64,000 nt of DNA from a bacterium (GCA_037200965.1 JBBCGK010000001.1:160001-224000), one strand, 5' to 3'. Positions 1-64,000 are shown, counted from the first letter of the stretch. Numbers and translations are program-made. Notes: generated from the sequence alone by a model not told the origin.

Positions 1-966
1 GTGTTTTATAACCAAATCCTCGACTACTGGGATCGCCTCGATCTTGAAGTCCAGTGTGAGGGACGCGTTATAACGCCGCAAGACCGGCTCGAAAAGGAAA
101 CGCTCGACGATGCCCATGCAAAGGAAAAGCAGTACTTCGCCAAATTCTTTGAGAAGCTGATTACGCACCACAACACCGTTCTCCAAGACCTCTACCAGAA
201 AGGAAAACATAAGGAGCTTGCGATGTTCATCAAGGCTCGCTTCGAGTGGATCAGTCGCTTGCTTTATATCAACAAGGTTGCTCTGGCCGACGAGTATGGC
301 GCGAAGATCGCCGGTGCTGGCGTTTACCTTCCATTTCTGCCAAAGCAGATACTTCTCGACTCGGAGTTTTGGGAAGAACTTGAAAAGACTCTATTCCCAT
401 CAGTCATTGAAAATTGCCCAACGCTTTTTAAGGTGTTGTCCGGATTGCTCACGCTCATGTTGCCAGTCATCAATGCCGACGAGAAAAATGTCGACAACAT
501 CATGTATCGCAATCGCCTCGGTCTCATTCTTGGCGGATTCGTATACCTCGTCTGCGAATTCAGGCAGGATTACAGCCTGATGATCGAGTACGTGCAAACG
601 ATTGAAGTTGCGTACCAGCCAGGCCAGTTCGTCAAAGCAATGGAGGTACTCTCGAAGCCGAAGGAAGTCGGAGGTCTCGACCTCACGCTCAAGCTCATAA
701 ACTGGGAGCTTACTCGCTACCATCACTGGTTCGGCGAAATCCTCGGCCAGATATCGGAGCTTCCTAAGACCTACGATAACGTCCGTGTCTATTCCGGCTT
801 GCAAGAGGTCGCAGACCATCCGAGCAAGTTCATCCGTGAGTTGAGCTACCGGCCGTACCAGCCGGAGGAAGAATGCGCGGAGGCATTTGTCGAGTGGGCA
901 AAGAAGCGAGATGCTATCCGACAATTGGTCGAAGTGCTTAAGAAAGTTCAAGAGAAAAAGATATGA
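1..966 (+). CDS. hypothetical protein (first gene of a low-GC four-gene operon; the 5' end may lie upstream of the window)
   Basis: The 321-codon ORF starts at the window edge with GTG. Its stop overlaps the next start (ATGA at 963-966). GC is visibly lower than in the rest of the window. I recognise no domain. Confidence 0.45.
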   Translation: MFYNQILDYWDRLDLEVQCEGRVITPQDRLEKETLDDAHAKEKQYFAKFFEKLITHHNTVLQDLYQKGKHKELAMFIKARFEWISRLLYINKVALADEYGAKIAGAGVYLPFLPKQILLDSEFWEELEKTLFPSVIENCPTLFKVLSGLLTLMLPVINADEKNVDNIMYRNRLGLILGGFVYLVCEFRQDYSLMIEYVQTIEVAYQPGQFVKAMEVLSKPKEVGGLDLTLKLINWELTRYHHWFGEILGQISELPKTYDNVRVYSGLQEVADHPSKFIRELSYRPYQPEEECAEAFVEWAKKRDAIRQLVEVLKKVQEKKI

Positions 967-2066
967 GACGACGCGCTTACAAACAAAGAGTGAAAGGCTA
1001 TGTGTTCGATGATCCGTTCCTCGGCTACATTCAAGGCCGCGACCGGCTAGAGAAGGCGTCATGGAACGCAATGGAACTAAGCAACGAGACCGACTCTGTA
1101 CGGTACTCGCTCTTTCCGTTGCGCGATATACCGGTGGCGGATCGTCCCGGCTATGTGACTCACGAACGCAATTACTTCAGCATCGAGTGCGATGATCCAG
1201 TCTTGAAAAAAGACCTCGAGATGTATTTCACCGACGAGCATTCGTTCTATCGGGATGGCCTGTACGGTCAGGGCGATGTGCTAGGAGGCTTTTTGGAGAG
1301 CATCGCGCACGAGCTGTTTGTGGTCGGCGATTCATTCCGCATGATCGAATGGGAGGAGGTCGATATCAAAGGCCGGAAGTATCAATTTCCAGTCGACTTT
1401 GAATATCTCAGGAACGAGACGATGAAAGTGCGCCGCAAGGGAGGGTTGATCGTAGGTTATCGGCAAAAGTACAGCCTCTTTACCTATCTCAAGGAGAAGC
1501 GATTCAAGGGATACGAGGATAAAGAGAAGCCGCGATCGTTTGAGTTTGAAAAAGAGGAGGTTGTGTACTGCAAGTATCCGTTTGCTAAAAAGTCGCCGAC
1601 GGCGCAGAGCATCAAATACCTTAAGCCAATCAAGAAGTTCTGGCAGTTCGGCATTGATCAATCGAAGAGTGGTGTCGAGGTAGAAAATCATTATCTGCCG
1701 CTTGAGCGAGCGCGGTACACCACCTATTCGCGAGAGAAACGGAAGTACGATATCGCTCGTGGAAAGATACGCACCATTTTCAATTACTTGATGGAAACGA
1801 ACGGGCCTAAGCTCACGCAGTATTACGATATATACACCGTGATCCGCTACAAAAAATTCCTCAATGACTTTAGGGATTATTTGGTACGAGAATTCAACGA
1901 GCAGGTGCTGGCGATCGTGGCAAAAAGGAATGGCTTTACTTCCGTCCCTAAACTCGTCTATAGTGGCTTTCTCTCTAATGCCGAACTGGATGCCGCACTA
2001 CAGGGTTACACAGACGGCACGATCACGTTTGATCAGATTGTTCAGCAAATAGTAAAAAAGTCTTAA
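963..2066 (+). CDS. hypothetical protein (second gene of the low-GC operon)
   Basis: This is a 367-aa ORF on the same strand. Its start overlaps the stop of the upstream gene, suggesting translational coupling. No recognisable motifs. Confidence 0.45.
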   Translation: MRRRAYKQRVKGYVFDDPFLGYIQGRDRLEKASWNAMELSNETDSVRYSLFPLRDIPVADRPGYVTHERNYFSIECDDPVLKKDLEMYFTDEHSFYRDGLYGQGDVLGGFLESIAHELFVVGDSFRMIEWEEVDIKGRKYQFPVDFEYLRNETMKVRRKGGLIVGYRQKYSLFTYLKEKRFKGYEDKEKPRSFEFEKEEVVYCKYPFAKKSPTAQSIKYLKPIKKFWQFGIDQSKSGVEVENHYLPLERARYTTYSREKRKYDIARGKIRTIFNYLMETNGPKLTQYYDIYTVIRYKKFLNDFRDYLVREFNEQVLAIVAKRNGFTSVPKLVYSGFLSNAELDAALQGYTDGTITFDQIVQQIVKKS

Positions 2067-2072
2067 AAAGAT

Positions 2073-2666
2073 ATGGGAGAAAAAGATAAACAAATTCTAA
2101 AAGATTCCGCGTTGGTCATTGCCGACCAGATAGCGTCCGCATTGCCGGGATTAAATATTGCATGGGGTTTAAGCAAGGCATTGTATGGTGCTGGTCTAAA
2201 ACTTCGTGAACAAAGAGCATTGGAATGGATTGAAATGGTTAGAGATAATCCCTCGGCATTTACTGAAACAATTATGCAAGATGCGAAATTCCAAGACGGA
2301 TTTGTGTACGCGTTGGAGCGTTATATCAGAGAGAAAAACGATAACAAAAGAAAAGCGATGCGCTCCGTATTTCTTGGGTTTGCGCTATCTCCGAATCAGG
2401 ACACTTTTGAGCTAGAGAGGATGTACCATGTATTAGGTATTCTTAGTGCAGAGGATATGATCGTTTTGAAGGATGTCGATTTTACACGAACCGATTTTCA
2501 TCAAGTGTATGAGCAGACTACCGACAAAAATGAGAACGTCTACAATTTGGTGAATGCCGGAATCTTGATGTCTGACTATTCATCTCGCATTGGCCCCATA
2601 GCCGCGCCATTTATAAAAGTAACTGCGTTTGGGAAAAGTTTTGTCGGATTCTTAAAATCAACATGA
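2073..2666 (+). CDS. hypothetical protein (third gene of the low-GC operon)
   Basis: 197-aa ORF beginning 6 bp after the previous stop. It is AT-rich. Its stop overlaps the start of the next gene (ATGA). Confidence 0.45.
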   Translation: MGEKDKQILKDSALVIADQIASALPGLNIAWGLSKALYGAGLKLREQRALEWIEMVRDNPSAFTETIMQDAKFQDGFVYALERYIREKNDNKRKAMRSVFLGFALSPNQDTFELERMYHVLGILSAEDMIVLKDVDFTRTDFHQVYEQTTDKNENVYNLVNAGILMSDYSSRIGPIAAPFIKVTAFGKSFVGFLKST

Positions 2667-3175
2667 CAATCTTTTATATAATTATAGGCATCATTATAGT
2701 CATCGCAGTAGCACTCGCAATTTCCCGTGGAGGTTTTGCTGACGTGGCGGAGAAAGCTAAGTATCGCTATAACCGCAAGAATTTCTTCCTTACTCGAGCA
2801 GAGCACGAATGCTATGACGCTCTCGTTGCGGCAGTCGGCGCGGAGTATCGCATTTTCGCACAGGTGCATTTGCCAACACTGGTCGATCACACGGTTCGGG
2901 GGCAGGATTGGCGCGCGGCTCTGGCTCACATCAATCGGAAGTCTGTTGACTTCGTGCTATGCGATAAGGCGTATCTCTCTCCAAAGCTTGCTATTGAGCT
3001 TGATGATAAGTCCCATGAGCGACCCGATCGGCAAGAGCGCGATCGCGAAGTCGAGCGGATTCTGCGCGAAGCCGCCGTGCCGCTTTTGAGGCTAGAGAAT
3101 CATGGCCATTTTGCTCCTGACGAACTAAAAAGATTGATCGAGAACGCTCTGACACCGTCTACTCCAACAACTTAA
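2663..3175 (+). CDS. membrane-anchored DUF2726-like protein (PD-(D/E)xK / NERD-like nuclease fold candidate)
   Basis: The N-terminus is a hydrophobic helix (MTIFYIIIGIIIVIAVALAI). Then comes a block (FLTRAEHECYDAL...IFAQVHL...VDFVLCDK..LAIELDDKSHE) that I recall as typical of the DUF2726 family. It is the last gene of the four-gene operon. Confidence 0.55.
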   Translation: MTIFYIIIGIIIVIAVALAISRGGFADVAEKAKYRYNRKNFFLTRAEHECYDALVAAVGAEYRIFAQVHLPTLVDHTVRGQDWRAALAHINRKSVDFVLCDKAYLSPKLAIELDDKSHERPDRQERDREVERILREAAVPLLRLENHGHFAPDELKRLIENALTPSTPTT

Positions 3176-3470
3176 AACGGCGCAGTTCTTTCTGCGCCGT
3201 TTCTATGTCCTCGAGGACTTTGAGATAGATTCGCTTTGTTTTCTTTGATTTCGGATTGCGCTCGGCAAAGAGGACGTCGTCATCCTCGACGAAGCCGGCG
3301 AGCGAGATGTACGCGCCCGCGAGATGTCTCATGCGATCTTTGAGCGCCGCCTTCAGTTTGGCTTTCGGCTCCGGAAGCAAAGAGAGCGGATTGAGCATGC
3401 CTTTCCGGTATTTGAGTCGTATATCTTTCGCAGCGCGGATAGCTGCGTCGATGTCCTCGGTATCTTCCAT
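3159..3470 (-). CDS. hypothetical small protein
   Basis: 103-aa ORF that converges on the DUF2726 gene. Charged and helical in character. No confident assignment. Confidence 0.3.
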   Translation of the reverse strand: MEDTEDIDAAIRAAKDIRLKYRKGMLNPLSLLPEPKAKLKAALKDRMRHLAGAYISLAGFVEDDDVLFAERNPKSKKTKRIYLKVLEDIETAQKELRRFKLLE

Positions 3471-3836
3471 CGCAACACGACCCTATGCCTATTCGCGTGA
3501 GAAGCCAAGCTCGTTTTGGCGTAGTTACCCACATCTCGTGCCAAGGCTTCAAATTTCGTCAAACCGGTGGTCGAGGGTGCAAACTGGTATCAGTTGTGGA
3601 TCGCTCCGACAAAGTTCGCTACAGGGGCACACAGGCGGGAAATCGAGGGGTTATAGGTTTTCGTACTTGGCCAGGAGGCCTTTCATTTGGTCGAGCACCA
3701 CGGTCGGATATTTGTACTCCTCCGCCCAGTCAAAAGTTCGAAAGTCGTTCAGAAGGGCGAGCAGAATAGGACAGAGAGACTCGAAAGAGTCTTTTATTTA
3801 CCTTGTTATTTTCGAGTTCGAAAGTCTTTCCTAGGT

Positions 3837-4319
3837 CTATCCTCTCTTGAACACGCTGGGCCAGCTTTTCAACTGGCTTTGTGAGTGTGTAGGCCACTTT
3901 TTCGTCCTTAAGTAGTAGGTTCGAAAAAATTTGACCCAAAAAAGTACCCTCCGCTCCTCAGGGGTTCTGCGTAGGTAGATTTCTCGTGCTCGTGTTGCAA
4001 GATCAACAATGTTAAGCCAAATCTCGAAGTATTTAGCCTCATCATCTTTAAGTCTCGAAATCTGAGACTGGGGGCTTGTTTGCTCCTCGGTTATTTCCTT
4101 CTGCTTAGTTTCCCATTGATAGACGGTAATACGTCCCTCCAAACGATCATCGTAAAGTACGTCCAAACGCCTCTGTAAGGCCTTCCAGCGGGCGTTTAGG
4201 GCACTTACGGTCTTCTCCTTGTATTCGATTTCTTCAGCAGGAAGTTTATTTCGAAAGTAAGCAAAGCACCTTAATGTATCATTTCGAAACCTTCTCGACC
4301 TTGCCAGTCGCCCGATCAA
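3837..4319 (-). pseudogene. remnant of a large serine recombinase (C-terminal coiled-coil region only; the catalytic N-terminus is missing)
   Basis: RLDVLYDDRLEGRIT and TPEERRVLFWVKFFRTYYL resemble the C-terminal coiled-coil and tail of large serine recombinases. No resolvase catalytic domain lies upstream, because the neighbouring gene's stop abuts it. Frameshifted continuation fragments lie at about 3480-3940. Confidence 0.4.
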
Positions 4320-5196
4320 GTGAATACTGTCCGCAATCTGCGCATGTTTGTTCGCCTGCGCCGTCTCCCTTCAGATATTTGTAGAACAAGACCTGCGAGC
4401 CGTCTGTTGAGAGAGACGCGCTATCCGAGAAGCCATATGGGAAGCTCTGTACGGTTGCTGCCTTTTTATCAATAACGCAGATGCGAGAAGCACTCATATA
4501 TCCAATCACTTGCAGGTCGTCGGAGAATGCGCCGGGAAATATTTGCGGTTCGATAGGATCGGCATCTGCCGGATTGCACGCCGGAGGCAGTGCCTTTGCA
4601 TACTGCGCGTTGTCGGTGATGAGGCTTGCAGGACCAAATCGCTTGTCGCTTATATAAATCGCATTCTTATCCCTCGAAGCACTCTGAGGCAAAATCTCGA
4701 ATGTTGTAGGGTTGGCACCGGGCAGCTCGCGCCACGTATCCCAGACGCGGTACTGATCTTTGGCATAGCTGCTTCCCGGAATCACACTGAAAGTCCTGGT
4801 ATCCGCGCCGGGCACGAGGTAGTAGCCTCCGTAGACGACATGCGTTGCGTCTTTACCGTAGTTGGCATCAACAACGACAAAGGTCGCTGGATCAAAATTC
4901 GCCACGACATTTGTGCACATGTAGACATTGTTCTTGTCTTTAGCATATGCACTGTTCGACGATGCTTCAAACGTTGCGACGTCCGCTTCGCCTATGGGAT
5001 TTCCCTGGCAATAAATCGTATCGCCATTCATCCAAAACCATTTGTTGTCGCTGACAGAGGGTTCATGTTTGGGCAGGGCGCTCGCCGGAATCCATGTGGA
5101 TTGCTGAGAAGCTGGTGAATACATTTTCCATATCGCAAAACCGCATGCGAGTATCGCTACAATCAGTATCGTGCCAAGAATAGTTTTTCGTTGCAT
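4279..5196 (-). CDS. secreted or membrane-anchored DKNYY-repeat protein
   Basis: N-terminal TM or signal sequence. Repeated DKNNVY, DKNAIY, KDQYRVW and THVVYGG motifs match the DKNYY repeat family. Confidence 0.6.
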   Translation of the reverse strand: MQRKTILGTILIVAILACGFAIWKMYSPASQQSTWIPASALPKHEPSVSDNKWFWMNGDTIYCQGNPIGEADVATFEASSNSAYAKDKNNVYMCTNVVANFDPATFVVVDANYGKDATHVVYGGYYLVPGADTRTFSVIPGSSYAKDQYRVWDTWRELPGANPTTFEILPQSASRDKNAIYISDKRFGPASLITDNAQYAKALPPACNPADADPIEPQIFPGAFSDDLQVIGYMSASRICVIDKKAATVQSFPYGFSDSASLSTDGSQVLFYKYLKGDGAGEQTCADCGQYSLDRATGKVEKVSK

Positions 5197-5200
5197 CTTG

Positions 5201-6028
5201 TTAGAAGGTTAGGTCTACTCCCCGTAGTTTTTTGTTCATCGTCTGCAGCGCATTCGGCTGAGCGTTGGGATTCTGCACGACCTGCGAACCGTCGAACACG
5301 GAAATATGTATCGAGTTGTCGGTATGCGTTTCGTCGACTAGGAGGCTGAAGTCGCCCTTGCCGTTGTGGTACGTTTCGCTGCCAGTGAGCTTTGATCCCG
5401 GCACGAGGACGAACGTACCCTGATCAAGCGTATAGGTATAGATGTCTTCGTAGCCGATATACAGCACAGTCTGTCTGCCGTTCGATGCAGGTTGTGGACG
5501 CTCAAATGGCAGGCGGTGAGCAGCATAACTCGCGGCATTTTGGAGGTAGGAGCTTTCGCCTGTCTGCGAGTCGATCAGCATATCGTAGTAGGTATGCGTA
5601 GGAACCGTGATCAATACATAGCGTTTGCCAATCGCTATCGGCCACGATTGCGAATAGTTGTCCCCGTGCCCGTTAGCGGCTGCTTTGGATGCCAAGATGT
5701 CGGCCACATCGTTCCTGATCTTTTCCTCCTGCGGAGTGAGAGACTTGCCGTCGTAGCTTCTGCTGTCGACAAAGTACGGCGTAATGCCCTGCAGATCCGT
5801 TTGTAGCTTAGTGAGCAATGCAGGATCGACCGCAGTTTTATCAACCACAATTGGTGCGGAAGTGTCAGTAGTTGAGGATGTAGAAGTCGAGGTGGAAGTG
5901 TTCGTGGTGGGCGCGTGCTTTTGAAACACGACGAGCATGGTGACGCCGATTGCTGCCACAATGATAATTATCGCCCCGACCGTTTTACTTATTGGAAATC
6001 GTGTGTTGTTCATATTTTGACGACGCAA
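5201..6028 (-). CDS. membrane-anchored hypothetical protein (paralogue of 11483-12868)
   Basis: N-terminal TM helix, then a Thr/Ser-rich linker. The C-terminal domain shares TPQEEKI, GSETYH, ETHTDNSI...VFD and NA.QTM.K..R.V.L blocks with the protein at 11483-12868. Confidence 0.55.
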   Translation of the reverse strand: MRRQNMNNTRFPISKTVGAIIIIVAAIGVTMLVVFQKHAPTTNTSTSTSTSSTTDTSAPIVVDKTAVDPALLTKLQTDLQGITPYFVDSRSYDGKSLTPQEEKIRNDVADILASKAAANGHGDNYSQSWPIAIGKRYVLITVPTHTYYDMLIDSQTGESSYLQNAASYAAHRLPFERPQPASNGRQTVLYIGYEDIYTYTLDQGTFVLVPGSKLTGSETYHNGKGDFSLLVDETHTDNSIHISVFDGSQVVQNPNAQPNALQTMNKKLRGVDLTF

Positions 6029-6405
6029 TCAAAATTAATAGCCTTATGGTACTCCTTTTCAGGCTTTTTAGCTTGTGTGAGTGTTATGACGTGCAAAGGC
6101 CTCGTTTCTTGCTGGAGTATAATGAAAGCCTACAGCGACGCGAATTCCCATCAGCTTCGGCTGATGGGAATTTTCGTATAAAAATCACTTTACAAATTCA
6201 AAGGGCGACTCCCGACGTAGCACCTTTACGGCAGCCTCCATCTCGTAGGACTTGTAGCCACTTAAAATAACGGTTCTAAGTTCTCGCACCGCTCGGAGCA
6301 AAGCTGGGCGGACCGACACGAAAGTGTCGGTTTCGTCTTTATTTGCCTAATTCTTTATTTATGATATAGTCCACTCGGCAACTTGAACACGGAAGGAATA
6401 CGGCC

Positions 6406-6771
6406 ATGCCGGTCGGATCTGTCAGACACAAACACGGTCGTGGGCTTGGCGAGCTTGCGGCGAAACTCACCGAGGCGCTGCCTGGCATCGTCGCGCCTGC
6501 GCTCAGCATCGAGGGGCGCGAAATCCACGATGGAAAGGTCACGCCTGACGAAATCATCATCCGGTGCGAAGAAGGAACTGGGGCCGACGCGAACGCGAAA
6601 GACCTCGAAATCATGATCTTCGCGCACGACTTCCCGGAACGCTCCGCGAACCTCGAAGACCGCAAGAAGATCGTCCTCGAAGGTGTCCTTGCGTTCCTCG
6701 CCGACTGGGACCGCAACGTCACGGGCTTCGTGTGGGTCATCCTTGCGCCGACCGCGTTCGGCAGCTTTTAA
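6406..6771 (+). CDS. hypothetical protein
   Basis: 121-aa ORF with a GGAAGGAA RBS upstream. It is followed by a hairpin plus T-tract terminator at 6797-6827. Confidence 0.45.
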   Translation: MPVGSVRHKHGRGLGELAAKLTEALPGIVAPALSIEGREIHDGKVTPDEIIIRCEEGTGADANAKDLEIMIFAHDFPERSANLEDRKKIVLEGVLAFLADWDRNVTGFVWVILAPTAFGSF

Positions 6772-6838
6772 TTCAATGGGCTTGTGCGAACAGAAGGGCC
6801 GCCGGAGCGATTCGGCGGCCTTTTGTTATACTTTGAAT

Positions 6839-7315
6839 ATGACCGACACCGACTTCATTAAGCTCGCGATTGAGGAGGCCAGGAAATCACAGGCTGCGGC
6901 CGGCGCTCCAATCGGGGCTGTCATGGTGAAGGACGGGGAAGTGATCGCGACAGGTTGGAGCTTGGTGTGGCCCAAGAAAGACCCTTCCGCACACGGAGAA
7001 ACCGCTTGTATTCGTGCTGCCTGTGACAAGCTCCAGTCGCTCGATCTCTCCGGCTGTACACTCTATTCAACCCTTGAATCCTGTTCCATGTGCCTCGGCT
7101 GTGCTAGTTGGGCCGGAGTTTCGCGTGTCGTTTTCGGTGCGTACAAAGAAGACATACCGGAGAATCCATACGAACTCACTGACTATCATGCCGAGGAACA
7201 TGCCAAGCGGCTTACTGCTCCGGCAGGACAGAAGGTCGGGGTCATCGGCGGCGTTTTACGCGAGGAGTGCGCGGCACTCATGGCGAAAGTGAAGAATTGG
7301 ACTCCAATGGAATAA
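6839..7315 (+). CDS. CMP/dCMP-type zinc deaminase (TadA / guanine deaminase-like)
   Basis: HGE...(PCxMC-like) CSMCLGC zinc-binding motif and an overall cytidine/deoxycytidylate deaminase pattern. The start was chosen at the ATG after the terminator. Confidence 0.7.
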   Translation: MTDTDFIKLAIEEARKSQAAAGAPIGAVMVKDGEVIATGWSLVWPKKDPSAHGETACIRAACDKLQSLDLSGCTLYSTLESCSMCLGCASWAGVSRVVFGAYKEDIPENPYELTDYHAEEHAKRLTAPAGQKVGVIGGVLREECAALMAKVKNWTPME

Positions 7316-7329
7316 GCTACAGTTCCTGT

Positions 7330-7647
7330 ATGCAAAACTGCATCATCATCCACGGCTGCCCCTCGAACGTCGAGAAGGCGATGAATCCCGAGACTCGGAC
7401 GCATGATAAGCATTGGATTCCATGGGTTAAGAACACGCTTACAAAATTCGGAATTCCGACCGAGGCTCCGCTCATGCCCGAACCGTGGGAGCCGTCATAC
7501 GAGAAATTCAAGGCAGAGTTGCGCCCGCTCCACTACCCTCTAATCGCGAGCCGCCTCTGCGGCAAGATGCCCAGCGAGCGTAGTGATGAAGGTCTTGAGA
7601 CTGGTGAGCTCGCTCATGTCCGAGTAGTCGCCGGTGTCCTTGGCTGA
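7330..7647 (+). pseudogene. N-terminal fragment of a YdeN/RBBP9-like alpha/beta serine hydrolase (truncated)
   Basis: IIIHGCPS...HW.PW...FGIPTEAPLMPEPWEPSYEKF resembles the N-terminus of the Ser_hydrolase family. The ORF then runs into and overlaps the convergent endonuclease gene, with no sensible C-terminus. Confidence 0.3.
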
Positions 7648-8274
7648 CTGCGGCGAGAGCATGATGCACGCCGACGTGTAAAGCTGTTCCTGCACGAGCT
7701 TTTTGCAGAGGATGTTGTAGCGATCGGCATAGGATGCGCCTTTGAATTCCGGAAGCAATGGGAAGTGCGGCGAATTATCCGTCACTGGCGAGCGCGAGCC
7801 CGGCGCGTCTTCGAGGAGCATGAGCCAGCCGACGAATGGCTTCGGTTGTTCCCCGAACGCTCCTTCCCGGTACGCGGTCCACAGGTCGTGCGCGGTCCCG
7901 ATTGCTTCTTCTATGCGATTATTGAAATTATTGCCGAACGAGCCGACCTGCGACTTGAATTCGAGCGCGGCGACGAGACGGCCTTCGCTGAGTATGAGGA
8001 AATCCCATTGCTTAGTTGGTCTGAAGAAGCCCGGTAGGGTGACGAGACGCCCGCTATGAATGACCGTCGCATCTGTAAGGCCATTTGCTTCGGCAAGATC
8101 TGCCATCAGCGTGGCGAAGCCATCCATGTTCTTACCCGCAGTGACTGCGCCGCGGGTTCCTTGGTCTACAGTTCCGGATTCCTCCTGTTGCCGGACCGCA
8201 ACACTGCGATTGCCCCAGAACAGTTCGACTGCCTGTTTAGCACGCTTCTCGTATTGCGCGAGGTCTATGGCCAT
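7540..8274 (-). CDS. type II restriction endonuclease candidate (PaeR7I/XhoI-like)
   Basis: 244-aa ORF lying 5 bp downstream of a methyltransferase gene on the same strand, arranged as an R-M operon. Size and general composition recall the XhoI/PaeR7I family. The family call rests on recollection alone. Confidence 0.5.
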
Positions 8275-8279
8275 ACGTT

Positions 8280-9986
8280 TTATGCCTTGATGGTAGCACG
8301 CTCGGATGGAGAGAGAGAAAACAAGGCGGATACGGCTTCGTCGCGGGCTTCAGAGTCATCACTGCCCGCTGCCGCGCGAAGCGCCTGCTGCAGATCCTTG
8401 GAGACATCGCTCCACCGCGGCAACCGGATACGCCGCAGATACTGTGCCTGAAACCGGAGACAGTTCCCGTGCATGCGCGTCGAGTAGGTCTCGATGAATA
8501 CGCGCGCGATGCCAGAGAGCAAGACGGCACGGAGCGCTTGAAGATCCCATTCGTCGGAGGTGATGTAGTAAAGATTGTGATGAGGATACAGCTTGCCCTC
8601 GTCGTAGACGATATGGGCATCGCCCTTGATATCTGGGATCAGGAGTTTCGGCTTCTGCACGAGCTCCGGATAGATACGGTCGATCGTGCGGTACCAAGCG
8701 CTCGGGTTCTTCTTGGAGACGTGCCGGTTCCTGATCGCCACTTCGTGCTGTCCGAGGTATGCGCGCAGCCGGGGATACTTCTCAAGCGAGACCGGCTTCC
8801 CGTCATTCCCGAATGGATTCACGACGCCCAGTCCGCGCCATGCTACCGTACCCGTCTGAATATCCTTGGTCATTACGAGCGGAAGTTTGCACTCGGCCTC
8901 GACATCGAGCGTATCGAAGGGCGCGATGAACACATCGTCTGCCCCCGTCGCAACGCCGATACCCACCTTGCATCCCGTTTCCTCCAGCGTTGGGAAATCA
9001 CTCTCAAGGCGGCGAATGAGCGCGAGTGTGTCCGACTCCTCAAGCGTCCATGGGTCGCCGCCGGTGATGGTCGTTACTTTTACGGACTCATGGTCGGCCA
9101 ATGCGCCTCGCACGAGCGCGCGGGCCAGATCCTCTAGCGCAGATGCCTCAATCTCCGGGCGCTTCGCCACATAGGTCGGACCGGCCGACTCGCGGGCGAT
9201 TACGGTGATTGCCGGATATGCGATCACTTCCGAATGGAAGGCTGGGGTACCGACCATGTCGACGTATGTCCGCATGTGGAATCGCTTCGCGACAAGTTCG
9301 CGGAGGGGACCTCCGTAGCGATTCTTCATCCAGCGGTCAGCGCAGATAAAACCGAGCGTGCCGCCCTCATCGAGGAGCTTCAGCGAGTATTCGATAAAAG
9401 GGATAAAAATATCTGCTCGATCGTAAATCGTCTCGTACCGGCGACGGTACTCGGCCATCAGCACATTGGGTACCATCTCTTGCCTGATGTACGGCGGATT
9501 TCCGACAACATGAGTAAAGGAGTGCCCGAATGGCGTGAGCAGGAAGTCGCCTTGGACGAGCCAAGCCCCAAGGATTTCTTCGCTTTGATCGATAGTTAGT
9601 CCGTTCTGGAGGAGAATCGCTCGCACTTCCTTCCTCGTCTTATCAAATGACCCCATGTGGAGCTCCACCCCGCGGATACTGTCTCTCAAGAGATCTGCAC
9701 TGGGCTTTATGTTCCTAGTCTTGAGCGAGGACATGAGCCGCTTCACCGCTGGTATGAGGAAATCTCCATGTCCGAACGACGGTTCGAGAAGACGTGCCGC
9801 GTACAGTTCATTGGAAGGCACATAACCGACGAGGTCGAGTATAAAATCCACCACTTCCGACCGCGTGAAAATGGCCCCGCGGTCGTCGGTTCCTGCTGCT
9901 GCAAACTCCTCTATGGCAGACGCGACTGGAGAAAGGCCGGGGAGGAATTCCTGCGCGAGCTGTCCTTTTAGCGTGCCAACTCTCAT
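8280..9986 (-). CDS. N6-adenine DNA methyltransferase (Eco57I/TaqI-like gamma-class)
   Basis: NPPY catalytic motif ([10 protein letters not shown]). An AdoMet-binding region lies upstream ([11 protein letters not shown]). The start is set at MRVGTLKG (ATG at 9984-9986). The upstream in-frame extension is Cys/Ser-rich and does not look like protein. Confidence 0.7.
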
Positions 9987-10143
9987 GTGTTTAATAATAC
10001 CATTCCCGGGAGTGAGAGAGCGATTTCGAGGTATTGAACCATTACGAAGGACTTGACACAAGTATCTACTTATGATAGAGTCTGTCCTGGTAGTAGATTC
10101 CATTCCGGCATCTCCCCAGCCACGAACCTTACAGGAGGCTTCC

Positions 10144-10485
10144 ATGGCACGTTCAATCATCCTCGAGTCCGACCCCGAAGCACGCGTTGGTTTCAACGCG
10201 CAGGAAGGAGCGGGACACGAGAAGACCGAATCCCGCGTCGTCATCGACATCAGCGGTTACAAGCTGGTGCATGACACGGAAACGGAAGGAGGCCTGCATG
10301 TCGTGCAGCTCTACCTCACCGTTCCTCAAATGGCACAGCTTGTGCGGATGTTTTTCTTGGAGATTGCTAAGGAAAACATCTACGCACAGCTCCTTCGTCG
10401 GCTCCTCCGGCAACGGTGGAAGGTCATGACGAATGGTGCCGCCAAGCACATGGGTTGGATGCCGCGATACGATCAAGGCGTCTGA
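10144..10485 (+). CDS. hypothetical protein
   Basis: An AGGAGG RBS lies 6 nt before the ATG at 10144. The protein is 113 aa with no recognised domain. Confidence 0.4.
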
Positions 10486-10576
10486 CCCTAAATATGAGTA
10501 ACCGAATTGTCGCCCCGGTGGTTGTGGGCGACTTTTTTATTACCATTACTCGTTCTGGAAGTGTTGGTAAATGAGG

Positions 10577-11419
10577 CTAAAGCGGATCCCGTGCGCCCTG
10601 AAGTCTTTCGGAGTGTCTCGTATTTAGTGTACCCGTCCGCCCCAGCTTATCCCGGTAAATCAAGGAAACAAGCGCGAAGCTTAGTACGAGCAGCAGGAGC
10701 CACGATCCGATCTTCTCGGGCGAAACCGGATGCCAGTGTCCCACCTGATTCGGATACACCCAGATGCGCGCGAACGTCCCGATATTCTCGGCCGCCCAGA
10801 CGAAGAGCGCGGTCAGAACCGCCGTTACGAGAAACGGCATGCTGCGCCTGCGGCGATACACCTCGAAACGCACCCGCGTCTTCCGGAAAACGAGGAGTAT
10901 GTAGATAAAAAGGATGCCGCGGATGTCATAGAAGAAGTGGTGCGTGAAGAAGTTGAGGTAGATGAGCGCCGCAAGCAGCCAGATATGGCCATAGGCAGGG
11001 AAGCGCTCATAGGAAAGTTTGAGGAAGACGAACGCGCGCGAAATATAGCTTCCGACCGCCGAATACAGGAACCCGGTGAACAGCGGCACGGTCCCGAGTG
11101 CAAATACCGTTTCCGCAGCACCGGGATACGTCCACGACCCGATCGCAGGACTCGTCTTAAAGAGCTCCATGCCGGTCGCAAGGAGATGGAACACGACGAT
11201 GACGAGAAACTCCCGCGGATTCTCGAACCGGAAGACAAGCGCACACAGCTGGAATCCGAGCGCGGCGAGGAATATGAAATCGTACCTGCTGATGAGCGGC
11301 ACGGAGACCGCTTCCGTGAAAAGAAACACCGAAAGCAGGAATATGCCGAAATAGCTCGCCCGCGCGTTAGCAATAAAGAAACGCCATAACTCGATGCCGC
11401 GCCCGCGCCATGTTTCCAT
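10577..11419 (-). CDS. polytopic integral membrane protein (DUF817-like)
   Basis: About eight hydrophobic segments. The YPNQ motif and overall size recall DUF817. Confidence 0.45.
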   Translation of the reverse strand: METWRGRGIELWRFFIANARASYFGIFLLSVFLFTEAVSVPLISRYDFIFLAALGFQLCALVFRFENPREFLVIVVFHLLATGMELFKTSPAIGSWTYPGAAETVFALGTVPLFTGFLYSAVGSYISRAFVFLKLSYERFPAYGHIWLLAALIYLNFFTHHFFYDIRGILFIYILLVFRKTRVRFEVYRRRRSMPFLVTAVLTALFVWAAENIGTFARIWVYPNQVGHWHPVSPEKIGSWLLLLVLSFALVSLIYRDKLGRTGTLNTRHSERLQGARDPL

Positions 11420-11482
11420 GAACGGATATAACGGGCCGCCCGAAGAAGAGGTTGCCGCGCCGCGGAGAACCGGCCTGTTTCT

Positions 11483-12868
11483 TTAAGGCAGGGATAGAGT
11501 GACTTGCCGTATCCTCTTGTACATCGTCTGCATCGCGTTTTCGGGCGCTTCCGGATTCCGGACGATCCGGGAGCTGTCGAACACGGTGAGAGTTATCGAA
11601 TTATCGGTATGCGTTTCTTCCGGATCGAGATAGGCATCAGCGCGCCCGGAATGATATGTTTCGCTTCCGTACAGCTTCGCGCGGAATACGGAGGAAAACG
11701 AACCGCGGTCGAGGCTATAGGTGTACACATCCTGGCTTCCGATATAGACCGCCATCTGCGCAGCGTCAGCCGGCCGGGCCTCCTCCAGGGGCGGATAGAT
11801 CGGCCGGTAGTTCGCGCCGTTCGGGATGGAGGTAGCGTGGCCGGTAGCGGAGTCTATGATCAGGTCATAACTGCTTTCCGCGCTTGGCTGCGAGACAAGC
11901 ACGTATCTCGTTCCTATCGCCCGCAGCCGGAGCCGGGAATAATACTCCGCATTATCGGGTTCCCTTGAGACGAACAGGGCGACGATATCGCTTTTAATCT
12001 TTTCTTCCTGCGGGGTAAGGCGGACATCGGCAAACCCTTTGCCCGCGATAAAATGGGGAACGACTCCCTTCAAGTCGTTTTGCAGCGGAGCGAGCGCCTC
12101 GCGGGAAACCGTCGCTCCTGGGACGAACCTGAACGATTCCGCCATCTTCTCCGCAACCGCATTCCCGAGCGGATAATGGATCATCAATTTGGTCCCGATG
12201 TCGTTTTCCACGAAGATAAATCTATGGACTGCCCCTTCCGGTTCCAACATGTATCCTTCGCCTACCCCCAGAAAGCTTTTTGTGAGGGTAAAGGAATACG
12301 CCTGTCGCCCCGCGAATGTCGTTTCCACGAGATCTCCCACCCGCTTGCCGAAGGCCGCACCATCCCCATCATTCACCTGGTCTTCGCGGATTGTCTCCGC
12401 GAACTCGCGCAACGGGAGCGCGACGCGGTCGGCCTGTGTCTTGTTCGCCTCAGGAATCTCGTTGGTAAAGGGAAGTTCGGCGCTTATCCAGAATATGATC
12501 GGGTGGCCGACTCCCGGGAAGCTCATAACCGCCTCGTCCGATTCCTCGACGGGGATGGTTTCCACCAGGGCAATATAGGAAACATCCATATCCGCGGGAT
12601 GCGAGACTTCATAGCCATGGACCGCATTAACGTATGCCTGCCAGTCCGCCGGAATCTTCGCGGACCGGTATTCCCAGGCGGCAAATACTCCGGCCGTGAT
12701 GATTAGGAAAACCGCCAGACCGATAACCCAGACGTGATGATTCCGTACATATTCGCGCGCGGTCATATATACGCACGATATCATGATGGTCTGGAATAGA
12801 CGCATGGCCTGACAAACAATGCCGTCCGTGGCACTATGCGGGAGGAAAGCTACGGAATAGAAAGGCAA
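11483..12868 (-). CDS. membrane-anchored hypothetical protein (long paralogue of 5201-6028)
   Basis: The C-terminal 230 aa align block-for-block with 5201-6028. The N-terminus has a TM helix. The exact start is uncertain. Confidence 0.5.
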   Translation of the reverse strand: MPFYSVAFLPHSATDGIVCQAMRLFQTIMISCVYMTAREYVRNHHVWVIGLAVFLIITAGVFAAWEYRSAKIPADWQAYVNAVHGYEVSHPADMDVSYIALVETIPVEESDEAVMSFPGVGHPIIFWISAELPFTNEIPEANKTQADRVALPLREFAETIREDQVNDGDGAAFGKRVGDLVETTFAGRQAYSFTLTKSFLGVGEGYMLEPEGAVHRFIFVENDIGTKLMIHYPLGNAVAEKMAESFRFVPGATVSREALAPLQNDLKGVVPHFIAGKGFADVRLTPQEEKIKSDIVALFVSREPDNAEYYSRLRLRAIGTRYVLVSQPSAESSYDLIIDSATGHATSIPNGANYRPIYPPLEEARPADAAQMAVYIGSQDVYTYSLDRGSFSSVFRAKLYGSETYHSGRADAYLDPEETHTDNSITLTVFDSSRIVRNPEAPENAMQTMYKRIRQVTLSLP

Positions 12869-12871
12869 CGC

Positions 12872-13354
12872 ATGAATACGAGAGAAACGCGGTCATGCGG
12901 TACCTGTACCGCATGCTGCAAGACGCACAGCGTATCCGGGTTCACGTTCGAGAAACCCGCGGGCAAGTGGTGCCAGCACTGCACGCCCGGAAAAGGCTGC
13001 AAAATCTACGAGGACCGGCCTCGGGCCTGCGTTCTTTTCAAATGTTCATGGTTGAAGGGTATCGGCGAGGAAGATGACCGCCCCGACCGACGCAAAGTCG
13101 TCCTTGATGCCGTGTATGTCGCAGGCGGACCGCCGGAAGGATATCTCCAGATGTGGGAGGTATCCGAAGGCGCGCTTCGAAAGCCATGGGCGAATGCGAT
13201 GGCGCGGCTGATGGTCGCGAAAGGGGCGATTGTAACCCATATTTATAGTTCAGGACGCAAGAAGATATTCCTTCCCAAGCAATACTCGAAGGAAGACTTC
13301 AGCTTCCGAAAAGCGGATAATTTCGAAATAGGGGATCCTTCGGAACTAAGGTGA
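12872..13354 (+). CDS. YkgJ-like Zn/Fe-chelating CxxCxxCC protein
   Basis: SCGTCTACC...C..C..C cysteine cluster at the N-terminus. A terminator hairpin with T-run follows at 13388-13422. Confidence 0.5.
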   Translation: MNTRETRSCGTCTACCKTHSVSGFTFEKPAGKWCQHCTPGKGCKIYEDRPRACVLFKCSWLKGIGEEDDRPDRRKVVLDAVYVAGGPPEGYLQMWEVSEGALRKPWANAMARLMVAKGAIVTHIYSSGRKKIFLPKQYSKEDFSFRKADNFEIGDPSELR

Positions 13355-13387
13355 TGAGGAACACCCAAGCGCTCCTGTGTCTCAGAA

Positions 13388-13422
13388 AAGCCGCCCCCGG
13401 AGGGCGGCTTCTTCTTTTGTTA
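13388..13422 (+). terminator. intrinsic terminator
   Basis: aagccgccc-ccggag-gggcggctt stem-loop followed by cttcttttgtt. Confidence 0.6.
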
Positions 13423-13451
13423 TACTTCGTATTATTCCTTAGACATTTCGT

Positions 13452-13793
13452 ATGAAAAAATTTCTTGCTCTCTATATGGCACCCGTCTCGACGCTTGAAG
13501 AGTGGGCAAAGACCGATCCGGGTACAAGAAAAGCGACGGAAGAGAAAATGAAAGCGGAATGGCAGGCGTGGATGGGCGCACACGCCGCGCAAGTCACCGA
13601 AACGGCAGGGCTTGGCTCCACCATGCGCACGACAAAAGAAGGTACTCTGGGTACAAAGAACGGCATCATGCTGTATTCGATGGTCGAAGCGGATTCGATC
13701 GAAGACGCGACAAAGTACTTTGAACACCATCCTCATTTGGAGATTCCCGGCGCGTCGATAGAGATCATGCCGGTCAATCCTCTGGCGGGATAA
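13452..13793 (+). CDS. hypothetical small protein
   Basis: 113-aa ORF. No confident assignment. Confidence 0.4.
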   Translation: MKKFLALYMAPVSTLEEWAKTDPGTRKATEEKMKAEWQAWMGAHAAQVTETAGLGSTMRTTKEGTLGTKNGIMLYSMVEADSIEDATKYFEHHPHLEIPGASIEIMPVNPLAG

Positions 13794-13809
13794 CCCGAAT
13801 ACATTCCGC

Positions 13810-14385
13810 ATGGAAATCGATCGGGAGATACTCAAGAAGATCAACTCGCTCCCGAATCCGATGCTCATCGCAATCTCGGGCTTTGGGGGATCGGGGAAAT
13901 CGACCGCCGCGGAAAAGCTTGGCGCGTACCTCGACGCTCCGGTGATAGGAGTCGACTCGTTCGCGCGCCACAGGCTTTCCGGCGGAACCGCGTGGAATTC
14001 GGTCGATTTCGGACGCCTTGAACGGGAAGTATTGAAGCCGTTTGAAGCCGGTCAGAATCCCCTCGTATACGGGCACTATGACTGGAGCAGCAACGGCATC
14101 GTGACCACCGCTCCCGTCGAACACCGGGGCCGCCTTATCGTAGAAGGCGTCGGCCTCTTCCGTCCGGAGCTGTATCAATACTTTTCATACATGCTGTGGA
14201 TAGACTGTCCGCTTGAGGAAGCGGCGGCGCGGGGAAAGAAGCGCGACAGGGAAATTCATAACAATCCGCAGGACGAGCGGTGGGACGGGGTTTGGAAAAG
14301 GAACGATCTCGAATACCTTGCGGCCTACAAGCCGGACGAAATGGCGAATGCGGTAATCAAAAACGAGAAGATCGATCTGACTTAA
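13810..14385 (+). CDS. P-loop nucleoside/uridine-kinase-like protein
   Basis: Walker A ISGFGGSGKST near the N-terminus. Its size fits the PRK/uridine kinase family. Confidence 0.55.
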   Translation: MEIDREILKKINSLPNPMLIAISGFGGSGKSTAAEKLGAYLDAPVIGVDSFARHRLSGGTAWNSVDFGRLEREVLKPFEAGQNPLVYGHYDWSSNGIVTTAPVEHRGRLIVEGVGLFRPELYQYFSYMLWIDCPLEEAAARGKKRDREIHNNPQDERWDGVWKRNDLEYLAAYKPDEMANAVIKNEKIDLT

Positions 14386-14395
14386 ATCAATACGT

Positions 14396-14734
14396 CTATA
14401 GCCACCGACTTACGCCGCCATGATGCGAGCAGGTGCCAGAACGATGCTGGCTGAAACTGTAGGTGCCGTCACGGCACTTCGCGGATGCTCCGGCGGGGGC
14501 GGAGTCGGAATAAGCAGGAGAGTGAACGCGGTTGCCGTCAACGTTGGTGTAGTAAGTATCGTTCGAGAGACTGGAAACTCCCTGCACGGCAGCGGCAGGT
14601 GCGGGAAACGAAGCCTGCGGCGAAGGGGAGGGGGAAGAAAAACCCGCGCTGCCCAGAGCGAGAGCGGCGACAACGCCTACCGGGATGAGGTAGCGCTTTT
14701 TCTTATACCAAGGGCGGTCTGATGCCGGTTCCAT
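14396..14734 (-). CDS. DUF3761-domain secreted protein
   Basis: N-terminal TM or signal sequence. The C-terminal motif KCRDGTYSFSQHRSGTCSHHGGVSRWL matches DUF3761. Confidence 0.6.
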   Translation of the reverse strand: MEPASDRPWYKKKRYLIPVGVVAALALGSAGFSSPSPSPQASFPAPAAAVQGVSSLSNDTYYTNVDGNRVHSPAYSDSAPAGASAKCRDGTYSFSQHRSGTCSHHGGVSRWL

Positions 14735-14775
14735 GGCCGAACCCTACGCTTATAAGGCCGGAATGCAACTGCCCG

Positions 14776-15819
14776 GCGGTGAATCCCCACCCTAATCGCA
14801 ACAAAGTTTGCAGGCTAATTGCAACAGCTCTTTTGGGTTCCACACTCTCTGGATATGGCACATACCCAGATTGGGCCAGGAGACTGGCCGGTGATTGCCC
14901 GCATGCTGCGGGCAGGACACGCGATCCGAGAGATCGCACGTACGCTTGAGAAGGATGCAGGATCGATCTCTCGTCATGTGAACGAATACGGCGGACGTGA
15001 GGGATATGATGTACGCGAAGTACGCAGAAAGAAGAAGCTGAAACGCATTGCTGCAATGGACAGTATTCGCGTGCTCAAGGGTGCGCTCTTGCGCACGGTG
15101 GTGCGTATGCTCAAAGACCACCACTCTCCTGAGCAAATTGAAGGGGTGACGGGTGCAGTCTCCGCCAGCACCATATACCGATATATTGAGGAGCGTGCTC
15201 CGCACCTGAAGCAGTTCCTCAGATCATCCAAAGGCAAATACCGTCGCAGGCGCGGTACCAAAATACGCGAGAAGGCTCGTGAAGCGGCCAAGAAGCAGCG
15301 TATTGATGACCGTCCAACGATTATTGAACGACGAAGCCGGCTCGGCGACTGGGAGGGCGATACGGTGCAAGGCAGCGACAAGCGAGTCCGCATTGTCACC
15401 TTTGTGGATCGCAGGAGCGGATACCTGGTTGCATACTTGTTGCCCAAGATGCGCGCCGAGCTCCTCACGTCGCTTGCGCTCGCACGCTTCCGTCATATTC
15501 CGCGTGCCAAACGCAAGACCATCACGCTCGACAACGGTCCAGAATTTGCCGACTGGAAGCGACTCGGGAAGAAGAGCGGGGCAACCGTGTACTTCGCATA
15601 CCCGCACCGTCCTTGGGAGCGTGGTACCAACGAGAATACCAACGGACTCCTGCGTCAGTACTTTCCTCGTTCGCTCAACTTCAACCTGATCACCCCTGAG
15701 GAGCTGGCGCATGTGGTGAAGAAGCTCAATGACCGGCCGCGCAAGCGTCTGAAATTCGAATCACCGCGCTCGATATTTCTGAGGAAGTGAGTGTTGCAGT
15801 TAGAGTGGGGTTCAGGCGG
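14776..15819 (+). mobile_element. IS30-family insertion sequence, copy 1 (about 1.04 kb)
   Basis: Imperfect terminal inverted repeats (left ggtgaatccccaccctaatcgcaaca; right end, reverse-complemented, ctgaaccccactctaactgcaaca). The right boundary follows from the divergence point against copy 2 (15819 versus 63050). Confidence 0.75.
14855..15790 (+). CDS. IS30-family DDE transposase
   Basis: N-terminal HTH, then GDWEGDTV, DNGPEF and TNENTNGLLRQYFP motifs typical of IS30 transposases. The protein is identical to the copy at 63081-64000. Confidence 0.85.
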   Translation: MAHTQIGPGDWPVIARMLRAGHAIREIARTLEKDAGSISRHVNEYGGREGYDVREVRRKKKLKRIAAMDSIRVLKGALLRTVVRMLKDHHSPEQIEGVTGAVSASTIYRYIEERAPHLKQFLRSSKGKYRRRRGTKIREKAREAAKKQRIDDRPTIIERRSRLGDWEGDTVQGSDKRVRIVTFVDRRSGYLVAYLLPKMRAELLTSLALARFRHIPRAKRKTITLDNGPEFADWKRLGKKSGATVYFAYPHRPWERGTNENTNGLLRQYFPRSLNFNLITPEELAHVVKKLNDRPRKRLKFESPRSIFLRK

Positions 15820-15925
15820 CAGTCGATTGACATAATCCGATATGTAGTCCAAAGTCTCGCATGGAAGAGCCCGTGTTCGCGATAACGCGGACACGTCTTG
15901 AAAACAACCAAGAAGGAAGAAGCTG

Positions 15926-17281
15926 ATGGAAAACACGATACTCTATTTCCTGCCCTCACGGGTCGCGAAGAGCATCCCCGATCTCGGAGATGACGTCACG
16001 CTCGGCCCTGAAATGATCTTCAAGGCCGATGACGGATTCTTCGTGCGCGGACACGTGCTCGGTGGTCCCGCAAGCGGCATTCTCAGGCTGCTTCGGGAAG
16101 CCGATCTCACGTCCTGCGGCTCAAGCGCCGCAGACGGCGCACCCGTCGTTATCGTCTCGCGCAAAGCGGACGAAAACGATATCCTCATCACGCATCATCA
16201 GACCGGCGAAAACACGCCGGAGTCGGAACTCTACCCGGTGCTGCTTAACAGCTCCAGAGACGCGCTCATGCGCTTCGCCGCCTATACGGGGCTCGTTCCC
16301 CGGATGCACTTCAGGGCGACGCGCGTTTGCGAACCGTTCGCCGAAGGCGACGATTCCACGATCCACTTCATCGTCGGCGCAAGCCCGCCGGGAGCGATAT
16401 CCGAGCTCGACCGCCGGGACCTGTGCGGCGTGCGTCTGCATCCAAGCGGCCTGTACCGGACTACGAACGGCCCGACGCACGGGCGGGGCTTCCTCATCAA
16501 GGACGAACACGACCAGTTGTGCGCGCAAGTGCTAGACCGGAACGTGTTCCTCTTTACGCCGCGCCTTACTCTCGAGACGTCGGCGCTGTTTTCTTCCGAA
16601 GGGGGCGACCTCCTTCTGAAGATACTCCGCCTTGTTTCGAAGGCCTTGGCCGAAGACCGGAAAGCCGAGACTGAGATATCTCTCGATTCGGCCGAGGCAT
16701 ATGGACAACACGCCTTCGCCAGCATGATCGCCAGCAATAAAGACGTTCTCGCGGCTATCAAGAATGCCGAGAGCGAGATCGAACGGTTACGTACCAGGTA
16801 TCATGAAGCGCTCGCGACACATCGGCACTACATCGCCACCCTTGCGATGGGGAGCGCCATTCTTGAAGGCATGGTGCAGGAAAATGCGGAAAGCGACTGG
16901 AAACGGCTTTCGTCCAATCCGCTCGTCGAGGGGCTATCTGTCCTTGACGGGGCGCTTCATGTGCGGACGAAACCGATTATCGGCATACACGAAGGGCGCC
17001 GCTATGACTATGGGCCCTTCATGATCCGAATGCACTTCCGAGGAACAATCTCGATCTGGGCGCTCGCGCCCACGCATCCCCGCAAACTCCATCACCCGCA
17101 TATCTCGGAACGGAGTTCGCCGTGCTTCGGGAACGCGGGACTGTATATCGAGGAAGCCCTCGAATCGTTTCGGGTCGCCGATGCGCTCGAGCTCGTGCTC
17201 GAGTGGCTCGTGTCCGGGTATGATCCGGCGCTGGCAAGCGTAAAGATCGAAGAGTGGCCTCTCTATCAGGAGGCCGCGTGA
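15926..17281 (+). CDS. E2/UBC-like protein with a roughly 350-aa N-terminal domain of unknown function
   Basis: C-terminal HHPHISERSSPC. It matches the E2 catalytic signature HPN-x7-C with identical H-to-C spacing. A GGAAG RBS lies upstream. The stop overlaps the start of the E1-like gene (TGATG). Confidence 0.5.
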   Translation: MENTILYFLPSRVAKSIPDLGDDVTLGPEMIFKADDGFFVRGHVLGGPASGILRLLREADLTSCGSSAADGAPVVIVSRKADENDILITHHQTGENTPESELYPVLLNSSRDALMRFAAYTGLVPRMHFRATRVCEPFAEGDDSTIHFIVGASPPGAISELDRRDLCGVRLHPSGLYRTTNGPTHGRGFLIKDEHDQLCAQVLDRNVFLFTPRLTLETSALFSSEGGDLLLKILRLVSKALAEDRKAETEISLDSAEAYGQHAFASMIASNKDVLAAIKNAESEIERLRTRYHEALATHRHYIATLAMGSAILEGMVQENAESDWKRLSSNPLVEGLSVLDGALHVRTKPIIGIHEGRRYDYGPFMIRMHFRGTISIWALAPTHPRKLHHPHISERSSPCFGNAGLYIEEALESFRVADALELVLEWLVSGYDPALASVKIEEWPLYQEAA

Positions 17282-17934
17282 TGGGCGCGCTCAATCATTC
17301 GCACCAAGTCAGAATCTTCGATCCGGCCAATGCCCGCAAGACCGTCGTCTTCGGCGTCGGTGCGGTAGGCAGCTGGCTTGTCGAATTTCTCGTCCGGATG
17401 GGCGTGAAGGATATCGAGGTCTGGGACGATGACTTTGTCGCCTCGGACAACCTGCCGTATTCGCGGTACCTGCCGAAGCACCTCCAGATGTATAAAGTGG
17501 ATGCGCTCCGGCAGATACTGGCCGAACTCGGCGTGGAGCTTGCCGTACACCGGGAGCGCTACGTCGGGCAGGTGGAATACCGCAACGTCTCGGTCGTCTC
17601 GTGCGTTGACGACATGATCCCGCGAAACACTATCTGGGACATGGTGAAGCGGCAGAGGATCTCGATCGATCTCTTCTGCGACACCCGTATGGCAGGGGCG
17701 TACGTTGAAGCCTTTGCCATCGCGCCGTGCGATCCGAAGGATGTGCGGCGATACGAAGCAATGCTGTTCCCGAACGAGGAAGCAATTCTTCAAGCGTGCG
17801 GGAATCACAACATCGCCTACGCAGCAAGCCGTGCGGCCGGGATTGTGGCGGCAAACCTGACACAGTTCTGGTCTCACGGCACGAAAGAGTGGCTCCGCCG
17901 CGAGCGTTGTGATACGCTCAAAGTGGTCCCGTAA
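17281..17934 (+). CDS. minimal ThiF/MoeB/E1-like adenylyltransferase
   Basis: Rossmann VVFGVGAVGSWLVEFLVRMGV...DDDFVASDNLPYSRY and a downstream CGNHNIAYAASRAAG block typical of the ThiF/E1 adenylation domain. The protein is 218 aa. Confidence 0.7.
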   Translation: MGALNHSHQVRIFDPANARKTVVFGVGAVGSWLVEFLVRMGVKDIEVWDDDFVASDNLPYSRYLPKHLQMYKVDALRQILAELGVELAVHRERYVGQVEYRNVSVVSCVDDMIPRNTIWDMVKRQRISIDLFCDTRMAGAYVEAFAIAPCDPKDVRRYEAMLFPNEEAILQACGNHNIAYAASRAAGIVAANLTQFWSHGTKEWLRRERCDTLKVVP

Positions 17935-17967
17935 CCATCAGCCGCCAAACGAGAAGGAGATATTCTC

Positions 17968-18198
17968 ATGGCAAACACCACCGTGACCGTCAAGGTCACT
18001 CCCGCCGGGGGAGATGCCTCGGAACAGTCCGTCGAAATCGAAGCGACCGGCGCACCCGTCAGTGCGGTTCTGGAGAAGGCGGGCATCAAGTACGACCCGA
18101 CCCAGCAGATCATGGTCGACGGCGAGCCGGCCGATCAGCGCACCCACGTTCCGGCAGGCGGCGTGGTATCCATGACCGAAAAGGTGCGCGGTTCCTAA
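17968..18198 (+). CDS. beta-grasp ubiquitin-like / ThiS-MoaD-like protein (76 aa)
   Basis: A GGAGA RBS lies 8 nt upstream. The ...IMVDGEPADQRTHVPAGGVVSMTEKVRGS tail resembles ThiS/MoaD C-termini, with Gly penultimate. A strong terminator follows directly. Confidence 0.5.
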   Translation: MANTTVTVKVTPAGGDASEQSVEIEATGAPVSAVLEKAGIKYDPTQQIMVDGEPADQRTHVPAGGVVSMTEKVRGS

Positions 18199-18223
18199 AC
18201 ACTTCGCGCTCAGTGCAAGACAA

Positions 18224-18259
18224 GGCCGTCCGGTAACCCCGGGCGGCCTTTTGCTTTTT
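18224..18259 (+). terminator. intrinsic terminator
   Basis: ggccgtccgg-taac-ccgggcggcc stem with one mismatch, followed by ttttgcttttt. Confidence 0.65.
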
Positions 18260-18296
18260 ATTGCATATACAGAAAGCACGATATCATCCGGAAGAT

Positions 18297-19460
18297 ATGC
18301 TCCGCGTTCTCATCGCCGACTATAAAAACGCCGATATCTCGGCAGAGATACCCTACCTGTTCAAGAAGGCGGGCTGCGAGGTCGATGTGTATTGCAGAAA
18401 AGGTTCCTGGCTTTTAAAGAACCGCTCATGGGACAGGTGGCACGAGGCAGCGAGCGACCCTGCCGAATATGCAAAGGGCCTTATAGCCCGAGTTGAGAAC
18501 GCCTCGTACGACTGGATTATCCTTACGGACGACCCGGTGCTGAGGATCATGAACGACAGGATCGGCGACGATTCGGCGGCACTCAAGATATTGCCCGTTG
18601 CAAAGCTTGCGAACAGGAATGTGATCGGCTCGAAAGCCGCACTTTCGCTTCTCTGCGAGAAATACCAACTCCGAACTCCTCCGTTCGCGATATATAACGA
18701 GGGAGACGATCTGTCCGCCCTCACGGCAACGGTCGGGTATCCGCTCCTTCTTAAGGTCGACCGGAGCGGCGGCGGGAGCGGCGTATTCCGCTGTATCGAT
18801 GAATCCAAGCTCGCGGAAACACTCCGCCTCCTCGCTCCCGATCAGAGAAAGAATCTCGTATTCCAGAAATACATCGAAGGAGACAACATCGGCGTCGACG
18901 CGCTGTACCGAAAAGGAACGCTGCTCGCCTATGCCCGCTCGAAGGTCGTGCGAACGGTGACGGACGAATTCAGCATTTCTTCGGTGCGTTCGTACGCGCC
19001 GGATGAAACCATCGAACCCGAACTGCGGCGCATAGGGGAAGAGATCGGGATCGACGGCTTTTGTAATTTCACGTTCATGCAGGAGGGAAGGACGGGAACG
19101 TACTACCTCATCGAAGCCGACCTGCGCCCGCACGCCTGGTTCTCCCTCGCGCGCCTCGGCGGCGTCGACTTCTCACTTGCCATACGCAACTACTTGTCCG
19201 GTTCAAATACGCTTATAGGGCAGCCTTGCGCGGCGGAAGTCGAGATCCGGCACTTCTTCAGGGATTTCAATTGGTCGGTCGAGCGGGGGGACTGGCGCGG
19301 CATTCTCATGTGGATCTTCAATAGAGACGGCCGATGGAAATTCGTTCCGCTTCATGACCGGCGGATCTTTTTTGCGACGCTGGGGCAGCTTGCCAGGAAC
19401 CGCCTGCGAAGCCTGCACCGCCTCCTACATGTATCCTTCATGAAGCGCCTGCTAGGGTAG
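18297..19460 (+). CDS. ATP-grasp family ligase
   Basis: GYPLLLKVDRSGGGSGV and EGDNIGVDAL motifs are characteristic of ATP-grasp enzymes. A GGAAG RBS precedes the ATG at 18297. Confidence 0.55.
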   Translation: MLRVLIADYKNADISAEIPYLFKKAGCEVDVYCRKGSWLLKNRSWDRWHEAASDPAEYAKGLIARVENASYDWIILTDDPVLRIMNDRIGDDSAALKILPVAKLANRNVIGSKAALSLLCEKYQLRTPPFAIYNEGDDLSALTATVGYPLLLKVDRSGGGSGVFRCIDESKLAETLRLLAPDQRKNLVFQKYIEGDNIGVDALYRKGTLLAYARSKVVRTVTDEFSISSVRSYAPDETIEPELRRIGEEIGIDGFCNFTFMQEGRTGTYYLIEADLRPHAWFSLARLGGVDFSLAIRNYLSGSNTLIGQPCAAEVEIRHFFRDFNWSVERGDWRGILMWIFNRDGRWKFVPLHDRRIFFATLGQLARNRLRSLHRLLHVSFMKRLLG

Positions 19461-19490
19461 GGAAGCAAGGTTTTATAATACTTAATCATC

Positions 19491-20261
19491 ATGCCGGAAT
19501 TCGAGCAGCTCGCGAAGAACGTCGCGCATGAGGCGGGGGCCGTGATGCTGAGGCATTTCGGCCTCAGTGTCGCGCATACGTTCAAGGCCGACCGCAGCCC
19601 CCTTACCCGAGCCGATCGCGAGATAAACGACCTGGTCCTGAAGCGCATCGGCGAGGCGTACCCGGAGCACAGCCTGATCGGAGAAGAAGGAAGCCGAATT
19701 ACCGGAAGCGAGTTCTCCTGGATATTCGATCCCGTGGACGGCACGCAGAACTTCCTGCGCGGGGTGCCGGTAAACGTGTTTTCGATCGCGCTCGCGAAAG
19801 ACGGGAAGCCGATCCTCGGCGTCGTCTATGATCCGCACCAGAAGCGGCTCTATCGGGCAACAAAAGGAGGCGGCGCGTACCTTAACGACGAACCGATCAG
19901 GACCGCTTCCCACACTGAACTCGCCGGAAGCTTCATAGAAGCGGACGGCTTGCGCGAATTCAAGGACATGAATTTCATCGAAACGCTCACGAAAGAAAAA
20001 GCGCGTTTCCTTTCATACGGATCGACCACGTACGCGCAGATGCTCGTCGCGAGCGGGCAGATCGACGCGGCCATCTTCCCGCTTCCGGGACGCCCCTGGG
20101 ACTCGGCGGCGGCGAAGATAATCGTCGAGGAGGCGGGCGGTATCGTCACCGATCTGCAAGGAAAAGAGCAGCGCTACGACATGAATATCGGCGGTACCGT
20201 TTCGGCGGGGAACCGGGAACTCCACGAACGATTGCTTCGCGTTGTTGCGGGTTCGCTCTGA
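19491..20261 (+). CDS. inositol monophosphatase family protein (SuhB/CysQ-like)
   Basis: Diagnostic WIFDPVDGTQNF motif and an overall IMPase pattern. Confidence 0.8.
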   Translation: MPEFEQLAKNVAHEAGAVMLRHFGLSVAHTFKADRSPLTRADREINDLVLKRIGEAYPEHSLIGEEGSRITGSEFSWIFDPVDGTQNFLRGVPVNVFSIALAKDGKPILGVVYDPHQKRLYRATKGGGAYLNDEPIRTASHTELAGSFIEADGLREFKDMNFIETLTKEKARFLSYGSTTYAQMLVASGQIDAAIFPLPGRPWDSAAAKIIVEEAGGIVTDLQGKEQRYDMNIGGTVSAGNRELHERLLRVVAGSL

Positions 20262-20279
20262 TGGGGCTATAAGAGCTGC

Positions 20280-22283
20280 ATGAGAAACGACTTCGCCATA
20301 CTGTACGGAAAGCGGTGGTGGGCGGCAGCCGCGCTTTTTCTCTCGTATGCGGCGGCGCTCCTGTTTCTGGATCCCACGACCTCCGGCCCCGGCGCGCTTT
20401 CTCCGGTATCGGGAATCGCGATCAGCATCCTGTTCTTCGAAGGAGGGGCTTTGTGGCCGATCATCTATATCGCGGCGTTTGCGGCAGGAGTACTGCAGGG
20501 CTGGCCCGCCCTGACCCTTCTTTTCCTCCCCGCCGCATTCGCGCTTGAGGCACTCCTTGCCGCGGCGCTTCTCCAGAAAGCGGAGATCGATCCGCTCTTC
20601 AGGAGCAAGCGGGACGTCCTCTGGCTTTTCGCCACGATCGCGCTCGTTTCCTGCATCGTCCCCTCGGTCGAAGGGCTCCTCGCGCTGCCCGCCTTTACCC
20701 ACCACGGGTACTGGATAGTCTCGCCGCTTGCGTCCTGGGCGCTTTCGTACGCCGGTACCGCGTGTTCGCTCGCGCTCATCACGCCCTTCGTGCTCAGGTG
20801 GCTCGCGAAGCCCCGCTTCAGCCGGCCGTGGCGGGAAATGATCGAAACTGTCGCTGCGCTCCTGCTCCTCGTCGGCATATCGGCGGCGGCGTTCCTCTTC
20901 GGTTTCGATACCGCTGGCGGCGTACCGCTCGCGTATTTCCTTCTCATACCACTCTCGTGGCTCGCGCTTCGCATGCGGCCGCGGTTCGTGAGCCTGGCGC
21001 TTCTCTTCGTTGCGGTATTCGCGCTTTCGGGCACGTTCGCTGGCACTTCGGGCACGACCCTCCTTACGACCGAACTCTTCCTCACGGCCCTCTCGGGCGT
21101 CTTTCTCGTCATAGCGGCGCTTGAGGAAGAACGCCGCCTCCACTCGAACCTGACGCGCTCGCAGGTCGCGACGCTTGAGAACGTCGTCGCCCGCGTCTCG
21201 TCGGAATCGAGGGCGAAGAACGACTTCATCGCCGTGCTCGCGCACGAACTCCGCAATCCGCTCGCTCCGATCCAGAGCGGCATCGATCTCCTCAAGCTCA
21301 CGAGCAAGGGCAGCGACGAACAGGAAACCCTTTCCATGATGGACGGAAGGATGGCGACCATCCGGCGGCTGCTCGACGACTTGCTCGACGTCTCGCGCAT
21401 CTCGGAAGGAAAGATGAGCGTGAAGAAGGAGCGGGTCGACCTTGGCGCGATCATCCGCAGGGCGACCCTTTCGACCGCGCATTATTTCGACGAGCGGCAC
21501 CAGACGCTCACCATAGCCCTTCCGGCGGAACGGCTCAGCATCGAGGGAGATCCGGTCCGCCTCGAGCAGATCTTCTCGAACCTCTTTACGAACGCGTCCA
21601 AATACTCAAGGAGCGGAGGCACCATTTCGATAACCCTGTCGCTTCTCAATAACGAGGCGGAAATACGCGTGGTCGACGACGGGATCGGCATCGAGAAGCA
21701 CGAGCTTGAGGCGATCTTCACGCCCTTCCACCAGGCGAACCAGGGCGTGCGGAGCCGCATGGGCCTTGGCATCGGCCTCGCGCTCGTGCGCAGCCTCGCC
21801 GAGATGCATGGCGGCAGCGTGGCCGCACGAAGCGACGGGCGCGGAAAAGGAAGCACGTTCGTCGTGCGCCTTCCCCTTGACCAGGCGCTTGCTTCAGAGG
21901 CACCGCAAAAGGACGCGCCGTCCAAGCGGGACATACGCGTGCTCGTCGTTGACGATAACGACGCTGCCGCGTGGGGTATCGGGAAAGTGCTCGAGATGCG
22001 CGGCGCGGCCGTCGACTATGCCTATGACGGAAAGCAGGCGCTTGAGAAAGTCGCAAGCCTTCCCCCGCGGGCCATCCTCCTTGATATCGGGCTTCCGGGC
22101 GAAGACGGCTATGCGATCGGGAAGAAACTCCGGTCCGGGGGCTTCGTCGGCAAGCTTATCGCCCTTATCGGCTACGGCGAAAGCGAAGACCGCCGCCGGG
22201 GCAGGGAGGCCGGATTCAACGAATACCTGGTGAAGCCCGCGGGCCTTGAGGATTTGAAGCGGGTAATCCCTGAATTAGGATAA
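20280..22283 (+). CDS. hybrid sensor histidine kinase with C-terminal receiver domain
   Basis: Multi-TM N-terminal region. HisKA H-box (VLAHELRNPLAPI), HATPase_c region, then a REC domain (RVLVVDDNDAA...LLDIGLPGEDG). Confidence 0.8.
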   Translation: MRNDFAILYGKRWWAAAALFLSYAAALLFLDPTTSGPGALSPVSGIAISILFFEGGALWPIIYIAAFAAGVLQGWPALTLLFLPAAFALEALLAAALLQKAEIDPLFRSKRDVLWLFATIALVSCIVPSVEGLLALPAFTHHGYWIVSPLASWALSYAGTACSLALITPFVLRWLAKPRFSRPWREMIETVAALLLLVGISAAAFLFGFDTAGGVPLAYFLLIPLSWLALRMRPRFVSLALLFVAVFALSGTFAGTSGTTLLTTELFLTALSGVFLVIAALEEERRLHSNLTRSQVATLENVVARVSSESRAKNDFIAVLAHELRNPLAPIQSGIDLLKLTSKGSDEQETLSMMDGRMATIRRLLDDLLDVSRISEGKMSVKKERVDLGAIIRRATLSTAHYFDERHQTLTIALPAERLSIEGDPVRLEQIFSNLFTNASKYSRSGGTISITLSLLNNEAEIRVVDDGIGIEKHELEAIFTPFHQANQGVRSRMGLGIGLALVRSLAEMHGGSVAARSDGRGKGSTFVVRLPLDQALASEAPQKDAPSKRDIRVLVVDDNDAAAWGIGKVLEMRGAAVDYAYDGKQALEKVASLPPRAILLDIGLPGEDGYAIGKKLRSGGFVGKLIALIGYGESEDRRRGREAGFNEYLVKPAGLEDLKRVIPELG

Positions 22284-22365
22284 GACAATCAAGGTTGCAA
22301 AAGTAAAAAAGGATAGTATTGTTACGCCCGGGACTGGGGCTTCGCCCTTACGTAAGGAGCCCGTC

Positions 22366-23007
22366 ATGGACATTACGTTTATGGACGTGACGGCGCTACT
22401 CCTTGCACGAGGAGTAGACCGGGACACGTTCAATGCCAAAAGCCTCAAAACATACGACGACTTGCAGGGAGAGAACGAGAGGCACGAAGTGAGATTTATC
22501 CTTTCTCAGGACGGAAAAATCGTCTGCCTGAGGCGCAGCTCGCTCGTGCTTGCGCAAAGCCGGAAGTACCGGTATATCCAAGTCGCGTGCCTGTATCTCA
22601 AGGGCGGCGTATGGGTACCCGATACTACGGTACGGGGCTGCACCTACAGCGAGACCGCGCGCTGGGGGAAACCGGAAGATCCCCGGGACCTGGGAGAAGA
22701 CCCGGTCGACGCGGCGGTATGGGGAGCGTTTGAAGAATGCGGTGCGCGCGTAAAACGCACTGATTTCCGCCGGGCGCATCTTCGCACCTGGACAAACGAC
22801 AGCATCCTCCAAAGACCCCGTCCTTCAAGGGTATACCACGCCCTCCACAGCCTCACGATCCCGACGCTCCTCAAGATCAGTCCGGTCAAGCTCGGGCTGC
22901 GGCGGGAATGGACCGAGCTGAAGGACGGCCACGCGAAGCGAAGCATCATCCGGCGGATCCCGGTCCTGCACACAAAACAACATACCGGCTGCAACAACCT
23001 CGCGTAA
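22366..23007 (+). CDS. hypothetical protein (weak Nudix-box-like AFEECGA segment)
   Basis: AAGGAG RBS. The 213-aa protein contains only a partial Nudix-like motif, so it is not called Nudix. Confidence 0.35.
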   Translation: MDITFMDVTALLLARGVDRDTFNAKSLKTYDDLQGENERHEVRFILSQDGKIVCLRRSSLVLAQSRKYRYIQVACLYLKGGVWVPDTTVRGCTYSETARWGKPEDPRDLGEDPVDAAVWGAFEECGARVKRTDFRRAHLRTWTNDSILQRPRPSRVYHALHSLTIPTLLKISPVKLGLRREWTELKDGHAKRSIIRRIPVLHTKQHTGCNNLA

Positions 23008-23105
23008 GGAAGGGCTCCATGCCCGACTTTGCGCGGGGTTCTTCTTTTTTCCTTTGCATAATCCTGGGGTGGTGTAAACTCAAGGAATAACCACATTCAA
23101 ACGAT

Positions 23106-23531
23106 ATGAACCTTCCACACTGCAGCCGGGCGTATGAGGCATGGGTGCCGGTAGTCGCCCGGGTTATTTTCGGCGGACTCTTTCTTATGGGAGCCGCGTT
23201 CAAAATCCCGATGACGAGCGGGTTCGCGGGCGAGGCGGCGATGACGGCCGCCGCGGGCGTACCGTTTGCCACCCCCGCGGTCTTCCTGGCGTTTATCCTC
23301 GAGGTCGTGCTCGGTGTCGCGCTCATCATCGGCTGGCACGCGCGCACCGCCGGGTTTCTCCTCGCGATCTTCACCCTTATCCTCGCCCTCGTCTTCTACC
23401 GGGACTTTTCGAACCCGATGATCATGGGCCAGTTCGTCTCGCACCTGGGACTCATCGCCGGGCTTCTCTATATCTCGGTGTACGGCGCGCAGCACGTAGC
23501 GGTACGAAGGGATGTCCTTCCGCAGGGCTAA
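23106..23531 (+). CDS. DoxX-family membrane protein
   Basis: Four hydrophobic helices with a DoxX-like pattern (RVIFGGLFLMGAAFK...). Confidence 0.6.
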   Translation: MNLPHCSRAYEAWVPVVARVIFGGLFLMGAAFKIPMTSGFAGEAAMTAAAGVPFATPAVFLAFILEVVLGVALIIGWHARTAGFLLAIFTLILALVFYRDFSNPMIMGQFVSHLGLIAGLLYISVYGAQHVAVRRDVLPQG

Positions 23532-23537
23532 CGCGCG

Positions 23538-23777
23538 ATGATCCTCTACGTAAAAACCGGGTGCCCGTACTGCGCGAAGGTGCACGCGGCCGCGCAAGAG
23601 CTTGGCATTTCGTTTGACGAAAAGAATATCGCGGACGAGGGCGTTACCGAAGAGCTTCTGGCGCTTGGCGGCAAGAAGCAGACGCCGTACCTTGTCGACA
23701 CCGACCGGGAGGTCTCGATGTATGAGTCGGACGACATTATCGGGTATCTCCGGAAGCACTACCCGGGGGCCGCATAG
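23538..23777 (+). CDS. glutaredoxin-like protein
   Basis: CPYC active site in a 79-aa thioredoxin-fold protein. Confidence 0.75.
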   Translation: MILYVKTGCPYCAKVHAAAQELGISFDEKNIADEGVTEELLALGGKKQTPYLVDTDREVSMYESDDIIGYLRKHYPGAA

Positions 23778-23835
23778 AACGGATCAAAAGAAAACCCCGC
23801 GCCCATGGGCGCGGGGGTTTTCTTCTTTGCCTCCG

Positions 23836-24384
23836 CTATTTCGCTCCCCTGAGGTACGCGAGCATGGTATCCGCGTCGGAGACCGTAAACGGATCGTCCT
23901 TACAGTTATCGACCCTGCCCGGCTCGGCGAAGATCTTCTGTACGATGCCGGCCTCCACGTACATGGAGTACCGCCAGCTCCGCTCGCCAAAGCCCAGGTT
24001 TTCCTTCTTCACGAGCATGCCGACGGCGCGCGTGAATTCGGCGTTTCCGTCGGGAAGCATTTTCACTTTCGTAATGCCGAGCTTGTCCGCCCACTGCTTC
24101 ATGACGAACGCGTCGTTCACCGACAGGCAATACACCTCGTCGATGCCAAGCGCCTTGAACTCGTCGTATTTCGCCTCGAATCCCGGAGCGTGGGTGGAGG
24201 AGCAGGTGGGAGTGAAGGCGCCCGGAAGCCCGAAGACGACAACGCGCCTGCCCTTGAAAATGTCGTCGCTTGTCACGTCCTGCCAGCGGAAGGGATTCTC
24301 TCCGCCGACGGCTTCGTCGTGCACGCGGGTCTTAAAAACGACGCTTGGAACGGGGGTGCCCTCGAGTATCGGTTCTTCGCGCAT
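23836..24384 (-). CDS. peroxiredoxin (Prx5/AhpC-TSA family)
   Basis: GAFTPTCS peroxidatic-cysteine motif. Confidence 0.8.
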   Translation of the reverse strand: MREEPILEGTPVPSVVFKTRVHDEAVGGENPFRWQDVTSDDIFKGRRVVVFGLPGAFTPTCSSTHAPGFEAKYDEFKALGIDEVYCLSVNDAFVMKQWADKLGITKVKMLPDGNAEFTRAVGMLVKKENLGFGERSWRYSMYVEAGIVQKIFAEPGRVDNCKDDPFTVSDADTMLAYLRGAK

Positions 24385-24448
24385 AGTGATCGGTATTAAT
24401 GCCTGATATGCGGGCAGTATAGCAAAACGCGGATGCCGGAGCGACCGG

Positions 24449-25303
24449 TTACCCCAGACCCTTCAGAAAATCCCCGTACGCCATCTCACGTTTGCCCTCG
24501 GGTATGACGCGCTCGACGGCGAACGCGCCGTCCTTGAAGGATGCCTTCGTTATTTTTATGCGCATTCGCATGCCGTCTTTCTTCGTGAAAAAGTACGTGC
24601 CCGGAGACTCGGCGAATGCGCGATACTTCCTCCAGTTCGTTTCCATCGGGGCGCCAAGGTCGAGTTCGCCTTCGGTTTTCGGAATCTTTCGCGCCCGGGT
24701 CGCCAGAGTATGATCCTGGGGTGTGCCTATGAGTTCGCCCGCAAGGTACCGGGGAAGCGTACCGGCAAGAAGCCTGGCACCGGCCTTTATCAACCGCGGG
24801 CGAAGCTCCTTGGTCGTTTCATCAGAGGCGACCGCTACTTCCTCCATCGCAAGGATATCTCCCGCGTCAAGTTCAAGCGCGAGCTTCTGGAGCGCGACGC
24901 CGGTTACGGCCTCACCCGCAAGAAGCGCGGATTCGACCGGGGAAGCGCCGCGGTATTTCGGGAGCAGGGAATAGTGCACGTTTATGAGCCCTTTCGGAAA
25001 GATATCGATGAGCGCCTGCGGAAGTATCTTGCCGTACGCGACGACGATCCCGTACTCGCAACCGTAGTTCTCGATCGCTTCGATCGCGGCAGGGTCGATC
25101 TTTGGGGGAGTGAGCACGGGGATGCCGCGCTCAAGAGCCCAGGTCTTCGTTTCCGGGGGGGTGAGCACAAGGCCCCGGCCGCGCGGTGCGTCCGGTCCCG
25201 TAATGACGACGGCAGGAACGAAACCCTGCTCGCACAGGAACGCGAGCGTATCGCGGGCGACATAAGGCGTTCCGAAGTATGCGAATTTAGAGCTGTTTGC
25301 CAT
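24449..25303 (-). CDS. fmt: methionyl-tRNA formyltransferase
   Basis: N-terminal formyltransferase pattern (FGTP...HYSLLPKYRGASPV). It overlaps def upstream, forming a def-fmt operon. Confidence 0.8.
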   Translation of the reverse strand: MANSSKFAYFGTPYVARDTLAFLCEQGFVPAVVITGPDAPRGRGLVLTPPETKTWALERGIPVLTPPKIDPAAIEAIENYGCEYGIVVAYGKILPQALIDIFPKGLINVHYSLLPKYRGASPVESALLAGEAVTGVALQKLALELDAGDILAMEEVAVASDETTKELRPRLIKAGARLLAGTLPRYLAGELIGTPQDHTLATRARKIPKTEGELDLGAPMETNWRKYRAFAESPGTYFFTKKDGMRMRIKITKASFKDGAFAVERVIPEGKREMAYGDFLKGLG

Positions 25304-25826
25304 GGGTTTCCTCCTCCTCGCGCTTCACTTCGATAAGGTCCTCCGCGTGGTCGATAAACAACGTCCCGTCAAGATGCTCGATCTCATGCTCGAAAATCTG
25401 CGCGAGCAGTCCGCCCCCGCCCCGCTCAAACGATGTACCACCCGCATCTTGTGCCCGCACGGTCGCCCGCTCGTGCCGGAGCGCGCGGCCGTACATGCCG
25501 CGAACCGAAAGGCATCCTTCATCGACGAGCTCCCTGCGGCGGGAGCTTTTGACGAAGCCCGGGTTCGCATAGACGCCGACATCGGCGGGGCGGGGCGGGG
25601 CGCCTTCGGGAAGGGGCGGGAGCGTACGGTCGTAGCGGACGATGAAGAGCCTGAGCGAAACGCCGACTTGAGGCGCCGCAAGCGCCACGCCGTCCGGTTC
25701 CGCGTCAAGCACCTTCTCCATGTCGGCGATGAGCTTAGACAGCTCCTTCCCGCCGAACATGTCGCCGGGTACGGGCTTGCTCACCTGCCGGAGCACGGGG
25801 TCGTCTTTCTGTACGATCTTTCGCAT
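25287..25826 (-). CDS. def: peptide deformylase
   Basis: GVALAAPQVG, EGCLS and HEIEHLDG motifs. Confidence 0.85.
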   Translation of the reverse strand: MRKIVQKDDPVLRQVSKPVPGDMFGGKELSKLIADMEKVLDAEPDGVALAAPQVGVSLRLFIVRYDRTLPPLPEGAPPRPADVGVYANPGFVKSSRRRELVDEGCLSVRGMYGRALRHERATVRAQDAGGTSFERGGGGLLAQIFEHEIEHLDGTLFIDHAEDLIEVKREEEETHGKQL

Positions 25827-25964
25827 ACGGGGACTATAGCAAAAAAATAACGCCGACGTGGTGCCGGACGTTCGGGAGAAAAGGGCGCGCGCCTATATGT
25901 GCCGATGGGATCTTCGGCGACGTGGGCGCCCGGGGCAGGGACCCCCCTACCGGACTAAATCATT

Positions 25965-27791
25965 TCACCAAAGCGATTCGGGGTCAATGCGGATGCGCAC
26001 AGCAAGAGGCAGCGCGGCGAGGCGTCCGGAGAGAGCCGCATCGGGCCACGCACCCCGCGGAAGCTTGAGGACGCTCGTAGCGGCGTAGCGGCCCTTTGCC
26101 GCAAGGCGCGGCGGAAGCTCGGTTGGCAGAAGCGGCGCAAGCACCTCCTTCACAAGGAGAGCACAAGCGGCAACGCGTTCCTTCGAGCCTTCATGGGAGA
26201 AGGTAACGAGCGTCACATACGGCGGATAGGAAAGCGTCTTGCGAAGCGCCGTTTCTTCCTCGAAAAAAGCGGCGCTCGAAGGACCGGTTATCGCGCCAAA
26301 CACGCTGTCGCCTGGAAGGCGGGTGGCAACGGCGAGATGCTTTGCATGCTGGCGGAGCGAGAGGCCGAAATGGAGAAGCCGCTCCCGCGCCCTCCAGAAC
26401 GGAAGAGCCAAAAGACTGTCAGCGGATGCGATAGCCGCATATTCAAACGGAGGAACTTCGGCCAGCCACGGTACGACCGATTCGGTCGCGGCGAGGATGC
26501 TGCCGGGCTCTTTGATCTTTTCCATGGCGCGTCGCGCTTCCGCCGGAGTCTTCACACTCTCCGCATCAAAGCGCACGATAGTTGCCGTGGGGAAATCGCG
26601 CTCAAGCTCAAGCGCAACCCGCTCGACCCCTATGCCAAGCGGCAGGAGGTTCCAGCTCCCGCATGCGTCGCAGAGCGCTTTCGCGTCCCGGAGCGTTTCG
26701 CCGTCGGCGGAGCGCAGCACGGGTTTCCCGGCGGCGGTACCGACAAGCGAAAGCGCGCGGCCGCGCCCGTCAAGCACCGCCTTGCCGCAGTCGCGGCAGA
26801 TAACCGCGGGCGCGTATCCTTTCCTGACCGCGAACACCGCGGCACGGCCGCCTGCGGCAAGCACACTCCGCACCTCCGCACGCACTGCTTCCGGTACCGC
26901 GGTAAAGGCTGTTTTTTTGCCGGTCGGTTTCTTGCGCACGTCGAGAACCGTCACGGAACCCGGCGGATCTTTCGAAAGCGCTCTCGACGGCGACGGGCGC
27001 CGCTCAAGGCGGAGCGGATAGTCGCCAAGGATAAGCGGGACTTCGCGTGCGCGGGAAAGCGCGCGCGCGGCTATCCGGAGATCGAGATACGGGCGCTTCG
27101 GGGAACTATAGCCCGGGGCGCTGTCGCGCTCGAGGACGATTCCCGCAAGATTGCGGACCGGCGCATACGCAAAGCCCGGCGTTACAACCACGACGCCTTC
27201 CGCCGCGATCGCGGCAGCGAGGGCGGCCGCCCTCTTTTTATCACGCAGCCTTGAGGTCAGCAGTACTGTCGGGATACCGGATTCGCGGAAGTTCCGCGCG
27301 AAGCGCTCCGCTTCGACGATGGCGGGGACGATAAGAAGGAGGGCGTTCCCTGCGGCACGGGCTTTGCCCGCGCGGTCAGCATATTCGCGCATACGGTCCT
27401 TTTCCGGAGATTCCGCGAAGAACTCTTCGAACCCGGGACCGGCCGCAAGCTTCCCGAACCCTTCTTCGGGGAGTACCCCGGGAAGCAGGGCCGTGAGCGC
27501 GGCACCAAGCGGCACCGCATGATACCGGGCCGTTTCTTCCGCCGCGCGCATGAGCGCGGAGGGGAGGGAGCCGACGCGCTTGGCGTCTCCCGCCCGGAGC
27601 ATATAGGAAGCGCTCCGAAGTTCGGCGCGCGCTTCCTTCACGCTCCGGCTTCGGATAACGATGCCAAATACGCGCTGCTTCCGGAGCGGCACTTCAACAA
27701 GCGCCCCCGGGGCAAGTTTCGACGAAGAGCGATAGCTCAGCGTTCCGGCCGGTGCGCTTTTGGAGAAAGTGATGACGTCGATGACGAACAT
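25965..27791 (-). CDS. priA: primosomal protein N' (PriA)-like, with apparently degenerate ATPase motifs
   Basis: The N-terminal 3'-binding-like region, the LLIVPAIVEAERF block and the C-terminal Cys-rich Zn region (CRDCG...CDACGSW) align with PriA. I cannot find GxGKT Walker A or DExH boxes at their expected positions. Confidence 0.5.
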   Translation of the reverse strand: MFVIDVITFSKSAPAGTLSYRSSSKLAPGALVEVPLRKQRVFGIVIRSRSVKEARAELRSASYMLRAGDAKRVGSLPSALMRAAEETARYHAVPLGAALTALLPGVLPEEGFGKLAAGPGFEEFFAESPEKDRMREYADRAGKARAAGNALLLIVPAIVEAERFARNFRESGIPTVLLTSRLRDKKRAAALAAAIAAEGVVVVTPGFAYAPVRNLAGIVLERDSAPGYSSPKRPYLDLRIAARALSRAREVPLILGDYPLRLERRPSPSRALSKDPPGSVTVLDVRKKPTGKKTAFTAVPEAVRAEVRSVLAAGGRAAVFAVRKGYAPAVICRDCGKAVLDGRGRALSLVGTAAGKPVLRSADGETLRDAKALCDACGSWNLLPLGIGVERVALELERDFPTATIVRFDAESVKTPAEARRAMEKIKEPGSILAATESVVPWLAEVPPFEYAAIASADSLLALPFWRARERLLHFGLSLRQHAKHLAVATRLPGDSVFGAITGPSSAAFFEEETALRKTLSYPPYVTLVTFSHEGSKERVAACALLVKEVLAPLLPTELPPRLAAKGRYAATSVLKLPRGAWPDAALSGRLAALPLAVRIRIDPESLW

Positions 27792-27797
27792 TCGTAA

Positions 27798-29117
27798 TTA
27801 TGGCCCCGGCGAGAGTGCCGAGACGTCCGCGCCGATCGTCGCGAGGCGCGCGACGATGTCCTCATAGCCGCGGTTGATCGAATACACGCTCCGGAGCACC
27901 GAGCGGCCGGGAGCGGCGAGCATGGCGATGAGAAGGATGGTCGCGGGGCGAAGCGCGGGCGGACAGACGAGCTCCGCGGCCTTAAGGCGCGAAGGACCCG
28001 TGATCGCGATGCGGTGCGGGTCGTAGAGCATGGTGTCCGCGCCGAGGCGGTCGAGCTCGGTATAGTAGATGGCGCGTTTTTCGTACGACCAGTCGTGGAT
28101 GAGCGTCTTGCCCCTGGCGACCGTCGCGATGACCGCGAAAAAGGGAAGGTTGTCGATATTGAGCGCGGGATAGGGGCGGGCGTGGATCTTTTCGGGAAAC
28201 GCCGTGAGTTCCGAAGGCTCGAGGCGGATGTCCGCGAGCTTCGTGATGCCGTTTTCGGAAACTCCGGCGGGAGTAACGGTAAACGTGAGTCCCATCTTTT
28301 GAAGCACGAACAGCTCGACTTCAAGAAACTCGATCGGGGCCTTGAGGATCGTGAGCGCGCTTTTGGTCACGGCCGCGGCGGCGATGAAGAACATCGCGTC
28401 GGTCGGGTCTTCGGCGATCGTATACTCGGCGTCCGTATTGATATCCGCAATGCCGGTCACGGAAAGCGTACTGGTGCCGACGCCCTCGACGCCGACGCCA
28501 AGGAGCCGCAGGTACCCGCAGACTTCCTGCACCTGATAGTTGGCGGAAGCGTATTTGATGACGCTCGTGCCGGGAATCTTCGCCGCCGCGAGGAGCGCGT
28601 TTATGGTTGCGGTGTCGCTTGCTTCGTATAGAACTACTTCCGCGGGAGAGAGCCCTTCGTGCGAAACCTGGTAGCGGTCGGTCAGCGTCTCGATTGAGAT
28701 GCCGAATTTCTCGAGCACCCAAAGATGCTGGCGGACGGAGCGGAGTCCTAGCGTGCAGCCGCCTGACTGCGGGATCGAAAAAGAAGGGAAGAGATGCACG
28801 AGGGAACCGATAAACATGAGGATGCTTCTCGTGCGCACGGCAGCTTCGGTGTCGATCGTCTCGAGCGTTAGTTCCCTCGGGGGGGTAATGACGATATCGC
28901 GATCCTGCCACTCTACCGAAACGCCGATCGAGCGCAACACCTCTACGAGCCGATGAACTTCTTCGATCTTCGGAACCTTGCGAAGCCGCGTCGTTCCCGC
29001 GTTCAAAAGCGAAGCTGCCAAGAGGGCCACGGCCCCGTTTTTCGAGCGGCTTATAACGACGCTTCCCGAGAGCTTCTTCCCGCCCTCTATCACGAAACTC
29101 ATGCTCTCGGTCGCCAT
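27798..29117 (-). CDS. murA: UDP-N-acetylglucosamine 1-carboxyvinyltransferase
   Basis: EPSP-synthase-fold pattern. N-terminal KLSGSVVISRSKNGAVALLAASLL resembles the MurA signature. Confidence 0.8.
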   Translation of the reverse strand: MATESMSFVIEGGKKLSGSVVISRSKNGAVALLAASLLNAGTTRLRKVPKIEEVHRLVEVLRSIGVSVEWQDRDIVITPPRELTLETIDTEAAVRTRSILMFIGSLVHLFPSFSIPQSGGCTLGLRSVRQHLWVLEKFGISIETLTDRYQVSHEGLSPAEVVLYEASDTATINALLAAAKIPGTSVIKYASANYQVQEVCGYLRLLGVGVEGVGTSTLSVTGIADINTDAEYTIAEDPTDAMFFIAAAAVTKSALTILKAPIEFLEVELFVLQKMGLTFTVTPAGVSENGITKLADIRLEPSELTAFPEKIHARPYPALNIDNLPFFAVIATVARGKTLIHDWSYEKRAIYYTELDRLGADTMLYDPHRIAITGPSRLKAAELVCPPALRPATILLIAMLAAPGRSVLRSVYSINRGYEDIVARLATIGADVSALSPGP

Positions 29118-29197
29118 AATGGAGATATTCTAGCATTTCGTACAAAAGCAAACGGGCGCCGATTTTGTCGGCGCCCGAATTAACACTCGGAAGTCTA

Positions 29198-29704
29198 TCA
29201 GGACAGAAGGCCGAGCTCGACTTGTTCGAGGAAAATCTTCGCACGTAGCGCATCGAGCTCGCGGAGCTCGTCTTCGCCCGGGAAAGGACCGTATTGGTCT
29301 TCGAGTTGAGCTTCCTGATCTTGGAGCTTGCCCAGCTTGCTGCCGGGCCCAGTCAAGAATGTCAAGCCGTTCGCCCGTGCGGACGAATCGATAAATCCTT
29401 CGACATTACCGTCTTCCGGACCGCTTCCGTTCACGCGCCATACCGATCCCCTGAAAGTCCATGCACGTCGGTTGGAAGTGCAATCGACGCTGGAAACGGT
29501 CAGATCGTACTCTCCCATTTTCGGAAGTTTGATCCGGACTGTACGGCCCTCGCATACCGCAAGAATACGAAACTGATAGTGCGATGCGCCTGGGCCAGCA
29601 AAGGGAACGAATCCGCGCTTGGAAATGCGTTCGCGTGCGGCTGTGTAGCCATGATCTGGAGCCAGGTAGGCGCGAGCTCCGGTGGCTGTTGTTTGTTGGG
29701 TCAT
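29198..29704 (-). CDS. hypothetical protein
   Basis: A GGAGG RBS precedes the ATG. 168 aa with no domain recognised. Confidence 0.4.
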   Translation of the reverse strand: MTQQTTATGARAYLAPDHGYTAARERISKRGFVPFAGPGASHYQFRILAVCEGRTVRIKLPKMGEYDLTVSSVDCTSNRRAWTFRGSVWRVNGSGPEDGNVEGFIDSSARANGLTFLTGPGSKLGKLQDQEAQLEDQYGPFPGEDELRELDALRAKIFLEQVELGLLS

Positions 29705-29887
29705 CTCGACCTCCGATGAACATGGTTTCCTTGCTTGGGACGGAAACCTGATCCCCTGATCCCTTTACGGGACGACCTATCATCTCGATAGGAATTGCCT
29801 GAAAATATACGTACATACAATAAGTATGTCAAGTATTGCCGCGGCATGGCTTTGCGCCCATGCAGGCAAACGCGGTATCATACGCGC

Positions 29888-30901
29888 ATGAGTTTTTTCT
29901 CTCCCAAGCTTGGCATCGATCTCGGAACGACCAACGTCCTGGTCTATGTCCCGGGCCGCGGCATCGTGCTCAACGAACCGTCCGTCGTCGCGGTATCTAT
30001 GGAGAAGAATAAGGTGCTCGCCATCGGGATCGAGGCCAAGAAGATGGAGGGCCGTACGCCCGACAGCATCAAGGCATACCGCCCGATGAAAGACGGCGTG
30101 ATCGCCGACTATCGCGTGACCGAAGCCATGCTCCGCTACTTCATGCGGAAAGCCCTGGGGAGATGGAACCCGTTCCGCCCGACCGTGCTCATTTCGGTCC
30201 CGGCAGGCGTCACTTCAACCGAGAAGCGCGCCGTTATCGAGGCAGCGGTGAAGGCGGGAGCAAAGGATGCGTATGTCGTAAAAGAGCCCATCCTCGCCGC
30301 AATCGGCGCGGGTATTCCGATCCAGGAACCGATGGGACGCATGGTGGCGGATATCGGCGGCGGCACGATCGACGTGGCCGTAATATCGCTCGGGGGCATT
30401 GTGGCGTCGACCTCGGTCAAGTGCGCGGGCAACAGCCTCGATCGCGCGATCATCGACTACGTGAAGAAGCAATACAATCTTTCGATAGGCGACAAGACCG
30501 CGGAGGAAGTGAAGATCAAGATCGGCTCGGCGGTGCAGGTCGCGGAAGAGACCGCGCTTTCGATAAAAGGACGCGACCTGGTTTCAGGACTCCCGCGCAC
30601 GATAGAACTCAAGACCAACGAGCTCGTCGGCGCCATGAGCCGGGAACTCCGGGAGATGATGGGCGCGGTGCGCAAGGTCCTCCAGGAGACGCCGCCGGAG
30701 CTTGCCTCCGACATCATCGACAACGGCATCATCATGACGGGCGGCACCTCGCAGCTCAAGAACCTGCCCGAGCTCGTCTACCGCCGCACGGGCGTCACGG
30801 CAAAGCTCGGCCAGGATCCCTATTTCTGCGTCGCACGCGGTACTGGTATCGCACTCAAGCATCTCGATACATACAAGCAGAGTATTCTTTCAAAGAAATA
30901 G
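29888..30901 (+). CDS. mreB: MreB-like actin homologue (stand-alone copy)
   Basis: GIDLGTTN phosphate-1, DIGGGT phosphate-2 and actin-fold motifs. No mreC/mreD neighbours. Confidence 0.8.
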   Translation: MSFFSPKLGIDLGTTNVLVYVPGRGIVLNEPSVVAVSMEKNKVLAIGIEAKKMEGRTPDSIKAYRPMKDGVIADYRVTEAMLRYFMRKALGRWNPFRPTVLISVPAGVTSTEKRAVIEAAVKAGAKDAYVVKEPILAAIGAGIPIQEPMGRMVADIGGGTIDVAVISLGGIVASTSVKCAGNSLDRAIIDYVKKQYNLSIGDKTAEEVKIKIGSAVQVAEETALSIKGRDLVSGLPRTIELKTNELVGAMSRELREMMGAVRKVLQETPPELASDIIDNGIIMTGGTSQLKNLPELVYRRTGVTAKLGQDPYFCVARGTGIALKHLDTYKQSILSKK

Positions 30902-30924
30902 AACAGCGAACCGCAAATGAAAAA

Positions 30925-30955
30925 GGCCCGGCAATTTCTTGCGGGCCTTTTCCGT
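30925..30955. terminator. bidirectional intrinsic terminator between convergent genes
   Basis: ggcccggcaatttcttgcgggcc hairpin flanked by A and T runs. Confidence 0.5.
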
Positions 30956-30969
30956 ATGTCCGCGGGCGA

Positions 30970-31263
30970 CTACGGCTTTTTGGTCGGGAGCCTCAGGTCG
31001 AGGATGGTGTAGTAGCCGGAGTTTTCGGCTCTGTCCTGCCAGCACGACAGCAGCACGACATTGTATTCCTTCACTTTCGAAGGAATATCAGGAATGCCGC
31101 GAACGGTGAGATCGCGCTTGCACGCATCCAGATCCGCGCGTACTTGCTCGAGCGTGACTTCCCCGAACCTGTGTGGACCGGCGGCAAAGACCGGATCCGT
31201 GACGGAACCGATTGCGAGACCGGTAATGACGGCGAAGAACGTGGCGGTTGTGGAAAGTCGCAT
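30970..31263 (-). CDS. small secreted hypothetical protein
   Basis: Signal-peptide-like N-terminus. 97 aa. Confidence 0.4.
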   Translation of the reverse strand: MRLSTTATFFAVITGLAIGSVTDPVFAAGPHRFGEVTLEQVRADLDACKRDLTVRGIPDIPSKVKEYNVVLLSCWQDRAENSGYYTILDLRLPTKKP

Positions 31264-31433
31264 GGCATGTCTCCTATCTGCGAGGGGTCGCGTAACCGTT
31301 TGATACCTGAATATACCCTAGCATAGGAGTCAAGGAATGTCAATGGTCAAAATGCGGGATTTAACCGGATACAAAAAGGGCGCCCTGTGGGGGCGCCCTT
31401 TGCTGTATAACCTCCTTTCCGGACTGAATGGAG

Positions 31434-32189
31434 TCAGTTGACCTTCCAGTCGATCTCGATGCTGAACGAGGTGTCCTCGCGCTGGCTCGTGGACGGCTTG
31501 TACTTGCCGATGAGCGAAACGTCTTCGCCAAATCGGATGGTACCGGAGGCGCCCGCATACCAGGGGCTGTAGCAGTTGCCGGAGAGGCAGAACACCTTGC
31601 CGCCTTCGCCCTGGAGCGTGAGCCAGTCGGTCGCCTGGTAGGTCACCGACGCGGGAATGACCCGGACCACACTCTGGAAGGGAAGCTCGCTTGTGCCGAT
31701 GACTCCTTCCAGACGAGCATAGGGAGTGACCGACCAGCGGCCGCCGAGATCGAACGTGTGGCCGACGTTGAGATGCGCGTAGAACGCATCGTCGCGCAGG
31801 TCACCGATCCGATCTTTGCCGAGGGACAGGAAGTAATAGGCGCCTTTGACTTCGTAGTCGAAGAAGCCGAGCTTCCCGTCGTGCCAGCACGACAGATCGA
31901 CTTCGCTTGCCGAGCCGCCAGCGCCGACCGAGCCCCACAGGTCGCAGAAGTTGCCGTTGCCGAAGGAGCGGGTCACTCCGCCCTGGACAACGGCGCTGCG
32001 GGACGCCATGAATCCGAAGTCCTGGAACATGTAGTTGTTCGAGACCCCGAGATACACCGTCGTCGAAGACGCTGTGTTGCCAGAAGATTCGAGGACGGTT
32101 TGCGGGGCCCCAATGATGATCTGCGCTTGCGCTGACATCGCAAACGTTGAGAACGCGATACTGAAAAGGACTGCAATGAATGAGCGCAT
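31434..32189 (-). CDS. secreted protein (possible beta-rich or outer-membrane-like protein)
   Basis: Signal peptide (MRSFIAVLFSIAFSTFAMSAQA). Gly/aromatic-rich alternating composition. A terminator lies downstream at 31374-31400. Confidence 0.45.
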   Translation of the reverse strand: MRSFIAVLFSIAFSTFAMSAQAQIIIGAPQTVLESSGNTASSTTVYLGVSNNYMFQDFGFMASRSAVVQGGVTRSFGNGNFCDLWGSVGAGGSASEVDLSCWHDGKLGFFDYEVKGAYYFLSLGKDRIGDLRDDAFYAHLNVGHTFDLGGRWSVTPYARLEGVIGTSELPFQSVVRVIPASVTYQATDWLTLQGEGGKVFCLSGNCYSPWYAGASGTIRFGEDVSLIGKYKPSTSQREDTSFSIEIDWKVN

Positions 32190-32352
32190 GGGTTTTACCC
32201 CTCCTTTCGCGCTTCGGGTGAATCCGGTTACTGCCCCTAATATAGGACGCGCTTAATCACTTGTCAAGGCCCTTGAACTCGGCATGAAAAGCGAAAGGCC
32301 CGGCTTTGTGCCGGGCCCTGAGCGCGGCCTTTGCGGCCGTGATGATAAAGGG

Positions 32353-32451
32353 TTATGCAGCCTTTATCATCGAGACGATCGTAACGAAAACGATACCGCA
32401 GACCACCACGCACGAAACGAGCAGGCTCCGAAAACTCGTGTCAATTTCCAT
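32353..32451 (-). CDS. 32-aa single-TM peptide (small ORF below the six-frame threshold)
   Basis: MEIDTSFRSLLVSCVVVCGIVFVTIVSMIKAA. An AGGGGG RBS lies 7 nt upstream. An intrinsic terminator follows (ggcccggc hairpin plus a T-run on the minus strand, 32284-32317). Confidence 0.35.
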   Translation of the reverse strand: MEIDTSFRSLLVSCVVVCGIVFVTIVSMIKAA

Positions 32452-32545
32452 TGCCGTTCCCCCTTTACTCACGGACAGCGCGCTTGCCGTCCCCGTTTGA
32501 GACATTAGCACCGGGCCCGTAAGTAGCAAGAGCGGCCGGTGCGGT

Positions 32546-33247
32546 ATGCTGGAGCAGATGGAACATCATGCATATCTTGCCGCGGGACCGGCCGAAGAGG
32601 GAAGAGCGGCCGCGATCGCGGCGGCCGCGAAACTCGTCGGGGGAGATTCTCTCCATAATCCCGATATCATCGTACGAGAGTACGGCCTCTTCTCGGTCGA
32701 CGACGCCCGCGCCCTCTATCAGCTTGCCTGGCAGGCCCCGCTTAAAGGAGAGAAGAAGGCGATCATCATTTCCGCGACTCGCCTTTATCACGAGGCGCAG
32801 AACGCGCTCCTGAAGCTCTTCGAGGAGCCGCCCGCGGACACCGCCCTCTATCTGGTTATCCCTCACGCCGGAAGCCTGATTCCGACGCTTCGTTCGCGGC
32901 TCCTGCCTCTTCCGGACTTCGTGATACAGGCAGGACAAGGAACCGGGGACGAGGCAAAACAATTTCTTGGCGCAAGCCCGGAGAAGCGGAGCGACATGAT
33001 AAAAAAGCTCGCGGATGCGAAGGGGGAAGAAAGGAAGCGCGTCGCGCGCGATACGGCGGTATCCATACTCGACGGCGTCGAGCGGGCTGCATATGAGCGA
33101 TGGCAAGCAAAGAAGGAAGACGAGGCGCTTGCCGTGTTCCTTTCTGACATCAGTCTCCTTCGTGGCTATCTCCATGACCGATCCGCCCCGCTTCGCATGA
33201 TTCTCGAGCATGTTTCCCTGACTCTGCCGAAGGGCTTGACTTCATAG
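32546..33247 (+). CDS. holB: DNA polymerase III delta-prime subunit-like
   Basis: HAYL..G, ...AQNALLKLFEEPP and PTLRSR motifs, without a Walker A. Confidence 0.7.
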   Translation: MLEQMEHHAYLAAGPAEEGRAAAIAAAAKLVGGDSLHNPDIIVREYGLFSVDDARALYQLAWQAPLKGEKKAIIISATRLYHEAQNALLKLFEEPPADTALYLVIPHAGSLIPTLRSRLLPLPDFVIQAGQGTGDEAKQFLGASPEKRSDMIKKLADAKGEERKRVARDTAVSILDGVERAAYERWQAKKEDEALAVFLSDISLLRGYLHDRSAPLRMILEHVSLTLPKGLTS

Positions 33248-33357
33248 AAACCGCATGATATAAGCTTAGGTGGGAGGTCTAGGGGCGAAATCCCGAAAAC
33301 CGCAACAGATCCACCAGTCGGGCCGTAAGGCCCTTCATACAGCGAAGGAGAATTCGC

Positions 33358-34191
33358 ATGCGTACGACATCAACCAGAAAACTCGGCGCGCTTCTTTTGA
33401 GCGCGACGGTTCTCGCGGGCTGCGCCAGCACCGGGGTTCCCGCGACATCGACAGCTCCGTCGTCGGAGAATGTCGTTTGCGCCAAGGACCCGCTGGGGCT
33501 CGCGCTTTGCGGCAACAGCCGCGAATGGATCACGATGGACTCCACGAACGAATGCGCGACCTTCGGCGACTGCACGAAGGCCGAAGTCGAGAAGGCCAAG
33601 GCGCACTGCGAAGTCGCGCGCGACGCGTACGGCATCTCGATCTGGGTGCCATCCGTGAGCGGCGGAGTCGGCGGCGGGCTCTCGGTCGCAGCAGGAAGTG
33701 CCGCCGGAAGTCTCGGCGTCGCTTTTCCGCTCAAGGTCATCTCCGACAATACCATCTTCGGCGGTTCTTCCGGCGCCGTCCAGTACGCCTACAACGGCGC
33801 GCAGATGGGCGTGCTCGACAGCCTGCAGTTCGAAGAGAAATGCGCCGGCATCAAGGGCGCGGCGTCGGGCTTCGGCGTGATCGATGTCCGCTTCGCCAAG
33901 CGCAGCGGCGTCACCCACCTCAACTACGACGGTACGGTGAAGTCGCTCACCGCCGCGTCGGCCATCGCAACGCAGGCACCCTTCCTCGATACCTCGGTGC
34001 TGACTCCGGAAGGGAAAGCCATCGTGGAAAGGTGCCGCGGGCAGTGGCGTAACGACGACCCGTATGCGATGAACAAGCTGAGCGCGTGCATCGCCGCTTC
34101 GGGCCTCAAGGTCGTGGGCAACCAGGAGCCCCCGGCTCCGGCACTGCAAAAGCCGCCCCAGACGAGCGGCAAGAAGAACGCCTGGGAATAA
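33358..34191 (+). CDS. putative lipoprotein
   Basis: Signal peptide ending in the lipobox LAGC. Gly/Ser-rich mature protein. Confidence 0.5.
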   Translation: MRTTSTRKLGALLLSATVLAGCASTGVPATSTAPSSENVVCAKDPLGLALCGNSREWITMDSTNECATFGDCTKAEVEKAKAHCEVARDAYGISIWVPSVSGGVGGGLSVAAGSAAGSLGVAFPLKVISDNTIFGGSSGAVQYAYNGAQMGVLDSLQFEEKCAGIKGAASGFGVIDVRFAKRSGVTHLNYDGTVKSLTAASAIATQAPFLDTSVLTPEGKAIVERCRGQWRNDDPYAMNKLSACIAASGLKVVGNQEPPAPALQKPPQTSGKKNAWE

Positions 34192-34293
34192 AACTGGCGC
34201 CATCAGACGCCACAAAGGCCGCAAGGGAGCGATTCCGAGGTTCGCCTCGGAATCGCCACCCGGCGGCTTTTTTCTTTTGGTATACTGGCTTCC

Positions 34294-34845
34294 ATGGCAT
34301 ACGATTTTTCAAAGCTCGCGAAAGGAATAGAAGAGACCAAGGAATGGCTCTCGCGGGAACTTGCCGGGGTGCGCACCGGGCGCGCCTCTCCCGCGCTCCT
34401 TGATAGCGTACGTCCAGAGGCGTACGGGACGAGGACGCCCATAAGTCAGCTGGGCTCGGTCTCGATAGAAGATGCGCGGACGCTCCGCGTCATCCCGTGG
34501 GACAAGACACTCGTGAAAAACATCGAGAAGGGAATTGCGGAAGCGAATCTCGGCATCTCGACCGCGGTCGATGATATGGGACTCCGCGTTATTTTCCCCG
34601 AACTTACAAGCGAGCGGCGCACCATGCTTACGAAAATCGCCGGAGAAAAGCTCGAAGCGGCGAAGGTGACGCTGCGCAGTCACCGCACCGACGCGCTCCA
34701 CGACCTCGAGGCGAAAGAGAAGGAAGGAGGAATGGGCAAGGACGAGCTCGCGCGCCTCAAGGAAGACGTGCAGAAGCAGATCGACAAGGCGCAGGAGGAT
34801 CTTGCCGCGCTCGCGAAGAAAAAGGAAGAGGAGATTGCTCAATAG
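34294..34845 (+). CDS. frr: ribosome recycling factor
   Basis: Full-length RRF pattern (LAGVRTGRASPALLD...). Confidence 0.9.
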   Translation: MAYDFSKLAKGIEETKEWLSRELAGVRTGRASPALLDSVRPEAYGTRTPISQLGSVSIEDARTLRVIPWDKTLVKNIEKGIAEANLGISTAVDDMGLRVIFPELTSERRTMLTKIAGEKLEAAKVTLRSHRTDALHDLEAKEKEGGMGKDELARLKEDVQKQIDKAQEDLAALAKKKEEEIAQ

Positions 34846-34899
34846 CATTTCTTGGGAGAGAAAAGCGGTGCCGCCCGCGACGTGCGGGCGGCCAAGGCT

Positions 34900-35253
34900 T
34901 CACGAAGAACTGCGTGTCTCTGCGGTAACCGTCTTGTATATTTTCCTCGCCCCGGGAAGCGGACTCTCTTTCGTCCGTCTCCCTATGTGCTCGCCTCCGC
35001 ATATCTCGACTACCCTCCAGTTGTGAGCCCATATCTCGATTCGTATGAGACCCCGCTCGGCGAGTGCGTTCAGAGCGTTAGCATAGAAGGCCGCACCGGG
35101 CGGCGCACGCTTTTCGAACGCTTCCCGCAGCGTCGGCGTCCCGTCCCGGGCTTTCCCGGAAGTCGTAGGGCAACGGGCGCCGTCAAGCGCGGCGTCGACC
35201 AGAATCTCGAAAATGACCTTCAGACCCTTTCCATAGGGAGAATTGTCGTCCAT
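34900..35253 (-). CDS. hypothetical small protein
   Basis: A GGAG RBS precedes the ATG at 35253. The longer upstream in-frame extension is low-complexity and overlaps rseP. Confidence 0.35.
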   Translation of the reverse strand: MDDNSPYGKGLKVIFEILVDAALDGARCPTTSGKARDGTPTLREAFEKRAPPGAAFYANALNALAERGLIRIEIWAHNWRVVEICGGEHIGRRTKESPLPGARKIYKTVTAETRSSS

Positions 35254-35323
35254 GACGGTGCTCCACTCATCTACCCGACCCCACCATACCACGCTGGCGG
35301 CGGCTGTGTAGTACACTGCGGAG

Positions 35324-36427
35324 ATGGAAGTTATCCTGCTCATCGCCGTCCTGGTCGTGCTCGTCGTCGTGCACGAATTCGGGCATTTCGTCGTCGCGAA
35401 ACTCTCGGGCATGCGCGTCGACGAGTTCGGCATCGGATATCCGCCGCGCGTTGCGGGATTCAAATATAAAGAAACGGAATATACCCTGAACGCGGTGCCG
35501 TTCGGGGGATTCGTGAAGATATACGGGGAGGACCTCGAAACGCCGCGAAGCGGCGCAGATTCTTCCGGAAGTTTCGCATCGAAGCCACGTCCGACGCAGG
35601 CCGCGGTCCTCATCGCGGGAATCGCGATGAATCTTCTTTTGGCGTTCGTTCTTCTCACGCTCGTGCTCTTCGTCGGAACTCCCCGCGCGCTCGCGCCGGA
35701 AGAGATCGCAGGAGCCAAGGACGCGCGGCTTGCCGTCGCGCAAGCGCTTCCTGGCTCTCCGGCAAGCCTCGCGGGCCTTCGGGCAGGCGACTATATACTC
35801 TCCGCAACCTACGGACCGAACGTGTTTACGGGCGCATCGCCCGAAGAATTCACGGCATTCATGTCAAAGGACGGTGAAGCGATTCCGGTATCCATAGCGA
35901 TAGAGCGCGCAGGGAAGCCGCTTACCCTCACCGCAACGCCGGCCAAAGGCATCGTCGCGGCAGACCCCGAACGCGTAGCGCTCGGGGTCGCGGTCGCGAC
36001 CGTCGGTACCGTTCCGCTCTCTCCCTGGCGCGCGGTCCTCGAAGGCGCGCACATGACCTGGGAAATCACCAGGGAAACCGCCGCCGGGCTCACGCACCTC
36101 TTCGCCGGGCTCTTTACCCTCTCGGCCGACCTCTCGCAGGTTTCGGGGCCCGTAGGGATTGCGGGCGCGGTCGGCACGGCCTCGGCCCAGGGCTTCGGGA
36201 ACCTCGTCACGCTCGCGGCCATCATTTCCATAAACCTCGCCCTTATAAACCTCCTGCCCGTTCCCGCGCTTGACGGCGGGCGACTCCTGTTCGTCATCAT
36301 CGAGTCGGTGATCAGAAGGCCTATCAAAAAAGAAGTGGCGACCGCGGTGAATACGGTCGGCTTCGCGCTCCTGGTGCTTCTCATGCTCGTCGTCACGGCG
36401 CACGACGTGTATAAGCTGGTCGTATAA
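35324..36427 (+). CDS. rseP: RIP (site-2) zinc metalloprotease RseP
   Basis: HEFGHF HExxH in the first TM, a PDZ domain and a C-terminal LDG motif. Confidence 0.85.
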   Translation: MEVILLIAVLVVLVVVHEFGHFVVAKLSGMRVDEFGIGYPPRVAGFKYKETEYTLNAVPFGGFVKIYGEDLETPRSGADSSGSFASKPRPTQAAVLIAGIAMNLLLAFVLLTLVLFVGTPRALAPEEIAGAKDARLAVAQALPGSPASLAGLRAGDYILSATYGPNVFTGASPEEFTAFMSKDGEAIPVSIAIERAGKPLTLTATPAKGIVAADPERVALGVAVATVGTVPLSPWRAVLEGAHMTWEITRETAAGLTHLFAGLFTLSADLSQVSGPVGIAGAVGTASAQGFGNLVTLAAIISINLALINLLPVPALDGGRLLFVIIESVIRRPIKKEVATAVNTVGFALLVLLMLVVTAHDVYKLVV

Positions 36428-36471
36428 ACATTCCGGCCGCCCTCTTTCGAAGGCGGCCGTGTTCCTGACCT

Positions 36472-36867
36472 TTAACTGTTGTTCGGCGACATCGGTACGA
36501 TGACGAATGCAGCGCCGTCCGAGACATAGACTCCCGCGATGATGGACGTGCCGTTCGGGCCCGACACCGTCGCGCCAAGACCCGTGAACACGAGCGGCAG
36601 ATGCCCGTCGAACGTGCTGCACATCCCGCTTTTCACGCGTTCATGTCCCGCTCGTTTGGGATCCGCTGCAACGTCGACCGCCGCATTGAACGCCTCGGTA
36701 CCGTCTTCGCTCGCATTTCCGCACACCATCCGGCCGTGGATATCCAGGCCTTTCTGGTGCAGCAGGGGATAGTCGACGAGCTTCGCCCCGACCATCTGCC
36801 CCTGTGCGGACGGCGCCAACAGAAAGAACAACCCCGCCACCACGCCTGCTTGTGCAAGTCTCTTCAT
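36472..36867 (-). CDS. secreted hypothetical protein
   Basis: Signal peptide MKRLAQAGVVAGLFFLLAPSAQG. The start was chosen at the internal Met. Confidence 0.4.
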   Translation of the reverse strand: MKRLAQAGVVAGLFFLLAPSAQGQMVGAKLVDYPLLHQKGLDIHGRMVCGNASEDGTEAFNAAVDVAADPKRAGHERVKSGMCSTFDGHLPLVFTGLGATVSGPNGTSIIAGVYVSDGAAFVIVPMSPNNS

Positions 36868-36983
36868 GGCACTAACTCCCCTAGGTGGACCCACTCGGTA
36901 TAGCGCGTCCCGGCCCGCTTGCAAGCAGGGCGGGTGCATAACCGCTTTTTTGCAGGAATCACGCAAAGGCCTATACTGTATCG

Positions 36984-38216
36984 ATGCGGCAATCGAAGCT
37001 TTTCACCAAAACCCGGCGCGAGGCGCCGTCTGACGAGCAGGCGAAGAATGCGCAGCTTCTCATTCGTGCCGGATACGTGCACAAGGAAATGGCTGGCTCC
37101 TACTCATACCTGCCGCTCGGCCTTCGCGTATTGCGCAATATCGAGTCGATCGTGCGCGAGGAAATGGACGCCATCGGCGGCCAGGAAACCCGCCTGGCGA
37201 CGCTGCATCCTTCGGAGCCCTGGAAAAAGACCGGCGGCTGGGACAAGGTGGACGTGCTTTTCAAAATCCTGAGCCGGACCGAAAAGGAATACACCATCGG
37301 GCAAAGCGAGGAAGAAATCGTGACGCCGATCGCGGGCGAATACGCGCCTTCGTACAAGGACCTGCCGAAGGCCGTCTACCAGATCGGACAAAAATACCGC
37401 GATGAGCTGCGCGCGAAATCCGGCATCATGCGCGGAAGGGAATTCGGCATGAAGGACATGTACAGCTTCCATACGAGCCAGGAGGACTTCGAGCGATTTT
37501 ATGAGATCGTGAAAGCGGCATACCTCCGTATCTACAAGCGCTGCGGACTCGTCGCGAAAGTGACCGAGGCCTCGGGCGGCAGCTTCAGCGAGAAGATTTC
37601 GTACGAATTCATGGTGCTCACCGACGCGGGCGAGGATACCATTTTCTACTGCGAAGCATGCGATTATTGCGTGAATCTCGAAGTGGCAAAAGCGGCCGAA
37701 GGCGATACGTGCCCGAACTGCGGCAAGGGAACGCTCAGGAAAGGGGTCGCGTCGGAAGTCGGAAACGTGTTCGACCTTGGCGACCGCTATCCGAAAGCGC
37801 TCGGCTTCACCTATAAGGCGGAAGACGGCAGCGACCGCTATCCGGTCATGGGCTGCTACGGCCTTGGCACGACGCGCCTCATGGGCGTTATCGTCGAGGC
37901 GCTCGCGGACGGGAAGGGAATCGTATGGCCCGAGAGCGTCGCTCCGTTCAGGTTCCATATAGCCCTGCTGATACCGGATAACGCGGAATCCGTGCGTGCC
38001 GCCGAAGACTTGTATGAGCATCTCGGAACGCGGGCGCCGGTACTGTATGACGACCGTGATCTGCGCGCGGGAGAGAAATTCGCGGACAGCGATCTCATCG
38101 GGATTCCGTGGCGGATCAATGCCGGCAGGGACGCGGCAAGCGGTATCTTCGAACTCGTGAATCGCGGGACGGGCGAGGTAACGAAAAAAACGAAGGAGGA
38201 ACTCCTCGCGATTTAA
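36984..38216 (+). CDS. proS: prolyl-tRNA synthetase (short form lacking the INS editing domain)
   Basis: N-terminal bacterial ProRS pattern (LPLGLRVLRNIESIVREEM). Class II motifs are present. Only 410 aa. Confidence 0.8.
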   Translation: MRQSKLFTKTRREAPSDEQAKNAQLLIRAGYVHKEMAGSYSYLPLGLRVLRNIESIVREEMDAIGGQETRLATLHPSEPWKKTGGWDKVDVLFKILSRTEKEYTIGQSEEEIVTPIAGEYAPSYKDLPKAVYQIGQKYRDELRAKSGIMRGREFGMKDMYSFHTSQEDFERFYEIVKAAYLRIYKRCGLVAKVTEASGGSFSEKISYEFMVLTDAGEDTIFYCEACDYCVNLEVAKAAEGDTCPNCGKGTLRKGVASEVGNVFDLGDRYPKALGFTYKAEDGSDRYPVMGCYGLGTTRLMGVIVEALADGKGIVWPESVAPFRFHIALLIPDNAESVRAAEDLYEHLGTRAPVLYDDRDLRAGEKFADSDLIGIPWRINAGRDAASGIFELVNRGTGEVTKKTKEELLAI

Positions 38217-38218
38217 CC

Positions 38219-39271
38219 ATGTCCCGCTTCTCCCGAAACTCCCTGTTCTCAAGCGACATCGGCATCGATCTCGGCACCGCCAATACGCTCGTGTACGTGC
38301 GCGGAAAAGGCGTGGTGCTCAACGAGCCGTCGGTGGTCGCAGTAAACGACAAGACCGGACAGGTGGTCGCGGTCGGGCGCGAAGCGAAAGTGATGCTCGG
38401 CAAGACGCCGCCGCATATCCGCGCCGTGCGGCCGCTTTCGCACGGGGTTATATCGGACTTCGAAGTGACGGAGGAACTTCTCGCGTACCTCATCGCCAAG
38501 GCACAGAAAGACCGCACGCGCCTCTTCGGGCCGCGCGTCGTGATCGGCGTCCCGACCGGCGTCACGAACGTCGAATCAAGGGCGGTGCGCGATGCCGCAC
38601 TCACCTCGGGTGCTCGCGAAGTCTATATCCTTGAGGAGCCAGTCGCGGGGGCGATCGGCGCGAAACTTCCCATACACGAGGCGGTCGGCACGATGGTGCT
38701 CGACATCGGCGGCGGCACGACCGATATCGCCGTGCTTTCTTTGGGCGGCACGGTCGCCTCAAAGAGCTCGCACGTCGCGGGCGACCGCTTCAACGACAAC
38801 ATCATCGACTTCCTCCGGAGCGAATTTCATACCGCGATCGGCGAACGCACCGCCGAAGACACGAAGATCGCAATCGGCGCGGTGACGCCGCTTAAGGAGC
38901 CGCTGACAAAAGCGGTCCGCGGGAGGGATCTTGCGACCGGACTTCCGCGGGAGGTCGAACTTAACGATACCCATATCCGCGAGGCGCTTGCGCCGTCTTT
39001 GGATGCCCTTATGGAAGCCATGAAGGAAGTGATCGAGAAGACACCGCCGGAACTTCTCTCGGACGTTCTTGAACGCGGCGTAACGGTTTTCGGGGGCGGG
39101 GCGCTGCTTCGCGGGCTTCCCGAGCTCCTTGAGAAGATGCTCGGCGTGCCGGTGCACGTGGCTCCCGATCCTCTGACCGCCGTCGTGCGGGGCACCGGCA
39201 TCGTGACGGAGGACCCGGAACCGTGGAAAGACGTATTTCTCAATGAAGACGCGATTCTTAAGGAGGCGTAA
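38219..39271 (+). CDS. mreB: rod shape-determining protein MreB
   Basis: DIGIDLGTAN and DIGGGTTD motifs. Followed by mreC and mreD. Confidence 0.85.
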   Translation: MSRFSRNSLFSSDIGIDLGTANTLVYVRGKGVVLNEPSVVAVNDKTGQVVAVGREAKVMLGKTPPHIRAVRPLSHGVISDFEVTEELLAYLIAKAQKDRTRLFGPRVVIGVPTGVTNVESRAVRDAALTSGAREVYILEEPVAGAIGAKLPIHEAVGTMVLDIGGGTTDIAVLSLGGTVASKSSHVAGDRFNDNIIDFLRSEFHTAIGERTAEDTKIAIGAVTPLKEPLTKAVRGRDLATGLPREVELNDTHIREALAPSLDALMEAMKEVIEKTPPELLSDVLERGVTVFGGGALLRGLPELLEKMLGVPVHVAPDPLTAVVRGTGIVTEDPEPWKDVFLNEDAILKEA

Positions 39272-40037
39272 CGCGCTGTTGGCGCCGGGGGCTCTCTCGA
39301 TAGGGGCGGGCATCCTGGCCGTGGCGCTGCTGTTCGTACTGGTGCGCCTTGTGGCGCCGGGGCTTTCGATCGCGATCGCGACGCCCTTTTGGAACGCCGG
39401 CAGTTCCTTAAGCGCGGGAACGTATACGGCGATGACCAGCTTCGGGAACGCCGCGAATCTTGCCAAGGAACGCGACGCGCTTAAGGCGGAGAACGTGCAG
39501 TTGCTCGCAGAACGAGGAAAGCTTTCCGCGCAGGTAGCGGACCTTACCAAACTTCTCGGCGCGCGGCCTGCCGCGAAATCCGGCATACCCGCTTCCGTGC
39601 TCGCGCGGCCGCCGTTCTCCTCCTATGACATCCTCGTCGTCGACGAGGGAAGCGAGGCGGGCGTCGTCGCAGGAGATCCGGTCACCGCCCTCGCAGGGGT
39701 GCCGATAGGCACGGTCGCAAGCGCCGCCGGAAGCTCCGCGCGCATCGTGCTGTATAGCGCGCCGGGAACGGAGACGCCGGGCTGGGCCGGGAATGCGCGG
39801 ATTCCGGTGACGCTCTTCGGAGAGGGCGGGGGAGCCTTTTCGCTTTCGATACCCAAGGACGCGAAGCTTAGCGTCGGCGACACGATATATCTTCCCGGCG
39901 AAGGCGCGATACCGGTCGCGACCATCCTGCGGCTTGACGCAGACCCGTCCTCGGCGTTCATGACCGCGCGCCTGAAGCCGGTCCTCAACCTTTTCTCGCT
40001 TACGTGGGTGGAGATTTCGAAAGGAGGCGCGCCATGA
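39243..40037 (+). CDS. mreC: rod shape-determining protein MreC
   Basis: N-terminal TM segment, coiled-coil and a beta-rich C-terminal domain, in the standard mreBCD context. The start is uncertain. Confidence 0.65.
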   Translation: MKTRFLRRRNALLAPGALSIGAGILAVALLFVLVRLVAPGLSIAIATPFWNAGSSLSAGTYTAMTSFGNAANLAKERDALKAENVQLLAERGKLSAQVADLTKLLGARPAAKSGIPASVLARPPFSSYDILVVDEGSEAGVVAGDPVTALAGVPIGTVASAAGSSARIVLYSAPGTETPGWAGNARIPVTLFGEGGGAFSLSIPKDAKLSVGDTIYLPGEGAIPVATILRLDADPSSAFMTARLKPVLNLFSLTWVEISKGGAP

Positions 40038-40288
40038 TGCGCGCCGCAAGCATCGCGTTCGCCTTCATCGCCGCGCTCTGGTTCCCGTGGCCTCTTGCCA
40101 TTCTTGGGATGTGCCTTGCGGCCGCGTATGAGCCGCTCGCGGCGCTTGCCGTGGGGCTCTTTGCCGACGCGCTCTATTTCACGCACGGCGCGTATCCGTT
40201 CCCCCTCATGACGCTTGTCGGGGCAGGAGCGGCGCTCGGAGCCGTACTCGTGCGCAAATTCTTCGAGACGCGTATCATAGCGGGATGA
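40004..40288 (+). CDS. mreD: MreD-like small membrane protein
   Basis: 94-aa polytopic hydrophobic protein between mreC and mrdA. Confidence 0.45.
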   Translation: MGGDFERRRAMMRAASIAFAFIAALWFPWPLAILGMCLAAAYEPLAALAVGLFADALYFTHGAYPFPLMTLVGAGAALGAVLVRKFFETRIIAG

Positions 40289-41943
40289 GGCGCCGCACGA
40301 TACGCGACCACGAACTCGCTCCCGACGAGATATTCCTCGATTCTTCGAACCTGCCCGACTTCGACCGCTCACGGCTCGAAGGCCGTTTGGAAAAGCCCGT
40401 ATCGGAGCGCTCGTATACCGCCCTTCTCGGGGCGCTCGGCGTCCTCCTCATCGTGCTCCTGGGCCAGGCGTGGAAGCTTCAGGTGTGGCAGGGAGAAGCG
40501 TTCGCCGCCCAAAGCGAACGCAACAGCCTGCGGCAGACGGTGCTTTTCGCCGACCGCGGTGCCATCACCGACCGGAACGGCGTGGTGCTTGCGGAAAATG
40601 TGCCGAGCGCGAGTTCCACGGAGCGCATTTATAAGACGCCGGGATTCGCGAACGTGCTGGGCTATGTCTCGTACCCGAAGAAGGATTCAAGCGGCAAGTA
40701 TTACGATACCGAGACCACGGGCCTTGCGGGCGTCGAGGCTGCCTTTAATGCGGAGCTTGCGGGTGAGAACGGCTCGCACCTTATAGAAGAGGACGCGCTC
40801 GGAAAGCAGCTTTCCGAAGGAAGCGTTATCCCGCCAAAAAACGGCGCGACGCTCAAGCTTTCGATCGACGCGGGCGCGCAGACCGCGTTGTATGACGCCA
40901 TACAGGGGCTTGCCGACCGCATCCCGTTTCAGGGAGGCTCCGGGATACTCATGGATGTCGAGACGGGCGAACTCCTGGCGCTCGTTTCGTATCCGCAATA
41001 CGACCCGAACGTGCTTTCCTCCGGCGGCCCCGGAAGCGTCATCGCCGGATATTCGAGCGACTCAAGACAGGTGTACCTCAACCGTCCGGTACAAGGGCTC
41101 TATACGCCGGGCTCGGTCGTGAAGCCGGTCGAGGCGGCCGGAGCGCTCACCGACAAGGTAATCACGCCGGGATACACCATAAACGCGCAAGGGTCGATCT
41201 CGGTGCCAAATCCCTATGACCCCGCGCACCCGACGATCTTCAAGGACTGGAAGGTGATCGGGATAGAAGACCTGCGCAGGGCGATCGCCTGGTCTTCCGA
41301 CGTGTATTTCTATATGGTCGGCGGGGGGTACGGCGATATCAAAGGGCTCGGGATCGAGCGCCTCAAGCACTGGTATTCCGCCTTCGGCCTCACGAGCCCG
41401 ACGGGGATCGAGCTGCCGGGCGAGAAGGGCGGCTTCGTGCCCGACCCGGCATGGAAACTTAAAACATACGATGATCCGTGGCGCATCGGCGATACCTATC
41501 ACACCGCCATCGGCCAGTATGCGATGCAGGTGACGCCGCTTGAAATGGCACGGGCGATCGCGGCGATCGCAAACGGCGGGAAGCTCGTGCGCCCGACGAT
41601 ACTCGCGGGCCAGGCACCGTCGGGGGAATCGCTTGCGGTCAATCCCGCGGACCTGCAGGTGGTGCGGGAGGGAATGCGGCAGGGGGTGACCGAAGGAACG
41701 TCGGTGGGACTTAACGATCTCGGGTTCGTAAAGCCTGCCGGGAAAACGGGAACCGCGCAGCTTGGCGTCCATAACGAGTGGTACAACTCGTGGGCTGTCG
41801 GGTTCTTCCCGTACGACCGCCCCAAATACGTGTACGTCGTCATCATGGAGCGGGGGCCTTCGACCAACGCGATCGGCGGCGTGTATGCCATGCACCAGTT
41901 CCTCACGGCGCTCCACCGGGCCGCGCCGGAGTATTTCGAGTAG
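40285..41943 (+). CDS. mrdA: penicillin-binding protein 2 (elongasome transpeptidase)
   Basis: SxxK (TPGSVVKP), SxN and KTGT motifs. Sits in mreBCD-mrdA order. Confidence 0.8.
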   Translation: MRRRTIRDHELAPDEIFLDSSNLPDFDRSRLEGRLEKPVSERSYTALLGALGVLLIVLLGQAWKLQVWQGEAFAAQSERNSLRQTVLFADRGAITDRNGVVLAENVPSASSTERIYKTPGFANVLGYVSYPKKDSSGKYYDTETTGLAGVEAAFNAELAGENGSHLIEEDALGKQLSEGSVIPPKNGATLKLSIDAGAQTALYDAIQGLADRIPFQGGSGILMDVETGELLALVSYPQYDPNVLSSGGPGSVIAGYSSDSRQVYLNRPVQGLYTPGSVVKPVEAAGALTDKVITPGYTINAQGSISVPNPYDPAHPTIFKDWKVIGIEDLRRAIAWSSDVYFYMVGGGYGDIKGLGIERLKHWYSAFGLTSPTGIELPGEKGGFVPDPAWKLKTYDDPWRIGDTYHTAIGQYAMQVTPLEMARAIAAIANGGKLVRPTILAGQAPSGESLAVNPADLQVVREGMRQGVTEGTSVGLNDLGFVKPAGKTGTAQLGVHNEWYNSWAVGFFPYDRPKYVYVVIMERGPSTNAIGGVYAMHQFLTALHRAAPEYFE

Positions 41944-42001
41944 CTTGCGCCTTCACCCGCCTCGCGTACAATGACTCCGACCTTTAAATAACCGACTATT
42001 C

Positions 42002-42472
42002 ATGCCGCAAACAGAAACGCTCGTGAGCCAGGAGAAGTTTGACGAGATGGTAAAGGAGCTCGACGAGCTCAAGACCGTCCGCCGCACCGAGATCGCGAAG
42101 AACCTCGAGTTCGCGCGCTCGCTTGGCGACCTTTCGGAAAATGCCGAATACCAGGAGGCGCGGGAGCTTCAGGCCGCGACCGAGGAGCGCATCCGGAAGC
42201 TCGACGAGCTCGTGAAAAACGCGAAAATCGTCACCGACGGCAAGAAGAAGGACGTCGTCGGCTTCGGCTCGAAAGTCTCGATCAAGAAGGACGGCGCGAG
42301 TGACGTGCACGAATACACCATCGTCGGAAGCGAAGAAGCGGACATGCGGGAACGAAAGCTCTCCCACCTTTCTCCGCTCGGAGCGGCGCTCATGGGAAAG
42401 AAAAAGGGCGACACCTTTACGTTCGAAACCCCGGGAGGCAAACAGACGTACGCGGTGGAGAAAGTGGCATAG
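42002..42472 (+). CDS. greA: transcription elongation factor GreA
   Basis: Full GreA pattern with an N-terminal coiled-coil and a C-terminal FKBP-like domain. Confidence 0.9.
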   Translation: MPQTETLVSQEKFDEMVKELDELKTVRRTEIAKNLEFARSLGDLSENAEYQEARELQAATEERIRKLDELVKNAKIVTDGKKKDVVGFGSKVSIKKDGASDVHEYTIVGSEEADMRERKLSHLSPLGAALMGKKKGDTFTFETPGGKQTYAVEKVA

Positions 42473-42543
42473 GCCTCAGGATACAAAAGCGAAAGCGCCC
42501 CGGGTACGCAGGGGCGCTTCACGTTGGTCCTGCCTGCCAACGC

Positions 42544-42717
42544 CTATCGACTGTGTCGAGGCACAAGCAGGCCCGCGATGAGCATGATCGCGAAAAGGAC
42601 CAGGAAAACGAAGAACAGGATCTGCGCGATCCCCATCGCTACAGACGCGACACCGCCGAAGCCGAAGACCCCGGCGATAATGGCGGCCAACAAGAACATG
42701 AGAGCCCATGCGAGCAT
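42544..42717 (-). CDS. DUF1328 (UPF0391) small membrane protein
   Basis: [41 protein letters not shown] matches the DUF1328 consensus closely. Confidence 0.5.
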
Positions 42718-42855
42718 GGCAAACCTCCAGAACCGCACGCATCCGGTATGAACGCGTCTCTTGCGGCCTGAATTTTATAGCACACGACATCTCTATTGCA
42801 ACTTGGCCTTGGGAGCCCCTCAAAAATGCTTCGTTCATGCTACGATATCCGCACG

Positions 42856-44319
42856 ATGTCGGCCCTGGACGCCATACGCGCGGAAAGAATGGAGAAGCTC
42901 GCCCGCATGCGCGAGGCGGGAATGGACCCGTACCCGACGGACACACGGCGCACGCATACCAATGAACAGTTCCTTGCCGAACACGCGGCGCTTGAGGCAA
43001 GCGGCGCGGGCGCTGCCATCGCCGGACGCATCATGTCGCTTAGGGAGCACGGCGGCTCGCTCTTCCTTGACCTCTTCGACGGCAGCGGGGAAGTGCAGGC
43101 GTATATAAAAAAGGACGACTTCGGCGCAGAAGCGTTTGACCGGTTCACCGCGTTCGCCGACGCGGGCGATATCATTGAGATTTCCGGCACCGCCTTCACG
43201 ACCAAGCGCGGCATGCGCTCGATCCTCGCATCCGGCTGGCGCATGCTTGCAAAAGCCCTGCTTCCGCTTCCGAGCGAATGGTATGGCATCAAGGATGAAG
43301 ATGAACGCTACCGGAAGCGCTATCTCGACATCCTTCTCACCAAGGACCTCGCCGGGCGGGTGAAGCGCCGCTCGGTGTTCTGGAACAGCATGCGCGCGTT
43401 CCTGCTCGCCGAGGGGTATGTGGAAGTCGAGACGCCGGTTCTTGAGACCGTCACAGGGGGCGCGGACGCCCGTCCCTTCATCACGCACCACAACGCGCTT
43501 GATATAGAAACGTATCTGCGCATTTCCGCGGGGGAGCTCTGGCAGAAAAAACTCCTCGTCGCGGGCCTGCCGAAGGTCTTCGAGATCGGAAGGATCTTCC
43601 GGAACGAAGGAATGTCCGCCGAACATCTCCAGGACTACACGCAGATGGAATCCTATGAAGCCTTCATGGATTACGAGCAGGGGATGGAAATGATCCAGAA
43701 GCTCTATCGCCACGTCGCCCAGGCCGTCTACGGCACGACGAAATTCACCATCCGCGGCTTCGACGTCGACCTCGCGGAGCCCTGGGAGCGCTATGACTAC
43801 TCCACCCTCGTCAAGAAGCATTTCAATATCGACCCGCTTGCGACGAACGTCGGGGAGATAGAAGCCGCGCTTAAAAAACATGACATTGCCTATGACGCGC
43901 CGACACTCAATATCGAGCGCGGCGTCGATCTGCTTTGGAAGCAGGTTAGAAAGACCCTTGGCGGCCCGGGCTTCCTCATCGGCGTTCCGGTCTATCTCGA
44001 GTCTCTTGCGAAGCGAAGTCCCAAGGATCCGCGCGTCGTCGAGCGTTTCCAGGTGATACTCGGGGGCTCGGAGAACGGGAAGGGCTTCAGCGAACTCAAC
44101 GATCCGGTGGATCAGGCGGAACGGTTCCGGCACCAGCAGGCGCTTCGCGACGGAGGAGACGAGGAAGCGCAGATGAACGATGCGTCGTTCGTCGAGGCGC
44201 TCGAATACGGCATGCCGCCTGCGTTCGGGTTCGGCGTCTCCGAGCGTCTCTTCAGTTTCCTTGAAGGAGTGCCGGTGCGGGAGGCGCAGATTTTCCCGCT
44301 TATGAGACCGAGAGAATGA
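42856..44319 (+). CDS. lysS: lysyl-tRNA synthetase (class II)
   Basis: N-terminal OB anticodon-binding domain and class II motifs 1-3. Confidence 0.9.
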   Translation: MSALDAIRAERMEKLARMREAGMDPYPTDTRRTHTNEQFLAEHAALEASGAGAAIAGRIMSLREHGGSLFLDLFDGSGEVQAYIKKDDFGAEAFDRFTAFADAGDIIEISGTAFTTKRGMRSILASGWRMLAKALLPLPSEWYGIKDEDERYRKRYLDILLTKDLAGRVKRRSVFWNSMRAFLLAEGYVEVETPVLETVTGGADARPFITHHNALDIETYLRISAGELWQKKLLVAGLPKVFEIGRIFRNEGMSAEHLQDYTQMESYEAFMDYEQGMEMIQKLYRHVAQAVYGTTKFTIRGFDVDLAEPWERYDYSTLVKKHFNIDPLATNVGEIEAALKKHDIAYDAPTLNIERGVDLLWKQVRKTLGGPGFLIGVPVYLESLAKRSPKDPRVVERFQVILGGSENGKGFSELNDPVDQAERFRHQQALRDGGDEEAQMNDASFVEALEYGMPPAFGFGVSERLFSFLEGVPVREAQIFPLMRPRE

Positions 44320-44425
44320 AGTCGCGGTTGCGGTAGTTAAGCAAAGCGGTCTCAAGTCATGGCAACTCCTCAATACGATCGGTCACCTTGTCGCGGAACT
44401 TGGTATACGCGAGGGAAGGAGACTG

Positions 44426-44728
44426 TTGTCCCAAGAAACCATCACGACCAAAGATGGCGTCGCGCTTCCGCTTAACCTGCAGCATGCGCTCATGCTTAAA
44501 GAGTCCGGTGAAGAGGGTGATCTTAAGAGTCTATTTGAAGCTGCGAAGCAGCGAGGCCTTCAGGTCGAAGTATTTACACGCGAGATGATCGAGATCACCA
44601 GCGATCGCAAGGTGATAGACCGGACCGCCGCCAAGAATCTCGACGATATAGAATTCCTCGGTGTGCTTGTGTTCGGTCCGTCTTCGGTGGTCGAGGAGCT
44701 CACGCGCGAATTTCCGTTGTATTCGTAA
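44426..44728 (+). CDS. hypothetical protein
   Basis: 100-aa ORF in a lower-GC stretch. Confidence 0.35.
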   Translation: MSQETITTKDGVALPLNLQHALMLKESGEEGDLKSLFEAAKQRGLQVEVFTREMIEITSDRKVIDRTAAKNLDDIEFLGVLVFGPSSVVEELTREFPLYS

Positions 44729-45335
44729 GCGTGAATCCTTGGAGCGGTTGATAGGGTCTTTCGTCGGGTTCGAAAGCCTTTTGAAGGGCTTCAAGCTCGG
44801 TAAAAGCATGGGGAGACCCGACATACACTTGCAAAAGCTTCACATAAAATCCGTGAGAAATGCAAAGTGCGTTCTCCCGCTCTCTCAGCATTTCAATCAA
44901 GCTTTTCATCCGAGCTTTCACGGAGGCGAGTGATTCCGTCAGTCGGTTATTGAACAGCTGTATGATGAATTGTTCGCGCGCGGTTCGCATGGCCTGATCA
45001 TGGGAGAGCCGGGCAAATGCGTCTTTAGGAATGAGATTTTGCATGCTGAAGCGGATTCCATTCAGCTCCGGCAGAGAAATAATCGCCGCGCGCGGAGAAC
45101 GCCCTGTCTCGATGAGCAGTTTGGCCGTGTCCAATGTCTGGCCTTTCTCGGCGATAAAAATCGTTTGAATCTTCTCGACGGGGAAATCAAACTGATAATC
45201 GCGCACGATGCTGCTCGCGTTTTCCTGCAGAGAAGCGGTCATTTCTCCGCGTGATACGAGGTCAAACGAATCATAGAGGTCGTGATCTCCGATCTGATAG
45301 CGGATCGGGGCGCTGGTTATGATCGGGATGTTCAT
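44700..45335 (-). CDS. hypothetical protein
   Basis: 211-aa ORF with no recognised domain. Confidence 0.35.
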   Translation of the reverse strand: MNIPIITSAPIRYQIGDHDLYDSFDLVSRGEMTASLQENASSIVRDYQFDFPVEKIQTIFIAEKGQTLDTAKLLIETGRSPRAAIISLPELNGIRFSMQNLIPKDAFARLSHDQAMRTAREQFIIQLFNNRLTESLASVKARMKSLIEMLRERENALCISHGFYVKLLQVYVGSPHAFTELEALQKAFEPDERPYQPLQGFTLTNTTEIRA

Positions 45336-45389
45336 GATTCGTTTTATAAGAATAAACCCTTCCCGAACGTTCGGGAAGGGTCTTCGGTT

Positions 45390-46235
45390 TCAATCGCCGG
45401 TAACCGGCATCGTTGACTGCGCCAACTGAAGGATGGGAATCGCTTCCTTTCCTTCCCGCGAGAACGGATGATTCACGCGGCTTAGATTCGGCGTGGAGTG
45501 GTTTATCATCACCGCTCCCGTGCCGAACACTTCCTCGGCAAGCCGTCCCCAGGCCATGTATTGGGCGAGTTGCCGGATTGCCATCTCTCTGCAGTACGCA
45601 TGGGTCACGGTCTCGCTGGTCATCGCCTGGTAGAGAGCGATCCGACTTCCCGCGTTGCTGTCGACATTCATGCGTACCGAGCTGTCGGATTCCAGTTCGC
45701 GCCGCACCTCCGCAAGCGCAGCGTGATACGTGGTGAACCAGGTAGGGAAGGCCCGCGTAAAGCGCCGGCAGGTTTTGAGCGGTAGCGAACGGCGACTGGC
45801 CTCTTCGATAATCCGCTCGCAACTCGATTGGCAGCGTTCGAGGAACGCAAGCGGATCGCCATCGACCATCTTTCGCATGACGAAAGGGAGATCGTACTCG
45901 GTATCCGCAAGCGTTACGTGGTATTCGAGATCGATACCCCATTCTTGAAGTCGTGCCAACAAGGCATGAACGATCTCGAGATGCGCCTTGGCGATATGGG
46001 GAATGCCGCCCGATACCGCCATGTAGGTGAAGCCCCGTTCGCTGCGGGCATAATCAGGACAAACTGCGGAAACGAGGATGAGCTTCTTTGACCTGAGTCT
46101 TCTCGATATCCCCTTTTTAACCTTAAGGGGAACCTCGCATGCAAGCGACCCGATGCCATTTGGGAAAACCGAATCGAATGAGAGCGTTGACATGAGCAGG
46201 TTTCCTTTGTTTGCGGTGTAAGGTACTGGGGACAA
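45390..46235 (-). CDS. hypothetical protein
   Basis: 281-aa ORF with no recognised domain. Confidence 0.35.
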   Translation of the reverse strand: MSPVPYTANKGNLLMSTLSFDSVFPNGIGSLACEVPLKVKKGISRRLRSKKLILVSAVCPDYARSERGFTYMAVSGGIPHIAKAHLEIVHALLARLQEWGIDLEYHVTLADTEYDLPFVMRKMVDGDPLAFLERCQSSCERIIEEASRRSLPLKTCRRFTRAFPTWFTTYHAALAEVRRELESDSSVRMNVDSNAGSRIALYQAMTSETVTHAYCREMAIRQLAQYMAWGRLAEEVFGTGAVMINHSTPNLSRVNHPFSREGKEAIPILQLAQSTMPVTGD

Positions 46236-46662
46236 GCGGCGATGCTTGCATGGGGAGCTCTGAATACAAAACTCCCCGCCCTTGTGCGCGTCGAAAAATG
46301 ACGTGCAAAGGGGCGGGGAGTCTTACCAGATTCCGCGCGATACCACCCAATGTTCCGGAACGGGGCATGCCCGCTCCGCTTACCGCCTCGGAAGCCTTAC
46401 GACTCCGGCAACGGTTGTCCCATGGTTACGGAGGAATCCGGATTTCCACTCACGCAGAAATCTCCTTGCCGCACTGGCAACCCGGGCCCAGTCCCCCGCG
46501 GCGCGAGGGACCCGGATCAAAGGATTTGTCTCGGAGCACGATAGCACCGGCGCGCACTCAGGTCAATAGCGACGGGCGGCGACGCCGTGAACACAAGAGT
46601 ACGAAGAGTGAACTATAGTTCACCATAGTTATCCACATTGTGAAGGGCTCGGAAAAGACCTG

Positions 46663-46707
46663 GTGGGTAGTAGTGGGATATACTCCCTTAATGGTCAGTG
46701 AAGTGGG
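46663..46707 (+). promoter_or_regulatory. putative MraZ operator / Pmra promoter region
   Basis: GTGGG direct repeats at 46663, 46673 (10-bp phasing) and 46703. A TATACT -10-like hexamer lies at about 46678. The region sits 50-90 bp upstream of mraZ. Confidence 0.35.
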
Positions 46708-46754
46708 AAGCGGAGTCATGGCCGCTTCCTGCCGATCCGGCCGCTCATCAACCC

Positions 46755-47189
46755 ATGTTCCTCGGCGAATACCTCCACACTTTCGATGCAAAGAACAGGA
46801 TCTCCCTTCCGTCGAGGTTCAGGAAGGATCTTGGCCGCGCGGTGATTATCACGCGCGGCCTCGATCATTGCCTCTACGTATATGCCCGCAAGGCGTGGGA
46901 GAAGGAAGCGGCAAAATACGCCGCGAAGGCGAGCGGGAATGCCGCGGAGCGCGGACTCGCGCGCCTTTTCCTCGCGGGCTCGTCCGACGCCGAGATCGAT
47001 AGCGCCGGGCGCATCCTGATACCCGAGAACTTCAAGGCGTTCGCCGGGATACAGGGCAAGGCGGTCGTCGCAGGCGTCGCCGACCGGGTCGAAATCTGGG
47101 AAGAAGAAGCGTGGAAGGCATACACCAAAGCCATCGAGCGCGATGCTGAAGCATATGCGGAGAAGGTAGGCGGGCAAGGGACTCTTTAA
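46755..47189 (+). CDS. mraZ: transcriptional regulator MraZ
   Basis: Duplicated DxxxR (FDAKNRISLP ... DSAGRILIP) MraZ motifs. Confidence 0.85.
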   Translation: MFLGEYLHTFDAKNRISLPSRFRKDLGRAVIITRGLDHCLYVYARKAWEKEAAKYAAKASGNAAERGLARLFLAGSSDAEIDSAGRILIPENFKAFAGIQGKAVVAGVADRVEIWEEEAWKAYTKAIERDAEAYAEKVGGQGTL

Positions 47190-47195
47190 ATACGT

Positions 47196-48167
47196 ATGGA
47201 ACCGCGCACCCTTGAAGCCAGGCACGACAGCGTCCTCCTCCCGGAGGTCCTTGAGGCGCTTCGGATAGAGGCGACTGATGTCGTGGTGGACGCGACGGTA
47301 GGCGGGGCAGGGCATTTCAAGAGCTTTTTCGAGGCTCTCGGCCCGGAGGGAACGCTTATAGGAATCGACGCGGATGCGGCGGCGCTCAAGCGGGCCAAGG
47401 AGGTGCTTGCGGCCGATCCGCGCGCTCCCGGCGCCCGCCCGCACGTTCATCTGGTCGAGGATAATTTCCGCAACCTCCCGTCGATACTCGATACGCTTGG
47501 TATAGAGCGGGTGGATAAGATCCTGTTCGACCTCGGATGGAGCGGCTTCCAGCTTGCGGAGAATCGCGGATTTTCCTTCCAGGCGGACGAGCCGTTATTG
47601 ATGGCGTATGGAAGCGCGGCGGGGCAGCAGACGGCGGCAGAAATCGTTAACGGCTATTCCGAAGAGGAGCTTGCCGATCTCATTTATTCGCTCGGGGAAG
47701 AGCGCTTCGCCCGCGGCATCGCGAAGTCGATCGTCACGGCCCGAAGGGAGAAACATCTTCTTACCACCGCCGACCTCGTGCATGCGGTCGAGCTTGGCAC
47801 TCCCGCCTGGTACCAGCACCGCCGGACGCACCCGGCAACGAAGACATTTCAGGCGCTGCGGATCGCGGTGAACGACGAACTCGGAGCGCTTCGGGACGGC
47901 CTTTCCGCGGCGCTTTCCCGCGCGGCAGCAGGCGGACGCATCGCGGTCATCACCTTCCACAGCATCGAAGACCGGATCGTTAAAAGCTTCTTCAAGGATG
48001 CGGCGCATACGGGACAAGGAACGCCTGTTACGAGAAAGCCCGTCGTCCCGAGCTTCGCGGCCGTGCGCGAGAACCGGCGCGCACGAAGCGCGAAGCTCCG
48101 GGTATTTGAAGTCGGCGTTTCCGGACTTGCCCGCCAGGAGGAGTCTCTCAACCATGCCTATGCGTAG
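47196..48167 (+). CDS. rsmH: 16S rRNA (cytosine1402-N4)-methyltransferase RsmH
   Basis: VVDATVGGAGH AdoMet-binding motif and the overall MraW pattern. Confidence 0.9.
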   Translation: MEPRTLEARHDSVLLPEVLEALRIEATDVVVDATVGGAGHFKSFFEALGPEGTLIGIDADAAALKRAKEVLAADPRAPGARPHVHLVEDNFRNLPSILDTLGIERVDKILFDLGWSGFQLAENRGFSFQADEPLLMAYGSAAGQQTAAEIVNGYSEEELADLIYSLGEERFARGIAKSIVTARREKHLLTTADLVHAVELGTPAWYQHRRTHPATKTFQALRIAVNDELGALRDGLSAALSRAAAGGRIAVITFHSIEDRIVKSFFKDAAHTGQGTPVTRKPVVPSFAAVRENRRARSAKLRVFEVGVSGLARQEESLNHAYA

Positions 48168-48459
48168 CGTCGTCCATGCGTTTTCCCTGGTGCAGTGGCT
48201 CGGCGGCGTGGTCGCCGTGCTCGTCGTCGCCTATATCGCGCTCATCGCGTTCGTCATGTCCTATGCCGCGGTGCAGACGGAGACGGCACAGTCGGTCCGG
48301 GACGGAAGCGCGCAGGTGAGCCTTCTTGAAATCCGCTACCTCGAGAAAACCGCGGCGCTCGGGGCGATGGACCCGGCGAGCCTCGGATACTCCGCTCCGC
48401 TCGCGAAGAATTTCGTCGAAGGTCCGGCTCGCGCGGCGATCAATACCGGGCGCCGCTAA
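48154..48459 (+). CDS. ftsL: FtsL-like cell division membrane protein
   Basis: 101-aa single-TM protein between rsmH and ftsI. Confidence 0.45.
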   Translation: MPMRSVVHAFSLVQWLGGVVAVLVVAYIALIAFVMSYAAVQTETAQSVRDGSAQVSLLEIRYLEKTAALGAMDPASLGYSAPLAKNFVEGPARAAINTGRR

Positions 48460-48468
48460 CAGAAAGGC

Positions 48469-50196
48469 ATGCGCGCGACATTCCGAGCACGGCTGCGCAT
48501 ACTTCTCGGGATCATAGGGCTTATCGCTCTTCTGCTCGTTGCCCGCCTCTATTTCGTGCAAATCGTGAACGGTTCGGAGTATGCGCTCCGGGCCGACCGG
48601 CAGTATCTTTCGCAAAGCCAGGCGCTCTTCGATCGCGGATCAATCTATTTCACGCGCCAGGACGGCACGCTCATCTCGGCGGCAAGCCTTGGAAGGGGCT
48701 TCCTGCTTTCGCTTAATCCTTCAAAGATTAAAGACGCGGAGGCGGCATACCAGGCTCTTTCCGCCCTGACGCCGCTTGACCACGACGCGTTCATCGCCGC
48801 GGCTACGAAACCGCACGACGTATACGAGGAGGTGGCGCACCGGCTTCCGGAAGATGTCGGTACCAGGATCGCGGCGCTTAAGATCCCGGGCGTAAGTCCT
48901 CTCCGGGAGCGCTGGAGGGAATATCCGGGGGGGGCGCTCGCCGCGCAATCGATCGGCTTTATCGCCTATAACGGGGGCGACACGCTCGCCGGGCGCTACG
49001 GCCTCGAGCGCTACTACGACGACACGCTCGCCCGCGACAACGGCTCGCTCTATCAGAATTTCTTTGCGCAGCTCTTCGCGAACCTCGGGAACGCGCTCGT
49101 CGACGCGCGGGCAAGCCGCCAAGGGGACATCGAGACCACCATCGAGCCGCAGGTGCAGGCGCACCTCGAGGACGACCTGAAGGCCGTGCAGGCGAAGTAT
49201 GCGAGCCGGGAGACCGGAGGCATCATTATGAATCCCGCGACCGGGGAAATCATCGCGCTTGGCGCGACGCCGGGCTTCGACCTTTCCGACTTCCAGAACG
49301 GGAACGCGGAGCATTTCGGGAATCCGCTCGTCTCGAGCGTCTACGAATTCGGCTCCATTATGAAGCCCCTTACGATGGCTTCGGGTATCGACGCCGGGGT
49401 AGTAACGCCTTCGACGACATACAACGACACGGGATGCATCGAGGTGAACGGATCGAAGATCTGCAACTTCGACCTCAAGGCCCGCGGGGTTGTGCCGATG
49501 CAGGAGGTGCTCTCGCAGTCGCTTAACGTGGGCGCGTCGTATATCGCGACCAGGCTCGGGCCAGACCGCTTCCGCACCTATTTTACGTCTCTTCGCTTCG
49601 GCGAGGAGACGGGCATCGATCTCCCGAGCGAAATCCACGGGATCACGGGAAACCTCAAAAGTCCCCGCCAGCTCGAGTACGACAACATGTCGTTCGGGCA
49701 GGGTATCGCCGAAACCCCGGTCGAGATGATCCGCGCGCTCGGAACGCTCGCGAATCGCGGCAGCATGGTCACGCCGCATCTTGCGCGCGCGATACGCCTC
49801 GATTCGGGCATCACGAAGACGCTCGACTGGGGAGAGCCGGTTCCGGTCTTCAAGCCCGAAAGCGCGCAGGCCGTGACGCAGATGCTCACGCAGGTCGTCG
49901 ACACGGCGCTCGCGCACGGGGCGAAGAAGATCCCCGAGATGTCGGTCGCCGCAAAAACGGGAACGGCGCAGATGGCCGCGCCCGGCGGGGGATACTACGC
50001 GAACGAGTATTTCCACTCCTTCTTCGGCTATTTCCCCTCGTATTCCCCGCACTTCATAATCCTCCTCTATACGGTTAAGCCCCAGGGCGTACAATATGCG
50101 TCCGAGACGCTCACGGACACCTTCGCGGACCTGGTGCATTTCCTCGTGAGTTACTACGGCGTCCCGCCCGACCGAGCCAATGAAAACAATCCTTAG
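48469..50196 (+). CDS. ftsI: penicillin-binding protein 3 / FtsI-like transpeptidase
   Basis: N-terminal TM. SxxK (SIMKP), SxN and KTGT motifs. Sits in dcw context. Confidence 0.8.
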   Translation: MRATFRARLRILLGIIGLIALLLVARLYFVQIVNGSEYALRADRQYLSQSQALFDRGSIYFTRQDGTLISAASLGRGFLLSLNPSKIKDAEAAYQALSALTPLDHDAFIAAATKPHDVYEEVAHRLPEDVGTRIAALKIPGVSPLRERWREYPGGALAAQSIGFIAYNGGDTLAGRYGLERYYDDTLARDNGSLYQNFFAQLFANLGNALVDARASRQGDIETTIEPQVQAHLEDDLKAVQAKYASRETGGIIMNPATGEIIALGATPGFDLSDFQNGNAEHFGNPLVSSVYEFGSIMKPLTMASGIDAGVVTPSTTYNDTGCIEVNGSKICNFDLKARGVVPMQEVLSQSLNVGASYIATRLGPDRFRTYFTSLRFGEETGIDLPSEIHGITGNLKSPRQLEYDNMSFGQGIAETPVEMIRALGTLANRGSMVTPHLARAIRLDSGITKTLDWGEPVPVFKPESAQAVTQMLTQVVDTALAHGAKKIPEMSVAAKTGTAQMAAPGGGYYANEYFHSFFGYFPSYSPHFIILLYTVKPQGVQYASETLTDTFADLVHFLVSYYGVPPDRANENNP

Positions 50197-51460
50197 ATCG
50201 ATAACGGCCGAATTGCTTGCGGTGCTCGCGCGCCTTATCGTGCGCAAGTACAAGCCGGCCATCGTCATGGTCACGGGATCGGTGGGGAAGACGTCGACCA
50301 AGGACGCGGTCGCCGCGACGCTCCATACGGCGCTCTTCGTCCGGGCGAGCGCTAAAAGCTATAACAGCGAGTTCGGCGTCCCGCTCACGATCCTCGGCGC
50401 GGCGAACCCGTGGTCGAATCCGCTCGGCTGGGCGCGGGTATTCAAGGAAGCACTCGCGCTCCTTATCCTTCCCAACCACTATCCGAAAGTGCTCGTACTT
50501 GAGGTTGGCGCCGACCGCCCGGGAGATTTGGCACGGATACTCCGGATCGCGACGCCGAGCCTCGTGATCGTGACAAGGCTCCCGGCCGTGCCCGTGCATG
50601 TGGAGGCCTATGCGAGCCCCGAAGCAGTGCGGGAAGAGGAGTTCGCCCCCGCCTATGCGCTCGCCCCCGGTGCCCCGCTCGTCCTTTCGGCGGACGATTC
50701 TTTCGCGCTCGCGCTCGCGAAGCGCCTCGACACCAAGACCGTTACGTACGGCATGGCACCGGATGCTGACGTGCGAGTCATAAATCCGGGGCTCCATATC
50801 GAAGCAGGAAAGCCGGTCGGCATGCAGGCCACGCTTCGCGCGGCGAAGGAAGAAGCGCGGATTATCATTCGCGGCGCGCTTGGCGAACAGCAGCTTCTTC
50901 CGGCGGCCGCTGCGATCGCCGCGGCGCTCGCGCTCGGTTTGTCGTTTGCCGATGCCCTCGAAGGTCTTGCAAGCTACGCCCCGCCTCCAGGGCGCACGCG
51001 GCTCCTTGAGGGCGCGAACGGCTCCCTCCTTATCGACGACTCATACAATTCTTCTCCGGCAGCGGTCGAGGAAGGACTCAAAGCGCTCAACCTGCTGCGG
51101 GCGAAGCGCCGCATCGCCGTTCTCGCGGATATGCTCGAGCTCGGGCGCTATTCGGTCGCCGAGCACGAGCGCATCGGAGCGCTTGCCGCCGAAAGCGCCG
51201 ATATCGTCGTCGCGGTCGGTATTCGCGCCCGAGCGCTCGCCGAAAAGGCGCGGGAAGGGAACGAAGAGAACGTGCTTGCCTTCGACAGCGCGCGGGAAGC
51301 GGCGGGCACGCTTCGCGGCCTTATACAAGAAGGCGATGTCCTGCTTATCAAAGGCTCCCAATCGATGCGCATGGAGCGCGTAACGGAAGCGCTCCTTGCC
51401 GATCCGCTCGATGCCGCGAAGCTGGTGCGCCAGGATCGGGAGTGGAAGCGGAAGCTTTGA
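50180..51460 (+). CDS. murF: UDP-MurNAc-tripeptide--D-Ala-D-Ala ligase MurF
   Basis: Mur ligase P-loop VTGSVGKTSTKD. Sits in dcw context. Confidence 0.85.
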   Translation: MKTILRSITAELLAVLARLIVRKYKPAIVMVTGSVGKTSTKDAVAATLHTALFVRASAKSYNSEFGVPLTILGAANPWSNPLGWARVFKEALALLILPNHYPKVLVLEVGADRPGDLARILRIATPSLVIVTRLPAVPVHVEAYASPEAVREEEFAPAYALAPGAPLVLSADDSFALALAKRLDTKTVTYGMAPDADVRVINPGLHIEAGKPVGMQATLRAAKEEARIIIRGALGEQQLLPAAAAIAAALALGLSFADALEGLASYAPPPGRTRLLEGANGSLLIDDSYNSSPAAVEEGLKALNLLRAKRRIAVLADMLELGRYSVAEHERIGALAAESADIVVAVGIRARALAEKAREGNEENVLAFDSAREAAGTLRGLIQEGDVLLIKGSQSMRMERVTEALLADPLDAAKLVRQDREWKRKL

Positions 51461-51479
51461 TTGGGTTCCGTTTTATATA

Positions 51480-52050
51480 GTAACCAACCGCCGGACTAAG
51501 GTCCGGCGGCTTTGCGTCTGCCTGCTTGACGCAGGCTAGGCGATCAGTTTCGCGAAGAGCGAAGGCTGGTCGATCTCCTCGTGATGATGCTGGTGGCGTA
51601 CGTAGCGGCGGATGATGTACTCGTCGAGTCCGATGGTGGAGACGAAGTACCCGCGCGCGCCCAGAGAGACTGGCGCTCGTAGAGGTCGTGGGTGCGCTTG
51701 ATCTTCTTCTTGAGCCAGGCAGAGCTCTTGCCCTTGAGGATTTGCATGACATAGGAGACGGAGTCCCGAGGCGTCGCAAGGAGGACGAGGTGGATATGGT
51801 CGTCCTGGATGCTGAGCTCGACGATCTCCCAGTGCTTCCAACGGCAGATCGATTCGAATATCCTGCGCACCTCGTGCTTGACCTTGTCGGAAGCGAGCAC
51901 CTTGCCACGGTACTTGGGCGTCCAGACGAAGTGGTATTTGAGGTCATAGAAACAGTGAGATACTGTGCGTATCGTACGTTTGTTTCGCGAAATACGTATG
52001 AGGGTTAGCCGCTAAAGCAGGGGCTGCCGCCCCTGCTTTAGTATGGCGTC
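51480..52050 (-). mobile_element. degraded IS200/IS605-family element (tnpA remnant flanked by hairpins)
   Basis: A perfect 13-bp-stem hairpin (ctaaagcaggggc-tgcc-gcccctgctttag) lies at 52008-52037. Two hairpins lie at 51489-51535. A Y1 transposase pseudogene lies between them. Confidence 0.45.
51536..51960 (-). pseudogene. IS200-type Y1 transposase TnpA (frameshifted, no clear start codon)
   Basis: YHFVWTPKYR, the DDHIHLVL HuH motif, SVSYVMQILKGKSS and, in another frame, YFVSTIGLDEYIIRRYV. One frame is needed for residues up to about LW and a second frame for the C-terminus. Confidence 0.6.
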
Positions 52051-52810
52051 GCCTTCAAACGTACTCCCCGGCTTCGCCGGGGGTTTTTGGTGATAAGAAA
52101 TGGCCGCTCCCGAAGGAGCGGCCGAATTCAGTTCTCTGCTACAAGCTACTCTTGAGAGGGCGGCGTTCAATTTTCTCGACCGTGAAAAAGCAGGTGGTCT
52201 CGGGGTCTGGCAGCACGCCTTGTTCGTACTCCTGCGCGATAACGATGGCCAACTTTTTCCGGGCGAACGCTTCCAGGAACTTCTTCGCGCCCCAGCCGGG
52301 AATATCGGCGGAACCGTCAGTAATTACTTCGGAGCATTTGATTTGGAGGACAGCGCGCGGTGGCCACCTCATTCCCTTGCAAGAGCGTCTTGATCAGTTC
52401 TGGGCTTGGCGCATCCAAAGAGAACAAGACGATACTTGGGCTACTTCACGTTCTTCATCCCAGACGAACACAGTCGGGCTGATCCCGCGCTTCTTCATTT
52501 CAAGCAGGACCGGCGAGATACAAATCAGCTCGTCCAGCTTGTATTGGAGCTTGATCGCCGCGACGTGGTGATCCGTTTCCGTTTCAACGCCTACCGTCAC
52601 GTAGACGGGCACCGCGTGCACGAACAGGCGCGGGTCTGGTCCGTTTAGCATCAGGACTTCCATGGGAAGCCTCCTTCTGGTTCCTTCTCAAGGGACTATA
52701 AGTATATATCTATGTGCAGTCAGCGGTTGATGCTCGGCAGCAGAGCGCATAAGCTCCGGGTCGGGCGTTTCGCTTTATATTCGCGGATGTTTCTGGTATA
52801 AAAACAACAA

Positions 52811-52882
52811 GGCCCTATCGTCTATCGGTTAGGACGGAAGCTTCTCAAGCTTCAAAGCCGGGTTCGACTCCCGGTAGGGTCA
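52811..52882 (+). tRNA. tRNA-Glu (anticodon CTC)
   Basis: Cloverleaf folded by hand. 7-bp acceptor (GGCCCTA/TAGGGTC), D-stem gtct/ggac, anticodon stem gaagc/gcttc with loop TTCTCAA, T-arm ccggg-TTCGACT-cccgg and discriminator A. No encoded CCA. Confidence 0.8.
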
Positions 52883-52988
52883 TGCATCAGGACAAAGTCC
52901 CTAACGTCCCCTGTATTGAGAATTGCCGTTTCTAATTTCCGTGATATTGTCTTTTCAGGAATGAACACTCACACATGGGAGGCGATCA

Positions 52989-53942
52989 ATGCCATGTCCA
53001 CACGCAAGCCGTCTCGGACGACTGCCTGGCAGGCAGTACGCGACGATCGCGCGGCAACTTAGCGACGATTTTCTCTCGGGCCGGATAAGTCCGGAGGAGT
53101 TTCTAAAGCAAAACTCTCTGGCCGTTCCGAAAAGCGCGGAAGCGCGCTTCAGGATCCGTACGCAAGGTTACGCGCTGGCCAGTTTGGTTATCGAACACTT
53201 CTGGATGTATCTGCAAACCCAAGCGAAGCCGATCGAGCAGGTACTTCGGCAATTCGCGGAACTTCATCGGGGACAGTCCCATACCGAACGGGCACAGGGA
53301 TTCGCCCAGTACTTCAACGTCCTGCTCCAGTTGCTCCACAACCAGTATGTTGAAGAACACCGCGCGAACAGGAGCAGAGGAGGAGCACGTTCGCTCGAGC
53401 ACGATTGGCTGGTCGTGTATATGACCGTGGGGCGCGTCCAGCACCGGAAGTTCAAAAGACTCCCGATGCCATCCATGGCCGACTTGGTTATGATGCTGGC
53501 GCGGATCGCGGAAGTCGCTCCTGTAGTCTTCCTCCGTGATACGGGACGGCCCTTGTTGCAGCAAGAGTTATTCGAGCTGCTCGAGCACCCGTCTCTGCTG
53601 CAACTGTTCGTCGACATTATGATGAATGACCGTTCATCTACCCATCCGCTGATCACAAGACTCGAGGGCACCAAAAAGCTCGATCTCAACAATCCGCATC
53701 AGTCGTTCTCGCGGGACTGCTTCGAGATCTGTTCCTGTAACGACGCGTTCACTCTCCGGATCAAACCGGAAATCATCGAGCGACACCGTTTGCACTATCT
53801 CAAGGCTGCAAAAAAGCGTGACAAACGCCAGAAGCTGCACCCCCAGGTGCTCGGGTGCCCAGTGCTCTATACGGGGAAATTTGCCGATATGCACTACTGG
53901 GTAATCGAACGCTTCAGGCAGTGGTATATCGACAGTGCCTAA
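52989..53942 (+). CDS. hypothetical protein
   Basis: GGGAGG RBS. The 317-aa protein lies immediately downstream of tRNA-Glu in lower-GC DNA. Confidence 0.4.
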   Translation: MPCPHASRLGRLPGRQYATIARQLSDDFLSGRISPEEFLKQNSLAVPKSAEARFRIRTQGYALASLVIEHFWMYLQTQAKPIEQVLRQFAELHRGQSHTERAQGFAQYFNVLLQLLHNQYVEEHRANRSRGGARSLEHDWLVVYMTVGRVQHRKFKRLPMPSMADLVMMLARIAEVAPVVFLRDTGRPLLQQELFELLEHPSLLQLFVDIMMNDRSSTHPLITRLEGTKKLDLNNPHQSFSRDCFEICSCNDAFTLRIKPEIIERHRLHYLKAAKKRDKRQKLHPQVLGCPVLYTGKFADMHYWVIERFRQWYIDSA

Positions 53943-54602
53943 CTAGCACAATACGCGCTCACGGCCACAAGGCTGGGGGCGCGGCCTTTTTAGTTCATGC
54001 CGTACAAAAATACATTCGCAGCAAAAGCAAAAGACCCGTATACACGTACGTCATTTGGAATGCGTACCCGAGTACGCGAGGCACCGATGTGCCGAGCGCT
54101 TTCAAGATACAGAAACGAATAAAGTAGTAATACGGGTCTTCGCCCGCAATCACGATGTGGCGTGGCGTGGCCAGCGGCCCTGCGCGAACCGATACACGGC
54201 CCGTACAGATAACGCGAGCGCGAGAGCCGCGAGAACGAGAGCCGCGTAAGCGATTCCCTTCCAGAGCAGCCGTTCGCCCATAAGCTCGAACAGATCGAGC
54301 TTTACGCGGCAGAGGTTCTGAGACTGTAGCCGGAGCAGATCTTGTCCGCCTTCTTCGAGCGTGCGCTCGACGAACGCGGCATAGAAGCTCGTAGCCAAGA
54401 GAACCACAAACGTCCAGAACCAGACCCTGCACATTATGATTGAAGGTTGCCGGCGGGAATCCGCCGGAGTTTCAGAACGTTTCAAGATACATCTCCCCTC
54501 GTTGAAACCGAGTATGAAGATACCACAGGTGTCTTAAAAAAGCAAGTCTTTTCCTGATAAAGCAAAAGGGCGGCCCGAAGACCGCCCTTTTCCATTAAAG
54601 TG

Positions 54603-55094
54603 TTATCCCTCGGGACGTTCCTCGTTTGAGGAGGAGGTTCTTTCCCAGGGACGGCCAGCGGTGAAAAACGTGTCGTTCTCTACGCCGTCCCTTATGCGCG
54701 CCCATTCTCGCTCCGTAAAGACGGCGTTCGCCGGAGGATTCTCTGTCCTCTGCTGCGACCGTGGTCTAGGAGCCAAAGGCATGTCTTCGACCCTGCTCTC
54801 CGCTTCTTTTTGACGAAGTCTTTTAGCGAGAGAAAACAGCGCCAGGGTCTGCGGCTCGGCCGAGAGCTTCACGCCCGCCGCCTCAAGCGCCCTGCTCGCG
54901 GCGGTACGGGGAATAAGGGCGGTACGCATTAGCGCGAGCTTCTCGACCACTTTCGCGGCCAGTTCGCGATCGACCGTCACGCCTTTTTTTTGTTCCATTA
55001 CCACCAGTTCCGCTTCCCAGCCCTCGTACTTCGGGGCCGGCGCTCCTTCAGATGTGCGATTTGCACGCATCGGAGACTCCATAGGGTTACGCAT
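54603..55094 (-). CDS. hypothetical protein
   Basis: An ORF with several candidate starts. An internal Met was chosen. Confidence 0.3.
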   Translation of the reverse strand: MRNPMESPMRANRTSEGAPAPKYEGWEAELVVMEQKKGVTVDRELAAKVVEKLALMRTALIPRTAASRALEAAGVKLSAEPQTLALFSLAKRLRQKEAESRVEDMPLAPRPRSQQRTENPPANAVFTEREWARIRDGVENDTFFTAGRPWERTSSSNEERPEG

Positions 55095-55128
55095 TACGCT
55101 TATTGTACTACACCCACCACACCCAATG

Positions 55129-55467
55129 TTACGCTGACTCCGCGACGGGGTCAAAGTCTTTTGGCCAGGAACGCAAGATCCCATCGAGTTCGAGATAGCT
55201 CCGAAGTGCCCGCCCGAGGCGCTGCTGCTCGAGAAGCAGCTGCCCGGGCGTGAAAATCGTCACGGTCTGACCGATGAATATCCGTTGCTCCGGACGGCAG
55301 AAGATGAAGCGGGCCGAGGTTCCGTAGCTCCGCCAGAACGCCTGGGCATCGCTGATAGCAATGTCTCCCAGGCCTTCGATGACCACCAGAAACACGACCA
55401 GCCGACTGGTTCCGCGAGGCTTGAAGTCGCCTGGCGTTTGATCGCAGTAGATTGTACAGGTACGCAT
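55129..55467 (-). CDS. hypothetical protein
   Basis: 112-aa ORF. Confidence 0.3.
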   Translation of the reverse strand: MRTCTIYCDQTPGDFKPRGTSRLVVFLVVIEGLGDIAISDAQAFWRSYGTSARFIFCRPEQRIFIGQTVTIFTPGQLLLEQQRLGRALRSYLELDGILRSWPKDFDPVAESA

Positions 55468-55557
55468 TAGGGATCCTCCAACTTTTTACTCGTTGTAAGG
55501 CCCCACAAACCCAACCCACAAATACTATAACACCCTGATTATGTATTGTCTATGAAT

Positions 55558-56013
55558 TTAAACCAGAAGCGCATCCACGACCGCCTTTACGTCAGCCCCG
55601 TCGGCCTTACCCTTGAGCTCCTTCATGAGCATGCCGGTAAAACGGCCGGCCTCGGCCTTACCAGAAATGCCAAGCTCCGCCATCTTGGCCCTGGCTATCG
55701 TTTCGATCTCCTCGCGGCCCATCATGGAAGGCAGGAGCGTCTCGATGATGGCGAGCTCGGCTTTCTCCTTCCCGGCGAGTTCCGCCCGGCCCGCGTTCGT
55801 GAACTGCTCGATGGAATCCTTGCGCTGGTTCGCCGAACGCTTAAGGACTGCGAGGGCTTCCTCGTCGGTGAGGAATTCGTCCGGCTTCCGTTTCTTCGCG
55901 ACGACTTCGTTCGTCATGGCCGTTACGAGAGACCGGAGGGTCTCAAGCCGCACGGCGTCCCGGGCCTTCATGGCTTCCGGAATGCCTGCTTTGATCGTTT
56001 CGTGAATGGTCAT
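55558..56013 (-). CDS. GatB/YqeY domain protein
   Basis: Characteristic YqeY pattern (...ALAVLKRSANQRKDSIEQF...GKADGADVKAVVDALL). Confidence 0.8.
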   Translation of the reverse strand: MTIHETIKAGIPEAMKARDAVRLETLRSLVTAMTNEVVAKKRKPDEFLTDEEALAVLKRSANQRKDSIEQFTNAGRAELAGKEKAELAIIETLLPSMMGREEIETIARAKMAELGISGKAEAGRFTGMLMKELKGKADGADVKAVVDALLV

Positions 56014-56048
56014 GGAGGCATAGTATCACGCCGCGGTATACTGGAGCC

Positions 56049-57131
56049 ATGAATGTCCTTGCCATCGGCATCGCGGTCATCGTACTCCTCATACTCCAAG
56101 GAATCGGTTTCTGGTTCATCTTCGGGCGGGGGAAGCGGGGGAGCGTTCTCCCCGAAGATACTTCGGCCATGATGCTTCTCCAGAAGCAGGTACAGGAGAT
56201 GGCGCGCGTGCTCGACACCCGCGTGTCGGAATCCTCCCGCGCCATGCAGGAAAGCGTCGACCGGCAGCATTCGGAATCGACGAGGCTCATCAAGGAAATC
56301 ACGCAGGAGATCACCTCGGTCAAGGAGATCGGGCGGCAGACCGGGAAATTCGCCGAGCAGCTCCAGAACCTTCAGGATGTGCTCAGCAATCCGAAACAAC
56401 GGGGAATTCTCGGCGAGTATTATCTCGAGACCGTGCTTAAGAACGTGCTTCCGCCCGGGATGTATACGATGCAGCACCCGTTTTCTAACGGCGAGATAGT
56501 GGATGCGGCCGTTTTCATAAGCGACAAGATCGTGCCGATCGATTCCAAGTTCTCGCTCGATAACTACAACCGCTTTATCGGATCACCCCTCAATACCCCC
56601 GAGCGCGCAAGCGCGGAGAAAGCATTCGTGAACGATTTGAAGCTTCGGATAAGCGAAACCGCCAAGTATATCCGCCCCGAGGAAGGAACGATGGATTTCG
56701 CCTTCATGTTCATCCCCTCCGAGGGCATCTATTACGACCTTCTCGTAAACACGATCGGAAGCGGGGAAGAGGAGAACCTCATCCAGCGCGCCGCCGCCAA
56801 ATACAAAGTGATCATCGTCTCGCCCACCTCGTTCCTCGCGTACCTCCAGACCGTGATGCAGGGCCTCAAGGCGCTCCAGATCGAGCAGAAGGCGGTCGAA
56901 ATCCAGAAACGGGTAGGGGAACTCGGAAAGCACATCGGCAGCTACGAGGAATTTTATAAGAAGCTCGGGAACTCCCTCGGGACGGCCGTCTCCCACTACA
57001 ACAGCGGGTATAAGGAGCTCGGGAAGATAGACAAGGACGTATACCGCATCGCGGAGTCCAGGGCGGGGGTTGAGCCTACGCTCCTTGAGAAACCCTTCTT
57101 GAATTCAAACTCTAAATGCCCGCTTCTTTAA
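56049..57131 (+). CDS. rmuC: DNA recombination protein RmuC
   Basis: N-terminal TM, a long coiled-coil and a C-terminal RmuC nuclease-like region (DFAFMFIPSEGIYYDLL). The last 27 bp overlap the IS30-type transposase gene. Confidence 0.75.
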   Translation: MNVLAIGIAVIVLLILQGIGFWFIFGRGKRGSVLPEDTSAMMLLQKQVQEMARVLDTRVSESSRAMQESVDRQHSESTRLIKEITQEITSVKEIGRQTGKFAEQLQNLQDVLSNPKQRGILGEYYLETVLKNVLPPGMYTMQHPFSNGEIVDAAVFISDKIVPIDSKFSLDNYNRFIGSPLNTPERASAEKAFVNDLKLRISETAKYIRPEEGTMDFAFMFIPSEGIYYDLLVNTIGSGEEENLIQRAAAKYKVIIVSPTSFLAYLQTVMQGLKALQIEQKAVEIQKRVGELGKHIGSYEEFYKKLGNSLGTAVSHYNSGYKELGKIDKDVYRIAESRAGVEPTLLEKPFLNSNSKCPLL

Positions 57132-58112
57132 TAATAGCGCAAATGCTTCTTCAGGTGTTTTGAAGCCGATAGCTTTTCTGGGCCGAGTATTGAGCTGCTT
57201 CTGCGCTTGCTTCAAATACTTAGTTGGCACCCGCCGGAAGTCCGTTCCCTTGGGGAAATACTGACGAATAAGGCCATTGGTATTTTCGTTTGTACCACGC
57301 TGCCACGGGCTTTGTGGATCAGCGAAATACACCTGCACCCTGGTCTCTTTGGTGAAGAGTTCGTGCTCAGCCATCTCGCTGCCGCGATCATGGGTGATTG
57401 ATCGGAAGGCTTCGCGGGGCAAGCTCTTCACGGTTTTCGTAAGTGCCATGCGCACCGCAGGAGCGGTCTTTTCTCTGAGCGGCACCAGAATGGTCATGCG
57501 CGTGGTGCGTTCCACCAAGGTCGCAATGGCTGATTGATGTCCTTTGCCGATAATGAGGTCGCTCTCCCAGTGTCCAGGTACTGAGCGGTCTTCCGTTTCT
57601 TTGGGGCGCTCGTGAATACTCACCATATTGGGTATCTTTCCTCGCCTGTCGTGCACCCGATACCTGCGCCTGCGCCCTTCGGCGCCCTGGCGCAGGTACG
57701 ACGTAAGCTCCTTGCGGAGGCTCCCGCGCGGGAGCACATAGATATAGGTGTAGATGGATTCGTGGGAGACTTGCATACGAGTATCTGTAGCGTAGTGCTG
57801 TTTCAAGTACTGCGCAATCTGCTCCGGGCTCCAGCGAAGCCGGAGCTTTGCATACACGACACGCTGAAGAGGCGCGTAGTTGAGCTTCTTCCCGCGTCTC
57901 GGGATTTTCTTTTTCTTTCGTGCATCTTTGTGTGCCCGGCTTGGTCGGTATCCTTCAAACAACGGTTTCGAGCGTCTGAGCTCTCGTCTGATGGTTTTAG
58001 GATCGCGATTGAGCTCGCGTGCGATTTCGACTGGCCAGAAGTAGGCTGCACGCATAAGACCAATGCATTCTCGTTCCTCGAACGTTAGGTGGGTATACAT
58101 ACGTGGTATCAT
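57105..58112 (-). CDS. IS30-family DDE transposase (a second, distinct IS30 element)
   Basis: HTH N-terminus (HLTFEERECIGLM), GHWESDLIIGKGHQ, HDRGSEM and TNENTNGLIRQYFPKGTDF. It is not identical to the 14855/63081 copies. Confidence 0.8.
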   Translation of the reverse strand: MIPRMYTHLTFEERECIGLMRAAYFWPVEIARELNRDPKTIRRELRRSKPLFEGYRPSRAHKDARKKKKIPRRGKKLNYAPLQRVVYAKLRLRWSPEQIAQYLKQHYATDTRMQVSHESIYTYIYVLPRGSLRKELTSYLRQGAEGRRRRYRVHDRRGKIPNMVSIHERPKETEDRSVPGHWESDLIIGKGHQSAIATLVERTTRMTILVPLREKTAPAVRMALTKTVKSLPREAFRSITHDRGSEMAEHELFTKETRVQVYFADPQSPWQRGTNENTNGLIRQYFPKGTDFRRVPTKYLKQAQKQLNTRPRKAIGFKTPEEAFALLLKKRAFRV

Positions 58113-58215
58113 ATGCGGGCAGTTAGAGGTTGAGAGTAGCCTTCGCAAATATTGACTAAACCAATAACATACCGTATTCTCCCGTCGGAACCGAAGCTTT
58201 GAAAAGGAGAATTAG

Positions 58216-59937
58216 ATGCTCGGCGACAAAAACCCGAACGTCCTCGTGCGTGCGATCGCGTTTGACATACGACCGACGCCCGATGACATCGGAACGTTCA
58301 TGCGCGCCAGCGGCGTCCTTCGGGAGCTTTGGAACGAGATCCACACAAAGCGCGCCGCTATCGACGCGCTGTGGGCGATCCCGAAACAAGAGCTCAAGGA
58401 AGCGCACGAGGCGGAAAATGAAGAGCTTGCTGCGGAACTTGAAGCGCATATCGAACGGCTCAACTCCGAGCGCAAGCGCGCCGTCGACGCCCGGAAGGAA
58501 CTCGATGAACGCATCGAAGCAGTCAAGAAGCGGATCTCGGAGTGCCGTACGGCAGAAGAGAAACAAACGCTCGATAAGGAACTTGAGACGCTCTATGCCG
58601 AACGACGGACCTTCTTGCACCTCGAAGGTCCGCGGCCCAGGCCGACGAAGTTCGACTGGATCAATTCCCTGACCGAACGCGACACGCAAGGGCTGAATCG
58701 CCAACTCCTCGAGGAAACGATCAAACGCTACTACGGAGCCGCCCAGAGCAAGAAAGGGAACGAGATGGGCGGGCGCAGGGCGCGGTTCGCGCAAAAACTC
58801 GCCGAACACGAGTTCTGCGAGATACGCGGGCGGACCGTGCGGATAGGCAAGGAGGGCGATCAAAGCGTGTACCTGCGGCTCGGGGAAGTGAACGGGAAGA
58901 AGGTCATGCGATACCCGATCCCCGACTACCAGTGGCGCGAGATCACGGTGGCGGGCGCTGAAGTGAAGTCGTTCACGCTGTTTCGCGCGAACTCCGACCT
59001 CAGGGAACAAAGCGGCTTCAGGATCGCCTTATCGTTTGAGATCCCGAAGCCGCCGGAAACGCGGTTCGTTCCGGAAGAAGCTGCCTTTCTCGTCACCGGG
59101 TCGGACATCATGGCCGTCGCGCGCAGATGCTGCGTTCCGGCCTTCGACCCGCAGTCATTCTGGGGGCCGAGAATCGAAACGATCGAAGCGGCGAGGGCGA
59201 AAGAAAAAGCTCGCGGCGGAAACCTGAAGAAACAGGGCAAGAAAGGCCCGAACGGAAAGGAGTATCCGAAGAAGAACTGGAGGCTCGCCCAGCTTAAGGC
59301 GGCCTCTTATCGAATGCGCCGCGAGCTCGCCGAAGATCTGGGCATTGACTGGAGGAACGTCGAACTTGTCCTCCCACTTCCTCGTCCCGACCGGCATTGG
59401 AAACCGGTCGCGGACGAAATCGGCGACCCGCGCAAGCAGGTCGGACACGAAAAACGGGGCCGCTTCGACGAAGTCGTCAAGGATTCGGCGGCATACCGCG
59501 AACTTTTGGCGGCGCGGCGCGAAGCGTATCGCCACATGCGCGAGCAGCAGAAGCTCTCGCACCGGGAAATGGCCGATTGGCTCCTTGACCGGGTGGGTCC
59601 GAATATCGTGGTACTCGATGTGTCGATCAGGGGCGGCAAGCCGGACGCGCTCGCCGATGCGGGGAAACCCGAGCAAGGCGGCGCTCCGGACGGCAGGAAC
59701 TGGCGCACCCAGAACACCGGGAATATGGCCGATCTGATTCTGCAGCTTACGACCAAAGCTCCGGAACGGGGAGGCCGGGTCATCCGGCACCAGTTCTCGG
59801 TGCCGCCGACCCTTCCGAAACGGAGCCGCCGCAACGCGCATGAGATGAAGATCGCGCGCGCCCGCGCGCTGAGGGAAGATTTCCTCAGGACTCGCGCGCA
59901 TATCGATCAATCTTCGCGAGGCGCGGAAACTGCATAG
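58216..59937 (+). CDS. TnpB/Cas12-like protein, apparently nuclease-dead (573 aa)
   Basis: The N-terminal RAIAFDIRPTPDDIGTFMRASGVLRELWNEIH matches the TnpB/Cas12 WED-start consensus (A.kfRLyPT.eQ...l.......R.vyN). A RuvC-I-like AAFLVTGSDIMAVA follows. The RuvC-II region IVVLDVSIRG has D where E is expected. The RuvC-III region RRNAHEMKIARARAL (cf. DRDENAALNI) has no catalytic Asp. No CxxC..CxxC zinc finger is present. GGAG RBS. Confidence 0.5.
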   Translation: MLGDKNPNVLVRAIAFDIRPTPDDIGTFMRASGVLRELWNEIHTKRAAIDALWAIPKQELKEAHEAENEELAAELEAHIERLNSERKRAVDARKELDERIEAVKKRISECRTAEEKQTLDKELETLYAERRTFLHLEGPRPRPTKFDWINSLTERDTQGLNRQLLEETIKRYYGAAQSKKGNEMGGRRARFAQKLAEHEFCEIRGRTVRIGKEGDQSVYLRLGEVNGKKVMRYPIPDYQWREITVAGAEVKSFTLFRANSDLREQSGFRIALSFEIPKPPETRFVPEEAAFLVTGSDIMAVARRCCVPAFDPQSFWGPRIETIEAARAKEKARGGNLKKQGKKGPNGKEYPKKNWRLAQLKAASYRMRRELAEDLGIDWRNVELVLPLPRPDRHWKPVADEIGDPRKQVGHEKRGRFDEVVKDSAAYRELLAARREAYRHMREQQKLSHREMADWLLDRVGPNIVVLDVSIRGGKPDALADAGKPEQGGAPDGRNWRTQNTGNMADLILQLTTKAPERGGRVIRHQFSVPPTLPKRSRRNAHEMKIARARALREDFLRTRAHIDQSSRGAETA

Positions 59938-59954
59938 CCTCTAGAACTCTGAAC

Positions 59955-59986
59955 GCCCGGACTTGTTCCGGGCGTCTTTTTATTTC
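59955..59986 (+). terminator. intrinsic terminator directly after the tnpB-like gene
   Basis: gcccgga-cttgt-tccgggc stem-loop followed by gtctttttatttc. Confidence 0.65.
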
Positions 59987-59998
59987 ATAATTCATTTC

Positions 59999-64000: not shown

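Follow-up and report, generated by a model that had tools for sequence, protein, structure and literature searches.

Genes 1 and 2 of the DNA analysed here encode a large membrane protein and a smaller soluble protein that is folded like a phage portal. They form a previously unreported pair that moves as a unit between the restriction-modification (R-M) islands of ultra-small (CPR) bacteria, and in all probability the cassette acts against phages in a way not described before. The window (the whole 64,000-nt stretch) begins inside gene 1, and its host genome is small (~1 Mb) and probably of the CPR/Patescibacteria. The initial annotation had described a four-gene operon; that operon is a mosaic, and its conserved core is the gene 1-2 pair. 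The best reading is a mobile defence mosaic in which a new two-gene core is joined by an add-on nuclease module. The explanation as a whole, ie a mobile defence mosaic carrying a portal-fold/membrane-protein cassette and the add-on genes 3 and 4, has in our estimate an even chance of being correct.

The four ORFs are co-directional (+ strand; 1-966, 963-2066, 2073-2666 and 2663-3175) and as tightly packed as had been annotated. Genes 1 and 2 overlap by ATGA, genes 2 and 3 are separated by a 6-nt spacer, and genes 3 and 4 again overlap by ATGA. The features discussed below are as follows.

1..966, +: last 321 codons of gene 1, an 827-aa membrane protein gene (full gene from locus L001)
963..2066, +: gene 2, soluble portal-fold protein of 367 aa; start codon shared with the end of gene 1 (ATGA overlap)
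2073..2666, +: gene 3, 197-aa soluble protein of a CPR-wide family whose members lie 3' of various defence genes
2663..3175, +: gene 4, 170 aa, N-terminal TM anchor and DUF2726 (PF10881) restriction-endonuclease-fold domain
3159..3470, -: convergent 103-aa ORF, a gene call on the public contig, with a 17-nt overlap with the 3' end of gene 4
3475..3534, no strand: one copy of an imperfect direct repeat of 50-60 nt; the other copy is at L001 1585-1634
3837..4319, -: C-terminal coiled-coil remnant of a large serine recombinase, with demonstrable similarity limited to 3963-4238
4279-5196, -: DKNYY-family protein gene (Pfam DKNYY, E 5.3e-21); GC 50.8%
5201-6028, -: gene for a 275-aa protein with weak family matches; GC 51.7%
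6188..6319, -: conserved micro-ORF of ~38-44 aa (LRAVRELRTVI.NGWHSYEMEAAVKVLRRESPFE), convergent to the cassette

Genes 1 and 2: proteins, pairing and neighbours

The rest of gene 1, for which an upstream inspection had been advised, was found on L001 as an 827-aa gene. This locus was the source of the upstream sequence, and its 12,066-base overlap with the window is 100% identical. The protein has four strong TM helices (residues 84-230), followed by a small alpha/beta region and an alpha-helical solenoid of ~500-600 aa. It matches DUF2254 (PF10011) at 41.4 bits (cut-off 28.8, E 1e-10) over profile positions 13-173 of 368, which is the TM part; the other ~565 residues are unrelated to the profile. 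The Pfam description gives DUF2254 as widespread membrane proteins of unknown role, and a literature search on the domain found nothing relevant. Segments rich in Arg/Lys, read from the sequence, flank the TM bundle on the solenoid side, and the solenoid would face the cytoplasm. Gene 1 is best explained as encoding a polytopic inner-membrane protein. Its identification as a terminase was rejected, there being no ATPase or nuclease fold.

A fold search found the portal fold in the gene 2 protein, complete with wing, stem helices and crown. Its likeness is to the portals of phages and gene transfer agents (GTAs) of the HK97, Mu, SPP1 and P23-45 type (PDB 6qjt, 9khx, 6tba, 8cez, 2jes), with a sequence identity to them of 5-12%. 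No portal sequence family was matched in Pfam (E<=0.1) or PHROGs (E<=1), and neither the gene 2 alignment profile nor those of genes 1 and 3 met anything among PDB sequences at E<=1. Apart from DUF2254, nothing of use came from scanning genes 1-3 against Pfam, NCBIfam, PHROGs and PADLOC. Three of the four genes had been annotated as lacking recognisable domains, which holds for genes 2 and 3 and fails for gene 1, whose DUF2254 match (E 1e-10) lies outside the window. As the portal fold was missed by every sequence-based library tried, fold searches can expose components that are absent from defence catalogues.

The gene 2 homologues are full-length, uninterrupted ORFs of 340-390 aa in all representatives, and the family alignment has 26 invariant and 61 nearly invariant columns. 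Neither tblastn against 50,697 phage genomes nor an alignment pattern scan of IMG/VR gave a match to gene 2. Unlike portal genes, gene 2 does not adjoin genes for terminase, protease, scaffold or capsid, and it is always coupled to that of a large membrane protein. Between two long helices of the protein, residues 273-285 appear to form a very short loop (~13 residues, low confidence). Judged from secondary structure, the portal clip position appears to be reduced to this ~13-residue loop, which would argue against terminase capture.

Genes 1 and 2 were adjacent in every locus with room upstream (>25 loci in about 15 distinct contexts), with gene 2 identities ranging from 38% to 95%. In all paired loci the end of gene 1 and the beginning of gene 2 overlap or abut, and the identities of the two genes to the window copies drop in step (93/94, 82/83, 64/66, 49/49 and 40/40%). 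In six loci the nucleotide similarity to the window runs from the gene 1 start to the gene 2 stop. The pair is rare and patchy, occurring across CPR classes and in one Scalindua, and the family amounts to 39-43 clusters among 5.8e9 proteins; such a distribution fits mobile accessory cargo. Genes 1 and 2 are best explained as a self-contained, horizontally mobile two-gene cassette.

On the upstream side, an R-M gene lies 3-40 nt before gene 1, or overlaps it, in L001, L005, L008, L042, L043, L051, L054 and L058. These eight loci represent five distinct arrangements, and the types found are type I HsdR, a type III-like Mod/Res pair, an MmeI-type enzyme, a D12 methyltransferase and a type II pair. 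Genome compactness in these bacteria may by itself account for the close spacing. Gene calls within 8-10 kb of the pair in L001-L009 include no terminase, capsid or tail gene. On the one viral contig (locus L063, which begins at the contig end), the pair has DNA methylase genes on one side and the serine integrase gene of the phage on the other; there a terminase gene lies ~4 kb from the pair (5 kb start to start), on the opposite strand and with methylase genes between. A phmmer search of the PDB with this terminase and the adjoining partial ORF gave nothing.

Downstream of gene 2 the neighbours vary, and many of them resemble effectors. A Cas4-like PD-(D/E)xK nuclease gene follows directly in L008, L009, L042, L043 and L053, and in L055 an RNase H gene comes first and the Cas4-like gene second (domain scans of these Cas4-like genes covered L008 and L055). 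TIR-TPR, RNase H and, in this window, DUF2726 genes also occur there. Nothing is located downstream in L005, L007, L054 and L063, so the pair can stand alone. The neighbour in L059 is PDC-S11, an independent candidate system, and since some downstream neighbours are systems of that kind, apparent 'variable effectors' may just be neighbouring systems. The micro-ORF at 6188..6319 recurs 3' of the cassette in five other loci, with segments 75-79% identical by blastn in L010, L062, L045 and L052 and a weak tblastn match in L044. In an alignment with L010, the differences from the window copy come at three-base intervals in one stretch.

Genes 3 and 4

Gene 3 is a separate add-on module outside the core. 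Its family comprises at least 192 clusters, and in 30 loci it occurs without genes 1-2, after other defence genes; the upstream neighbours elsewhere include a KAP NTPase, Mrr, HsdR and a helicase-REase. In CPR genomes this small protein is promiscuous, coming after many defence genes. It gave no match by tblastn to the PLSDB plasmids. A PADLOC scan of the operon had been proposed, and that with PADLOC-DB v2.0.0 was silent for gene 1 (full length), gene 2 and gene 4, yielding only a weak match of gene 3 to LmuC (E 0.0076); no homology to a validated defence protein emerged. Assignment of gene 3 as the LmuC of Lamassu was rejected, as no LmuB SMC-like ATPase or LmuA effector is present in the operon or its flanks. 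Assignment to Abi_alpha (PF14337) was likewise rejected; the window protein did not match, and 4 of 52 family members gave sub-threshold matches, the best with E 0.018.

Gene 4 encodes, as first annotated, a TM-anchored DUF2726 protein of nuclease fold. The match to PF10881 has an E of 6.9e-29 (100.6 bits, cut-off 24.7) and covers profile positions 5-124 of 126, and there is one N-terminal TM segment, at residues 2-20. MTES_1575 (2.8e-4) and DUF559 (6.3e-3) were matched more weakly, and phmmer against the PDB returned only noise. A candidate motif is D96...E112-L-D114-D-K116, the catalytic assignment having been made by eye. DUF2726 has been described as a DNase of the REase fold and occurs in predicted defence proteins (PMC3710099); the literature search found no DUF2726 protein with a tested role. 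In its clear HMM membership and its N-terminal TM anchor gene 4 resembles other DUF2726 proteins, and it has the candidate acidic/lysine motif. It differs from them as a stand-alone protein of 170 aa placed after gene 3, an arrangement unseen in the other loci examined, and it was absent from all 62 of these. Gene 4 is locus-specific and effector-like, and would be a membrane-anchored DUF2726 nuclease-fold protein that has been joined to gene 3 at this locus only.

The view that genes 1-4 are a single four-component defence system, with the membrane-anchored DUF2726 nuclease as effector, draws on the two ATGA overlaps and the 6-nt spacer of the co-directional genes, on the REase fold of DUF2726 and on the presence of genes 1-3 together in two close relatives (L010 and L062). 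The wider distribution speaks against it. Gene 3 follows gene 2 only in L001, L010 and L062, besides the 30 loci where it lacks the pair altogether, and gene 4 follows gene 3 only in this window, among the loci examined; in L010 and L062 its place is taken by a gene for a 164-aa polytopic membrane protein. Genes 1-2 were found without genes 3-4 in about 13-15 different contexts. The initial proposal of one conserved multi-gene system with a DUF2726 effector is largely refuted, and we consider a single four-gene system decidedly unlikely.

Possible functions of the pair

Kiwa consists of a membrane protein, KwaA, and a translationally coupled soluble partner, KwaB (DUF4868), and is located in defence islands. 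The gene 1-2 pair has a similar architecture, being a polytopic membrane protein with a coupled soluble partner, again in defence islands. There is no sequence relation, the PADLOC models, including those of KwaA and KwaB, matching neither gene 1 nor gene 2. Gene 1 is four times larger than its Kiwa counterpart and has a solenoid predicted to be cytoplasmic, and gene 2 has a portal fold where KwaB has DUF4868. A likeness in concept is offered by the Avs (antiviral STAND) sensors which, in work of Gao et al. from 2022, are said to recognise phage terminase and portal proteins. The decoy proposed here would likewise take its cue of infection from the head-packaging machinery, which is conserved in tailed phages. 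An Avs protein is a STAND NTPase and binds to the phage protein, whereas the gene 1-2 pair itself encodes the viral fold and has no NTPase; the Avs models of PADLOC matched none of the operon proteins.

We infer a role in defence, and propose that the gene 2 protein assembles as a ring docked on the gene 1 solenoid. The docked ring would mimic a phage portal and could capture a conserved partner of real portals, which may be the terminase-DNA packaging motor or scaffold/capsid subunits. Capture might then stall packaging or assembly; it might instead activate the membrane protein, or leave phage DNA open to attack by a nuclease encoded nearby. That a captured viral portal has been repurposed in this way outside the capsid, as a membrane-docked decoy trapping the packaging or assembly machinery, is a possible but doubtful reading. 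Portals and their partners usually make contacts specific to the phage, so that a decoy of broad effect is less likely. Literature searches on portal-like or decoy portals in defence and on CPR defence found nothing relevant.

Other readings were weighed against this proposal. Portals are DNA-conducting rings, and the cassette might serve a mobile element, either as a membrane-docked portal ring acting as a DNA conduit by which the island is transferred or taken up, or in a satellite-type diversion of a helper phage's capsid assembly or packaging in favour of the island. Gene 1 would put such a ring at the membrane, the cassette moves as a discrete unit, and large serine recombinases and S24 repressors are often near it. 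Yet the pair is accompanied by no gene for an ATPase, relaxase, terminase or capsid, what prevails in its flanks is R-M and other defence genes and not transfer genes, and many copies have no recombinase within 8 kb; we regard service to a mobile element as unlikely. A housekeeping or stress role, for example as a phage-unrelated membrane scaffold hitchhiking in variable regions, would suit a solenoid, which is a generic binding scaffold, and the widespread DUF2254 proteins, whose Pfam description leaves the role unknown. It is very improbable in view of the extreme rarity of the family, with its 39-43 clusters among 5.8e9 proteins, its patchy occurrence across distant lineages and its foreign composition here; the cassette-like breakpoints and the constant R-M neighbourhood also point to accessory, conflict-related cargo.

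Gene 2 might alternatively derive from the true portal gene of a prophage and be in decay, in which case it would be linked to gene 1 only by chance. The portal fold, a recombinase remnant with an intact recombinase nearby, and the one homologous pair on a contig classed as viral are consistent with this. The conservation pattern of the sequences already contradicts it, the ORFs being intact (340-390 aa) in all representatives with their 26 invariant and 61 nearly invariant columns, and the pairing with gene 1 strict across 38%-95% identity. The surroundings are without other head or tail genes, and the 50,697 phage genomes (tblastn) and IMG/VR (pattern scan) gave no match. A decaying relic is extremely improbable.

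To our knowledge, portal proteins are known only in capsids, namely those of tailed phages, herpesviruses, gene transfer agents and capsid-forming satellites. A portal-fold protein coupled to a membrane protein would be the first portal put to another use, and the pair moves through R-M islands and a prophage accessory region where its surroundings contain no further virion gene. Should its role be phage defence, the pair would represent a new principle of immunity, a host-encoded copy of a virion part serving as bait. Were the decoy reading true, CPR bacteria and their prophages would share a two-gene cassette through which mimicry of a virion component has spread. We know of few defence systems in CPR/Patescibacteria apart from R-M, and a defensive pair would help to fill a nearly blank picture of their immunity.

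Composition, recombinases and a direct repeat

The first ~3.2 kb had been noted as AT-richer than the host DNA and foreign in composition, and the GC content of 1-3175 is indeed 47.9%, compared to 58.1% for the whole window and 59.8% at 20-64 kb; that of gene 3 is 41.1%. The host value is ~58-60%, not the ~65% first given. Nor is the AT-rich stretch limited to ~3.2 kb, as the low-GC block extends rightward to ~6300, where the micro-ORF forms its edge, and leftward at least 9 kb beyond the window start. The genes at 4279-5196 and 5201-6028 lie inside it. The defence-island setting is borne out by the AbiEi/AbiEii genes and the type II R-M pair immediately upstream of genes 1-4 on L001, and by an XhoI-type R-M system at 7540-10250. 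Positions 1-~6300 would be the right-hand portion of a mobile defence mosaic that is low in GC and at least 15 kb long, and which from the left would carry an intact large serine recombinase, AbiEi/AbiEii, the type II R-M pair and genes 1-4. The ORF at 3159..3470 had no family match in Pfam, PADLOC and PHROGs scans, and no RNA gene was found in 1-6500 by Rfam and tRNA scans. Promoter and terminator scans were uninformative.

Recombinase fragments without a catalytic domain had been annotated at 3480-4319. They could be confirmed at 3963-4238 (- strand), where a 92-aa tblastn alignment (E 2e-12) with residues 367-458 of the intact recombinase shows 32% identity; matches in 3480-3836 were at noise level and that part was rejected. 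The ORF at 3837-4319 (- strand) also has a weak integrase match (phrog_95, E 0.0018, profile positions 444-546 of 651). Large serine recombinases are built of Resolvase, Recombinase, zinc-ribbon and coiled-coil parts. The alignment places the remnant in the coiled-coil region of the intact enzyme, but the catalytic and recombinase domains are entirely missing, and it cannot therefore be active; Pfam and tblastn searches found no Resolvase or Recombinase domain in window 1-7000. The intact enzyme, with its N-terminal Resolvase catalytic domain, is encoded outside the window at L001 1-1540 on the same contig, ~11 kb upstream, so the description of the island as immobilised is unsupported. A tRNA-derived att site was considered for the 50-60-nt direct repeat and rejected, as no tRNA is present there. 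Its second copy closely precedes the intact recombinase gene and lies 10.9 kb leftward of the copy at 3475..3534, and the two share 42/60 identities with one gap by blastn, a marginal match (E 0.004 in a small search space).

The gene 1-2 cassette

The four co-directional genes reported by the initial annotation at the start of the window were recovered as closely packed ORFs, with an ATGA overlap between genes 1 and 2, a 6-nt spacer between genes 2 and 3, and a further ATGA overlap between genes 3 and 4. The rest of gene 1 was found in L001, a contig with 100% identity to the window across all 12,066 common bases, which supplies 9 kb more upstream. The window holds the last 321 codons of this 827-aa gene.

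Features at the window start and, going upstream from gene 1, in L001
1-966 (+), gene 1 (3' part), large membrane protein
963-2066 (+), gene 2, portal-fold protein
2073-2666 (+), gene 3, small soluble protein
2663-3175 (+), gene 4, DUF2726 protein
L001, nearest gene 1: type II R-M pair, EcoRI-like methylase and GmrSD_N+HNH enzyme (PADLOC REase_II, 1e-146)
L001, next: AbiEi/AbiEii, then several small genes
L001, far upstream end: intact large serine recombinase, Resolvase and Recombinase domains

The gene 1 product is a membrane anchor with a putative binding scaffold. Its four strong TM segments lie within residues 84-230, and this part matches DUF2254 (E 1e-10; profile positions 13-173 of 368). 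Arg/Lys-rich segments precede the first strong TM helix and come after the fourth which, by the positive-inside rule, would place everything from about residue 231 to residue 827, the solenoid included, in the cytoplasm, on the same side as the soluble gene 2 product.

In its structural model the gene 2 product has the fold of a phage portal. The fold scores were 16.8 against the portal of P23-45, 16.5 for Mu, 16.3 for the Rhodobacter GTA, 13.6 for HK97 and 12.5 for SPP1, with 231-272 residues aligned at 5-12% identity; the nearest unrelated fold scored 6.8. The relationship was undetected by sequence methods (Pfam, NCBIfam, PHROGs, PADLOC, and a profile against PDB sequences). In portals, the two long helices are joined by the clip, which binds terminase and adaptor. 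The corresponding segment of gene 2, residues 273-285, is short and modelled with low confidence, so the clip may be reduced. Gene 2 is a portal by fold; judged on sequence family and genomic context, it lies outside every portal family.

Both families are very rare, that of gene 1 comprising 43 clusters and that of gene 2 39 clusters among 5.8e9 proteins (110 representatives among 1.84e9 in a profile search). Full-length gene 2 members are nearly all single-domain proteins of about 330-390 aa, with W130, E248, E258, Y288, D289, K298, N301 and R304 among the invariant residues. Wherever a locus extends far enough upstream, gene 1 directly precedes gene 2, ie in six gene-annotated contexts and 21 metagenome loci; in every case its stop codon overlaps or abuts the gene 2 start, and the two proteins diverge in parallel across loci. 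When the window contig was compared with six other loci, nucleotide similarity ran from the start codon of gene 1 to the stop codon of gene 2. These borders, together with the strict pairing, are the signature of a discrete, conserved, mobile cassette recombining as a unit. The named hosts are nearly all CPR bacteria (Parcubacteria, Uhrbacteria, Moranbacteria, Doudnabacteria, Paceibacterota, Minisyncoccota and Saccharibacteria), the exception being one Scalindua.

Neighbourhood and possible role of the pair

In eight loci, representing five distinct arrangements, an R-M gene precedes gene 1 by a few nucleotides, and the R-M types are unrelated. What follows gene 2 also differs from locus to locus.

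Genes flanking the pair
Before gene 1, L001: type II pair
Before gene 1, L005: MmeI-type methylase-nuclease
Before gene 1, L008, L042, L043: type III-like Mod/Res pair
Before gene 1, L054: HsdR
Before gene 1, L058: D12 methylase
After gene 2, five loci: Cas4-like PD-(D/E)xK nuclease directly (of the five, only L008 domain-scanned)
After gene 2, L055: RNase H-zinc-ribbon protein first, Cas4-like gene second (domain-scanned)
After gene 2, Scalindua: TIR-TPR protein
After gene 2, L059: PDC-S11, an independent candidate system
After gene 2, three loci: gene 3
After gene 2, L004, L044, L045, L052: proteins of unassigned function
After gene 2, L005, L007, L054, L063: nothing

As four loci have no downstream gene, the pair can stand alone, and the nucleases found downstream elsewhere may assist it optionally or just happen to lie next to it. 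Two PADLOC candidate systems adjoin the cassette in other metagenomes, a PDC-S28 helicase (L004 6202-8799, 2.8e-119) and PDC-S11 (L059 9124-10062, 1.6e-122), giving independent support for its defence-island habitat. In three loci a LexA DNA-binding domain and S24 peptidase fused to a DNA methyltransferase of the D12 or N6_N4 class is encoded divergently upstream of the cassette (L045 277-1971 (-), L046 3841-5361 (-), L052 3952-5415 (-)). From its domain content this unusual architecture would be a methylase that cleaves itself and is possibly tied to the SOS response.

The neighbourhood of the pair speaks for defence or exclusion. We infer all activity of the cassette from what was observed, ie its anatomy, fold, pairing, borders and context, and give roughly even chances to its being mobile accessory cargo that serves to exclude phages, with less confidence in the details. 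The gene 2 protein would mimic a phage portal, probably in the form of a ring tethered to the membrane through the solenoid of gene 1, and would interfere with or sense the packaging or assembly machinery. Gene 1 would provide the anchor and possibly also the effector.

The main rival, that the two genes serve the element itself, as a DNA conduit or through a satellite-like diversion of a helper phage, draws on the same fold and mobility and is considerably less probable. No terminase, capsid or tail genes were called around the pair in L001-L009. The sole viral contig with the pair, L063, in which the gene 2 relative was confirmed by hhalign (probability 100%, E 7e-51), carries it between phage methylases and a serine integrase, the usual home of prophage accessory or exclusion genes; a terminase is on the opposite strand at a distance of about 4 kb, or 5 kb between gene starts. 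Two further readings are unlikely: a portal left by a decaying prophage, in view of the strict pairing with gene 1 and the lack of other virion genes in L001-L009, and a housekeeping role, in view of the rarity of the family, the cassette borders and the R-M neighbours.

No model in PADLOC-DB v2 matches gene 1, gene 2 or gene 4, and full-text literature searches turned up neither a portal-like protein described apart from virion modules nor any link of DUF2254 to defence. The core cassette is rated as categorically new, with a putative function.

Genes 3 and 4

Genes 3 and 4 are an add-on to the core. In L010 and L062, the closest relatives of the window cassette (84-94% protein identity), genes 1-3 are kept and a 164-aa membrane protein takes the place of the DUF2726 protein, nucleotide similarity stopping within gene 3, about 30 nt short of its end. 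Among the loci compared, a DUF2726 gene follows gene 3 only in the window. The earlier description of gene 4 as a TM-anchored DUF2726 protein was borne out (PF10881, E 6.9e-29, 100.6 bits against a cut-off of 24.7; one N-terminal TM helix). It also has weak MTES_1575 and DUF559 matches and carries the motif D96...E112-L-D114-D-K116. At the window locus genes 3 and 4 would contribute a membrane-anchored nuclease module.

The gene 3 family is larger (at least 192 clusters); its only profile matches, to LmuC and Abi_alpha, fall below threshold. In 30 genome loci that lack genes 1-2, gene 3 as a rule overlaps the 3' end of a different defence gene (KAP NTPase, Mrr, HsdR or helicase-REase), and the genes that follow it are very diverse, including small polytopic membrane proteins and HsdS. 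Two loci (L014 219-3641, L016 3678-7121) hold a tight three-gene unit in which a gene 3 homologue is joined by a KAP-family NTPase and a 173-aa polytopic membrane protein, an arrangement which suggests that, in other defence operons of CPR bacteria, gene 3 links a sensor NTPase to a membrane effector. Homologues in L023, L025 and L033 (about 6001-6590 and 655-1320) sit inside type I R-M operons, where hsdS or hsdM-S comes directly after them, and so recall PrrC-type genes, which are embedded in type I R-M loci.

The low-GC block and its borders

The window start does have a lower GC content, 47.9% in 1-3175 and 41.1% in gene 3, against a background nearer 58-60% (58.1% for the whole window, 59.8% in 20-64 kb) than the 65% first estimated. 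The low-GC stretch extends rightward to about 6300, and upstream as far as the recombinase the GC content is 42-52%. The block thus forms a defence mosaic spanning 15 kb or more and, since a live-looking recombinase sits at its far end, its description as an immobilised island is unsupported.

The initial annotation also placed recombinase fragments at 3480-4319. Within ORF 3837-4319 (-), which weakly matches an integrase PHROG, 3963-4238 has 32% identity over 92 aa to residues 367-458 of the intact recombinase and lacks the catalytic domain, whereas nothing recombinase-like was detectable in 3480-3836. In window 1-7000, Pfam and tblastn turned up neither a catalytic nor a recombinase-domain fragment. 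Inside the low-GC block, 4279-6028 (-) encodes a DKNYY-family protein (E 5.3e-21) and a second protein, of 275 aa and unassigned family, whose only matches, to surface- or exclusion-proteins, are weak. The 3' end of the DKNYY gene overlaps the 5' end of the remnant, and this gene may have displaced the catalytic part of the recombinase.

An imperfect direct repeat of 50-60 nt occurs at 3475-3534 and, 10.9 kb leftward, at L001 1585-1634, just upstream of the intact recombinase gene (42/60 identities, one gap, E 0.004 in a small search space). The copies flank the segment of AbiE, R-M and genes 1-4, tRNA genes are absent nearby, and the repeat may be an att-like relic or due to chance.

To the right of the block lie a cytidine/dCMP deaminase-family gene at 6776-7315 (+) (PF00383, MafB19-deam; public-contig annotation) and then a second R-M system at 7540-10250 (-), comprising a complete XhoI-type restriction enzyme (PF04555, E 9.7e-89) and an Eco57I/TaqI_C-type N6 methyltransferase. 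At the right edge itself, 6188-6319 (-), is a micro-ORF of about 38-44 aa (LRAVRELRTVI.NGWHSYEMEAAVKVLRRESPFE), also present at L010 8678-8791, L062 2737-2850, L052 10999-11112 and L045 7554-7667, and weakly at L044 10032-10112. In these six loci it is downstream of, and convergent to, the gene 1-2 cassette, and the intervening genes differ. Candidate identities are a fragment of the border or of a target gene, or a small regulator or toxin; between the window and L010 copies, substitutions fall at every third base in one stretch, the pattern expected of coding sequence.
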